Origin: Zestosphaera tikiterensis
GTDB taxonomy: Archaea; Thermoproteota; Thermoprotei_A; Sulfolobales; NBVN01
Length of the DNA stretch: 32,000 nucleotides
Assembly (NCBI GenBank): GCA_003056265.1
Contig: NBVN01000004.1
Location: 120,001-152,000, forward strand
Direction: 5' to 3'
The notes below the pieces were generated by a model that saw only the letters and a program-made list of their open reading frames with translations, was not told the DNA's origin and did not search any database. Positions 1-32,000 of this stretch are shown here, one piece after another (position 1 is the first letter of the stretch; the number at the start of each line of letters is the position of its first letter). The translations under genes were made by a program, and so were the position numbers.

Positions 1-198
1 ATCCGGTGCTATTACATCATAATCCTCATCTACGTAATCAAGAACTATCCTCCATATGTCTGAAGACAGCATATTACCATGTATCAGAACCAACGCTTTC
101 CTACGTCCTCTTCCCACAAGTTTATAATTTAAAGCGCACTTAGATAGCTTTACTTTTCTCTCTATAAATTGAGTGCGAGGGTAAATGGAAATTTCCAT
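1..198 (-). CDS. alpha/beta-fold hydrolase, N-terminal part (gene runs off the left edge)
   Basis: Manual minus-strand translation from the ATG (rc of 196-198) gives MEISIYPRTQFIERKVKLSKCALNYKLVGRGRRKALVLIHGNMLSSDIWRIVLDYVDEDYDVIAPD. The LVLIHG...W...L...Y.VIAPD pattern is the beta3/oxyanion-hole region typical of alpha/beta hydrolases. It is absent from the ORF track because it is truncated by the window edge. Confidence 0.55.
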   Translation of the reverse strand, partial: MEISIYPRTQFIERKVKLSKCALNYKLVGRGRRKALVLIHGNMLSSDIWRIVLDYVDEDYDVIAPD

Positions 199-480
199 AC
201 CCCCAGACCTCTATTCTTCACTCTTTTGTGATTAGTTTAATGTTTAAAATATTTTTCGGTTAATTATGCTTCACAAGACCTTAATTCAGCGATAATGAGC
301 TTTATTTAGGGGGATCCATTACATCATGTGAGGCCACGCACTTTAATCTGCTTGCTAGCAAGCCTTTACATAAACGCTCTACTTCATCAATACCTAGCCT
401 AACTTAGATCTTTCCTACATCTTTAATAACGTAGTATAAGTAACCTAACAAAACGTATAAAACCCTAGAGGGGAAACTGA

Positions 481-500
481 CTTTCATCGTTTGATGAAAG
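481..500 (-). terminator. 8-bp hairpin directly 3' of tRNA-Arg(GCG), followed by T-runs on the minus strand
   Basis: CTTTCATC-gttt-GATGAAAG is a perfect 8-bp inverted repeat 5 nt beyond the tRNA 3' end. The minus strand further downstream reads ...GGGTTTTATACGTTTTGTT, and oligo-T runs are archaeal termination signals. Confidence 0.25.
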
Positions 501-505
501 TTTAG

Positions 506-580
506 CGGGCCCGCCGGGATTTGAACCCGGGATCTCCGGCTCCGCAGGCCGGCGCCTTATCCTGGCTAGGCCACGGGCCC
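506..580 (-). tRNA. tRNA-Arg (anticodon GCG), no intron, CCA not encoded
   Basis: The reverse complement folds as a cloverleaf: GGGCCCG-TG-GCCT-AGCCAGGATA-AGGC-G-CCGGC-CTGCGGA-GCCGG-AGATC-CCGGG-TTCAAAT-CCCGG-CGGGCCC-G. All four stems are fully Watson-Crick paired. The anticodon loop CU-GCG-GA gives anticodon GCG. Confidence 0.93.
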
Positions 581-675
581 TCAAACCGTATTACATTTAG
601 TGTTTCTGCTTTAATGTTTTTACATGGTTTTTCATTTATCGTTATGTGGAGTTGTTGTTATTAAGGTCTTACTTC

Positions 676-688
676 TTTTAAGTTTTTA
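676..688 (+). promoter_or_regulatory. TATA-like box for the DNA polymerase gene
   Basis: TTTTAAGTTTTTA lies about 15-25 nt upstream of the ATG at 702. This fits a short-leader or leaderless crenarchaeal promoter. Confidence 0.3.
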
Positions 689-701
689 CGGGAGTGGGTT
701 A

Positions 702-3410
702 ATGCCCTTCAAGAACGTTAAGCATAGGAAGTTAACTGACTACGTCGTTAATAATAATGCTAGCGCCAGTAGTAATAAGGTAACGCAATCATCGAACGTT
801 GTTGTAGTTCACGGCAAGGTCTTTAAGTATGTAGTTAAGTCTAGCGACGTTAATCGATATTCACTTACATCAAGTAAGTTTGAGATCGTTACTTCCGTAC
901 CGCCTGCGTATCTACTTGGGTCTTACTACGACGGCAGTGCTAGGAAGGCTTTTCTTAAGTTTTACGACGATAAAGAAGATAAGGTTTATGTGTGGTTTGA
1001 TCAAACAGGCCACATGCCCTACTTCCTTACTGACGTACCACTTAATAAACTACTTGAGAAAAGCAAGCTTGTTAAGGATCCTTCGTTTGAAAGGCTAGAA
1101 CAGGTTAAGAAGTACGATTTACTTAGGGGTAGGGAAGTAGCACTAACTAAAGTTGTCGTTAAAGACCCTCTGGCAGTTCCTAAGCTTAGGAGTTTAACAG
1201 GTAGCGCGTGGGAAGCTAAGATAAAATACCACGATAACTACGTATTCGACAATAAGTTAGTTCCCGGCATGAGATATAGAGTTAATGGGAAGGGCTTCTA
1301 CGAAGTTAGGGATGAAATCCCTGAAAACGTTATTAAGTTATATAAAGACGCTGTAGGTCAAGATAAAGAACTTCTAGAATTTGCTTTAAGACTAGCTCCG
1401 TTGTTTGAGGAGAAACCCCCGAAAATGAGGAGGTTGGCTGTCGATATAGAGGTTTACACACCGGTAAGGAGTAGGGTTCCCGACCCAGATAAAGCAAGCT
1501 ACCCTATAATCAGCGTTTCCTTAGTTTCTTCAGACGGGCTAAAGAAGGTTTTAGTCCTCGCTCGTGACTCCCTTAAGTTAGGGAGTCCCGACATAACGAC
1601 GTGGAAGGATGTGGAGGTAGAGATTTTCGATAACGAAAGGGATCTACTACTTGAAGTCTTTAGAGTTATTAACTCATACCCGTTAATACTTACTTTCAAC
1701 GGAGACAGTTTCGACTTACCGTACCTACATAACAGGGCTTTAGAGTTAGGAATCAAGCCTGAGGAGATACCTATAAAGAACGTTAGAGATTTCGTAAGCG
1801 TTAACCACGGCTTCCACATAGACCTTTATAGGTTTTTCAGTATAGAAGCTATTCAAAACTATGCCTTCAGCCAAGCCTACAAAGAGAAAACCTTAGACGC
1901 AATAGCTCAAGCGTTGCTTGGGGAGTCTAAAGTAGTTATTGAAGAAAGTGTTAGCGATTTAACATTAGCGAAGTTAGTTGAATATAACCTTAAAGACGCT
2001 GAGCTAACCTTAAAATTAACTATGTTTAACAACGAACTCGTGTGGAAGCTCATAGTGTTGATTATGCGTTTAGCTAAGATGAGCTTAGAAGACGTGACTA
2101 GACGTAAAGTATCTGCTTGGGTTAAAAACCTCATGTATTGGGAACATAGGTTTAGAGGGTATCTAATACCTAATAAAGAAGAGCTGGAGCAACTTAAGGG
2201 AGGGGTTAAAACCTCAGCTAAGATAGACGGCAAGAGCTTCGCTGGCGCGATAGTTATAGATCCGATACCCGGTGTTTACTTCAGAGCGTTGGTGTTAGAC
2301 TTCGCGTCACTATACCCCAGCATAATAAAAGTCTGGAATTTAAGCTATGAAACCGTTGACCCGCCTCAGGGGTGGTGTTCAGAAAAAGATCTTGTGGACG
2401 TTAAAGACGAGAAAGGCGTTACATTACATAAAGTCTGCACAAGTAAGAAAGGCATAACGTCAACGATTGTTGGATTACTAAGGGATTTTAGGGTTAGAGT
2501 CTATAAAAAACTGGCTAAGCAGTCTCAAGACGAAGAACTTAAGAGCTGGTATGACGTAGTTCAAAAAGCTATGAAGGTATATATAAACGCTAGCTACGGC
2601 GTTTTCGGACATACGTCATTCCCGTTCTATACACCATCTTTAGCGGAGTCAGTAACAGCCTTAGGTAGGTATGTCATAACCACCACAATAAATAAAGCGA
2701 AAAGCCTGGGGTTAAGGGTTCTATATGGAGATACGGATTCACTTTTCCTATGGGATCCGGACGAGAAGAAACTTAACGAACTTATAGAATGGGTTGAAAC
2801 CGAGTTAAATCTAGAGATAGAGCAAGACAAGGTCTACAAATACGTTGCCTTTGCTTTAAAGAAGAACTACTTAGGGGTTCTTGAAGATGGGAAGATAGAT
2901 ATTAAAGGTTTAGTAGGTAAGAAGAAAAACGTACCTAAACTCATTCAGGAATCCTTCGCTAGAGTTGTTGATTTAGTTAAGAACATAGAGGAGAATGCCG
3001 AATCTCTAGAAAGAGTTAAGGAGGAGATAAGAAAAGAGGTTAAGAACCTTTACCAAAGACTCAAAAATAAGGACTTCACATTAGACGAGGTAGCTTTTAA
3101 AACAACCCTCACTAAAGACTTAAACTCCTACAATAAGACTACGCCGATACACGTTAAGGCAGCGCTTCAACTAACGAAAAACGGGGTCTCCATAGGTAGA
3201 GGGGAGACGATCCTGTACATTAAAACTAGGACTAAGGATAAAGTTAAGCCAGTACAACTAGCTAAAGTAGATGATATAGACGTTGTGGAGTATTTAGAAG
3301 CTGCTAAATCGGTCTTCCAACAATTGCTAACGCCTTTTAACATCCCTTGGGAGGAGATAGCGGGTACAACGGGTTTAACGCAATTTAAGTTAGGGAATCA
3401 TGCCACCTAA
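702..3410 (+). CDS. polB: family B DNA polymerase (crenarchaeal PolB1/Dpo1-like replicative polymerase)
   Basis: Exonuclease motifs are present: Exo I LAVDIEVY, Exo II FNGDSFDLPYL, Exo III YNLKDAELT. Polymerase motifs are present: A LDFASLYPSII, B KVYINASYGVFG, C YGDTDS. Length is about 900 aa with no intein. The track ORF opens at 624, but its first 26 codons are hydrophobic junk. The ATG at 702 (MPFKNVKHRK...) follows a TATA-like box, so 702 is the preferred start. Confidence 0.95.
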   Translation: MPFKNVKHRKLTDYVVNNNASASSNKVTQSSNVVVVHGKVFKYVVKSSDVNRYSLTSSKFEIVTSVPPAYLLGSYYDGSARKAFLKFYDDKEDKVYVWFDQTGHMPYFLTDVPLNKLLEKSKLVKDPSFERLEQVKKYDLLRGREVALTKVVVKDPLAVPKLRSLTGSAWEAKIKYHDNYVFDNKLVPGMRYRVNGKGFYEVRDEIPENVIKLYKDAVGQDKELLEFALRLAPLFEEKPPKMRRLAVDIEVYTPVRSRVPDPDKASYPIISVSLVSSDGLKKVLVLARDSLKLGSPDITTWKDVEVEIFDNERDLLLEVFRVINSYPLILTFNGDSFDLPYLHNRALELGIKPEEIPIKNVRDFVSVNHGFHIDLYRFFSIEAIQNYAFSQAYKEKTLDAIAQALLGESKVVIEESVSDLTLAKLVEYNLKDAELTLKLTMFNNELVWKLIVLIMRLAKMSLEDVTRRKVSAWVKNLMYWEHRFRGYLIPNKEELEQLKGGVKTSAKIDGKSFAGAIVIDPIPGVYFRALVLDFASLYPSIIKVWNLSYETVDPPQGWCSEKDLVDVKDEKGVTLHKVCTSKKGITSTIVGLLRDFRVRVYKKLAKQSQDEELKSWYDVVQKAMKVYINASYGVFGHTSFPFYTPSLAESVTALGRYVITTTINKAKSLGLRVLYGDTDSLFLWDPDEKKLNELIEWVETELNLEIEQDKVYKYVAFALKKNYLGVLEDGKIDIKGLVGKKKNVPKLIQESFARVVDLVKNIEENAESLERVKEEIRKEVKNLYQRLKNKDFTLDEVAFKTTLTKDLNSYNKTTPIHVKAALQLTKNGVSIGRGETILYIKTRTKDKVKPVQLAKVDDIDVVEYLEAAKSVFQQLLTPFNIPWEEIAGTTGLTQFKLGNHAT

Positions 3411-4172
3411 TTCACGGAGTTTCTGCTTTAATTCAGCTACTATATTATCAAGTACCTCAGCAGCTTTACTTTCGTCAGCGTCTGAAACTAGGATGTAAAC
3501 ATCCAGCACTGGCTTACCTAATTCGTATCCTTTAGGGTGGGTTTTCACGTAAGCTGAGGGGTAGTCTTTAAGAACTTCAACAACGGCTTTAGCGGCTGTA
3601 GACTCCGGTATCCCTACGACCGTAAACGTGGTCTCAACTAAGGCTTTACTAACGCCTAAGCTTTTGAGTTTAGGTTCTACGTAGGATTCCCACATAGCTT
3701 CCATCTCCTGCGGTACGCCTGGAAGAGAGAAGATTAAAGTCTCACCAACTGTTATGAAACAGCCAGGTGCCGTACCTATCGGGTTATGTATTGGAACACC
3801 GTCTTCAGGCATTAAAGCCATCTTTACTCTCTCATTTGTAAGTGGCAAACCTATGGAATCGTACTTACTTTTAATCATGGCTAACGCTGCTTGGTTTAAA
3901 ACAAGCTTCCTATCTAACGCTTTAGCTATAGCTTCGAGGGTTCTATCGTCATATGTAGGTCCTAAACCACCTGTAGTGACTATCAAACGTGGTTTTAACG
4001 AAAGTACATACCTTAAAACCTCAGATATTAGGTTTACGTCATCTATGAGTGAGATATTGCCTAAGACATTAAACCCAAGTAGGGTTAACCTCCTACCGAT
4101 ATATGCGGCGTTAGTGTTTAGAACTCTGCCATGAACGACCTCATTACCTAACGTAAACACCCACGCATTCAT
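3390..4172 (-). CDS. CinA-N/MoCF-binding domain protein (COG1058-like)
   Basis: The N-terminus GNEVVHGRVLNTNAAYIGRRLTLLGFNV and the motif TTGGLGPTYDDRT are signatures of the MoaB/MogA/CinA-N molybdopterin-binding fold. The 3' end overlaps polB convergently by 21 nt. Confidence 0.75.
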   Translation of the reverse strand: MNAWVFTLGNEVVHGRVLNTNAAYIGRRLTLLGFNVLGNISLIDDVNLISEVLRYVLSLKPRLIVTTGGLGPTYDDRTLEAIAKALDRKLVLNQAALAMIKSKYDSIGLPLTNERVKMALMPEDGVPIHNPIGTAPGCFITVGETLIFSLPGVPQEMEAMWESYVEPKLKSLGVSKALVETTFTVVGIPESTAAKAVVEVLKDYPSAYVKTHPKGYELGKPVLDVYILVSDADESKAAEVLDNIVAELKQKLRELGGMIP

Positions 4173-4175
4173 GCC

Positions 4176-4772
4176 TTAACCACCTACATTACCTAAGACG
4201 TAAACCACCCTTTGAAAAATCGTAAGTATGTTTAATACCGTACCTATGTAGAGAGTTAATGTAGCGAAATACGTATACTTTAAAGCTATTAAAAATAAAC
4301 AAAGCAAAAGAAGTAAGCCCCTCTCACCCCTCTCCATTAAGCCAACGCCCTCCATCCTAACACTGTTCTTCTCGCCTAAAGCACGTAAGTAACTCACTAT
4401 ATGAGACGTACCCATAAACGTTAAGCAAGCGATTAAATCAACCCCTAGGAAACCCAATGAAATCACGTAATTCAACTCTTCAACCCTATCGGATATTGAA
4501 TCCAGCAAAGCACCTTTAACGCTAACTTTATTTGAAGCTCGAGCTACGGCACCATCTAAAACATCAGCAAGTAAGGATATTACGTAAAGAAGTAGAACTA
4601 AAAGGACTTGATTAAACGCAGCTAAAAATAAAGAAACAAAACTTAAACTTAAGCCAGTTAAAGTTATAACGTTGGGAGCCATACCAATGTTTGAGAGAGC
4701 TTTACCTATTGAGTTCAACGTCGGGTTCAAAAACCTCCTAAGCCTATTCAACATGCCGTTATCGCACACCAA
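4176..4772 (-). CDS. CDP-alcohol phosphatidyltransferase (archaeal polar-lipid head-group transferase)
   Basis: The motif D-x2-DG-x2-AR-x8-G-x3-D-x3-D is present as DVLDGAVARASNKVSVKGALLDSISD. The protein is multi-TM and about 190-198 aa. An alternative start is Met7 at 4754. It lies 3 nt downstream-coupled to the CinA-like gene. Confidence 0.85.
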   Translation of the reverse strand: MVCDNGMLNRLRRFLNPTLNSIGKALSNIGMAPNVITLTGLSLSFVSLFLAAFNQVLLVLLLYVISLLADVLDGAVARASNKVSVKGALLDSISDRVEELNYVISLGFLGVDLIACLTFMGTSHIVSYLRALGEKNSVRMEGVGLMERGERGLLLLLCLFLIALKYTYFATLTLYIGTVLNILTIFQRVVYVLGNVGG

Positions 4773-4828
4773 GTTAATTTCTGCATATTTATGCTTATAA
4801 ATATATAGTACATCCTATACTCCAATCC

Positions 4829-4915
4829 TTACATTTTCACCTCTCGATTACCTCCTGCATTCCGACAACTCCATCTATTCATTTTCAACGGCTCAAACCC
4901 TACCTTCAGGTTTAC
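4829..4915 (+). repeat. degenerate intergenic repeat related to 24368-24490
   Basis: By-eye alignment pairs ...TTTTCACCTCTCGATTACCTCCTGCATTCCGACAACTCCATCTATTCATTTTC... with ...TTTTCAGTCATTCTCAATTATTCCCCCGCATTCCAATGACTCTGGCCATCTATCATATTC... at 24368-24430. Identity is roughly two-thirds. Confidence 0.4.
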
Positions 4916-5038
4916 TACTATACAGTCTCGAAAACATTGATGGCTCTATACTGAGAATTGCGGCTATGAAATCGGCAAAACATTAGTTGTCGAATTACAG
5001 GTAAAAGATATTATCCTTAAATTACAAAGTTTAAGTGG

Positions 5039-5087
5039 ATGTTGAAGAATCCGGGAACTGAGTAGTGATGTACGCATACTATTCTGA
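5039..5087 (+). ncRNA. candidate C/D-box sRNA (degenerate C/C' boxes, canonical 12-nt spacers)
   Basis: The layout is ATGTTGA-(12 nt AGAATCCGGGAA)-CTGA-(GTA)-GTGATGT-(12 nt ACGCATACTATT)-CTGA. Both D-type boxes are perfect and both guide spacers are exactly 12 nt. The C box has one mismatch (A4->U) and the C' box one (A7->U). Confidence 0.45.
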
Positions 5088-5126
5088 AAACTTTTAAATA
5101 TTAGCTTAACGCATTAACATAGTAAG

Positions 5127-5453
5127 GTGGTAAATGTGGGTAGGGTGAGGAAAATAGTGTTAGTTACTGAGCAGGGACATCCCCTCCATAACCACTTCAA
5201 TAAGATAGCTAATAGGCTTTCGAAGGAACTTAACGTGGAATTAGAACTTAAGTATGGCGACTACGTGTTTGTCACACAGTATGGAGATACGGATGATTTA
5301 GGGCTTACATGGCTACCTCAAATGTTTGCGGAGTTAGAAGATGGTAGCGTAGTTAAAGTACTTACTCAACCTAACTTGACTGATATGGGTTATCTAGATG
5401 AAGAAAAAGATTATAAAGCCGCGTTAGAAGCGCTTAAGCCCTACATTCAATAG
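5127..5453 (+). CDS. hypothetical small protein (possibly a thioredoxin-like fold lacking CxxC)
   Basis: The ORF has a GTG start at 5127. An in-frame GTG at 5136 sits 5-6 nt after AAGGTGG and may be the real start. I recognise no motif. The thioredoxin-fold suggestion rests only on the KIVLVT...WLPQMF pattern and is weak. Confidence 0.5.
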   Translation: MVNVGRVRKIVLVTEQGHPLHNHFNKIANRLSKELNVELELKYGDYVFVTQYGDTDDLGLTWLPQMFAELEDGSVVKVLTQPNLTDMGYLDEEKDYKAALEALKPYIQ

Positions 5454-5461
5454 GTGGTTCT

Positions 5462-5794
5462 TTGAAATCCATCGTAGTGAATGTTAAGAAAGGCAGAAAA
5501 GTAAGTGAGGAAGTTTACGAAGGAGCAGTAAATGAGGTAGTTAAAGAAGTTATTTTAAAGGTCTTACCTCTTTGGCGTCCTGAAGATTCAGACTTAATAG
5601 TTACAAAACACCATATCACAGAGCTTGTGGGCAACGTTAAAGAAGATTTCCACGTATACGTCATAAGCTTTTCAAGTACGTGGGTAGGCGATGAATTAAT
5701 AGAAGAGGAGATCATTGCTGTATTCCCGCAAGTTAGTAAAGAACTGCAGTCGCAAATAGAACAGACTTTATTAGCTTACAGCTTAAGCGAGTGA
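5462..5794 (+). CDS. hypothetical small acidic protein, co-transcribed with 5127-5453
   Basis: A TTG start lies 8 nt after the upstream stop and is preceded by AGGTGG (SD-like). This fits an internal operon gene. No recognisable motifs. Confidence 0.5.
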   Translation: MKSIVVNVKKGRKVSEEVYEGAVNEVVKEVILKVLPLWRPEDSDLIVTKHHITELVGNVKEDFHVYVISFSSTWVGDELIEEEIIAVFPQVSKELQSQIEQTLLAYSLSE

Positions 5795-5996
5795 TTCATA
5801 CCTTATGCGTTTAGGCCTCTAGAGAGAGTAGAGTACGTTAGATAAAGTAGTGAAAACCTTAGCTGGAGATAGAAGGATGAGAAACCACTAAGGCTTATTG
5901 CAAAGTCTTGGCTGCACATCGATCCACTCCTCAAGCATTATAGCGGATGAATAACTGGCATTACAGTTGACGTATAGTGTTGTAGCGAGGTGATAT

Positions 5997-6034
5997 CATC
6001 CCCACCATAAATGACGGGACTTTCAGTTGCAAGC
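5997..6034 (-). repeat. degenerate copy of the TnpB-element left end (LE-like terminus)
   Basis: The plus strand CATCCCCACCATAAATGACGGGACTTTCAGTTGCAAGC aligns with CTTACCCTCACCTTAAAACGAGGCTTTCAGCTGTAAAT (24550-24587) and with the complement of the IS left end at 14159-14200. Confidence 0.45.
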
Positions 6035-6064
6035 TTTTAAGTTTGTAATCAACTAACTTATTGA

Positions 6065-6115
6065 ATGATGAATGGTGTCCTATCATTGACTGGTGATTTA
6101 TGGACCACTAGCTGA
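6065..6115 (+). ncRNA. candidate C/D-box sRNA overlapping the 3' end of the convergent gene
   Basis: The layout is ATGATGA-(14 nt)-TTGA-(CTG)-GTGATTT-(12 nt ATGGACCACTAG)-CTGA. The C and D boxes are perfect and the D guide is exactly 12 nt. The C'/D' boxes are degenerate and the D' spacer is 14 rather than 12 nt. Confidence 0.35.
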
Positions 6116-8150
6116 TACCTTTACGGACGGTTTCTAACCCCGTATCGGTTTTGCTAATATAGGTCCCTCTCAGGAACTCATCTATCCCTTCATACGCTGG
6201 TTGCGTTCCTTCATTACTCACTTTAGTTTCCTTCTTCTTAGTTAAAGCGTGTAGTATTGAAGCTAGTGAGTCTTTCTTACGTGGTCTGCTTCGTGGATTT
6301 CCTAGAAGTTGAGTTACTAGGTTTTTCTCAACTAAAACTTCAGATATAGGACATACGTTAATACATACTCCGCAACCTTTGCATGTTTTGTCATTAACTT
6401 TAGGTTTGCCCTCACTTATAGTTATGGCCTTTTGAGGGCACCACGTTACGCAGTTTCCGCACTTAACGCAGGTAAACCATCTAACAACTAACTTAAGTAG
6501 AGTTACGGCGTCTTCGAAAGCGTTATGCGAGTAGACCTCAATGCTTTCCTTCTTAATTAATGCCTCACCGTATTGAAGCCTTAGCTTAACCTCATCTTCA
6601 TGAACCGCTATCGCCTTACCAACGACTTTCCATTGATCGACGACGCTCCTTAAGTTTATGTGGGGCTCCACCTTAACTATCACTCTATCGCTTAGCTTAT
6701 CTCCCGAAATTAAATCTACTTTGAATCCAGACCTTCTCACGTATTCCTCACGCCAGGTGAGGTCGTTCCTTAACCTCAACCATCCCTCAACCCTCTTCCT
6801 CCCTTGAGCTTGAGGATTATGCCATCTCCAAATGTGGTACTTAACGCAATGATCGCTTAAGCCCACTCTTCCACACCAGGTCTTGAGGAACTTCTCCCAC
6901 GCCATCCATAATTCAGGATGTTTTCTACTGATTTCATGGTATTCAGCTACGTTTGCCGCTGGGCATAGGTAACACCCAAGCCTTTCAAAGCCTTCATAGT
7001 AAAGCTTATTGACGGGTAGTTTTCTATCCATTATATAAGCCCATAAAGTTAACTGATCCCAGTCTTGAATAGGTGATATTGATAGAACCTCAGGCAACCA
7101 TTTATTCCTCCAAACACCTCCAGACCAAGACCTATCTATAGATTCGAAAGCTCTTTGCCCAACAACCGAGAGCACACCTTGCGGGTATAAACTCTTGAAA
7201 ACCTTAGCTATAGGAGCAAGCTTAACCACCTTACAACACCACCTATAGTCTTTAGCTGGAGGGCCAAACACTTCAACAGCTTCCCAAAAGCTTCTTTCAG
7301 GTTTAGCTATCAACAACTTAAGCCCGTACGTGGTAGCTACGTTCTCTACATTCTCTATAGTTTCAGGTAATTCCAACCCGGTATCGTTGAAAAGCATAGT
7401 AGGTTCTAAACCAGCCCTTAAAACCACGTCTAAAACAGCTAGTGAGTCCTTACCTCCGGAGTAGGAAACAACTAGAGGTAGTTTAGTCTTCTCGTACATG
7501 ATTGAAGCGTGTTTAACCGCTCTGGAAATTTTAGACCTGAACCATAAGTCGTTAGCTTTAATGAACTCTAAGAAGGGGGTCCTAACCTTAAACGGTTCTT
7601 GAAGACCCTCCTTAAATATGGACTGGATTCTAAACTTACCTTTCCTAACCACAGCTAAAGCTACAACATCCCCTGAAGAATTAAGCACTACTGCCTGTTC
7701 CCCCTCCCTCCCACCCTCACCAAGGACTTCTAAAGGTCTAACCTTACTTAATTTAAACCCCTTGACAAGGCCTTTCTCGTAAGCTACTACAGCGCTAAAC
7801 CTACTCAACCTCCACCTCCACTTCATCTCTATAGGATCGAAGTGAAGCCTCCCTACGACAGTACCGCCTACTATAACTTCCTTCATATCGTCTACATGCG
7901 GTATCTTATTAAGGTATGTAGTGCCTACGTCAAGCATTAAATCTTTAAGAAGCGATTCAGTTCCGAACTCGTTTACAATGCCTTCCCTAAAAAGTCTTAA
8001 ATCACCTTCAAACGCCGGCCTTAAATCCCCTGGCTCACCTATCCTTAACTCTAAGCCCTCACCGCCGCATCTCTGGCAGGTTCTCTGCCTTAAAGGCACG
8101 TTACAGTTAGGACACCAATACAGCCTTAACTTAATGCCCCACTCACGCAT
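6108..8150 (-). CDS. PAPS-reductase-family (PP-loop ATP pyrophosphatase) protein with N-terminal zinc ribbon and C-terminal 2x[4Fe-4S] ferredoxin domain
   Basis: The N-terminus has CPNC...CQRC. A PP-loop VVSYSGGKDS begins the PAPS-reductase-type core. Two ferredoxin motifs are present, CVKCGNCVTWCP and CKGCGVCINVCP, followed by a basic/hydrophilic tail. Confidence 0.8.
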   Translation of the reverse strand: MREWGIKLRLYWCPNCNVPLRQRTCQRCGGEGLELRIGEPGDLRPAFEGDLRLFREGIVNEFGTESLLKDLMLDVGTTYLNKIPHVDDMKEVIVGGTVVGRLHFDPIEMKWRWRLSRFSAVVAYEKGLVKGFKLSKVRPLEVLGEGGREGEQAVVLNSSGDVVALAVVRKGKFRIQSIFKEGLQEPFKVRTPFLEFIKANDLWFRSKISRAVKHASIMYEKTKLPLVVSYSGGKDSLAVLDVVLRAGLEPTMLFNDTGLELPETIENVENVATTYGLKLLIAKPERSFWEAVEVFGPPAKDYRWCCKVVKLAPIAKVFKSLYPQGVLSVVGQRAFESIDRSWSGGVWRNKWLPEVLSISPIQDWDQLTLWAYIMDRKLPVNKLYYEGFERLGCYLCPAANVAEYHEISRKHPELWMAWEKFLKTWCGRVGLSDHCVKYHIWRWHNPQAQGRKRVEGWLRLRNDLTWREEYVRRSGFKVDLISGDKLSDRVIVKVEPHINLRSVVDQWKVVGKAIAVHEDEVKLRLQYGEALIKKESIEVYSHNAFEDAVTLLKLVVRWFTCVKCGNCVTWCPQKAITISEGKPKVNDKTCKGCGVCINVCPISEVLVEKNLVTQLLGNPRSRPRKKDSLASILHALTKKKETKVSNEGTQPAYEGIDEFLRGTYISKTDTGLETVRKGIS

Positions 8151-8198
8151 CCTTCAAAGCCTTAAATTAAGAATAACTCAGAACTTATGAATTTAACA

Positions 8199-8208
8199 TT
8201 TTAAATAT
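8199..8208 (+). promoter_or_regulatory. TATA-like box for the membrane-protein cluster
   Basis: TTTTAAATAT ends 25 nt upstream of the ATG at 8233. This favours 8233 over the GTG at 8209 as the start, with a leaderless-type layout. Confidence 0.35.
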
Positions 8209-8232
8209 GTGGGTAGCTGTTTGGGTGTGTCG

Positions 8233-8508
8233 ATGGATTTAGTGGATTTCATACGTGGGTTAACAACACAGATAATTGCTATCGTGTGGGTGGTTTTCTT
8301 AATTACGTGGGTGGTGGGTTGGGCTCTTAGAGGTTCCCCAATACCGATACATAGGATTAAAAGGTTGGGACAGTCCCTCATAGAGGATTCGGTAATAGCT
8401 GCTTTCTGGCTTGCTTTAGGGTCAACGGTCTTCGCCTTAATAACTTTCATAGCGAGCAATATATCGCAGCCGTTCCCACCCCCACCAACACCGACGCCCC
8501 AGCCTTGA
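8233..8508 (+). CDS. small 2-TM membrane protein, VirB2/TrbC/CedA1-like topology, Pro/Thr-rich C-tail
   Basis: The sequence is MDLVDFIRGL + TM1 (TTQIIAIVWVVFLITWVVGWAL) + basic loop (RGSPIPIHRIKRLGQSLIED) + TM2 (SVIAAFWLALGSTVFALITFIA) + SNISQPFPPPPTPTPQP. The track ORF opens at the GTG at 8209. The pilin-like call rests on topology only. Confidence 0.6.
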   Translation: MDLVDFIRGLTTQIIAIVWVVFLITWVVGWALRGSPIPIHRIKRLGQSLIEDSVIAAFWLALGSTVFALITFIASNISQPFPPPPTPTPQP

Positions 8509-8518
8509 GGGTTAAGAC

Positions 8519-9865
8519 TTGGATTACCTAGTTATTGCTTATAACCTAGCACTACTTAGCTATTCGTTAGGGGTTTTACTGCTTGCTTCACCGATACCGT
8601 CAAAAAGCGTTAAAAGCTGGGGAAGTAAGTTAATAAGCGATTCTTTAATGACTGCCATCCTAATCTCGTCAATAACGCTTATTCAGGGAATCGGCGCCTA
8701 CATACTTAAAGTTTTAAACGTTAGTTGGGAGGAGTTCTTCACGTGGTTATATGTTAGGACTTTAACGTTAGTTAGTTTTTACACAGTCTTAACTCAGGTA
8801 GCGTCATACCTCAAGCATGTTGAGCTATCCTTCCTAACAAGCCCTATAGGGTATGTAGTCTCCTTAATATCGTTATCTTTCACTTCCTTAAGGACTATCT
8901 ACGTATTATCAAACGTTATATACGCGTTTAAAGACAAGTTAGCGGTTTTGGGGGTGCTTCTCTACTCACTTCCGTTTAGGGTAGGTAAGGGTGTTGGTTC
9001 GTTCTTCATCGCAGCGTCTATAGTGATGTTCGTAGGCTTTCCGTTAATGCCGCACTTCATACAATCATTTGAAGCCAGCTATCCTTCAAAAACGCTCTTA
9101 GAAAGCAAGACCATAACTGTTAATGTAGTGGATGTTAACGGTAGAGGGCTTCCGTATCCTATAGTTAAGTTTTACTTAGTTAGAGAACTTAACAACCCTA
9201 TAGGTGTGGTTTTAGGGGATGTCGAAGGTAAGTTAATAATAGGTGACGGTCTCGACGTATTACCTAAGGAGAACTTCACACTTCAAGTTCAAATTGAATA
9301 CCTAGGCATGAGTTTCACGCCGGTTCCTGACTACATAACTAGTGAATTCGAGATAAATACTCTATCAATTCCTCAACTACTTATGCTGCCCGGCTTAGCT
9401 CTCTTAAGGAATGGAGACGTAGAGTTTGTTGATGTCCTATACGACTACGGTTCAGCCGACATAACCGTAAAGGCGTTTACTAACTCTAAAGTAACTTTAG
9501 TTAAATACTTAAAAACAAACGTTACTTACGTGGAAGTTAACGGCAGGGAAACGTCATGTATATGGAGTGATGAGACGTGGTATGGTATATCGATAAGCAC
9601 TTGCTCCATTGAATTAAACGGCTCCGACAGCTACACATCTCTGAAGCTAATATATACGCCGTCGCAACCTTCAGCACCTAACGTAGGTGAGGTTAGATTA
9701 ATCTATAAGGAATCGATTATAGATGATTTAACTAACCTTATAAACGTCGCCGTAACTTACATCTATACATACATCTTCCTTCCCGGTGTTTACGTAGTGA
9801 TACTTACTTCCATGACGCACGCGCTTTCTAAGGTCTTAGGAGGTAGTAGATTAAGGCTGATGTGA
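8519..9865 (+). CDS. polytopic membrane protein (about 5-6 N-terminal TMs) with large extracytoplasmic beta-rich domain and C-terminal TM anchor; possible CedA/VirB6-like
   Basis: A TTG start lies 10 nt after the upstream stop. The first ~190 aa are hydrophobic helices. Residues ~195-400 are beta-strand-like (TITVNVVDVNGRGLPYPIVKFYLV... resembles a carboxypeptidase-regulatory/Ig-like fold). The final TM is VTYIYTYIFLPGVYVVILTSM. Confidence 0.6.
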   Translation: MDYLVIAYNLALLSYSLGVLLLASPIPSKSVKSWGSKLISDSLMTAILISSITLIQGIGAYILKVLNVSWEEFFTWLYVRTLTLVSFYTVLTQVASYLKHVELSFLTSPIGYVVSLISLSFTSLRTIYVLSNVIYAFKDKLAVLGVLLYSLPFRVGKGVGSFFIAASIVMFVGFPLMPHFIQSFEASYPSKTLLESKTITVNVVDVNGRGLPYPIVKFYLVRELNNPIGVVLGDVEGKLIIGDGLDVLPKENFTLQVQIEYLGMSFTPVPDYITSEFEINTLSIPQLLMLPGLALLRNGDVEFVDVLYDYGSADITVKAFTNSKVTLVKYLKTNVTYVEVNGRETSCIWSDETWYGISISTCSIELNGSDSYTSLKLIYTPSQPSAPNVGEVRLIYKESIIDDLTNLINVAVTYIYTYIFLPGVYVVILTSMTHALSKVLGGSRLRLM

Positions 9866-9866
9866 T

Positions 9867-10016
9867 TTGAAGCGCTATATTACACCCCTTCTGATGTTTT
9901 TAGCTTTAGCGACGGTTTTACTTAACGACAGTGATTTCACACTTAAGGTCTTAAGCATCATCATATTTCTAATCTACTTGCTGGCTGAACACTACCGTAG
10001 AAGAGCATTAACTTAA
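9867..10016 (+). CDS. unannotated 49-aa 2-TM membrane peptide (CedA2-like position)
   Basis: A TTG start lies 1 nt after the stop of the 448-aa gene. Manual translation gives MKRYITPLLMFLALATVLLNDSDFTLKVLSIIIFLIYLLAEHYRRRALT*. There are two hydrophobic segments and a basic C-terminus. The ORF is below the track's length cutoff. An internal ATG at 9894 is an alternative start. Confidence 0.45.
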   Translation: MKRYITPLLMFLALATVLLNDSDFTLKVLSIIIFLIYLLAEHYRRRALT

Positions 10017-10071
10017 CAGCTTCGTTAAATTTGATGATGTTGTTATGAATCATACGTGTTTAATAGCTTCA

Positions 10072-11106
10072 TCAAGCACTAGTACGTTTCATATATTCGT
10101 AAGCTTTACTCCTTAAGTATTCGACGAGTTCGTTTAGGTTTATGCTATGGAGGGCGCTGATTGTGAATATCCTCCCTTTAAATACGTTGTTAACTTCCTT
10201 TAAAACATCCTCTAAGTGCTTGGTTGTTATTTCATCGATTTTGTTGATAACTACTATCATCTCCTTATCTTTAAACATCGTTAGGAAGCTCTTAAGTAAG
10301 TCAAGTTGTTGATTTAATGGGTAGTAGCTTGAAGGCCTTGGATCTATCATGAAGACTATCACGTCAGCTAAGAATTTAAGAGCTGTTAAAGCCCTTCTCT
10401 CTATATCGTTAAGCTCGTCTAACGGCCTGTCAAGTATGCCTGGTGTGTCAATAATCTGAAACTTAAAGTGGTTGAAGGATACATGCCCTAATATTATGTT
10501 CTTAGTTGTGAATGGGAACGGTGAAACCTCAGGCTTAGCGGATGAGATCGTCCTAACCAAAGTTGATTTACCTACTTGAGGCATGCCGGCAACGACGACT
10601 TTAAGTTGATTGAATTCTATGCATGGCAACCTCCTTAACTCATTTAAGGCTGTGTTTAACCTCCTGAGGTCATCGTCGATCCTCCTAACTATAGACAGCG
10701 TCCTACCTATGAATTCCCTTAAGTCTTTCCTTGCTTCACTTACGGTTAAGCTAAGCTTAACCCTAAGTCTGTAATGCTTCCATAACCTCCTTAAAGTTCT
10801 TCTAAGTCCTGTAAGTTTGCCGTAAAGAGAGGCGTAGTCTGTAATGCCTGCTATAGATAAAATCTCGACGTAGAATAGAGGTAACTCATCGGGCTTCGGT
10901 ATGTACTCACACACTTTAAACACTTTATCGTCGACGTAGTGGTAGACTTTATCAAGCTTCGTTAACGTTTTCAACATTCCTTTTTTCTTAACCTTCCTAG
11001 CAAGCGCTATAGGTTCTGAATATATGCTTAGGACGTTTTCCCTAACCTCCTCATAGGAACTTAACCTAACGTTCTTAAGTTTTAAGCTTAAGCACGCCTC
11101 CTCCAT
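10072..11106 (-). CDS. NOG1-family GTP-binding protein (Obg/DRG-class GTPase, COG1084)
   Basis: G1 is AGMPQVGKST, G3 is DTPG and G4 is NKID. The helical N-terminal domain and ~340 aa length match the archaeal NOG1 architecture. Confidence 0.85.
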   Translation of the reverse strand: MEEACLSLKLKNVRLSSYEEVRENVLSIYSEPIALARKVKKKGMLKTLTKLDKVYHYVDDKVFKVCEYIPKPDELPLFYVEILSIAGITDYASLYGKLTGLRRTLRRLWKHYRLRVKLSLTVSEARKDLREFIGRTLSIVRRIDDDLRRLNTALNELRRLPCIEFNQLKVVVAGMPQVGKSTLVRTISSAKPEVSPFPFTTKNIILGHVSFNHFKFQIIDTPGILDRPLDELNDIERRALTALKFLADVIVFMIDPRPSSYYPLNQQLDLLKSFLTMFKDKEMIVVINKIDEITTKHLEDVLKEVNNVFKGRIFTISALHSINLNELVEYLRSKAYEYMKRTSA

Positions 11107-11342
11107 ATAGCGACTCCCTTCCTTCTAATCTCTATTATCCTATGCAACGGTATGGTTAAATCGTTGAAGAGTATCCTGTCCTTTAACAACTTAACGTCGG
11201 GTTTTAAAGGTAATTCCATGACGTTATTTTCCGTACCTCTATTAACTATCAATACGCTATACTCGCTTAACTCCACACTGCTTGATGAATATATAATCTT
11301 CTTAAGCACTTCACGAACCTCTACTTTCCTTAACCTCAACAC
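11088..11342 (-). CDS. UPF0248/DUF504 family small protein
   Basis: The protein is 84 aa. The C-terminal motif IPLHRIIEIRRKGVAIWRRR matches my recollection of the family hallmark (IP.HRI..I...G..IW.R). It overlaps the downstream GTPase gene by 19 nt, so the two form an operon. Confidence 0.65.
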   Translation of the reverse strand: MLRLRKVEVREVLKKIIYSSSSVELSEYSVLIVNRGTENNVMELPLKPDVKLLKDRILFNDLTIPLHRIIEIRRKGVAIWRRRA

Positions 11343-11398
11343 CCTACTATCTAAGCAGGCGTTGAAGCTATTTAAGCTTATACACTACACGTAATTAA

Positions 11399-11410
11399 GC
11401 TTTATATTTT
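11399..11410 (+). promoter_or_regulatory. TATA-like box for the proteasome beta gene
   Basis: GCTTTATATTTT is centred about 22 nt upstream of the ATG at 11427, a leaderless-style arrangement. Confidence 0.35.
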
Positions 11411-11426
11411 ACTTATTGTTGTTTAA

Positions 11427-12044
11427 ATGGGTGTGAAGATGGCTTATGCGAGTGTAGGTACTGGAGCTACAGCAGTAGGTGTGAAGATCAACAATGGAGT
11501 GGTATTAGCTTCCGAGAAGCGGGTTTCATACGGAGGCTTTATAATGAGTAAGACCGCTAGGAAGGTCTTCCCGATAAAGAACCGTTTCGGTATAGCGTTC
11601 GCAGGGCTTTTCTCGGACATACAGACTTTAAACAGGACTATGAACGTCTTAATTCATCAATATGAGATTGAAAACGGCAGACCTATAACCGTGCATTCAG
11701 CCGCTAAGCTCCTCTCCGTTATTCTATACCAGAATAAATACCTGCCGTTCTTGTCGGAGATAATATTCGGGGGGATCGACGAATCCGGACCTCACCTATA
11801 CGTTATGGACGCTTTAGGTTCGTTGATAGAGGACGATTACGCTGCCGTAGGTACTGGAGCGCCTATAGCTATAGGCATAATCGAATCTAGGTATAAACCA
11901 GATATGAGCGTTGAGGAAGCGATTAAGCTTGTCGCCGACGCCATATCAGCCGCTGTGAAGAGAGACGTCATGTCTGGTGACGGCGTTGATATAGTAGCTA
12001 TAACGTCGAAAGGCGTGATTGAGGAGACACGACCTATATCTTAA
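11427..12044 (+). CDS. psmB: 20S proteasome beta subunit, apparently the non-catalytic paralogue (Thr1 replaced by Ala)
   Basis: The sequence aligns gap-free to Thermoplasma beta as recalled from memory: ETG|TTTVGITLKDAVIMATERRV vs GTG|ATAVGVKINNGVVLASEKRV. Glu17 and Lys33 equivalents are kept, but position 1 is Ala. Confidence 0.9.
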   Translation: MGVKMAYASVGTGATAVGVKINNGVVLASEKRVSYGGFIMSKTARKVFPIKNRFGIAFAGLFSDIQTLNRTMNVLIHQYEIENGRPITVHSAAKLLSVILYQNKYLPFLSEIIFGGIDESGPHLYVMDALGSLIEDDYAAVGTGAPIAIGIIESRYKPDMSVEEAIKLVADAISAAVKRDVMSGDGVDIVAITSKGVIEETRPIS

Positions 12045-12070
12045 CGCTGTAAAGGAAGTGTTTAACTGTA

Positions 12071-12727
12071 ATGATTTTCAACACGTTTAAAGCTCAGGAA
12101 CTTCAGAAGATACTTTCAGCTAAGGTTATCCGAGAAGGAGGTCCTGACAGGATAAGCTTAGTTGTCGGTTTAGACATATCCTACGTTAAAGGCGTTGGAA
12201 TAGCTGTAGCTACGCTGCATGCCTACCCTGGCATGGATTTAATTAAGTATTCAGTAGCCGTTGATGAAGTTAATATACCTTATATTCCAGGATTGCTTGC
12301 TTTTAGGGAAGCACCTTTAATGTTCGCTGCTTATGAAAGCTTGAATGAAGATAGCGATTTAATTCTCGTAGACGGCCACGGCATAACACATCCGCGTGGC
12401 TTCGGCATAGCTTCACATATAGGTCTAGTTCTCGATAAACCTACCATAGGAGTTGCTAAAAGCGTTTTAATCGGCAATGAAGTTGTCTTAGGGGGTAGGA
12501 AGTATTTAGAGGTTAACGGGGATTTAAGAGCTTACGTAGTGGAATTCAGTAGCAGATCTAAAGTCTACTTAAGTGTAGGTCATAAAGTAGGTTTGAAGTT
12601 TATTGAGGATATAGCCCCAACACTTTTCAAAGGTAATAAGCTGCCTGAACCAACATATAAAGCAGACCAAATATCTAAAGTGGTGAAAAGTAGGTATGTA
12701 CCTCGTGCTGAGGGGCGAGGTAGTTGA
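12071..12727 (+). CDS. nfi: endonuclease V (deoxyinosine 3' endonuclease)
   Basis: Family motifs are present: VVGLDISY, LLAFRE, VDGHGITHPRGFGIASHIG and PTIGVAKS. Confidence 0.9.
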   Translation: MIFNTFKAQELQKILSAKVIREGGPDRISLVVGLDISYVKGVGIAVATLHAYPGMDLIKYSVAVDEVNIPYIPGLLAFREAPLMFAAYESLNEDSDLILVDGHGITHPRGFGIASHIGLVLDKPTIGVAKSVLIGNEVVLGGRKYLEVNGDLRAYVVEFSSRSKVYLSVGHKVGLKFIEDIAPTLFKGNKLPEPTYKADQISKVVKSRYVPRAEGRGS

Positions 12728-13115
12728 AGGCTTCGGCGTCGGCGCTAAGTACGTAACGATGCCTTCATACAACATATTACTTACGGAATTACTTGACGGC
12801 GTTCCATACCCGGGCACTTTAAACATACGCATAAATAGCACCTATGAAGAACTAGTTAAGAACTGCACCCCCTCAAACATCAAGAGCATCGTAGTTGGTG
12901 GTGAGGAAAGAGGGGGTTTCTACTATTGGTTTGGTGAGATATTAGGTAAGGAAAACCTCTGGGTTTTAGTCACCAGACCTCATCTAAGTAAACACGAACC
13001 AGACATTATTGAAGTACTAGCTGAAGAAAACCTAAGGGAAAAGCTCTCCCTACGTAACGGCTCAGAAATAACTTTAAAGATCTACTGCGGTGAGTTAACC
13101 TCAAGCAGGAAATAA
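12696..13115 (+). CDS. ribK: CTP-dependent riboflavin kinase (archaeal RibK, DUF120)
   Basis: LRGEVVEGFGVGAKYV...YPGTLNI matches the MJ0056-type riboflavin kinase beta-barrel signature. The gene overlaps nfi by 32 nt. Confidence 0.8.
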   Translation: MYLVLRGEVVEGFGVGAKYVTMPSYNILLTELLDGVPYPGTLNIRINSTYEELVKNCTPSNIKSIVVGGEERGGFYYWFGEILGKENLWVLVTRPHLSKHEPDIIEVLAEENLREKLSLRNGSEITLKIYCGELTSSRK

Positions 13116-13196
13116 ATCACTACAGAATCCTCCTTTTAAAGCGGGAAAGGTAGGGTTAAGATCATATTTATTAACGTAGTAACTATAACCTAACGG

Positions 13197-13247
13197 TTGA
13201 TGAACGGACTACGGCCTGAATATAATGATGATAAACCGCATTTCTGA
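13197..13247 (+). ncRNA. C/D-box sRNA (canonical archaeal architecture)
   Basis: The layout is C TTGATGA (13197-13203), a 12-nt guide ACGGACTACGGC, D' CTGA (13216-13219), a 5-nt linker, C' ATGATGA (13225-13231), a 12-nt guide TAAACCGCATTT and D CTGA (13244-13247). The C' box and both D-type boxes match consensus; the C box deviates only at its first position (U for R). Both spacers are exactly 12 nt. The RNA is intergenic. Confidence 0.8.
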
Positions 13248-13349
13248 GTATATCGCCTTAAGCTAAGCTTTAATTCATGCTTAAAGTCCAATCGAATTAG
13301 GTGTTGCTACTTCCCACTATATTTTAAAGACTCCACTTAGGAAGTATTA

Positions 13350-13604
13350 ATGGTGTGGTGCGTGAGTAAAGCTGGTGTGAAGGGTTACGTTAAAACAAAC
13401 GTTTTCTTTACTACATATGATGAAGCTTTAGCTGAAGAAATACTTAAGCTAATCGAATCTAAATATAAAGTACTAGAAAAACATAGAAGTCGAGTAACTA
13501 ACGATTTCTACTTCGTGTCTATAGAGGGTAACGCTGAAGACCTTGAAGAACTACTGAAAGGTAAGGTAAGTTGGTTTAAAGTTGACGTACTTGTTTTCAG
13601 GTAG
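13350..13604 (+). CDS. hypothetical 84-aa protein (orphan)
   Basis: This is an ATG-started ORF with no recognisable motif. It lies between a C/D sRNA and an LE-like repeat. Confidence 0.4.
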   Translation: MVWCVSKAGVKGYVKTNVFFTTYDEALAEEILKLIESKYKVLEKHRSRVTNDFYFVSIEGNAEDLEELLKGKVSWFKVDVLVFR

Positions 13605-13650
13605 CTTAAAAACCGAAAAGATGTAATGGATCGTTTCACTCTTGTCTTAG

Positions 13651-13762
13651 TTTCCCAGAAGGTCTTGGAGACCCTACGCTTACAGTTTCCTCATATAAAG
13701 TCAAAAATACTAGTGAAAAGCTTCCTCATTCCTACCTTAAAACGAGGCTTTCAGTTGTAACT
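13651..13762 (-). repeat. ~110-nt repeat ending in a TnpB-element left-end-like terminus (copy A)
   Basis: The plus strand TTTCCCAGAAGGTCTTGGAG...CATATAAAGTCAAAAATACTAGTGAAAAGCTTCCTCATTCCTACCTTAAAACGAGGCTTTCAGTTGTAAC is collinear with 24471-24587 (CTTCCCTGAAGGTCTTGGGA...CGTATAAAGTCAAAACTAACTAAAAGCTTCCTTACCCTCACCTTAAAACGAGGCTTTCAGCTGTAAA). Confidence 0.7.
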
Positions 13763-13782
13763 CGTTAGACTCTACGTATATG

Positions 13783-14154
13783 TCAGTTATATATACTTAC
13801 TGGGGTGAGTTCGATGGGTAGGGACCTACTCTGTGTGTAGGTCTTTCCAGTTATGTCTGAGTATTGCAGTTCCACGTTTAAACTTGCTGTCTGACCGGCA
13901 ACCGCTGTGGCTTTAATTAGGAGGGTTATGTTCATAGATTCGTTAGGGTTTAAATCACCTAAGTAGTATGTGGTGGGTGTGATGGGGATTAGCTGAGCTG
14001 ACGTACCTACATTAACTAACACGTTCTTTAAAGGAACGTCACCCGAATTCCTAACCGTTAACGTAAGGTTTGAACTACCCGGTGTGTATATGTTCTTAGG
14101 GAAGGAGTTAACCTCCACAAGGATTTTAGACGGCTCTATAGTAAAACCTCTCAC
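13783..14154 (-). pseudogene. 5'-truncated CARDB/COG1361 S-layer-like beta-sandwich domain fragment
   Basis: The 123-aa ORF has only a GTG start and no signal peptide. The pattern L.V.V.N.G...L.NV.V.......I......LG.L.P.ES....L.I.A...AG......V.L.Y.D..G is typical of CARDB/NEW3 domains. The reading frame stays open upstream into the IS left end (to 14184), so the 5' part appears to have been lost at the element boundary. Confidence 0.5.
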
Positions 14155-14306
14155 ATACGTTTTACAACTGAAAGCCTTGCTTCTTTAGGGTGGGGATGGA
14201 TAGGTTAAACTTATAAAGCTTAAGCTTACATAACACTTAGGTTGGGAATTCTATGGCTGGCCAACGAAAGCAGTGGATGTCCCTGGTGGGGGGAAACCCC
14301 ACCGCA

Positions 14307-15677
14307 ATGCCAGCCATAGAGGTTCCCAACCTCCTCAAAACAAAGAAAGAAAGTGTTAGAACTATTAGACTCAGGCTTCTACCGACAAAACAGCAAGACG
14401 AACGCCTGCGTAAAATCGCTGACATATGTTCCAAGCTTTGGAATGAGGTGAACTACGTTAGGAGGAAAGCATTCTTTGAAAAGAAGAGGGTTAATATAGA
14501 AGAAACCTATAAGGAATACTATGAAAGATATAAGAAACTTGTTGGGAGCGCCACAACACAGCAAATACTAAATAAGAACAACGAAGCATGGAATTCATTC
14601 TTCAAACTCCTAAAGCTTAAGAAAGAGAGTAAACTACCGCCCTCCATTAAGAAACCCACACCACCAGGATACTGGAAGGATAAAATCTTAGGTAAGAGAA
14701 TTAAAAGAATCATCATCAGAAGCGATAGGTATTACGTAGAGCAAGTCAACAGTGATGAAGGATACATCACCCTCAAAGACTTTAGTGTGAAGGTTAAGTA
14801 TGTTGGTAGGATTAAATGGTCTGGTAAGCAGGGCAGGCTTGAAATAAAGTATGAATTTAACAGGTGGTTCGCATACATACCAATAGAAGTTGGTGTGATG
14901 CCTTCGAAGAACAACCCGAAGGGTTACATTAGGGGTGGATGTGATATAATTCAGCGGGAGAAGCTCAGAGGGGAGGAGGTAGCGTTCATTGATATGGGTT
15001 TAAACAACTTGTTTGCTGTGGTGGTGACGAGTGGTGATGCTATTCTGGTGAAGGGTGGTGTTGTTAAGTTTGAGTATTACTGGTGGAAGTCCGAGAAGAG
15101 AAACGCGCAATCCACTAGAGATTTAATGAGGAATAACGGTCTTAAGGTTTGGAGGAGATTCCACCGCAGGTATTTAAGGGCGTTATTTAAGAGTGGTGAG
15201 AGGTTAAGACACCTCTACAGAACCGCCGTTAGATTCTTAGCCAAGGAGTTGCATGAGAGGAGCGTTAAGAATGTGTATTTAGGATATCCCTACATGATCA
15301 CTCAGGATAACGGTAACGAATACAACACAAACATTTGGTGGTTTAGAAAATTAACACAATGGTTATATGATGTACTAAAGGAATATGGTATAGAGTTACT
15401 CATAGTGTTTGAGGATAATACTAGTAGGGAGTGTTCAATATGCCACGTTATTCACGAAGGCGCTAGAGTATATAGGGGTTTATACATATGTGAAAGAACT
15501 GAAAAGAGAATAAACGCCGATTTAAACGCTGCTATAAACATAGCCTATAAAGTTAGCTACGATATTAAAAACATTAAAAAGATAGAGAGTTTTGTCGTAA
15601 CTCATAACGGTGTCAAGACCGTAACCCCCTTAAGGAGGGGTATCGCCCAAGACCCAGCAGTGAAACCCCGCCTTTAA
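14307..15677 (+). CDS. tnpB: TnpB (OrfB) RNA-guided endonuclease-family protein
   Basis: The N-terminus VRTIRLRLLPTKQQ is the typical first beta-strand plus 'PT.eQ'. RuvC-I is AFIDMGLNN. The zinc-finger region is ECSICH...YIC. RuvC-III is ADLNAAINI. The track ORF opens at 14253, but that ATG and the next 18 codons lie inside the LE stem-loop. Met19 (14307, MPAIEV...) gives a more typical N-terminal length. Confidence 0.85.
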   Translation: MPAIEVPNLLKTKKESVRTIRLRLLPTKQQDERLRKIADICSKLWNEVNYVRRKAFFEKKRVNIEETYKEYYERYKKLVGSATTQQILNKNNEAWNSFFKLLKLKKESKLPPSIKKPTPPGYWKDKILGKRIKRIIIRSDRYYVEQVNSDEGYITLKDFSVKVKYVGRIKWSGKQGRLEIKYEFNRWFAYIPIEVGVMPSKNNPKGYIRGGCDIIQREKLRGEEVAFIDMGLNNLFAVVVTSGDAILVKGGVVKFEYYWWKSEKRNAQSTRDLMRNNGLKVWRRFHRRYLRALFKSGERLRHLYRTAVRFLAKELHERSVKNVYLGYPYMITQDNGNEYNTNIWWFRKLTQWLYDVLKEYGIELLIVFEDNTSRECSICHVIHEGARVYRGLYICERTEKRINADLNAAINIAYKVSYDIKNIKKIESFVVTHNGVKTVTPLRRGIAQDPAVKPRL

Positions 15678-15695
15678 AAGCGGGGAAAGGGTCAT
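15603..15695 (+). ncRNA. putative omega-RNA (reRNA) scaffold of the TnpB element, overlapping the tnpB 3' end; guide expected immediately downstream (15696 onward)
   Basis: This is the only part of the element body conserved in the tnpB-less copy. Conservation is about 90% over the last ~77 nt, with a 28-nt identical block CCGTAACCCCCTTAAGGAGGGGTATCGC. It contains hairpins CCCCT-taagg-AGGGG and CCCCGC-N8-GCGGGG. The position matches where omega RNAs are encoded in characterised TnpB systems. Confidence 0.45.
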
Positions 15696-15697
15696 AG

Positions 15698-16252
15698 CAG
15701 ATCCTACCTAACGTTAGAGCTACGTCAGTTCAGCAAACGCTAAATACTGTAAACGCTGTAGTCACGCAGTTAAACCTACTGCTTGTAAGCATCGCCAGCA
15801 CCTCATTCGTTGCCGCTGGTTTAGGCACTTTTAACATAATGACTGTCTCCATACTGGAGAGAGTTAGGGAGATAGGTATTCTTAAAGCGTTAGGAGCTAG
15901 GGATAGGACGGTCCTAGCCATATATTTGATTCAAGGGCTTTTAATAGGTGTTTTAGGCGGTGTAGCCGGCGTTGGTGTGGGGTTCGTAATGAGTTCGTTC
16001 GTAAGCGGGTTGTTTGTAGGGAGGATGGTAGGTGGTGTAAGAATAGGTGGGCCACCGGCGCCAGTACCAACATCTCAAAACGTTCAAAGCGTTTCCACAA
16101 CGTCATCAATAACCTTCACCATACCCTATATAAACCCATACTACGTAGCTTTAGCAATGGCTTTATCCGTAACGGTTTCATTAATAGCTTCAGCATATCC
16201 CTCAGCTAAAGCCGCGAGGATGAACCCCGTAGAAGCATTAAGATATGAGTAA
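15698..16252 (+). pseudogene. 5'-truncated FtsX/MacB-type ABC permease (C-terminal TM2-TM4 part only)
   Basis: The frame is open from directly after the IS right end: QILPNVRATSVQQTLNTVNAVVTQLNLLLVSIASTSFVAAGLGTFNIMTVSILERVREIGILKALGA.... ERxREIGxLKAxGA is the FtsX hallmark. The N-terminal TM1 and the ~200-aa extracytoplasmic domain are missing. The track lists only 15839-16252. Confidence 0.7.
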
Positions 16253-16403
16253 CGAACCCAAACCTGAAGCGGAAGCCTACGTTTTAAAGCTGTAGATTAA
16301 AAACGTAAAAATTTAAAACCTGAGTTAACTTATCCTAGTAAGGATAGGAAAACGCGGGCTCAACCCTAGCAAGCAACGTGAACAACTTAAGCAAGGGTCT
16401 TAA

Positions 16404-16481
<78 letters not shown>

Positions 16482-16533
16482 CATTTTCCTCCCGGTAATT
16501 AATGAAACCTCCTCCAACATTTCATGTAATGGG

Positions 16534-17508
16534 TTATTTCTTTCTTCCTGGCAGTTTCCTCATGTAGAACTCCTCCCCCTCATAAATTAACCTCACTATA
16601 TCGCCTGACTTCAACAACTCTTCTAAGAGTTGTGGTGTAACGCCACTTCTTTCAAGGTATCTCTCTACCTCCGACCTCCTCATCGGATGTACGGACATTA
16701 TTGATAGAAGCTCTTCCCTAGGGTTTCTCGCCGTGCCGAATTCACCCTCAGCGAACCCCGTAAGAAGCCCGACCCTCCCCTCACCAAGCTCTTTAATGAA
16801 GACCTTATATGCTTTGAGTAGTTGTTGCTCAGAAGGTGGTTTTACCCATTCCTCAGCTGGAGGCCTAGTGGGTATTGCGATGTAAGCTCTCGACACGTTT
16901 AACCCTCTAATAAACAACGCTATGTCCTCTATTTCCTCCATCTGGCCTACATCCTCTACAAGCATTGTCTCAGAGTATAACGTGCCTTTAAAGCCCCGCG
17001 CAAATGCCTTAACCCCCTCCAACACCTCACTTAATTTAAGGCTGGCGTGCGGTCTGTTAACAACCTTCCAAGTCCTAGCGTTAATTGCGTCCACCTTTAT
17101 CGATACGAGATGCGCCTCTGCGAGGTCGTTACGTACATCCTCTCTCCAAAGTAGAGAGGCGTTCGTAAGAACGGCAACCTTAACCCCCAGCTCTTTAATC
17201 CTGCTGATCTCAAATCCAAGGTTCAAGTCTAGAGTGGGTTCACCGTCCGGAACAAACGTAACGTAATCTACCTCCACGTCCTTCAGCTTTTCATAAACAG
17301 CTTCAACAATCGATTTCGGATCGTAAAAAGACTTCCTAGCGTTTATGAGATTAAGGGTACGTCCAAGCTGACAATAAACACACGAATACGTGCAACTCTT
17401 AGCTGGGATATTATTAACACCTAAGCTTCTCCCCAACCTCCTTGAAGGAACAGGCCCGAAAACAAGACCTACCCCACTCATGAGTTGCCCTAAAGATACC
17501 CCACTCAA
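16534..17508 (-). CDS. radical SAM protein of unknown specificity
   Basis: The CxxxCxxC cluster motif is present as CTYSCVYCQLG, preceded by GPVPSRRLGRSLGVN. It has a TIM-barrel-sized core plus a helical C-terminal domain. Met10 (17481) is an alternative start. Confidence 0.8.
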   Translation of the reverse strand: MSGVSLGQLMSGVGLVFGPVPSRRLGRSLGVNNIPAKSCTYSCVYCQLGRTLNLINARKSFYDPKSIVEAVYEKLKDVEVDYVTFVPDGEPTLDLNLGFEISRIKELGVKVAVLTNASLLWREDVRNDLAEAHLVSIKVDAINARTWKVVNRPHASLKLSEVLEGVKAFARGFKGTLYSETMLVEDVGQMEEIEDIALFIRGLNVSRAYIAIPTRPPAEEWVKPPSEQQLLKAYKVFIKELGEGRVGLLTGFAEGEFGTARNPREELLSIMSVHPMRRSEVERYLERSGVTPQLLEELLKSGDIVRLIYEGEEFYMRKLPGRKK

Positions 17509-17700
17509 AAGTTATTATCGATTAACCATCCAAAATTCTGAAGAGTCTTCGTGTATATGATACACCTAGCGGAGAACGTGTTTGCGATATGTTTCGGGCA
17601 TTCTACGTATTGATATGCTTAAAAAGGTTTATTAACCTGCTCTCACCTTAGTTTATGAGGTGAAACGCCAACGAGTTTCAACACAGCTCGTAAAGCAGTT

Positions 17701-19542
17701 ATGTTCCTTATCATTGGGTTAATGGTGTTATCCACGATTTCCAGTTATTTATTGAAAGTCGAAGGTCAAGGGAACCAAGTAGTTTTCAGGGTTGGTTGGG
17801 GTGGTACGTCCTTCGATACCTTCAACCCATTCACAACGATAGCTCAGATATCTTTATGGTCTACTTCAGACGTCTATGACTACCTCGTAAGATTTGATAA
17901 GACGTATACCAACTTCATTCCCGACTTAGCCGTCTCATGGGAAGAAGTTAACACCACCTACATAGTGTTTCACTTAGTTAAGAACGCGACATTCACCGAT
18001 GGAGTGAAGGTTACTGCTGAAGACGTTAAATACAGCTTTAACTTAGCTCTGCAGGATTGGTCTAGGTTAGCACCCAATCTTAAAGGCCTTGAGTCATGTG
18101 ATGTAATTGACAATTACACAGTAGGGTTTAAAGTGAAGTCTATCCCTATGTTCATGATTATGGGTGCTACAGCCGTTCCTATAGTTCCTAAGCATATTTG
18201 GGAGAAGGTGGAGAATCCAGCAACCTACGCGGATAACCCGCCCATCGGATCCGGACCACTTATGGTAACCGAGTATAAGGAGGGGCAATACATAGTGTTG
18301 GAGAGGAACCCGAACTTCTTCAGGAAGTCTTGGCTTCCTCACGTAGATAAGATAGTGATTTCTTTCTACTCCGACACTTCCTCAGCAGCGAACGCTCTTA
18401 AGGCAGGGGATGTTGATGCCGTAGGTCCTTATATACCCAGGGCAATGATTGAGGGATTTCAATCAGATCCACGTTTTAAAGTTGTAGTTCCTCCAGCGGT
18501 TTTCTACTACTACCTCTCCTTCAACGTGTACCCTGAAGGGTTAGGTAACCCAACGTTAAGGGATGTCAGAGTAAGGCAAGCTTTAGCTCACGCCGTAAAC
18601 GTTACCTACTTAGCTGAAATGTCTTGGGACGGTTTCGCAAAACCTATCGCTACGCCTGTAGCCACAAGCAATCCATTCCACAATCCTTATTTGAAGCCAT
18701 ACACGTTTAACCTAACCCTAGCTAATGAACTCCTCGATAAAGCAGGGTATAAGATGGGCTCCGATGGAGTTAGAAGAGCTCCTGACGGGACGCCGTTGAG
18801 GTATACAATGCTTGTACCCAGTAACCTGCCGGAGCTTGTTCGAGTGGCTCAGCAGATAGCTACGTGGTGGAAGCAAGTAGGTGTTGACGCTAAAGTTGAG
18901 GCTATGGATACAGGAAGCATGACAGCTAAGATATGGGTTAAAGTAGATAACACTACGACCTTAGGGCATGACATCGACTTATGGGATTGGTTCATGACCC
19001 CCAGCGACCCCACGTTTTTATCGATATTCCTCTCTAACCAAGTACCTACGGAGACTTCAGACAGCGGTTATGTGAATGAAACCTATGATAAGCTATATGA
19101 AGATCTCTTCAACGCCCCCGATATGGAGACAGCTAGAAAGATCGCGTGGGAGATGCAAGAGATGGTTTATAGGGACCTTCCCTACATAAATCTCTTCGAG
19201 GTTTCAACACCTCAGGCATATAACGTCAGGTTTACAGGCTTCTCGACTGACTGGCCTGGAGGTCCTTTCGGGGGCTACGACTGGACAGTATTTCTGGAAG
19301 CTAGGTTAGCTGAAGCAACGACAACAACTTCAGCGATTACAACGGCTGTAAGCTACACAACAAGCCCTACATCCACTCAAACTACAACCCCTCCAGCAGT
19401 GACGTCAGTTACATCCACAGCCTTAAGCACTACGGCAACGCCGTCAGGTATGGGGGCATCGACAATCACGATGGTCGTGGCTATCGTGGTGCTTGTAGTG
19501 ATAATCGCCGGTATTAGCTGGTATCTACTAAGAAGGAGGTAG
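17701..19542 (+). CDS. ABC transporter substrate-binding protein, family 5 (Dpp/Opp-type; peptide or oligosaccharide), with C-terminal Thr/Ser-rich stalk and TM anchor
   Basis: There is an N-terminal signal/anchor, then PDLAVSWE and TFHLVKNATFTDGVKVTAEDVKYSF (SBP_bac_5 signature region). The C-terminus is TTTTSAITTAVSYTTSPTSTQTTTPP... followed by ITMVVAIVVLVVIIAGISWYLLRRR. No in-frame start lies upstream, because a stop occurs at 17656. Confidence 0.85.
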   Translation: MFLIIGLMVLSTISSYLLKVEGQGNQVVFRVGWGGTSFDTFNPFTTIAQISLWSTSDVYDYLVRFDKTYTNFIPDLAVSWEEVNTTYIVFHLVKNATFTDGVKVTAEDVKYSFNLALQDWSRLAPNLKGLESCDVIDNYTVGFKVKSIPMFMIMGATAVPIVPKHIWEKVENPATYADNPPIGSGPLMVTEYKEGQYIVLERNPNFFRKSWLPHVDKIVISFYSDTSSAANALKAGDVDAVGPYIPRAMIEGFQSDPRFKVVVPPAVFYYYLSFNVYPEGLGNPTLRDVRVRQALAHAVNVTYLAEMSWDGFAKPIATPVATSNPFHNPYLKPYTFNLTLANELLDKAGYKMGSDGVRRAPDGTPLRYTMLVPSNLPELVRVAQQIATWWKQVGVDAKVEAMDTGSMTAKIWVKVDNTTTLGHDIDLWDWFMTPSDPTFLSIFLSNQVPTETSDSGYVNETYDKLYEDLFNAPDMETARKIAWEMQEMVYRDLPYINLFEVSTPQAYNVRFTGFSTDWPGGPFGGYDWTVFLEARLAEATTTTSAITTAVSYTTSPTSTQTTTPPAVTSVTSTALSTTATPSGMGASTITMVVAIVVLVVIIAGISWYLLRRR

Positions 19543-19555
19543 CTAGGGAGCTAAT

Positions 19556-20530
19556 GTGGTTTCGAAGTACGCGATATTTGTAATTAGGAGGCTCATTGGA
19601 AGCTTAATAGCTGTTTTTGCTATAGCAACATTTAATTTCTTTCTTTTCCGTGTTCTTCCAGGCAATCCTATAGAGCTTTTATTCAGATCTCCAACATTAA
19701 CACCTCAGCAAATCCGTGCTTTAGAGGAGCAATTCGGACTCAATAAACCTATGCTTCAACAGTTCGTAATATATCTCTATAACTTCTTTACAGGGAATTA
19801 CGGTATATCATTTTATTATAGAGTGCCAGTGATAAATGTGTTGATCCCTAGGCTCGTAAACTCGCTTATATTGCTATTGCCCGCGTCTTTAGCGGCTATC
19901 GCCTTCGGTATCTTCACAGGGATGTATGCCGCCTGGAAAAGAGGCACTAAGGTTGACGTATCTATACTTACTGCGGCTATGGGGCTCTATTCCCTACCTA
20001 GTTTCTGGGTTGGTGGGTTATTAATCCTCTGCTCGCTCTTCTACCTTAAGTTACCGGTTTCCGGGATGTTCACATACGGGAGCGTCTATCCCGACGTCTG
20101 GACTTACCTTGAAGATTTTCTAAAGCACTTCATTTTACCGTTCATTACGTTAACACTTATTACCTACGGTGAATTCACCATAATCATAAGGAACTGCATG
20201 GTAGACGTGTTGACTGAGGACTACATTAAGTTAGCTATAGCGCAGGGGACGCCTACACTTCGGCTGTTAAGTAGAAACGCGTTAAAGAATGCTATGCTTC
20301 CAACGATAAGCATCATAGCAATAAATTTAGGCCTTATAGTAGCTGGTGCTGTCTTAACCGAAACAGTTTTTGCTTGGCCAGGCGTTGGTAGGTTGATTTA
20401 CGAAGCGATAATTCATAGAGATTACCCAATCCTACAAGGGGCTTTCATCATAATAACGATATCTGTTGTGGCGGCTAACTTCATCGCTGACATGCTCTAC
20501 GGCTACTTAGATCCAAGGGTGAGGCACTAG
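19556..20530 (+). CDS. ABC transporter permease (DppB/OppB-type)
   Basis: It has six TM segments and an EAA-loop region (LTEDYIKLAIAQG...LLSRNALKNAMLP). The C-terminus LDPRVRH is typical of DppB/OppB. The start is GTG. Confidence 0.85.
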   Translation: MVSKYAIFVIRRLIGSLIAVFAIATFNFFLFRVLPGNPIELLFRSPTLTPQQIRALEEQFGLNKPMLQQFVIYLYNFFTGNYGISFYYRVPVINVLIPRLVNSLILLLPASLAAIAFGIFTGMYAAWKRGTKVDVSILTAAMGLYSLPSFWVGGLLILCSLFYLKLPVSGMFTYGSVYPDVWTYLEDFLKHFILPFITLTLITYGEFTIIIRNCMVDVLTEDYIKLAIAQGTPTLRLLSRNALKNAMLPTISIIAINLGLIVAGAVLTETVFAWPGVGRLIYEAIIHRDYPILQGAFIIITISVVAANFIADMLYGYLDPRVRH

Positions 20531-20532
20531 CC

Positions 20533-21399
20533 ATGAACGTGAAACCCATGCTTCAATCGTTAAGCGAGTTTTGGAGGGTTTATAGAGAGAATAAACTGGG
20601 CATGGCGGGACTAATAATCATCGTCGTCTACGTTATCATAGCTATATTAGCTCCCTACATAACTTTCCACAACCCAAGTGAAACCAACCCAAGCAAGGTA
20701 TTTCTACCCCCCAACAAGGATTACTGGTTTGGAACTAATGAAGTGGGGCAAGATCTGTACGCGCTGAACATCTACGGAACTAGGATTTCACTTATCGTAG
20801 GTTTCCTAGCCGCTTTAGTGGCTACATTTATCGGCACAACCATAGGCTTAGTGAGTGGTTACTATGGGGGGTTGCTGGATGAGATATTAATGAGGACTAC
20901 AGACTTCTTCCTAGTCATACCTCCTTTGGTGTTGATGATAGTCGTTGGCGCCATATTAGGTCCTAGCATGACTAACGCTATATTGATTATAGGCATGTTG
21001 AGTTGGTCGCCTACAGCTAGGGTTGTGAGATCCATGACCCTCTCCGTTAAGGAGAGGCCCTTCATTGAGTCAGCAAAAGCTATAGGAGCCAGTGACTTCA
21101 CAATCATCTTTAAACACATACTTCCTAACGTAATGCCAGCGATATGGGCTAACATGACCTTAGCTGTGTCGACAGCTATATTCTCCTATGCCGCAATGAT
21201 CTTCCTAGGTGTAGGAGACGTTAACGACGTAAGCTGGGGTATGATACTTCATTACGCCTTTACTTCAGGCGCGTTGTCTGCGGGGATGTGGTGGTATTTC
21301 GTGCCTCCAGGACTATTCATAGTATTGCTAACCTTCGCCTTCGTTTTAGTAGGTTACTCGCTAGAGGAGTTGTTCAACCCTAAATTAAGACGTTTTTAA
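20533..21399 (+). CDS. ABC transporter permease (DppC/OppC-type)
   Basis: An N-terminal TM is followed by GTNEVGQDLY (OppC N-domain motif). The EAA-loop region is KERPFIESAKAIGASDFTIIFKHILPN. It starts 2 nt after the upstream stop. Confidence 0.85.
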   Translation: MNVKPMLQSLSEFWRVYRENKLGMAGLIIIVVYVIIAILAPYITFHNPSETNPSKVFLPPNKDYWFGTNEVGQDLYALNIYGTRISLIVGFLAALVATFIGTTIGLVSGYYGGLLDEILMRTTDFFLVIPPLVLMIVVGAILGPSMTNAILIIGMLSWSPTARVVRSMTLSVKERPFIESAKAIGASDFTIIFKHILPNVMPAIWANMTLAVSTAIFSYAAMIFLGVGDVNDVSWGMILHYAFTSGALSAGMWWYFVPPGLFIVLLTFAFVLVGYSLEELFNPKLRRF

Positions 21400-21450
21400 A
21401 GTAAGGTAGTCTTTAACTCTAAAATCCCTGTAATAGTCGTAACCAGCAGA

Positions 21451-22680
21451 CTAAACATTATCCAGCTTTTTTAACGCGTAAAACATTGAGGCAAGCCTAC
21501 CTAGCGAGGACGCTATGAAAACAGCCCTCATATATTCTACCCCTATAGATGCTATAGAGGAGCCTATTTTTGTTGCTGTGGAAGCTGTTAGGTTGTTGAG
21601 TATTCCAAGCATTGCTAAAAAGTAGATTCTGTTGTCGTTGTTAGCTAGGTACAGGTTGTAAATGTTGATCATATTGTTTAAGAAGGCCCATGTAAAACCG
21701 GAGTATGCGTTGAATAATATTTGCTGCGGTAGTGAAGGAGCGAAGAGGAACATTGTTGGTAAAACGGATATGAATGCCGTAGACGCTACCACTACTTTCT
21801 TAGGTTCTAGTTTTTCATGAAGTTTGCTTATGATGTAATAACCCAACATTGAAGTTAGAGTGCTTGATATGCTATTAATTGAGATCCATGATTCATCACC
21901 CTTAAATACTTTAATTAAGTAGTAGTTCCATAAAGCTGATGGGAGGTTTACTGAGAAAGTTAAAATAAGCATATATAGCATATAATGTTTAACGTCTTCT
22001 TGTCGAGTAATTTCTTTAAACTTAGAAGCCACTAACTTAGGCGTTACGTTAAGTGAAGGGCTTTCAGTAACAGTCCATAACGATAAAAGGAACGCGATGG
22101 AGATAAGCGACGATATGAATGATAGTGTATAATATATTCTATAAGCTAAGACTACATCGCTAATCACGCTAAATATCGTAACCCCAGCTGTTAATCCAAT
22201 CAACGTAGCTGTAGTGGTGAAGACGTTTACCTTGCTGAATACCCCTATAGACTTCTCTCTTAACACCATGTCGGCTATAGTATCTGAATATGCTAAACTA
22301 CCTATAGATCCAGCTAACTGAGCTACCCCAATAAAAAACGGAAACAACCACTTTACTTTAGTTAAATCAGCAAAACCCGAGGTACTCCACATTAATAGGT
22401 TTATTAAGGCGAAAACCTTCCACAGAATAACTCGCTTACCTCTAAATCTATAAACCAGCAGTAAACCAATGAAGTTCCCAAGAGCTATTGCGGAAATGTT
22501 GACGAAGGTTAAAGACCCTACCTCATCAACGTTATATTTAAGTATTCTAATCGCATACGCTTGATAGAAAGTTGTAGATGCGGTTATAGCTAAACTATAG
22601 AAAAACGAGTGTAAAGTCCACCTTCTCATCCATAACTCCTTAGTTTTAACGTTTTTCACAACACTTGACAATTTAACCAC
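21451..22680 (-). CDS. MFS-type transporter (about 12 TM)
   Basis: The 409-aa protein is highly hydrophobic with two six-helix halves. A basic loop RFRGKR follows TM2, in the MFS signature position. Confidence 0.55.
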   Translation of the reverse strand: MVKLSSVVKNVKTKELWMRRWTLHSFFYSLAITASTTFYQAYAIRILKYNVDEVGSLTFVNISAIALGNFIGLLLVYRFRGKRVILWKVFALINLLMWSTSGFADLTKVKWLFPFFIGVAQLAGSIGSLAYSDTIADMVLREKSIGVFSKVNVFTTTATLIGLTAGVTIFSVISDVVLAYRIYYTLSFISSLISIAFLLSLWTVTESPSLNVTPKLVASKFKEITRQEDVKHYMLYMLILTFSVNLPSALWNYYLIKVFKGDESWISINSISSTLTSMLGYYIISKLHEKLEPKKVVVASTAFISVLPTMFLFAPSLPQQILFNAYSGFTWAFLNNMINIYNLYLANNDNRIYFLAMLGILNNLTASTATKIGSSIASIGVEYMRAVFIASSLGRLASMFYALKKLDNV

Positions 22681-22704
22681 GCTGCGGTAACTGCTTGCTC
22701 TTAT

Positions 22705-23472
22705 CTAAGAAGATTCTATCGCCGCGTCTGGCACTGCGTCTTTAATTCTCTTAGATACCTCCTCCAGTATGTTACTTAGCTTTCTATAGTTTAATATATG
22801 TGTTTCCACAATGAATTCTAGCTTATCGCCCTTCATAGATGATAAACTTATGGTTGGTTCGGAAGCAAGGTCTTCTGCGACGGCTTTAAGGGATTTGAGA
22901 ATAGCCTCCCTAACAGCCTCAATACCTTGTCGGGCTGGTGCGATAACGCGTATTTTAACGGAGAGCCCTATAGGGGTGGAGCGATTCACTACCGTTGCGT
23001 TGATGATTTTTGTATATGGTATGAAGACCTTCTCCATCCTTTGTGTTTCCCCAATAATCTCTAGAGTGTTTAGCTCTATAACCCTAATGAATTCCCCGTC
23101 GATTTCCACCCAATCCCCCTTCCTAATAAAGCCTTTAGACCTTACGTAAAACTCAGCACCTATGTTTCTAAGCACGTCAGCAAACATCACTATGATGGCT
23201 AACCCTATGATTAACAACATTATGGAGAATGCTTGAGCCTCCGGCATTAAGATAGTCGCAACTATGATTAATGCCGACCCGTAAATCGTAAGCTTCGCTA
23301 TGCTTAACGCCCTAGCAACATAACCTTCCTCAATAGTCTTAAACATACCACGTAATATTCCCTCAAGCACTTTCGTTAATAACCATGAGGCTAGCAGTAC
23401 TATTATGGATGCTATAATCCTCGGCATTACTAAGTATAAACTCTCTGTAATCACATCTATGAAGGATTCCAT
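22705..23472 (-). CDS. small-conductance mechanosensitive channel (MscS family)
   Basis: It has three N-terminal TMs, then the MscS beta-domain motif KGDWVEIDGEFIRVIELNTLEIIGETQRMEKVFIPYTKIINATVVN. Confidence 0.8.
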   Translation of the reverse strand: MESFIDVITESLYLVMPRIIASIIVLLASWLLTKVLEGILRGMFKTIEEGYVARALSIAKLTIYGSALIIVATILMPEAQAFSIMLLIIGLAIIVMFADVLRNIGAEFYVRSKGFIRKGDWVEIDGEFIRVIELNTLEIIGETQRMEKVFIPYTKIINATVVNRSTPIGLSVKIRVIAPARQGIEAVREAILKSLKAVAEDLASEPTISLSSMKGDKLEFIVETHILNYRKLSNILEEVSKRIKDAVPDAAIESS

Positions 23473-23475
23473 ACA

Positions 23476-24210
23476 TCAACCCCCTGCGGTTCTAGGCATG
23501 GTTTTAAACATTCCTGAATACCTGTCAGCAGTGATTTCTTCATACTTTAGTAACGCCTTATTTATTAAGTCAACGTATTTAGGTAATTCACTATGCTTAC
23601 CTACCACTACGAGGATATCGCCTTGCTCAAGCACGTAGTCTTCCTCAACAACTACTCGCCCTACTTTATTGAACACTAAAAGCTTAACCGGCCTATCTTT
23701 TAATAAAGCGTTTAAATCGCCGATTTTAACACCCAACGTTCCTTTCTTCCACAGCCTATACATAGCTACTCCAAAATCTATGAACTCCACGATCCTCACT
23801 AATACCCAGGAATCTAACGACATAGCCGGCAGTAGATTTCCAACTACGTATTCATCTAGACCTATAACATACCTTAACCCCTCTTTAATAGCTAAATCTC
23901 TATTCACGCTTGCGTTTATCACTATGAAAACTAAAGGCACGCCCACAGCCTTAAGAATCCTAGCAGCAACTATGCTCTCTGAGTCTTCATTAAGTGCAAC
24001 TATACCGACATCACATATCCTGAGCTCCTCGTAAACGTAAAGCTCCTCAACACTACCTACCTTCTTAAAAACAGCGTTAACTTCCTTAGCCACGCTTTCA
24101 ACACCTGAATCAGGACTGAAAATATGAAAAGCCGTTGGGGTTTTAATTCTCCTCGCTAGCTCCACAACCGTTCTCCCAAACCTATCACTCACGACTACAG
24201 CTACCCTCAA
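23476..24210 (-). CDS. RCK/TrkA-C domain regulatory protein (degenerate N-terminal Rossmann-like domain)
   Basis: The C-terminal ~70 aa (LGVKIGDLNALLKDRPVKLLVFNKVGRVVVEEDYVLEQGDILVVVG) matches the TrkA-C pattern. The N-terminus VAVVVSDRFGRTVVELAR lacks a clean GxGxxG. The stop is 3 nt from the MscS start. Confidence 0.6.
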   Translation of the reverse strand: MRVAVVVSDRFGRTVVELARRIKTPTAFHIFSPDSGVESVAKEVNAVFKKVGSVEELYVYEELRICDVGIVALNEDSESIVAARILKAVGVPLVFIVINASVNRDLAIKEGLRYVIGLDEYVVGNLLPAMSLDSWVLVRIVEFIDFGVAMYRLWKKGTLGVKIGDLNALLKDRPVKLLVFNKVGRVVVEEDYVLEQGDILVVVGKHSELPKYVDLINKALLKYEEITADRYSGMFKTMPRTAGG

Positions 24211-24289
24211 GCAAACCCACCTTCCTACAACTACGTGAGCTACAACACCCTAATTTTAAGTCGTTACTCGTCTTAAAATATAAGACCTC

Positions 24290-24587
24290 CATCTCACGTT
24301 TCATCCGATCACGTCCTTCTCATTACCTTGAAGGATGAAGGAAATCTTCGTAGTGGTTCGACCTCCCTTCTTTTCAGTCATTCTCAATTATTCCCCCGCA
24401 TTCCAATGACTCTGGCCATCTATCATATTCGTTGGGTCTAAGCCTCCATTCTTAAGACATCGCTACCCAGCTTCCCTGAAGGTCTTGGGAACTCAATACT
24501 CACAATTACCTCATTACCTCGTATAAAGTCAAAACTAACTAAAAGCTTCCTTACCCTCACCTTAAAACGAGGCTTTCAGCTGTAAAT
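24290..24587 (-). repeat. decayed ~300-nt repeat ending in an LE-like terminus (copy B)
   Basis: The 3'-most 117 nt are collinear with copy A (13651-13762). The middle is similar to 4829-4915. The 12-mer TGAAGGATGAAG is shared with 25961-25972. The terminus is GGCTTTCAGCTGTAA. Confidence 0.65.
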
Positions 24588-24666
24588 GAAGAGGAATGTA
24601 CCTCCAGACTAATGGACTACCCTCCAGGGTAGGGAGGAAGTCAGTCTTACCCTTGAGGGACTTGAG

Positions 24667-24946
24667 ATGACCCTCTCTCCGCTCTGAAGGGCGGGGTTTC
24701 ACTGTTGGGTATTGAGCGATACCCCTCCTTAAGGGGGTTACGGGACACCTCCATTAATCATCGGCTTCGAAAGCCTCAAAACTTCGTGTGGGAGGCATAG
24801 TATGGGTTGTATGTATGCTTTAGTTGATATTGTTTGAGGTTTGCCTCCCACACACATTAAACATCATCACCAAAAATAAATTAGAAGAAACAACTTATAA
24901 ACCTTCCCATCCCCGCCTTTAAAGGCAAGGCTTTCAGTTGTAAAAC
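24667..24946 (-). mobile_element. 280-bp tnpB-less miniature derivative (MITE-like) of the TnpB element
   Basis: The minus strand starts GTTTTACAACTGAAAGCCTTGC, 22/22 identical to the IS left end. It has an internal perfect 12-bp hairpin (24786-24797 / 24842-24853). It ends with the conserved right-end module ...GGGTCAT. There is no coding capacity. Confidence 0.8.
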
Positions 24947-24997
24947 TCGTGGGGCGTTATAAGTTAGTTGGTATTTAATAGAATCGAGTGAATATAT

Positions 24998-25405
24998 GTG
25001 TTGGAGAAGGTAATGAATGAGTACTATGCTGACTTTTTAAGGAGGAGGGCAAAGGCTTTTCTCGAGAGTGCTCGTGCAGACTTTAGTAGAGGTGACCATG
25101 ACTTAGTACTCTTTCACGTTGAGCAATTCCTACAACTATACCTTAAGCATCTCATATATAAGAAGGTAGGTGATTACCCGAAAACTAATTCTTTGACTCA
25201 CCTTATGAAGCTCATTATGAAAATTTACAGTGATGAGAAGCTCAGCGAGTTTTATGAGAAGTACTTAGAGGTTCTCTACCTTCTTGAGGAGGCTTACATA
25301 AGTTCGAGATACTTACCAAGGCAATATGACAGAGAAATCGCGGAGAGGATTCTAAAGTTTGCTGAGAAAACGTTGGAGGTGTTGGAATGGCTGGAGAAAC
25401 ACTGA
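24998..25405 (+). CDS. HEPN-domain protein (toxin partner of a HEPN-MNT module)
   Basis: The protein is all-helical and 130-135 aa. The motifs ...YPKTNSLTHL... and ...EEAYISSRY.P are typical of PF05168-type HEPN proteins. The track start is GTG at 24998. The ATG at 25013, preceded by GGAGAAGG, is a plausible alternative. Confidence 0.75.
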   Translation: MLEKVMNEYYADFLRRRAKAFLESARADFSRGDHDLVLFHVEQFLQLYLKHLIYKKVGDYPKTNSLTHLMKLIMKIYSDEKLSEFYEKYLEVLYLLEEAYISSRYLPRQYDREIAERILKFAEKTLEVLEWLEKH

Positions 25406-25740
25406 TGGAGTTAGAGCTTGAGCTTCGGGAGACTTTGAAAAAGTACTATGAGAACCTCACAACCTACGTAAAGGAAATAAAGGATGTTGTTAAAAAGTAT
25501 GATCCTTCAGCTAAGGCCCTGATATTCGGTAGCGTCGTTAAAGGTTATGCTAGACCTGATAGCGATGTAGACGTACTTGTTATAACGGAAATCGCTAGGA
25601 ACGTAAGCAGTAGGTTGATGCTAAGAGTGGAAATAGCGAGGAGAGTAGGGGTTTACACACCATTCGAGATTCACATAGTTACGTGGGAAGAGTACAGAAG
25701 TTGGTACGAGAAGTTCATAGACAAGTACGAAGAGGTTTAA
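25387..25740 (+). CDS. minimal nucleotidyltransferase (MNT, Pol-beta superfamily; antitoxin partner)
   Basis: The G-S-x9-11-D-x-D motif is present as FGSVVKGYARPDSDVDVLV. The protein is 117 aa. It overlaps the HEPN gene by 19 nt. Confidence 0.85.
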   Translation: MAGETLMELELELRETLKKYYENLTTYVKEIKDVVKKYDPSAKALIFGSVVKGYARPDSDVDVLVITEIARNVSSRLMLRVEIARRVGVYTPFEIHIVTWEEYRSWYEKFIDKYEEV

Positions 25741-26478
25741 GCCGTATCGTCCTCTATGTATTTCATCGATATTCTTAAATGTTTTTAATTTCTTTCTATT
25801 TTAAAGTTTATATGTTAGAAGTAAGTATTATTTTTGGGGTTGATGCGGGGGTTTATCCACCTGTAGGGTAGGTGGATCCCTAAGGAAAATAACGTAGAGA
25901 TTGGGGAAGATTTGAAGCGTGTGCGGGGGTGCCCGGGGTCGTCCCTAAGAGCTTCTGCTGTGAAGGATGAAGCCAGACGGAGCGGAGGAACAAAAAAATG
26001 AAGGGATGAAGAAAGTGATTAGGAGTATCGTTCAGACCCGAACCCTACAGAGGTCTGATCCTATGTTTGTCTTCATTCCTCATGGTTTTCCTCCACACCC
26101 GTTTTTCGAGAGCTTGGCTTCACTGCCTTAGACTCCCGCATTGCTTCGCTAAACTCCCTTAAGCGAATGTGGAGGGGTTTAGGGTTCTTCATCCTTACCT
26201 CACGACTGCTCATCGATCGTCAACCAACATAGAACCAACCCTAACGAGCTAAAGCGTATTCCAGAAGGCCTAAGAAGAGTGGGAAGTCCTTGATGATGAG
26301 GGTGTAGACTTAGCGAAATTATCAGCAATTTAAGTTGTTAGAGTGTTGGAGAAACACCGTCCTTCGAGATGATGAGAGTTTGTTTGTGCGGTAGTAGATC
26401 TTTAACAAATGTGTTGTTGATTTTATGGGGTTTACTCGCAGGTGCTGCTCTTAAAGTAAGTAGGTATTTAATTTAGGG

Positions 26479-27195
26479 TTGGCGGAGGTGTTTGAGAGGT
26501 ATTTAAGGCAGGTTGAGGTTTTAGGGTTTGAAGGGCAGGAAAAACTTCGTAGGGCTAAAGTAGTCGTTGTTGGTGTTGGTGGTTTAGGTTCTGTAGTTTC
26601 TTTATATCTTACGGCTGCTGGTGTTGGTGAGTTGGTTTTAGTTGATAACGGTTATTTAGAACTCAGTAACTTAAATAGGCAGATACTATATAATGAGGAA
26701 GACTTAGGCAAGCCTAAAGCTTTAACCGCAGCTGAAAAACTCAGTAAGTTAAATAGTGAAGTTAGAGTTCGAGGGATTCAAGCAGATGTAGGTAGTGAGG
26801 AAGTAGTTGATGAGGTGAGGTCAGCTACGTTAGTAATTGATTGCTTAGATAATTGGAGGTCTCGATTGATTTTAGATAAGATAGCTTGGGATAGTAAGAA
26901 ACCTTTAATCCATGGAGGCATATCCGAATTCTACGGTCAAGTAACAACTATAGTTCCGGAGGTGACTACATGTCTTAAATGCCTTCTAGGGATAGATGAG
27001 AAGGTACGAGAGGAGAAACCACCGCAGGTTCTAGGCCCGACGCCTGGTGTGGTTGGAGCTATTGAAGCTATGGAAGCTATAAAGTACTTAACTGGGAGGG
27101 GGGAGCTCCTCATCAATAAACTCTTGGTGATAGACTTAAAAAGAATGGAATTTACGACGTTAAAGATCTTCGGTAGAGAAAACTGCACATGTTAA
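26479..27195 (+). CDS. ThiF/MoeB/HesA-family E1-like adenylyltransferase
   Basis: The Rossmann motif is VVVVGVGGLGSVVSLYLTAAGVGELVLVD, followed by LSNLNRQ and a CLKC zinc motif. The 238-aa protein has no rhodanese domain. The start is TTG at 26479 or GTG at 26488. Confidence 0.85.
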   Translation: MAEVFERYLRQVEVLGFEGQEKLRRAKVVVVGVGGLGSVVSLYLTAAGVGELVLVDNGYLELSNLNRQILYNEEDLGKPKALTAAEKLSKLNSEVRVRGIQADVGSEEVVDEVRSATLVIDCLDNWRSRLILDKIAWDSKKPLIHGGISEFYGQVTTIVPEVTTCLKCLLGIDEKVREEKPPQVLGPTPGVVGAIEAMEAIKYLTGRGELLINKLLVIDLKRMEFTTLKIFGRENCTC

Positions 27196-27301
27196 GAAAA
27201 ACAACGTAAGTGCTGACTCCCTCCTTAACAACCTCGCGAGAATAAAAGCTTTAAGTCCATGCAGGTGTTGGGGGAGGTAGCTGAAACCCAACTTTCAAGA
27301 A

Positions 27302-27583
27302 ATGCTTAAGAAGTTCTGTAGGGTTGGTGGAGCCGTAACGATGGATTATATAGCTAATTCCTTAGGGGTTAGCTTAGATGAGGTGCAGACGTTTATATCT
27401 GTGCTCTTAGCTGAAGGACTTATCGATGAAGTGGTTGTTGAGGATTTAAACGCATGTGTTAAATGCCCGTTAAGGAGTTTCTGTTTAGGATGTAACTATG
27501 CTCAGGGTTTAAGCCCCTCTAAACTAAAACACTATAGACTTACTGAGAAAGGCTTAAAAATCTGCGATTCTTTAAGGGATTAA
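27302..27583 (+). CDS. small winged-helix protein with C-x2-C-x5-C-x2-C cluster (FeoC-like architecture)
   Basis: MDYIANSLGVSLDEVQTFISVLLAEGLI is HTH-like. It is followed by CVKCPLRSFCLGC. No in-frame start lies upstream, because a stop occurs at 27278. The FeoC analogy is by pattern only. Confidence 0.45.
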   Translation: MLKKFCRVGGAVTMDYIANSLGVSLDEVQTFISVLLAEGLIDEVVVEDLNACVKCPLRSFCLGCNYAQGLSPSKLKHYRLTEKGLKICDSLRD

Positions 27584-28861
27584 AACCTCCTCACCGTTGC
27601 TCGGTAGGGATACAGAGTCTAAACCTATGATCTCCTCTATCCTCCGCTTAAACTCTAGACCTACGTCTTCGTTTGTATGCACTATGATCACGTGTCCCAA
27701 CCCCTTAACGTTCTTAGCTATTTCTAAAAGCCCATCCACGCCCGCGTGACTTGAAAAATCAAACCATTGAACCCTAGCCCTAACCCTACCAACGTCTTCT
27801 AAGGGGGTTCCCTCCTCCAGCAACGCCCTCCCAGGGGTTTTAGGTGCTTGATATGAGACGAGGAAGACGGCGTTTTTAGGGTTGTCTGAAAGCCTCTTTA
27901 AGTAGTATTGCGCTGGACCTCCTTTAAGCATGCCGGCTGAAGCAACCACTACGGAACCCTCACTTTGAACTATCCTCCTTCTCTGAGAAGGTTTAGTCAC
28001 GGCTTTAAATTCCTTCATAGACTTGACTAAGACGTCATATTTATTTATGAATTCAGGGTAGCTAACTAACACGTCATATATCTGCCTTATCATGCCGTCG
28101 TAGAATACGTCCCCACCAAACCTTTCGTAAAGAAGCCCTAGGATTTCTTGAGACCTACCTAAGCTGAAAGCAGGTATTAAAACGTTTCCTCCGGAGTCCG
28201 TAACCTCCTTAACGGAGTCTATGAACTCCTTCTCAACGACTTCCCTAGGGGGGTGTTTAACGTTGCCGTAAGTGCCTTCAATCACCAACACCTCAGCTTC
28301 AACTCCTTCGTAATTAGCTTTAGATACGAGCCTCGTGTCTATAGTGTTTACATCGCCGGTGTATAATATCTTACGACCGTTGACCTCCACGTGAATCATC
28401 GCACTACCTGGTATGTGACCTGCGTTCAACAACTTAACTGTGAACTCACCCACGCAGCATTCAACGTTGTAGGAAGCCTCTATCGAGTTATCAAGCATGC
28501 TTAACATATCCAACTCCTCGAAAGGTAGGTAGTAACCTGAAATCTTAATGAAGTCTTTAAGCATCACCTCACTCAACGCTTTAGTCATGGGGGTCATAAC
28601 CGCCGGCAACTTAACACTTGAGTAAAGCATTGGAGCACTACCTACGTGATCTAAATGCGCGTGTGATATGGCTAAGCCAGCAACCTCAGAAGGTTTTAAA
28701 TGCTCCGGGAATTGAGGCTCATCATTCTCGTTAAAGTTAACTCCATAATCAAGAAGTAGGAACCTACCTTCACCGTATCTTAACGCTACAGCAGCCCTAC
28801 CTACTTCCCTACCACCACCTAAAACTTTAACCTTCAACACTTCACCTATCCTCTCACTCAA
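27572..28861 (-). CDS. beta-CASP metallo-beta-lactamase RNase (aCPSF2-like, COG1236)
   Basis: The MBL motif is SHAHLDHVG. The 429-aa length and beta-CASP-type C-terminal half (...FSSHAG...) fit the aCPSF2 group, which lacks N-terminal KH domains. Confidence 0.8.
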   Translation of the reverse strand: MSERIGEVLKVKVLGGGREVGRAAVALRYGEGRFLLLDYGVNFNENDEPQFPEHLKPSEVAGLAISHAHLDHVGSAPMLYSSVKLPAVMTPMTKALSEVMLKDFIKISGYYLPFEELDMLSMLDNSIEASYNVECCVGEFTVKLLNAGHIPGSAMIHVEVNGRKILYTGDVNTIDTRLVSKANYEGVEAEVLVIEGTYGNVKHPPREVVEKEFIDSVKEVTDSGGNVLIPAFSLGRSQEILGLLYERFGGDVFYDGMIRQIYDVLVSYPEFINKYDVLVKSMKEFKAVTKPSQRRRIVQSEGSVVVASAGMLKGGPAQYYLKRLSDNPKNAVFLVSYQAPKTPGRALLEEGTPLEDVGRVRARVQWFDFSSHAGVDGLLEIAKNVKGLGHVIIVHTNEDVGLEFKRRIEEIIGLDSVSLPSNGEEVLIP

Positions 28862-28908
28862 TCTTATTTATGTAAGTTCTTATATCCCTAAGAACATTTA
28901 AGTTTTAG

Positions 28909-29283
28909 GTGGTCGGTCTGTACCCTATAAACCCAAGGGAAATGAAGAAAATGATGAAGAAGTTAGGCATTGATGTAGAGGAGTTAAGCGATGTTCTATC
29001 CGTTACTATAGAGTTGAAGGATAAGGAGTTAGTGATTAAAAACCCTCAAGTAACGGTTATGAAGTTTCAAGGCCAGAAGATCTATCAAGTCGTGGGGACT
29101 GCTGAGGAAGTCTTAACTAAGGAAGCGGTTATTGAGGAGAAACCAAGTAGGTATACGGAAGAGGACGTCAGGTTCGTAATGGAGCAGACAGGCGTTAGTA
29201 GGGAGAGGGCTTTAGAAGCTTTAGAAAGGTCTGGAGGGGATATAGCTCAAGCGATACTGCTGTTAAGTGAGGGAAGGAGTTAA
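28909..29283 (+). CDS. nac: nascent polypeptide-associated complex protein (NAC alpha homologue)
   Basis: The N-terminus INPREMKKMMKKLGI matches the conserved archaeal NAC start and supports the GTG at 28909. A NAC beta-barrel region follows, then a C-terminal UBA-like segment (SRERALEALERSGGDIAQAILLL). Confidence 0.85.
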   Translation: MVGLYPINPREMKKMMKKLGIDVEELSDVLSVTIELKDKELVIKNPQVTVMKFQGQKIYQVVGTAEEVLTKEAVIEEKPSRYTEEDVRFVMEQTGVSRERALEALERSGGDIAQAILLLSEGRS

Positions 29284-29573
29284 GTAGTTGCTAAAGCGTT
29301 CCTCAGACCACGGTATTCCTTGATATTTTTCAATTGCTTTTAGTTCCGTGGTCTGGTTCATCACGTTTCCTCTCGGAGCCCCTCACCGCAGTAGCTCTGC
29401 TCTAGTTGCCTAGAGCTTCAAAGCCCTACGGATCTCGGAACCCCGAGGTCACCGACACATTTATAAATTAAATAGCTTATAAAGTTTTTCAGATTGGATA
29501 GGCACACAACATCAGCATACATAATAGCTAAAAGACTGTTCACAACAAGTAATTAAGACTTATTCACAATATC

Positions 29574-30305
29574 TTAAGGTTTCAATACCTTAGAAACAGC
29601 CCTTAAAGAGTTGACTAAGTCTTCAACGCTTGATTTTAAAGAGAGGATTAAAGGTATTCCCTCCCTATCGGCGAGCCTTACGGCTAACGGATCCACCCTC
29701 TTAGTTCCATGAAGAACTACTACCGAAGGCTTTACCGGGCTTACCCTAACGGCTATCATAGGCGAGCGTCCAGTACTTACCTTAGTAAATATTAAAGCTC
29801 TTCTCGTTGTCGTCCCCATTATCTGCCAGAATTCGTTACCGCTTAACTTCTCAATAGCTTCAATGCTGTCTATGACTGTATAGCCGTAGATCTCTAAATC
29901 CTTCGGTATGGATCCATTAACTACGAAACCCTCCACAGCCGTTAAGAGGTCGTCAATTCTTAACGGTGTGTTAAACTCTTTAATATCTATTAAAACCCCT
30001 ATATTTATGTTTAGGGAGTTCGCCAACTGTTTAATTACTTGATAATCTCTGCTAGCGTCTAAACTTATTAAAGACTCAACAAACCTCCTTAAGAACCTAA
30101 CCCCAGGTGATCTCCTACCCTTCTCATAATCGCTGATTACTGAAGCGCTAACACCCATTAAAACACCTATCTCCTGCTGAGTTAGCTTGAAGGTTTCACG
30201 CCACCGCCTAAGTGCGGCACCGCAATCCCTACTCATAGCGATGTCTCCAGCTATGCGTTGAGCTATTAACTCAATCACATACTTACTAATAGGCAGAGCG
30301 TTCAC
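29574..30305 (-). CDS. XRE-type HTH transcriptional regulator with C-terminal domain (COG1395-like)
   Basis: The HTH_3 motif is LTQQEIGVLMGVSASVISDYEKGRRSP. It is followed by a ~150-aa conserved archaeal C-terminal domain. Confidence 0.7.
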   Translation of the reverse strand: MNALPISKYVIELIAQRIAGDIAMSRDCGAALRRWRETFKLTQQEIGVLMGVSASVISDYEKGRRSPGVRFLRRFVESLISLDASRDYQVIKQLANSLNINIGVLIDIKEFNTPLRIDDLLTAVEGFVVNGSIPKDLEIYGYTVIDSIEAIEKLSGNEFWQIMGTTTRRALIFTKVSTGRSPMIAVRVSPVKPSVVVLHGTKRVDPLAVRLADREGIPLILSLKSSVEDLVNSLRAVSKVLKP

Positions 30306-30391
30306 ACCATTTAAATAGGGTAGTTAAAACTAAAAACTTTAACTTAGGTGGTTAACCCAAAATAGTTAATTGGATGCGTTAACAGCGGTAG

Positions 30392-31792
30392 CTACTTAAT
30401 AGGCCATTTAACTTCAGGATCTACACAGATCCCAACCCTATTAAACAGTTCTCGCGCTCTTACATCAACTTCCTTAAGTACTTCCTCCTCATCAAGTGTT
30501 AAGACTTTCCTATCTCTCATAACGACTCTACCGTCTATTATCACGTCGTTTACGTCGTCCCCATGAGCTGCGAATACGATGTGGGAGATTGGGTCGTTCA
30601 TAGGCATTAGCCTAGGGTTCCAATAATCTACGGTTATCATATCTGCTTTCTTACCTACCTCTATAGAGCCTATTAAGTCTTCCAACCCTAAAGCTTTAGC
30701 ACCTCTTAAAGTAGCCATCTCAAGAACTTCCTCAGCTCTTAAAGCTTCAGGATCTTCTTTAAAACCGTTTTGAAGTATGGTAGCTATCTTCATCTCCTCA
30801 ATTAAGTCGTAGTTGTCGTTGCTGGGCCCGCCATCCGTACCTAAAGCTACGTTAACGCCTGCTTTAAGCATGTCTGAAACTCTAGCTATGCCTGAGCCTA
30901 ACTTACCGTTGCTTGATGGGTTATGGCTTACGTTGGTTTTCGTTTTGGAGAGTATCCCTATCTCCTCGTCAGTTACCCAAACAACATGTACTAAAACTAC
31001 GTTAGAACCGACTAAACCCAACCATTTAACGAACTCAACAGGTTTCATACCGAATTTCTTAAGGGTGTATTCAACGTCTTCCTTAACTTCAGCTAAGTGC
31101 ATAGTTATGCCTGTGTTTAACTCCTTAGCTTTAGCTACTATCTCCCTATAAAGTTCTACACTCGCAGCCCCTGGAGTTCTAGGGCCGAACCAAACGTATA
31201 TCCTCCCTTCCTTACCGTGGTATTTATTATACAGTCTTAAAACATCACTCATGCTGTACTCACCACTTTCAATAAGTCCTTTATGTAAAGCCCCCTCCTC
31301 TAAAGCATAGCCTGTTAAATCCATTACATGCCTAGCGACCGCAGCCCTTAAACCTGAGTTAAGTATTGCTTCAATTATCCTGTCGGGGCCATACCTACCC
31401 ACGAGTCCGGTCTCTAAGAACGTTGTCGTGCCTGATTTAATCATCTCAAGCATTGTTAGCTTAGCTGCGGCTAAAGCCTCGTCTTCAGTCATGTTGCCTT
31501 GAAGAGGCCATACCCTATCCTTAAGCCATGGTATTAACCTTCTGTAGTTAGCGCAGGCTTTAAGCATTCCTTGAACTAAGTGGACGTGTGTGTTGATTAA
31601 TCCAGGCATTACTATATGTTTTGAGGCGTTTATCTCCTCCTTAGCTTTACCGCGGTAGTCTTTATCCAGTTCAGAACACTTACCTACGGCTACGATAACC
31701 CCTGAATCAACTGCTACGCAACCGTCTTTTAAAACAAGCCTTTCTTTATTCATAGTTATGACAAACTTACCTCTAACGTATATATCTACCAA
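30392..31792 (-). CDS. amidohydrolase-superfamily deaminase (MtaD/DadD-like MTA/SAH or deoxyadenosine deaminase)
   Basis: PGLINTHVHL carries the HxH metal site. GITMHLAE, VLVHVVW and ALGTDG are the remaining metal and catalytic motifs of the ATZ/TRZ-MtaD group. The TTG start at 31792 is needed to include the conserved N-terminal beta-strand. Confidence 0.8.
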   Translation of the reverse strand: MVDIYVRGKFVITMNKERLVLKDGCVAVDSGVIVAVGKCSELDKDYRGKAKEEINASKHIVMPGLINTHVHLVQGMLKACANYRRLIPWLKDRVWPLQGNMTEDEALAAAKLTMLEMIKSGTTTFLETGLVGRYGPDRIIEAILNSGLRAAVARHVMDLTGYALEEGALHKGLIESGEYSMSDVLRLYNKYHGKEGRIYVWFGPRTPGAASVELYREIVAKAKELNTGITMHLAEVKEDVEYTLKKFGMKPVEFVKWLGLVGSNVVLVHVVWVTDEEIGILSKTKTNVSHNPSSNGKLGSGIARVSDMLKAGVNVALGTDGGPSNDNYDLIEEMKIATILQNGFKEDPEALRAEEVLEMATLRGAKALGLEDLIGSIEVGKKADMITVDYWNPRLMPMNDPISHIVFAAHGDDVNDVIIDGRVVMRDRKVLTLDEEEVLKEVDVRARELFNRVGICVDPEVKWPIK

Positions 31793-31867
31793 ACAACCAC
31801 CTAGTTAATATCGCTGAAATTCAATAATATTTATTTATTCACTTAAGCAAGTTAAGTTAAGAGTGGT

Positions 31868-32000
31868 ATGTTTATGAAACCACGTAAGTTATTAAGAAGA
31901 AGCTTCACGATTGAAACACTTAAGAATTTAGTTAAAGCTGCTAAGGGAGAATTGAAATCAACTTTAATCTTAAGGAACGCCAACTTAGTTGACGTTGTTT
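31868..32000 (+). CDS. amidohydrolase, adenine-deaminase-like N-terminus (gene runs off the right edge)
   Basis: Manual translation gives MFMKPRKLLRRSFTIETLKNLVKAAKGELKSTLILRNANLVDVV. The pattern '...A.G....dL.i.NA.lVdV' is the usual adenine deaminase N-terminal strand. It is divergent from the MtaD-like gene. Confidence 0.45.
   Translation, partial: MFMKPRKLLRRSFTIETLKNLVKAAKGELKSTLILRNANLVDVV

What the first reader, a model, noticed from the sequence alone, without database searches (positions are those of the whole stretch)
8199..10016. Three-gene membrane cluster resembling the CedA1/CedA/CedA2 module of the crenarchaeal DNA-import (Ced) system, with an unusually large extracellular domain
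The three genes are tightly coupled, with gaps of 10 nt and 1 nt. The first encodes a ~91-aa protein with two long hydrophobic helices joined by a short basic loop and a Pro/Thr-rich tail. That is the VirB2/TrbC-type pilin topology reported for CedA1 and TedC. The second encodes a 448-aa polytopic protein in the VirB6/CedA-like position. The third is a 49-aa two-helix peptide in the CedA2-like position. In Sulfolobus acidocaldarius the Ced membrane genes (cedA, cedA1, cedA2) are clustered while the ATPase cedB is elsewhere, so the absence of an ATPase here fits. What differs is the ~200-aa beta-rich extracytoplasmic insert plus extra C-terminal TM in the large protein (TITVNVVDVNGRGLPYPIVKFYLV...). 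This could be a receptor, cell-contact or cell-wall-spanning module not described for CedA. The assignment is from topology and gene order only.
Basis: inference. Interest (0 to 1): 0.65.

Follow-up and report, generated by a model that had tools for sequence, protein, structure and literature searches.

The report
Ced DNA-import membrane genes, long-form CedA
These three genes are the membrane part (pilin CedA1, channel protein CedA and a small partner) of the known archaeal Ced DNA-import system, and the large outside domain that looked unusual is the normal form of CedA in most lineages outside the Sulfolobus family.

Summary
The three tightly packed genes exist as described: 8233-8508, 8519-9865 and 9867-10016, with gaps of 10 and 1 nt.

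- **ORF1 is a CedA1 pilin.** It scores 118 bits against NCBIfam NF041797 (cut-off 100) and matches the solved Aeropyrum pernix Ced pilin 8DFU at E 1.4e-24.
- **ORF2 is a CedA.** It matches NF041796 at E 2.6e-46 and aligns end to end with the 452-aa gene next to A. pernix cedA1.
- **ORF3 is a conserved 2-helix peptide in the CedA2 position.** It does not match the CedA2 profile.

The ~200-aa insert is real. It models as two beta-sandwich domains (AlphaFold pLDDT 88), the first carboxypeptidase-regulatory-like. It is not unusual: about 120 of the 150 best CedA-family cluster representatives are 425-525 aa. These include Aeropyrum, Thermogladius, Pyrodictiaceae, Hyperthermus, Ignisphaera and Fervidicoccus. 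Named short (~260 aa) forms are all Sulfolobaceae. The "extra" C-terminal helix is the canonical last CedA helix, so the domain sits in the last outer loop.

No CedB ATPase lies in the window. It is adjacent in A. pernix and Thermogladius and unlinked in the window's closest relatives.

Verdict: an ordinary new member of a known system. One point is under-described: papers call CedA a "6-7 TM" protein, and NCBI names the long forms "hypothetical".

The parts
8199..8207 (+). TATA-like box TTTTAAATA, 26 nt upstream of the cedA1 ATG. Probable promoter of a nearly leaderless cedA1-cedA-ORF3 transcript.
   Evidence: Read from the sequence. Its function as a promoter is inferred, not tested.
8233..8508 (+). 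cedA1: a 91-aa VirB2-like Ced pilin. It has two hydrophobic helices, a basic loop and a proline-rich C-terminal tail.
   Evidence: NCBIfam NF041797 at 118 bits against a cut-off of 100. Matches 8dfu_B, the A. pernix pilin, at E 1.4e-24 over residues 2-78. Its 29 homologues carry PF27251:CedA1, and some are named 'DNA import protein CedA1'.
8519..9865 (+). cedA, long form (448 aa): a VirB6-like polytopic membrane protein.
   Evidence: NF041796 Ced_CedA at E 2.6e-46, 158 bits, below the 330 cut-off. Aligns end to end with the A. pernix 452-aa protein (E 1e-27) and the Thermogladius 454-aa protein (E 3e-32). AlphaFold2 mean pLDDT is 83.
8519..8716 (+). Pilin-like N-terminal helical hairpin of CedA (residues 1-66), homologous to CedA1.
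   Evidence: ORF2 residues 5-51 match the CedA1 model (29.3 bits). The family profile hits pilin 8dfu_B at E 4e-5. The same relation is reported in PMC9905601.
9104..9373 (+). Ectodomain D1 (residues 196-285): a carboxypeptidase-regulatory-like (prealbumin-like) beta-sandwich with the conserved motif IIGDGLDxLP.
   Evidence: AlphaFold2 model of the insert alone has pLDDT 88.4 and pTM 0.84. Single-domain Foldseek matches are 3e8v (TMt 0.72) and the SusC NTE domain 9hfj (TMt 0.64). NCBI names relatives 'carboxypeptidase-like regulatory domain-containing protein'. Invariant residues are listed.
9374..9670 (+). Ectodomain D2 (residues 286-384): a second beta-sandwich, the fastest-evolving part. 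It has an invariant Trp354 and a usually paired Cys347/Cys362.
   Evidence: Mean pairwise identity is 27% against 56% for the TM core. Foldseek gives only generic tandem Ig-like or CnaB-pilin matches.
9707..9835 (+). C-terminal transmembrane helix (residues 397-439) followed by a basic tail. It is the equivalent of the last helix of canonical CedA.
   Evidence: Aligns with residues 177-249 of the 256-aa Sulfuracidifex CedA. The FLPGVY and LGG motifs are invariant.
9867..10016 (+). 49-aa two-helix membrane peptide in the CedA2 position. Homology to CedA2 is not shown.
   Evidence: A 51-72-aa ORF of the same layout follows cedA within a few nt in L001-L011, L013-L016 and L019, and the family aligns. 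There is no hit to NF041798 Ced_CedA2. A family HMM scores a Sulfuracidifex CedA2 candidate at 11.7 bits, beaten by 1 of 2000 shuffles.

Best explanation
The cluster is the chromosomal cedA1-cedA-small-gene operon of the Ced (crenarchaeal exchange of DNA) system of an uncultured Desulfurococcales-type archaeon.

Shown here:
- ORF1 is an orthologue of the A. pernix CedA1 pilin.
- ORF2 is a CedA-family protein with the same architecture as the gene next to A. pernix cedA1.
- ORF3 is a conserved two-helix peptide that always follows cedA in this clade.

Inferred from the published Ced/T4SS model (PMC9905601, PMC11823120): CedA, the VirB6 counterpart, oligomerises in the membrane as the platform and channel. 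Its N-terminal pilin-like hairpin may seed the CedA1 filament. CedA1 polymerises with lipid into a VirB2-like pilus that conducts single-stranded DNA into the cell. An unlinked CedB (and CedD) ATPase supplies the energy.

Inferred for the insert: the ~200-aa domain is looped out of the last extracellular loop, between TM6 and the canonical last TM. It places two glycosylated beta-sandwich domains in the space between membrane and S-layer. Most likely they form a collar or stalk around the pilus base, standing in for the periplasmic T4SS parts (VirB5, VirB8, VirB10) that archaea lack. This long form is the usual CedA outside Sulfolobaceae, not a peculiarity of this locus.
For: Identity of the genes:
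- CedA1 passes its curated model, 118 bits against a cut-off of 100, and matches 8DFU at E 1.4e-24.
- CedA matches NF041796 at E 2.6e-46. It scores higher (158 bits) than A. pernix CedA itself (109 bits).

Architecture in reference genomes:
- The A. pernix K1 locus is APE_0220a (87 aa), then a 452-aa protein, then a 461-aa CedB-like ATPase.
- The Thermogladius locus is CedA1 (87 aa), a 454-aa protein, a 52-aa ORF and a 545-aa HerA/VirB4-like ATPase.

How common the long form is:
- The family HMM search gave 226 hits. Among the 160 family sequences binned by length (the listed representatives plus the close homologues), about 120 are 425-525 aa and about 25 are 225-300 aa.
- Almost every long form has a 200-250-aa segment between the TM core and the last TM.
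- Named short forms are all Sulfolobaceae.
- Named long forms are Desulfurococcales, Pyrodictiaceae, Hyperthermus, Ignisphaera and Fervidicoccus.

Outside location of the insert:
- It has 2-5 N-glycosylation sequons against 0-2 in the rest of the protein.
- It is net acidic (28 D+E against 16 K+R).
- The loops flanking it on the cytoplasmic side and the C-terminal tail are basic.
- A Cys pair occurs only in the insert.
- It has a beta-sandwich fold.

Chromosomal housekeeping context, syntenic with L019: PolB1, proteasome beta subunit and endonuclease V.
Against: - ORF2 is below the curated CedA cut-off (158 against 330 bits).
- No CedB or CedD gene lies in the 32-kb window, so a complete system is not shown for this genome.
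- ORF3 has no detectable CedA2 profile match.
- Neither a profile search of PDB sequences nor Foldseek (top 50) recovered VirB6. The VirB6 link therefore rests on the literature.
- The collar or stalk role of the ectodomain is pure inference. No multimer model, expression data or localisation data were available.
Confidence: 0.88

Rival explanations
1. The ectodomain is a recognition or docking module. It would bind the partner cell, its S-layer glycans or an incoming pilus tip. This would give the species specificity that Ups pili provide in Sulfolobales.
For: - The insert evolves much faster than the rest of the protein: 34% mean identity (D2 27%) against 55-56% for the TM parts. Distant family members keep the architecture but lose detectable D1/D2 similarity.
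- CedA1 is far more conserved than CedA.
- Named short forms occur only in Sulfolobaceae, the lineage that has Ups pili (PMC9905601).
- The folds are those of adhesins and pilins, such as BcpA and EbpB.
Against: - Two beta-sandwich domains tethered at both ends to the membrane can reach only a few nm, which is probably below the S-layer. Direct cell-cell contact is therefore unlikely (inference).
- Fast divergence is equally expected for any exposed, glycosylated spacer.
- The fold matches are generic, with E no better than 1e-4 and TM-scores of 0.2-0.3 over two domains.
Confidence: 0.2
2. ORF3 is a lineage-specific small subunit unrelated to Sulfolobales CedA2. It would be a positional analogue rather than a homologue.
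For: - ORF3 gives no hit to NF041798 Ced_CedA2 at E<=1.
- Identity within the Desulfurococcales set itself is only 12-24%.
- A. pernix has no such gene between cedA and cedB; the gap is 20 nt.
- PMC9905601 states that CedA2 is not conserved between species.
Against: - It has the same position, size (about 50 aa) and layout (Met, basic residue, TM, short polar loop, TM) as the Sulfuracidifex ORF downstream of cedA. That ORF itself scores only 21.5 bits on the CedA2 model.
- The Desulfurococcales HMM ranks that ORF above all 1297 unrelated small ORFs and 1999 of 2000 shuffles.
Confidence: 0.4
3. The genes belong to a mobile conjugative element (an archaeal T4SS on an integrated plasmid) and not to the domesticated chromosomal Ced system.
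For: - Ced derives from conjugation machinery (PMC9905601).
- A TnpB gene lies 4 kb downstream, at 14253-15677.
Against: - The neighbours are core genes: PolB1, a CinA-like gene, archaetidylinositol-phosphate synthase, a NOG1-type GTPase, proteasome beta subunit, endonuclease V and riboflavin kinase.
- The same order is kept in a relative whose CedA is only 45% identical (L019) and in the Desulfurococcales MAG loci.
- No integrase, relaxase or ATPase flanks the trio, and GC content shows no break.
Confidence: 0.02

Closest known systems
Aeropyrum pernix K1 Ced locus: CedA1 APE_0220a (pilus structure PDB 8DFU), the adjacent 452-aa CedA and CedB
   Same: - The CedA1 pilin is homologous (E 1.4e-24).
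- The cedA1 then cedA order is the same.
- CedA has the same long architecture: TM core, ~200-aa beta insert and last TM, alignable end to end.
- Both loci are chromosomal.
   Different: - CedA is only 26% identical.
- A. pernix has cedB directly downstream and no small ORF3-type gene.
- The window CedA1 carries a poly-proline tail (QPFPPPPTPTPQP) that is shared with Desulfurococcaceae-type relatives and lies beyond the segment aligned with the A. pernix pilin.
Sulfolobales Ced membrane module: S. acidocaldarius saci_0569 cedA1, saci_0568 cedA and saci_0567 cedA2, with cedB saci_0748 elsewhere
   Same: - Three adjacent membrane genes in the order pilin, channel protein, ~50-aa two-helix peptide.
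- The ATPase is unlinked (PMC11823120; Sulfuracidifex locus L017).
- The TM core of CedA is 32% identical over 200 residues.
   Different: - Sulfolobaceae CedA is ~256-263 aa with only a short loop where the window protein has two beta-sandwich domains.
- Sulfolobales also have Ups pili, and Ced pili have never been seen in them (PMC11823120).
- CedA2 homology of ORF3 is not demonstrable.
Bacterial T4SS VirB2 pilin and VirB6 platform; Thermoproteales Ted system (TedC/TedA)
   Same: A two-helix pilin plus a polytopic membrane protein whose N-terminus resembles the pilin. The homology is published, by HHpred and structure comparison (PMC9905601 and PMC11868833).
   Different: - No direct VirB6 or TedA match was recovered here.
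- Ced imports rather than exports DNA.
- No VirB3, VirB5, VirB8 or VirB10 counterparts are known in archaea.
- The published descriptions read here give TedA as a seven-TM protein and mention no comparable ectodomain.

Membership tests
CedA1 (Ced pilin, VirB2-like; NCBIfam NF041797, Pfam PF27251) | Scores above the curated equivalog cut-off of the CedA1 profile | tested here: met
   118 bits against a cut-off of 100, E 1.4e-34, covering profile positions 1-75 of 75.
CedA1 (Ced pilin, VirB2-like; NCBIfam NF041797, Pfam PF27251) | Sequence homology to the experimentally solved Ced pilin (A. pernix, PDB 8DFU) | tested here: met
   phmmer E 1.4e-24, query residues 2-78 against chain residues 3-79.
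CedA1 (Ced pilin, VirB2-like; NCBIfam NF041797, Pfam PF27251) | Assembles with lipid into an extracellular filament | not testable with these tools
   Needs pilus preparation with cryo-EM or mass spectrometry.
CedA (VirB6-like channel protein; NCBIfam NF041796) | Significant match to the CedA profile over the TM core | tested here: met
   E 2.6e-46. Residues 2-201 cover profile positions 6-207 of 259, and a second stretch covers the C-terminal helix. CedA scores better than the paralogue CedE (158 against 104 bits).
CedA (VirB6-like channel protein; NCBIfam NF041796) | Reaches the curated equivalog cut-off (330 bits) | tested here: not met
   158 bits. The cut-off is met by a Sulfolobaceae CedA (370 bits). 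It is also missed by A. pernix CedA (109 bits) and Thermogladius CedA (125 bits), so the model is tuned to the short form.
CedA (VirB6-like channel protein; NCBIfam NF041796) | Encoded next to cedA1, with the same architecture as CedA of a species with a proven Ced pilus | tested here: met
   The gap to cedA1 is 10 nt. The A. pernix locus is and the end-to-end alignment (E 1e-27).
CedA (VirB6-like channel protein; NCBIfam NF041796) | N-terminal hairpin homologous to the pilin | tested here: met
   ORF2 residues 5-51 hit the CedA1 model. The family profile hits 8dfu_B at E 4e-5.
CedA (VirB6-like channel protein; NCBIfam NF041796) | Detectable similarity to bacterial VirB6 | tested here: not met
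   There is no VirB6 chain in the profile search of PDB sequences at E<=10 or in the Foldseek top 50. The published link needed HHpred through TedA (PMC9905601).
CedA2 (NCBIfam NF041798) | Match to the CedA2 profile | tested here: not met
   ORF3 gives no NF041798 hit at E<=1. The model exists and gives 21.5 bits for a Sulfuracidifex candidate.
CedA2 (NCBIfam NF041798) | A ~50-aa protein with two TM helices encoded directly downstream of cedA | tested here: met
   ORF3 is 49 aa and starts 1 nt after cedA. The same arrangement occurs in 17 related loci, and the layout is shared with the Sulfuracidifex ORF.
CedA2 (NCBIfam NF041798) | Sequence homology to a Sulfolobaceae CedA2 | tested here: inconclusive
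   An HMM of 11 Desulfurococcales ORF3 homologues scores the Sulfuracidifex candidate at 11.7 bits. One of 2000 shuffles scored higher.
Complete Ced system | A CedB (VirB4/HerA-like, membrane-anchored) ATPase in the same genome | not testable with these tools
   None was found among the window ORFs or by tblastn with three CedB proteins. Only 32 kb of the genome is available. CedB is adjacent in L015, L016 and L018, and is not within 10 kb in L001-L014.
Complete Ced system | Mediates DNA import; induced by DNA damage in Sulfolobales | not testable with these tools
   Needs genetics or transcriptomics. No ANTTTC-type hexamer occurs in the 82-nt upstream region. That motif is recalled from the Sulfolobales Orc1-2 literature and is not established for this lineage.
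Carboxypeptidase-regulatory-like (prealbumin-like) beta-sandwich (Pfam PF13620), for insert domain D1 | Profile or fold match | tested here: inconclusive
   Pfam gives no hit for the window protein and hits 1 of 13 relatives at E 0.032. At fold level, 3e8v gives TMt 0.72 with rmsd 3.0 A, and 9hfj gives TMt 0.64. NCBI names some relatives this way.

The most novel reading that the evidence does not exclude
The two-domain ectodomain of long-form CedA may be the missing extracellular part of the archaeal conjugation-derived machine. It would form a ring or stalk that guides the CedA1 pilus through the space under the S-layer, taking the place of VirB5, VirB8 and VirB10. Alternatively it could be a docking site that sets partner specificity.

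On this reading, its absence from Sulfolobaceae would be a secondary loss. That loss would be linked to the gain of Ups pili and to the reduction of the Ced pilus to a pseudopilus. The best-studied Ced model (Sulfolobus) would then be the atypical, reduced form of the system.
Probability: 0.25. Interest if true: 0.55.

Novelty: new member of a known kind. Interest (0 to 1): 0.3.

Why it matters
For this locus the result is mainly an annotation: a chromosomal Ced pilin and channel module in an uncultured Desulfurococcales-type archaeon.

The wider point came out of the comparison. Most CedA proteins carry a ~200-250-aa, fast-evolving, probably glycosylated beta-sandwich ectodomain. This includes the CedA of A. 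pernix, whose Ced pilus has been solved. The papers I could read (PMC9905601, PMC11823120, PMC11868833) describe CedA only as a 6-7-TM channel. NCBI's CedA model names only the short Sulfolobaceae form and leaves the long forms as "hypothetical" or "carboxypeptidase-like regulatory domain-containing protein".

This ectodomain is an obvious candidate for the extracellular architecture of the archaeal DNA-import machine. It deserves structural work, and the profile cut-offs could be revised.

Tried and rejected
- **Pfam-A scan of the three proteins.** No useful hit. The precomputed family PF27251:CedA1 seen gave no hit in this scan, so it may be missing from the local copy.
- **VirB6 link.** Foldseek of the whole model and a profile search of PDB sequences were meant to recover VirB6. 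Neither did. Only beta-sandwich proteins and the CedA1 pilin were returned.
- **Foldseek of the insert alone against PDB and viral models.** Only generic Ig-like, CnaB-pilin, tail-fibre and prealbumin-like matches. No specific function follows.
- **Gain or loss of the insert.** A neighbour-joining tree of the TM core with midpoint root was inconclusive. The root state was ambiguous, at least 4 changes were needed, and the short forms fell into several small clades that may include fragments or CedE-type paralogues.
- **ORF3 against CedA2 by a custom HMM.** Marginal.
- **The sigma-70 promoter and terminator scan.** It is a bacterial model and irrelevant to an archaeon, so I ignored it.
- **The original Ced paper (van Wolferen 2016, PNAS).** It is not held in the library. 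I could not check whether its figures note the size of the Desulfurococcales CedA.
- **Mobile-element reading.** Rejected on synteny.
- **dN/dS of the insert.** Not attempted. The nearest homologues with DNA at hand are either 99% identical or at most 45% identical.
Full report
**1. Observation**

The three ORFs are present as described:
- 8209/8233..8508, 99 aa from GTG or 91 aa from ATG;
- 8519..9865, 448 aa with a TTG start;
- 9867..10016, 49 aa with a TTG start.

The gaps are 10 nt and 1 nt. ATG 8233 lies 26 nt downstream and matches the start of every homologue, so the pilin is 91 aa. A GAGGG motif (8507-8511) precedes ORF2.

The ORF1 sequence shows two hydrophobic helices, the basic loop RGSPIPIHRIKRLGQ and a proline-rich tail. 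The same three genes, in the same order and with the same tight spacing, occur in 15 GTDB genome loci and in two further genomes. None of them is a chance ORF.

**2. Identity of ORF1 and ORF2**

ORF1 scores 118 bits on NCBIfam NF041797 "DNA import protein CedA1", above the curated cut-off of 100. It aligns with the chain of PDB 8DFU, the Aeropyrum pernix Ced pilus, at E 1.4e-24 over 77 residues.

ORF2 matches NF041796 "DNA import protein CedA" at E 2.6e-46. This is better than its match to the paralogue CedE, although its 158 bits are below the 330-bit cut-off.

The cut-off is not a fair test for this lineage. A Sulfolobaceae CedA reaches 370 bits. The A. pernix and Thermogladius proteins encoded next to cedA1 reach only 109 and 125 bits.

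The N-terminus of ORF2 also matches the CedA1 model, and the family profile hits the 8DFU pilin at E 4e-5. This reproduces the pilin-like hairpin of CedA noted by Beltran et al. (PMC9905601).

**3. The large extracellular domain**

AlphaFold2 on a 13-sequence alignment gives mean pLDDT 83. The model has helices at 2-184, strands only at 198-380, and a final long helix at 397-439. The insert modelled alone gives pLDDT 88.4 and pTM 0.84, with two beta-sandwich domains.

Foldseek finds only generic relatives:
- tandem Ig-like or CnaB pilins (BcpA, EbpB), teneurin, PD-L1 and SlaB over both domains, with E around 1e-4;
- for the first domain alone, prealbumin-like or carboxypeptidase-regulatory-like modules, namely 3e8v (TMt 0.72) and the SusC NTE domain 9hfj (TMt 0.64).

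NCBI names some relatives "carboxypeptidase-like regulatory domain-containing protein".

Several features support an outside location:
- there are 2-5 N-glycosylation sequons in the insert against 0-2 elsewhere;
- the insert is net acidic, while the C-terminal tail and the loop at residues 29-41 are basic;
- cysteines are almost confined to the insert.

This topology is inferred, not measured.

**4. The insert is not unusual, and the last helix is not extra**

A canonical 256-aa CedA (Sulfuracidifex, L017) aligns with ORF2 residues 2-201 and again with 372-447. The C-terminal helix is therefore the normal last helix, and the beta domains are looped out of the last outer loop.

The gene next to A. 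pernix cedA1 (APE_0220a) encodes 452 aa and aligns end to end with ORF2. The Thermogladius sp. 4427co equivalent is 454 aa.

An exhaustive HMM search of 1.84 billion cluster representatives gave 226 hits. Among the 160 family sequences binned by length (the listed representatives plus the close homologues), about 120 are 425-525 aa and about 25 are 225-300 aa. Nearly all long ones have the conserved TM core, then 200-250 residues, then the last helix.

This list is biased towards long forms, because the query profile was built from long forms and only the best 150 are shown.

Named short forms are all Sulfolobaceae: Saccharolobus, Sulfolobus, Stygiolobus and Ca. Aramenus. Named long forms are Desulfurococcales, Pyrodictiaceae, Hyperthermus, Ignisphaera and Fervidicoccus.

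The insert diverges faster than the core. Mean identity is 34% for the insert (27% for the second domain) against 55-56% for the TM parts.

**5. ORF3**

A 51-72-aa ORF with the same layout follows cedA in every related locus that extends far enough. The layout is Met, a basic residue, TM1, a short polar loop, TM2 and a charged tail. A. pernix lacks it.

ORF3 gives no hit to the NCBIfam CedA2 model. An HMM of the Desulfurococcales set scores a Sulfuracidifex CedA2 candidate at 11.7 bits, beaten by 1 of 2000 shuffles. That candidate itself reaches only 21.5 bits on the CedA2 model.

ORF3 is a real, conserved small membrane partner in the CedA2 position. Homology to CedA2 is undecided.

**6. ATPase and context**

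No window ORF of 100 aa or more matches the CedB or CedD profiles. tblastn with three CedB proteins finds nothing in the window or within 10 kb of the trio in L001-L014. cedB directly follows the membrane genes in A. pernix, Thermogladius and L015.

In the window's clade the ATPase is therefore unlinked, as in S. acidocaldarius (saci_0567-0569 against saci_0748; PMC11823120), or it is absent. This cannot be decided from 32 kb.

The neighbours are core genes: PolB1, a CinA-like gene, archaetidylinositol-phosphate synthase, a PAPS-reductase-like Fe-S protein, a NOG1-type GTPase, proteasome beta subunit, endonuclease V and riboflavin kinase. The order is kept in a relative whose CedA is only 45% identical (L019). 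This excludes a mobile element.

**7. Mechanism**

The shown steps are the identities above. The mechanism follows the published model (PMC9905601, PMC11823120):
- CedA forms the VirB6-like membrane platform;
- CedA1 forms the lipid-containing VirB2-like pilus through which single-stranded DNA is imported;
- CedB and CedD supply the energy.

My inference for the ectodomain is a collar or stalk around the pilus base, in the space under the S-layer. It would replace the periplasmic T4SS parts that archaea lack.

The main rival is a recognition or docking role. Fast divergence of the insert and the restriction of named short forms to the Ups-bearing Sulfolobaceae favour it. The short reach of a doubly tethered two-domain module counts against it.

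**8. Comparison and novelty**

The locus is a new member of the known Ced system, closest to the A. pernix type. The one less ordinary outcome concerns the family, not this locus. The papers available to me describe CedA as a 6-7-TM protein without mentioning an ectodomain, and the annotation pipeline does not recognise long forms as CedA. The original 2016 paper could not be read, so prior description there cannot be excluded.

**9. Verdict**

The Ced module is right. "Unusual domain" and "extra TM" are wrong. CedA2 is supported by position only.
- Interest is 0.3.

Noticed in passing
window 6108-8150 (-): A 680-aa PAPS-reductase-like (DndC-like ATP pyrophosphatase fold) protein with a C-terminal 2x[4Fe-4S] ferredoxin domain and an N-terminal zinc ribbon. 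It is of the PRK13795 'hypothetical protein' type (447 bits). It is transcribed divergently from cedA1. The same neighbour sits next to cedA1 in Thermogladius (L016) and L019, and its antisense traces appear in L001-L012. It is absent from that position in A. pernix. This is probably plain synteny, but the pairing is conserved.
   Followed up: partly
window 14253-15677 (+), 15839-16252 (+), 16404-16481 (+): A TnpB-family RNA-guided endonuclease gene (474 aa; NF040570 at 118.5 bits against a cut-off of 100). It is followed by a 137-aa ORF that matches only the C-terminal part of FtsX/LolC/MacB-type ABC permeases, which looks like a truncated gene. A tRNA-Arg(CCT) comes next. This may be an IS200/IS605-type insertion that disrupted a permease gene. 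No omega-RNA or element ends were looked for.
   Followed up: no
window 8233-8508 versus 8519-9865; homologues P0014/P0002 and P0015/P0010: The pilin is far more conserved than the channel protein. CedA1 is 92% and 77% identical, while CedA is 77% and 38% identical.
   Followed up: partly
window 8470-8508 (C-terminus of ORF1): The poly-proline tail QPFPPPPTPTPQP occurs in CedA1 of this clade, with the consensus YQPLPPPPxP in L001-L013 and L016. It lies beyond the 77 residues aligned with the A. pernix pilin. If the termini face outward as in VirB2-type pili, this tail would decorate the pilus surface and could be O-glycosylated.
   Followed up: no
L015 1533-2510 (-) and 11634-13520 (+): In the most distant related locus (a Thermoproteota MAG), a 628-aa CedB-like ATPase follows the trio directly (NF041017 at 264 bits). 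A second VirB4/HerA-like ORF, 27% identical over 330 aa, lies about 8 kb upstream on the other strand. It may be a CedD counterpart.
   Followed up: no
window 27572-28861 (-): A 429-aa beta-CASP/MBL ribonuclease that matches only positions 174-627 of the aCPSF1 model. It therefore lacks the N-terminal KH domains and is an aCPSF2-like short form.
   Followed up: no
window 24998-25740 (+): Two overlapping small ORFs. The second (117 aa) resembles an MntA-type nucleotidyltransferase antitoxin (33.5 bits, below the cut-off of 60). The first (135 aa) has no family hit. This may be a toxin-antitoxin pair.
   Followed up: no
NCBIfam models NF041796 (CedA) and NF041017 (CedB), tested on L016 and L018: The curated cut-offs exclude the Desulfurococcales proteins. 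A. pernix CedA scores 109 bits against a cut-off of 330. A. pernix CedB scores 46 bits and Thermogladius CedB 79 bits against a cut-off of 700. This explains why these Ced components are annotated as hypothetical outside Sulfolobaceae.
   Followed up: yes

Follow-up and report, generated by a model that had tools for sequence, protein, structure and literature searches.

A gene-less miniature relative of a TnpB element, very probably a palindrome-associated transposable element, with an omega-RNA-like right end

In IS200/IS605 elements, the guide is the DNA that lies beyond the right end. The definition of palindrome-associated transposable elements (PATEs), from haloarchaea, dates from 2011 (PMC3119063), the year in which intergenic K-turn sRNAs related to the 3′ end of OrfB were described from Pyrococcus (PMC3124441); HgcC transcripts beyond transposase genes were reported from Thermococcus in 2014 (PMC4247193), PATE-derived RNA was studied in 2015 (PMC4615843), and Meers et al. 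stated in 2023 that PATEs often encode omega-RNAs, which TnpB from other elements must use in trans (10.1101/2023.03.14.532601). The literature thus already contains PATEs, RNAs derived from them, OrfB-related K-turn sRNAs and the proposal that PATE omega-RNAs act in trans, and the miniature element described here is a further example of an element type already known in archaea. An earlier note on this DNA had called such derivatives little explored in archaea, a statement that these five studies contradict.

The haloarchaeal PATEs, such as the HqIRS families of Haloquadratum walsbyi, are like the miniature element in being gene-less and without terminal inverted repeats or target duplications, and in having near-terminal palindromes of the IS605/IS1341 type, a 4–6 nt 5′ target and a conserved terminal oligonucleotide; some derive from tnpB elements by deletion of the core, and there are also 52-bp ‘terminal-only’ forms (PMC3119063). 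The miniature element differs in having a Thermoproteales-like crenarchaeal host, in being known from one copy, whereas the Haloquadratum PATEs were defined by copy number and strain-specific insertion, and in keeping a putative promoter, a leader hairpin and a right-end module of ~110 nt, and not just the fused termini. In Geobacillus stearothermophilus, gene-less ISGst PATEs with a minimal LE (left end) plus RE (right end) occur beside tnpB-only elements, with one TnpA serving in trans, and in the TnpB homing model for ISGst the right flank supplies the guide, the target being the transposon-adjacent motif (TAM) plus the donor joint (10.1101/2023.03.14.532601). There the host is bacterial and the activity of the full elements is experimental, whereas the miniature element carries a K-turn-like motif and promoter signals of the archaeal type.

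RNAs from the 3′ or right ends of tnpB include, from Halobacterium salinarum, the PATE-derived VNG_R0052 and the sotRNAs of its IS1341-type tnpB genes, and also HgcC (RF00062), and PATEs with fused LE and RE also yield them (PMC4615843, PMC4247193). Several HgcC transcripts lie within the 3′ parts of OrfB-type transposase genes, the family being tied to an IS1341-type right-end motif (PMC4615843, PMC4247193), and in Thermococcus two lie outside transposase genes (PMC4247193). The features of the miniature element recur in the same order in the HgcC consensus, namely a 5′ hairpin set in GA...GAUGA, a stem-loop, a GC-rich terminal hairpin, GGUCA and variable sequence; the module here is a predicted RNA. 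Also comparable are sRkB, sRkC, sRk48 and sRk52 of Pyrococcus abyssi and the L7Ae-bound, transposase-linked sRNAs of Sulfolobus solfataricus (PMC3124441). The Pyrococcus loci are intergenic repeats resembling the sense 3′ end of an orphan OrfB (TnpB), the expressed ones with a BRE/TATA of their own, and the K-turns of sRkB, sRkC and sRk52 are bound by L7Ae; transcription and K-turn binding were demonstrated for these RNAs, as against a reading of the letters for the miniature element, and they were not analysed as transposon ends or guide RNAs (PMC3124441).

The miniature element lies on the minus strand (24946→24667, ~273–280 bp) of the window, the whole 32-kb stretch of DNA that was analysed, and its ends match those of a TnpB element at 14159–15695, ~9 kb away. 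At the right end, 69 of 77 positions are identical without gaps (24743→24667 against 15619–15695; E 2e-24 by blastn against 14100–15760), the first 28 nt of the match without exception; at the left end the identity is 42/49 with three gap positions (E 2e-9), and the first 22 nt, GTTTTACAACTGAAAGCCTTGC, agree with the full element at 22/22. The longest ORF that touches the element is 46 aa, and tblastn with TnpB gives no match inside it. The earlier note had proposed a tnpB-less derivative with both transposon ends and an RNA-like right end, and its description holds in each of these respects: the left-end identity is exact, the right-end match is not background, and the two copies part directly after GGGTCAT. 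The ~85 related right ends listed also stop at ...GG(G)TCAT, ~10–11 nt past the hairpin (one has TCAA), and their flanks differ from the very next base.

The boundaries were set by the points at which similarity to other copies ceases. At the left, similarity starts at (A/G)ACTGAAAG, after TTAC; in the full copy of the window, the miniature element, L085, L007, L010, L058 and copies A and B, (T)TTAC falls where the left-end block (A/G)ACTGAAAGCC starts or just upstream of it, and in L002 TTAC is 4 nt further out, so that nine related copies in all have it at or near the block. The conserved TTTAC at 24944–24940 is most likely the target site or TAM just outside the element, which would hence run from about 24939 to 24667. 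As we read the sequence, all of the non-coding modules of the full element are kept and nothing else is retained. The features, all on the minus strand, are:

24667–24939 (read 24939→24667, 273 nt), minus strand: the miniature element, a putative PATE proper, homologous to the full element at LE and RE, non-coding, no ORF above 46 aa
24940–24944, minus strand: TTTAC, putative target site or transposon-adjacent motif with core TTAC, adjoining the left end on its 5′ side
24911–24939, minus strand: left end, comprising AACTG, the AAAG guide tetranucleotide and an imperfect hairpin, CCTTGCC-TTTAAA-GGCGGGG, that resembles the RE hairpin
24896–24907, minus strand: putative BRE/TATA-like promoter GGAAGGTTTATA, pointing inward to the right end and matching the archaeal consensus
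24785–24854, minus strand: leader hairpin with a 13-bp stem and a 44-nt loop (folding energy −22.4 kcal/mol, z −4.7, equalled by 0/200 shuffles)
24756–24781, minus strand: K-turn-like signature UUUU-GA-(GGCUU/AAGCC hairpin)-GAU-GA-UU, read from the letters, which opens the RNA module at its 5′ side
24667–24777, minus strand: right-end RNA module, an omega-RNA- or HgcC-like scaffold of ~110 nt ending ...GGGTCAT, with the 69/77 match to 15619–15695 and matches to Rfam and a covariance model
24647–24666, minus strand: flank directly 3′ of the right-end boundary, with the candidate ~20-nt guide CTCAAGTCCCTCAAGGGTAA

The ends are organized much as in characterized relatives. TTAC is the target of IS608, in which an AAAG 5′ of the hairpin foot, termed G_L, reads it (PMC3201880); as in IS608 and ISDra2, the miniature element has TTAC with AAAG 5′ of the LE hairpin, and its right end stops ~10 nt 3′ of the RE hairpin, where cleavage would be expected (PMC3201880, PMC10097598). 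IS608 has an LE spacing of 19 nt, and the miniature element one of 9 nt. The LE and RE hairpins (CCTTGCC..GGCGGGG and CCCCGC..GCGGAG, both on the minus strand) share 23 of 27 positions, and in a repeat search the miniature and full copies are paired only as inverted copies between the two loci. A classical MITE was considered and rejected, the ends GTTTTACAACTG... and ...GAGAGGGTCAT not being inverted repeats of each other, and the flanks, GAGTTTTAC and CTCAAG, showing no target duplication. The element is thus very probably a PATE, that is, a gene-less and non-autonomous element of the same IS200/IS605 family (IS1341-type, tnpB-only) as the one at 14166–15695.

The promoter box is an exact match to RNNANNTTTAWA, the archaeal BRE/TATA consensus given in PMC3124441. 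Its counterpart in the alignment with the full copy is the TTATAAA at 14211–14217, and a TATA-like box follows the LE hairpin in all five miniature elements, that of the window and four in relatives; we infer that the box at 24896–24907 may function as a promoter. The leader hairpin downstream of it has the arms GTGTGGGAGGCA (24853→24842) and TGCCTCCCACAC (24797→24786). The earlier note had located this 12-bp hairpin exactly and described it as lying where the tnpB body would be, but it does not stand in for tnpB: it occupies the position at which the full copy has its 23-bp leader hairpin (14239–14331, z −6.4), a much stronger structure that is upstream of the start of tnpB and overlaps it. 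In L053 the hairpin of the miniature element is homologous to the leader of its cognate full copy.

The full-length element, on the plus strand, comprises:

14166–15695, plus strand: full IS200/IS605 (IS1341-type, tnpB-only) element, from Pfam, translation, HgcC and R1 matches
14161–14165, plus strand: TTTAC
~14175–14195, plus strand: LE hairpin
14211–14217, plus strand: TATA
14239–14331, plus strand: leader hairpin
14253/14307–15677, plus strand: tnpB (Pfam OrfB_IS605 1.4e-14, Cas12f1-like_TNB 1.4e-13)
15587–15695, plus strand: RNA module

The translation shows RuvC-like D/E/D and zinc-finger motifs, and TnpB looks intact. Its stop codon (15675–15677) falls within the RE hairpin loop, with 15695 as the last position of the module, an arrangement like that of the ISDra2 omega-RNA, in which scaffold and tnpB 3′ end overlap and the scaffold stops at the transposon boundary (PMC10097598). 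When 14166–15695 is deleted in silico, an FtsX-permease frame runs stop-free over the junction; L003 carries the same insertion with the same flanks, and the candidate guide target of this copy is TTTAC-AGCAGATCCTACCTAACGTT.

Four further, independent tnpB-less miniature elements with the same layout are present on contigs of relatives (L025, L069, L053 and L030). What they share with their cognate full copies is only the last 52–86 nt, with the same SL1-proximal breakpoint at 77–86 nt and an identity of 90–97% (79% in L053), and the retained modules look constrained at the level of the family. The homology of the window's miniature element to the full copy extends over only ~77 nt of the right end; since ~45 nt of RE suffice in the IS608 transpososome (PMC3201880), the retention of SL1 and P2 suggests a second constraint, at the level of RNA.

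The right-end module consists of a 5′ hairpin, GAUGA, SL1 (24722–24737) and P2 (arms 24707–24711 and 24669–24673) enclosing P3 (24691–24696 and 24677–24682); the terminal GGGTC pairs with a GACCC ~40 nt upstream, which is P2. Its position is that of an omega-RNA, at the right end, ending at the transposon boundary and with the flank next. The flank differs from that of the full copy because the insertion site differs. The combination of one scaffold with different guides, which the earlier note had pointed out, is the rule, as every IS200/IS605 copy gains a new guide at a new site. In the window, the nearest other match to the candidate guide has three mismatches.

The K-turn-like segment fits the expected pattern (G24777 A24776, GGCUU..AAGCC, GAU, G24759 A24758, then U.U) and, in its alignment to the HgcC consensus, matches the 5′ hairpin and GAUGA there with high posterior probability. 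Matches to Rfam HgcC (RF00062) span model positions 1–130 in both copies, at 24657–24777 in the miniature element (23.5 bits) and 15587–15708 in the full copy (26.8 bits), both far below the gathering score of 50, and by the Rfam threshold neither is a member of HgcC; the E values (0.001–0.02, and 0.002–0.003 for the miniature element) vary with the amount of sequence searched, and relatives score 25–27.5 bits or do not match. A C/D-box sRNA was rejected as an identity: there is no properly spaced CUGA D/D′ box, the GAUGA motifs are ~105 nt apart, and no Rfam C/D family matches.

We specified by hand a covariance model, R1, composed of SL1 and P2 enclosing P3. The model recovers 95 modules across 447 kb, and in a test of covariation at the family level 90.4% of the cells are paired, with 79 cells changed on both sides compared with 21.3 ± 3.6 in shuffles (0/500), figures that come from an alignment fitted to the model itself. 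Compensatory change is seen in six of the nine P3 pairs, the arms of P2 vary in length together (5, 6 or 7 bp), and slid controls fall to 38–71% paired. The helices of the module covary at the family level. These helices could serve as ssDNA hairpins read by TnpA instead of as RNA, both being on the same strand. The ISDra2 scaffold (116 nt, four stems) requires a pseudoknot that involves nucleotides at about −103 to −105 (PMC10097598), whereas here covariation supports SL1, P2 and P3 only; RNAalifold and a column-pair scan over 300 nt upstream in 75 full copies found no supported partner for an extra helix or pseudoknot, MAFFT aligning the C/G runs poorly. For 79 right ends aligned plainly by MAFFT, RNAalifold predicts almost nothing, the hairpins being out of register.

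The window copy of the miniature element looks slightly decayed. Its right end has three private substitutions, seen in none of the sister right ends; two of the three disrupt conserved pairs and are not compensated:

24711, minus strand: private G→T in the closing pair of P2 (CAAGACCC → CAATACCC), the sole departure among 85 distinct sequences
24678, minus strand: private G→A in the 3′ arm of P3 (GCGGGG → GCGGAG), giving a C.A mismatch, as aligned with L086, L085, L002 and the full copy of the window

Of the 85 distinct sequences with letters at the P2 closing pair, 84 have G-C and the miniature element alone has T.C, while pair 62–82 of the model alignment is CA. With R1 the miniature element scores 36.7 bits (E 2.5e-6), the lowest of the full-length matches in its subfamily and second lowest among all full-length matches; the full copy has 48.8 bits and subfamily sisters 45–49. 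The predicted fold of its module is no better than that of shuffled sequence (z −1.4, 18/200 as good), whereas the full copy has z −3.15. Given the two uncompensated helix-breaking substitutions, the miniature element may be losing guide-RNA activity. The proposal of the earlier note that selection acts on the RNA and the ends is supported for the family, by the common breakpoint of the four other miniature elements, the TATA-like box in five of five and the covariation, but not for the RNA of this copy.

Further copies were sought in several collections. An exact 24-mer of SL1 has no match in the genome collection, and a degenerate 28-mer none in genomes and metagenomes; L002 and L003 (JGI 3300005800) fit the latter pattern, and the relevant samples are evidently absent there. 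Exact-protein matching found no counterpart of the HEPN protein (two starts), the nucleotidyltransferase or a 39-aa ORF within the miniature element, a protein search with its 41-aa frame returned no candidates, and blastn gave nothing for the miniature element in plasmids and a single marginal LE-like match in phages, to Hyperthermophilic Archaeal Virus 2. Overall, no other copy of this exact element is present in the genome, metagenome, plasmid, phage and protein collections, which evidently lack this genome. Pfam scans show no Y1 transposase (TnpA) encoded in the 32-kb window.

The empty site is expected to read TTTAC joined straight to CTCAAGTCCC. The flanking 244-aa protein has one relative, 96% identical, on contig L084, which reaches only 217 nt upstream of that gene. 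This related strain lacks a 1.9-kb block (24365–26287) that contains the miniature element and the neighbouring HEPN and nucleotidyltransferase genes, the HEPN start being 52–67 nt from the left end; no empty site for the miniature element alone was found, the difference in L084 being a 1.9-kb indel.

Several other explanations bear on these observations. The resemblance of the miniature element to the full copy is almost certainly neither due to chance nor an assembly artefact; only the shortness of the matches could be cited in favor, against the E values at the two ends, the repetition of the architecture on four unrelated contigs, and Logan contig L001 (SRR17771679), which independently has the sequence from 24708 downwards. 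A recent internal deletion, in which the tnpB body was lost from the neighbouring or an identical full copy in this genome and no spread as a miniature element followed, has in its favor that core deletion is a known origin of PATEs (PMC3119063), that the ends of the two copies are closely related, and that the interior of the L053 miniature element is 86% identical to the leader region of its cognate full copy. It is nonetheless very unlikely for the window: ~150 nt of the interior (24744–24895) have no match in five full copies of the subfamily (window, L002, L003, L085 and L086), which have one common leader hairpin sequence that the miniature element lacks, and the right end is nearer to that of the sister element L086 (95%) than to that of the window copy (90%). 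Deletion from the neighbouring full copy was rejected on these two grounds. Moreover, upstream of the shared 77-nt block there are 43 nt that resemble a miniature element of another subfamily (p 0.003) and not the full copy (p 0.37), these shuffle p-values being modest and uncorrected. The same segment, together with the K-turn-like signature of the canonical form GA-(5-bp helix)-GAU-GA flanked by U.U, which is also in the HgcC consensus, might instead reflect co-option of the module as an L7Ae-bound K-turn RNA with a cellular or regulatory role independent of TnpB, comparable to the sRk RNAs of Pyrococcus or to VNG_R0052 and exerted perhaps on the HEPN/nucleotidyltransferase pair so close to the left end. 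GATGA occupies the K-turn position in three of the five miniature elements and in none of 77 full copies, and both L7Ae binding to OrfB-related intergenic sRNAs and an effect of PATE-derived RNA on growth have been published (PMC3124441, PMC4615843). We nevertheless regard such a role as improbable, because the K-turn is predicted from the letters, GATGA is missing there in two of the five miniature elements, a K-turn is compatible with an omega-RNA and is no alternative to it, the promoter is directed away from the HEPN gene, and the neighbouring genes show no complementarity beyond the flank itself.

A more serious contender, albeit one we consider unlikely, is that the element is an inert relic, a PATE by descent that is decaying and no longer mobilised, and whose RNA module, if transcribed, is used neither by TnpB nor by anything else. 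The uncompensated private substitutions, one of them at a pair that is otherwise invariant, the lowest model score of the subfamily, the poor fold, the want of a second copy in the collections searched and the absence of tnpA from the window all agree with this. Yet nothing is damaged in either end hairpin, in TTAC and AAAG, in the exactly matching BRE/TATA box or in the terminal TCAT; the 95% identity to the nearest sister right end would make any decay recent; three substitutions are too few to separate neutral drift from tolerated change; and absence of copies from collections that evidently lack this genome is weak evidence. We favor a PATE of this family that makes use of TnpA and TnpB in trans, an explanation that as a whole we judge slightly better than even; that the RNA module is, or was recently, used by TnpB in trans is plausible, but taken alone falls somewhat short of an even chance.

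On this explanation, the genome would encode a Y1 transposase (TnpA) at another locus, and this enzyme would cut and paste the top strand of the miniature element, recognizing, as in IS608, both subterminal hairpins together with the pairings TTAC/AAAG and TCAT/GAAA. The retained promoter would drive a minus-strand RNA of ~190–220 nt composed of the leader hairpin, the right-end module and the flank, which would be trimmed to an omega-RNA-like species and bound in trans by TnpB from full-length copies. Guided by the flank, TnpB would cut the TTAC-CTCAAGTCC... joint left by excision of the miniature element, recombinational repair would then restore it, and the miniature element would be a parasite of both TnpA and TnpB.

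A bolder variant of this scheme, which we think rather doubtful, is that the miniature elements are not sporadic deletion products and constitute an old non-coding lineage of chimeric, L7Ae-scaffolded guide-RNA genes that repeatedly re-acquire their TnpB-binding 3′ part from resident elements and use TnpB and TnpA in trans. A segment specific to miniature elements, CCGAUGA(U)UNAUGGARGU, which carries the K-turn signature, is common to those of TnpB subfamilies ~55% identical in protein and is absent from 77/77 full-length right ends, while their last ~77 nt follow the local full elements at 90–97%. In hyperthermophilic archaea, such a lineage would add to the TnpB system a layer that is hyperparasitic and guide-only.

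Provided that its RNA is made and used, the miniature element would be a natural guide-RNA gene split from its nuclease in a hyperthermophilic crenarchaeon, and a split of guide and nuclease is the first step from a transposon omega-RNA to trans-acting guides such as tracrRNA/crRNA arrays. The value of the locus itself lies in one more well-delimited example and in a compact model, SL1 and P2 around P3, for the right end of this Thermoproteales TnpB family. The contrast in the K-turn-like GAUGA between miniature and full copies is slightly unexpected, and hints that the RNA evolves differently once it is free of the overlapping tnpB frame.

Among the relatives, we also note forms resembling the ‘terminal-only’ type at about L007:2752–2799 and L002:11971–12025.

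The miniature element on the minus strand at 24946->24667 has the layout of a full TnpB element, such as that of the window (14166-15695, plus strand), minus its reading frame. Its last 77 nt (24743->24667) align gap-free with 15619-15695 at 69 of 77 positions, the first 28 being identical; this match, made by hand in the earlier note, has an E value of 2e-24 when the minus-strand miniature is compared formally with 14100-15760 by blastn. The left ends are identical over 22/22 nt at their start, as had been claimed, and align at 42/49 positions with three gap positions (E 2e-9, blastn); a repeat search recovers the same two pairs. The 12-nt hairpin arms reported in the miniature are found exactly in place and belong to a stem of 13 bp, with a folding energy of -22.4 kcal/mol (z -4.7; 0 of 200 shuffles equally good). 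The two copies do part directly after GGGTCAT, but the contrast drawn from this, of one scaffold with different guides, is a consequence of different insertion sites and has no further meaning. The open reading frame beginning at 14253 or 14307 and ending at 15677 is indeed that of a TnpB (Pfam OrfB_IS605 and Cas12f1-like_TNB); its translation contains the motifs FIDMGLNN, GNEYNT and NADLNAA and a Cys/His zinc finger, and judged by its sequence this TnpB, 9 kb from the miniature, looks intact.

The right ends terminate at GG(G)TCAT (about 85 listed, with one TCAA), and flanking DNA differs from the next base on. At the left ends a conserved block begins (A/G)ACTGAAAGCC, with (T)TTAC directly 5' of it in the full copy, the miniature, two small window fragments and four loci of relatives (L085, L007, L010 and L058), and 4 nt further out in a fifth, L002. 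AAAG forms the four bases 5' of the left-end hairpin; GAAA stands in front of the right-end hairpin, and 10-11 nt with TCAT at their end come after it. Both hairpins are on one strand and are alike. This arrangement of hairpins, tetranucleotides and ends is that of IS608, in which AAAG reads TTAC, cleavage at the right takes place 10 nt beyond the hairpin on its 3' side, and a right end of about 45 nt is enough for the transpososome (PMC3201880). No Y1 transposase is encoded within the window, and the elements are tnpB-only (IS1341-type) and dependent on TnpA in trans. Excision of 14166-15695 in silico leaves an FtsX-type permease frame stop-free across the junction and thus supports the element boundaries, although this is not a strict test because the excision removes a whole number of codons. 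The interrupted FtsX-family permease gene (13800-14165 and 15696-16252, plus strand) reads KPLTYVLQ and then QILPNVRATSVQQ at the restored junction, continuing into the FtsX domain, and is probably a pseudogene, since stops break the frame further upstream. The same insertion, with identical flank context, is present in a related strain (L003).

The nearest TnpB proteins (79-92% identity) are from JGI hot-spring-type metagenomes, and a second tier (54-60%) is from Vulcanisaeta, Caldivirga, Thermoproteus and Conexivisphaerales. We compared four sister elements (L002, L003, L085 and L086) and sampled 80 loci of the ~55% tier, picking right ends that lack tnpB with an HMM of the right end and tblastn with TnpB. 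Four complete miniatures with a left-end hairpin were recovered in relatives' contigs.

Miniatures in relatives' contigs and the part shared with the full copy of the same contig
L025, 5743->5471: last 77 nt, 97%
L069, ~8495-8770: last 86 nt, 92%
L053, 8491->8237: last 82 nt, 79%
L030, 3600->3442: last 52 nt, 90%

Homology of each to its own contig's full copy is limited to the right end, from just 5' of the first right-end helix (SL1), and this break point is that of the window miniature. A TATA-like box directly follows the left-end hairpin in all four, and three contain a long internal hairpin, which in L053 matches its full copy's leader region at 86% identity. The window miniature has a promoter-like box, GGAAGGTTTATA (24907->24896), that agrees with the archaeal BRE/TATA consensus RNNANNTTTAWA as quoted in PMC3124441. 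The full copy has a leader hairpin of its own (14239-14331, plus strand; -56.4 kcal/mol, z -6.4), common to all four sisters. Because full copies and relatives' miniatures have such internal or leader hairpins, we identify the miniature's hairpin as the element's leader hairpin, and not as filler for the tnpB body in whose position the earlier note had seen it stand. The full-copy hairpin has a 23-bp outer stem around GGUGGGG..CCCCACC, starts ~25 nt past the TATA box and encloses both candidate tnpB start codons (14253 and 14307); in L002 its outer stem is altered on both strands, from GGTTG/CAACC to GGCTG/CAGCC. It could serve in TnpB translation control or transcript stabilisation. Two ultra-short forms with a single hairpin also occur (~L007:2752-2799, plus strand; ~L002:11971-12025, minus strand), in which TTTAC-AACTGAAAG-hairpin-AGGGGTCAT fuses a left-end head to a right-end tail. 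They match the 52-bp terminal-only palindrome-associated transposable elements (PATEs) of Haloquadratum, which are products of deletion between both palindromes (PMC3119063).

Inspection and per-sequence folding resolve the last ~77 nt into three helices: SL1, a C-run/G-run helix; P2, GACCC(CC) paired with (GG)GGGTC; and P3, a GC-rich hairpin inside P2. The arm lengths of P2 co-vary, being 5 bp in 26 sequences, 6 bp in eight and 7 bp in 39. Plain MAFFT/RNAalifold alignment put the hairpins out of register, and a covariance model (R1) was built from five in-register sequences; it finds 95 modules in 447 kb. With the caveat that the statistics rest on an alignment fitted to the model itself, standard pairs occupy 90.4% of cells, pairing falls to 38-71% with slid partners, and both-sided changes affect nine pairs and 79 cells (shuffles 21.3 +/- 3.6 cells, 0/500). 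The compensatory changes that the earlier note had looked to a covariance model for are thus present at the family level, in P3 at six of nine pairs, but they cannot part an RNA from a single-stranded DNA constraint, because the transcribed strand is the strand that TnpA reads. The ISDra2 scaffold is 116 nt long and includes a pseudoknot (PMC10097598); here SL1, P2 and P3 are seen, and an equivalent upstream pseudoknot partner has no support. Further R1 matches away from a locus's TnpB are L074:1639-1713 (59 bits), L028:2948-3035 (44 bits) and L040:233-309 (53 bits), all on the minus strand; they may be miniatures, second full copies or fragments.

Both window modules also match the Rfam family HgcC (RF00062) end to end, each below the gathering score of 50.

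HgcC matches in the window
15587-15708, plus strand: full copy, 26.8 bits
24657-24777, minus strand: miniature, 23.5 bits

The alignment lengthens the module to ~110 nt through an added 5' hairpin. HgcC came to light when the Methanococcus jannaschii genome was screened by GC content; its transcripts begin in several cases within transposase genes, and it has a right-end-like tetraloop motif, as in 3'-end transcripts of IS1341-type tnpB (PMC4615843, PMC4247193). This suggests that HgcC RNAs are archaeal omega-RNAs, a reading made here and absent from the cited papers. The end of the L028 module, GGAGGTCAG, resembles that of the HgcC consensus, and the HgcC model gives this module 27.5 bits.

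The miniature's sequence directly 5' of the shared 77 nt is UUUUGA-GGCUU-UCG-AAGCC-GAUGAUU, which agrees with a K-turn (GA, a canonical helix, a bulge of 3 nt, GA, U.U) and aligns with high posterior probability to its counterpart in the HgcC consensus.

K-turn-like segments (GA, helix, GAU-GA)
Window 24756-24781, minus strand
L025 ~5500-5525, minus strand
L069 ~8715-8740, plus strand

The segment CCGAUGA(U)UNAUGGARGU together with the K-turn-like signature is found in three of five miniatures; GATGA occupies this position in the same proportion of miniatures (3/5) and is absent from all 77 full-length right ends, where the corresponding bases encode a conserved TnpB tail (THNGVK). Over the 43 nt 5' of the shared block the window miniature resembles that of L025 (local score 11, shuffle p 0.003); its resemblance to the window's full copy is no more than chance would give (p 0.37), and the full copies of the two loci are strongly alike. 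In Pyrococcus abyssi L7Ae binds K-turns of intergenic RNAs related to the 3' ends of orphan OrfB genes, as also reported for Sulfolobus (PMC3124441). The statistics being modest, we regard the segment as a lead; that the miniatures form an independent, K-turn-bearing lineage of guide RNAs has thin evidence behind it and is improbable, and would raise the interest of the locus if true.

The state of this copy is a separate matter. Its right end is nearest to that of L086, a full element from JGI 3300005800 (95% over 79 nt, against 90% for the window's full copy), and has three substitutions private to it among the sisters, at 24711 (G->T), 24705 (G->A) and 24678 (G->A). Through the change at 24711 the closing G-C pair of P2 has become T.C, the sole case among 85 distinct sequences scored there, and the one at 24678 places a C.A mismatch in P3. 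The miniature scores 36.7 bits with the covariance model (sisters 45-49), and its 111-nt module is no more stably folded than shuffled versions (z -1.4, against -3.15 for the full copy's module). Selection on the RNA, as the earlier note suggested, would predict structure-preserving substitutions; this copy has none, which counts against such selection here. Drift and tolerated variation are indistinguishable from three changes, and the copy is possibly decaying. In L086:1-140 right-end-like sequence containing GTAACACCGAGAACCCTCGCC stands in place of the usual left-end head (TTAC-AACTGAAAG), which suggests recombination between right-end and left-end hairpins, or a tandem insertion.

Ends, hairpins, target motif, promoter-like box, leader hairpin and a right-end module with family-level covariation are all directly observed, as is the recurrence of this architecture in relatives. 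By analogy with the IS608 and TnpB literature (PMC3201880; 10.1101/2023.03.14.532601; PMC10097598), TnpA would mobilise the miniature in trans and its promoter would give an RNA comprising module and flank; guided by this RNA, TnpB from full copies would cut the joint of TTAC and flank once the miniature has excised, whereby the miniature would be restored. The module is a putative scaffold that may suffice for TnpB. Such derivatives are not little explored in archaea, as had been supposed: PATEs were defined in 2011 as gene-less IS605-type derivatives with near-terminal palindromes, including core-deleted tnpB elements (PMC3119063); in 2015 a PATE-derived RNA was described and a link with HgcC drawn (PMC4615843); HgcC transcripts lie outside transposase genes in Thermococcus (PMC4247193); OrfB-related K-turn sRNAs of Pyrococcus have their own promoters (PMC3124441); and Meers et al. 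state that PATEs often encode omega-RNAs, needing TnpB use in trans (10.1101/2023.03.14.532601). With PATEs, their RNAs and the trans omega-RNA idea already in print, the miniature is a real and well-delimited example of a published kind of element.

No further copies of the miniature were found in genome, metagenome, plasmid, phage and protein collections; a degenerate pattern matches L002 and L003 and the metagenome scan was empty, so the searched collections were without relevant samples. The same strain is represented by a Logan contig (L001) that ends inside the miniature at 24708. In a related strain (L084, Logan SRR14702244, 94% identical) position 26288 is joined to 24364 with an AGG microhomology, and the window thus has an extra 1.9-kb block (24365-26287) containing a HEPN/minimal nucleotidyltransferase pair (24998-25740), unannotated DNA of ~550 nt, the miniature and a second small element. 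This shows that the neighbourhood is strain-variable; the junction does not amount to an empty site of the miniature.

The window is archaeal chromosome, with genes for a family B DNA polymerase, proteasome, NAC, a NOG1-type GTPase, endonuclease V and DUF2286. Its two tRNA-Arg genes (505-580, minus strand, and 16404-16481, plus strand; anticodons GCG and CCT) account for an ordinary 92-nt, 79%-complementary inverted repeat. Two ~117-nt fragments (76-82% alike) have a left-end-like head, TTAC-A(A/G)CTGAAAGCCTCG, without a GGGTCAT-type right end, and may be solo left ends or another PATE family.

Small fragments
13649-13765, minus strand: head-to-head with the full TnpB element, 394 nt apart
24469-24586, minus strand: in tandem with the miniature, 80 nt downstream
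5997-6035, minus strand: TTGCAACTGAAAGTCCCGTCATTTATGGTGGGGATG, 75% like the miniature's left end

The last of these adjoins the DUF2286 reading frame (5462-5794), whose match to the profile is confined to positions 1-51 of 138, suggesting a disrupted gene. A marginal blastn match to the miniature's left-end region (79% over 54 nt, E 6e-4) falls in a hypothetical-protein gene of Hyperthermophilic Archaeal Virus 2 (NC_014321.1:7156-7213) and may reflect a left-end-like hairpin or be fortuitous.
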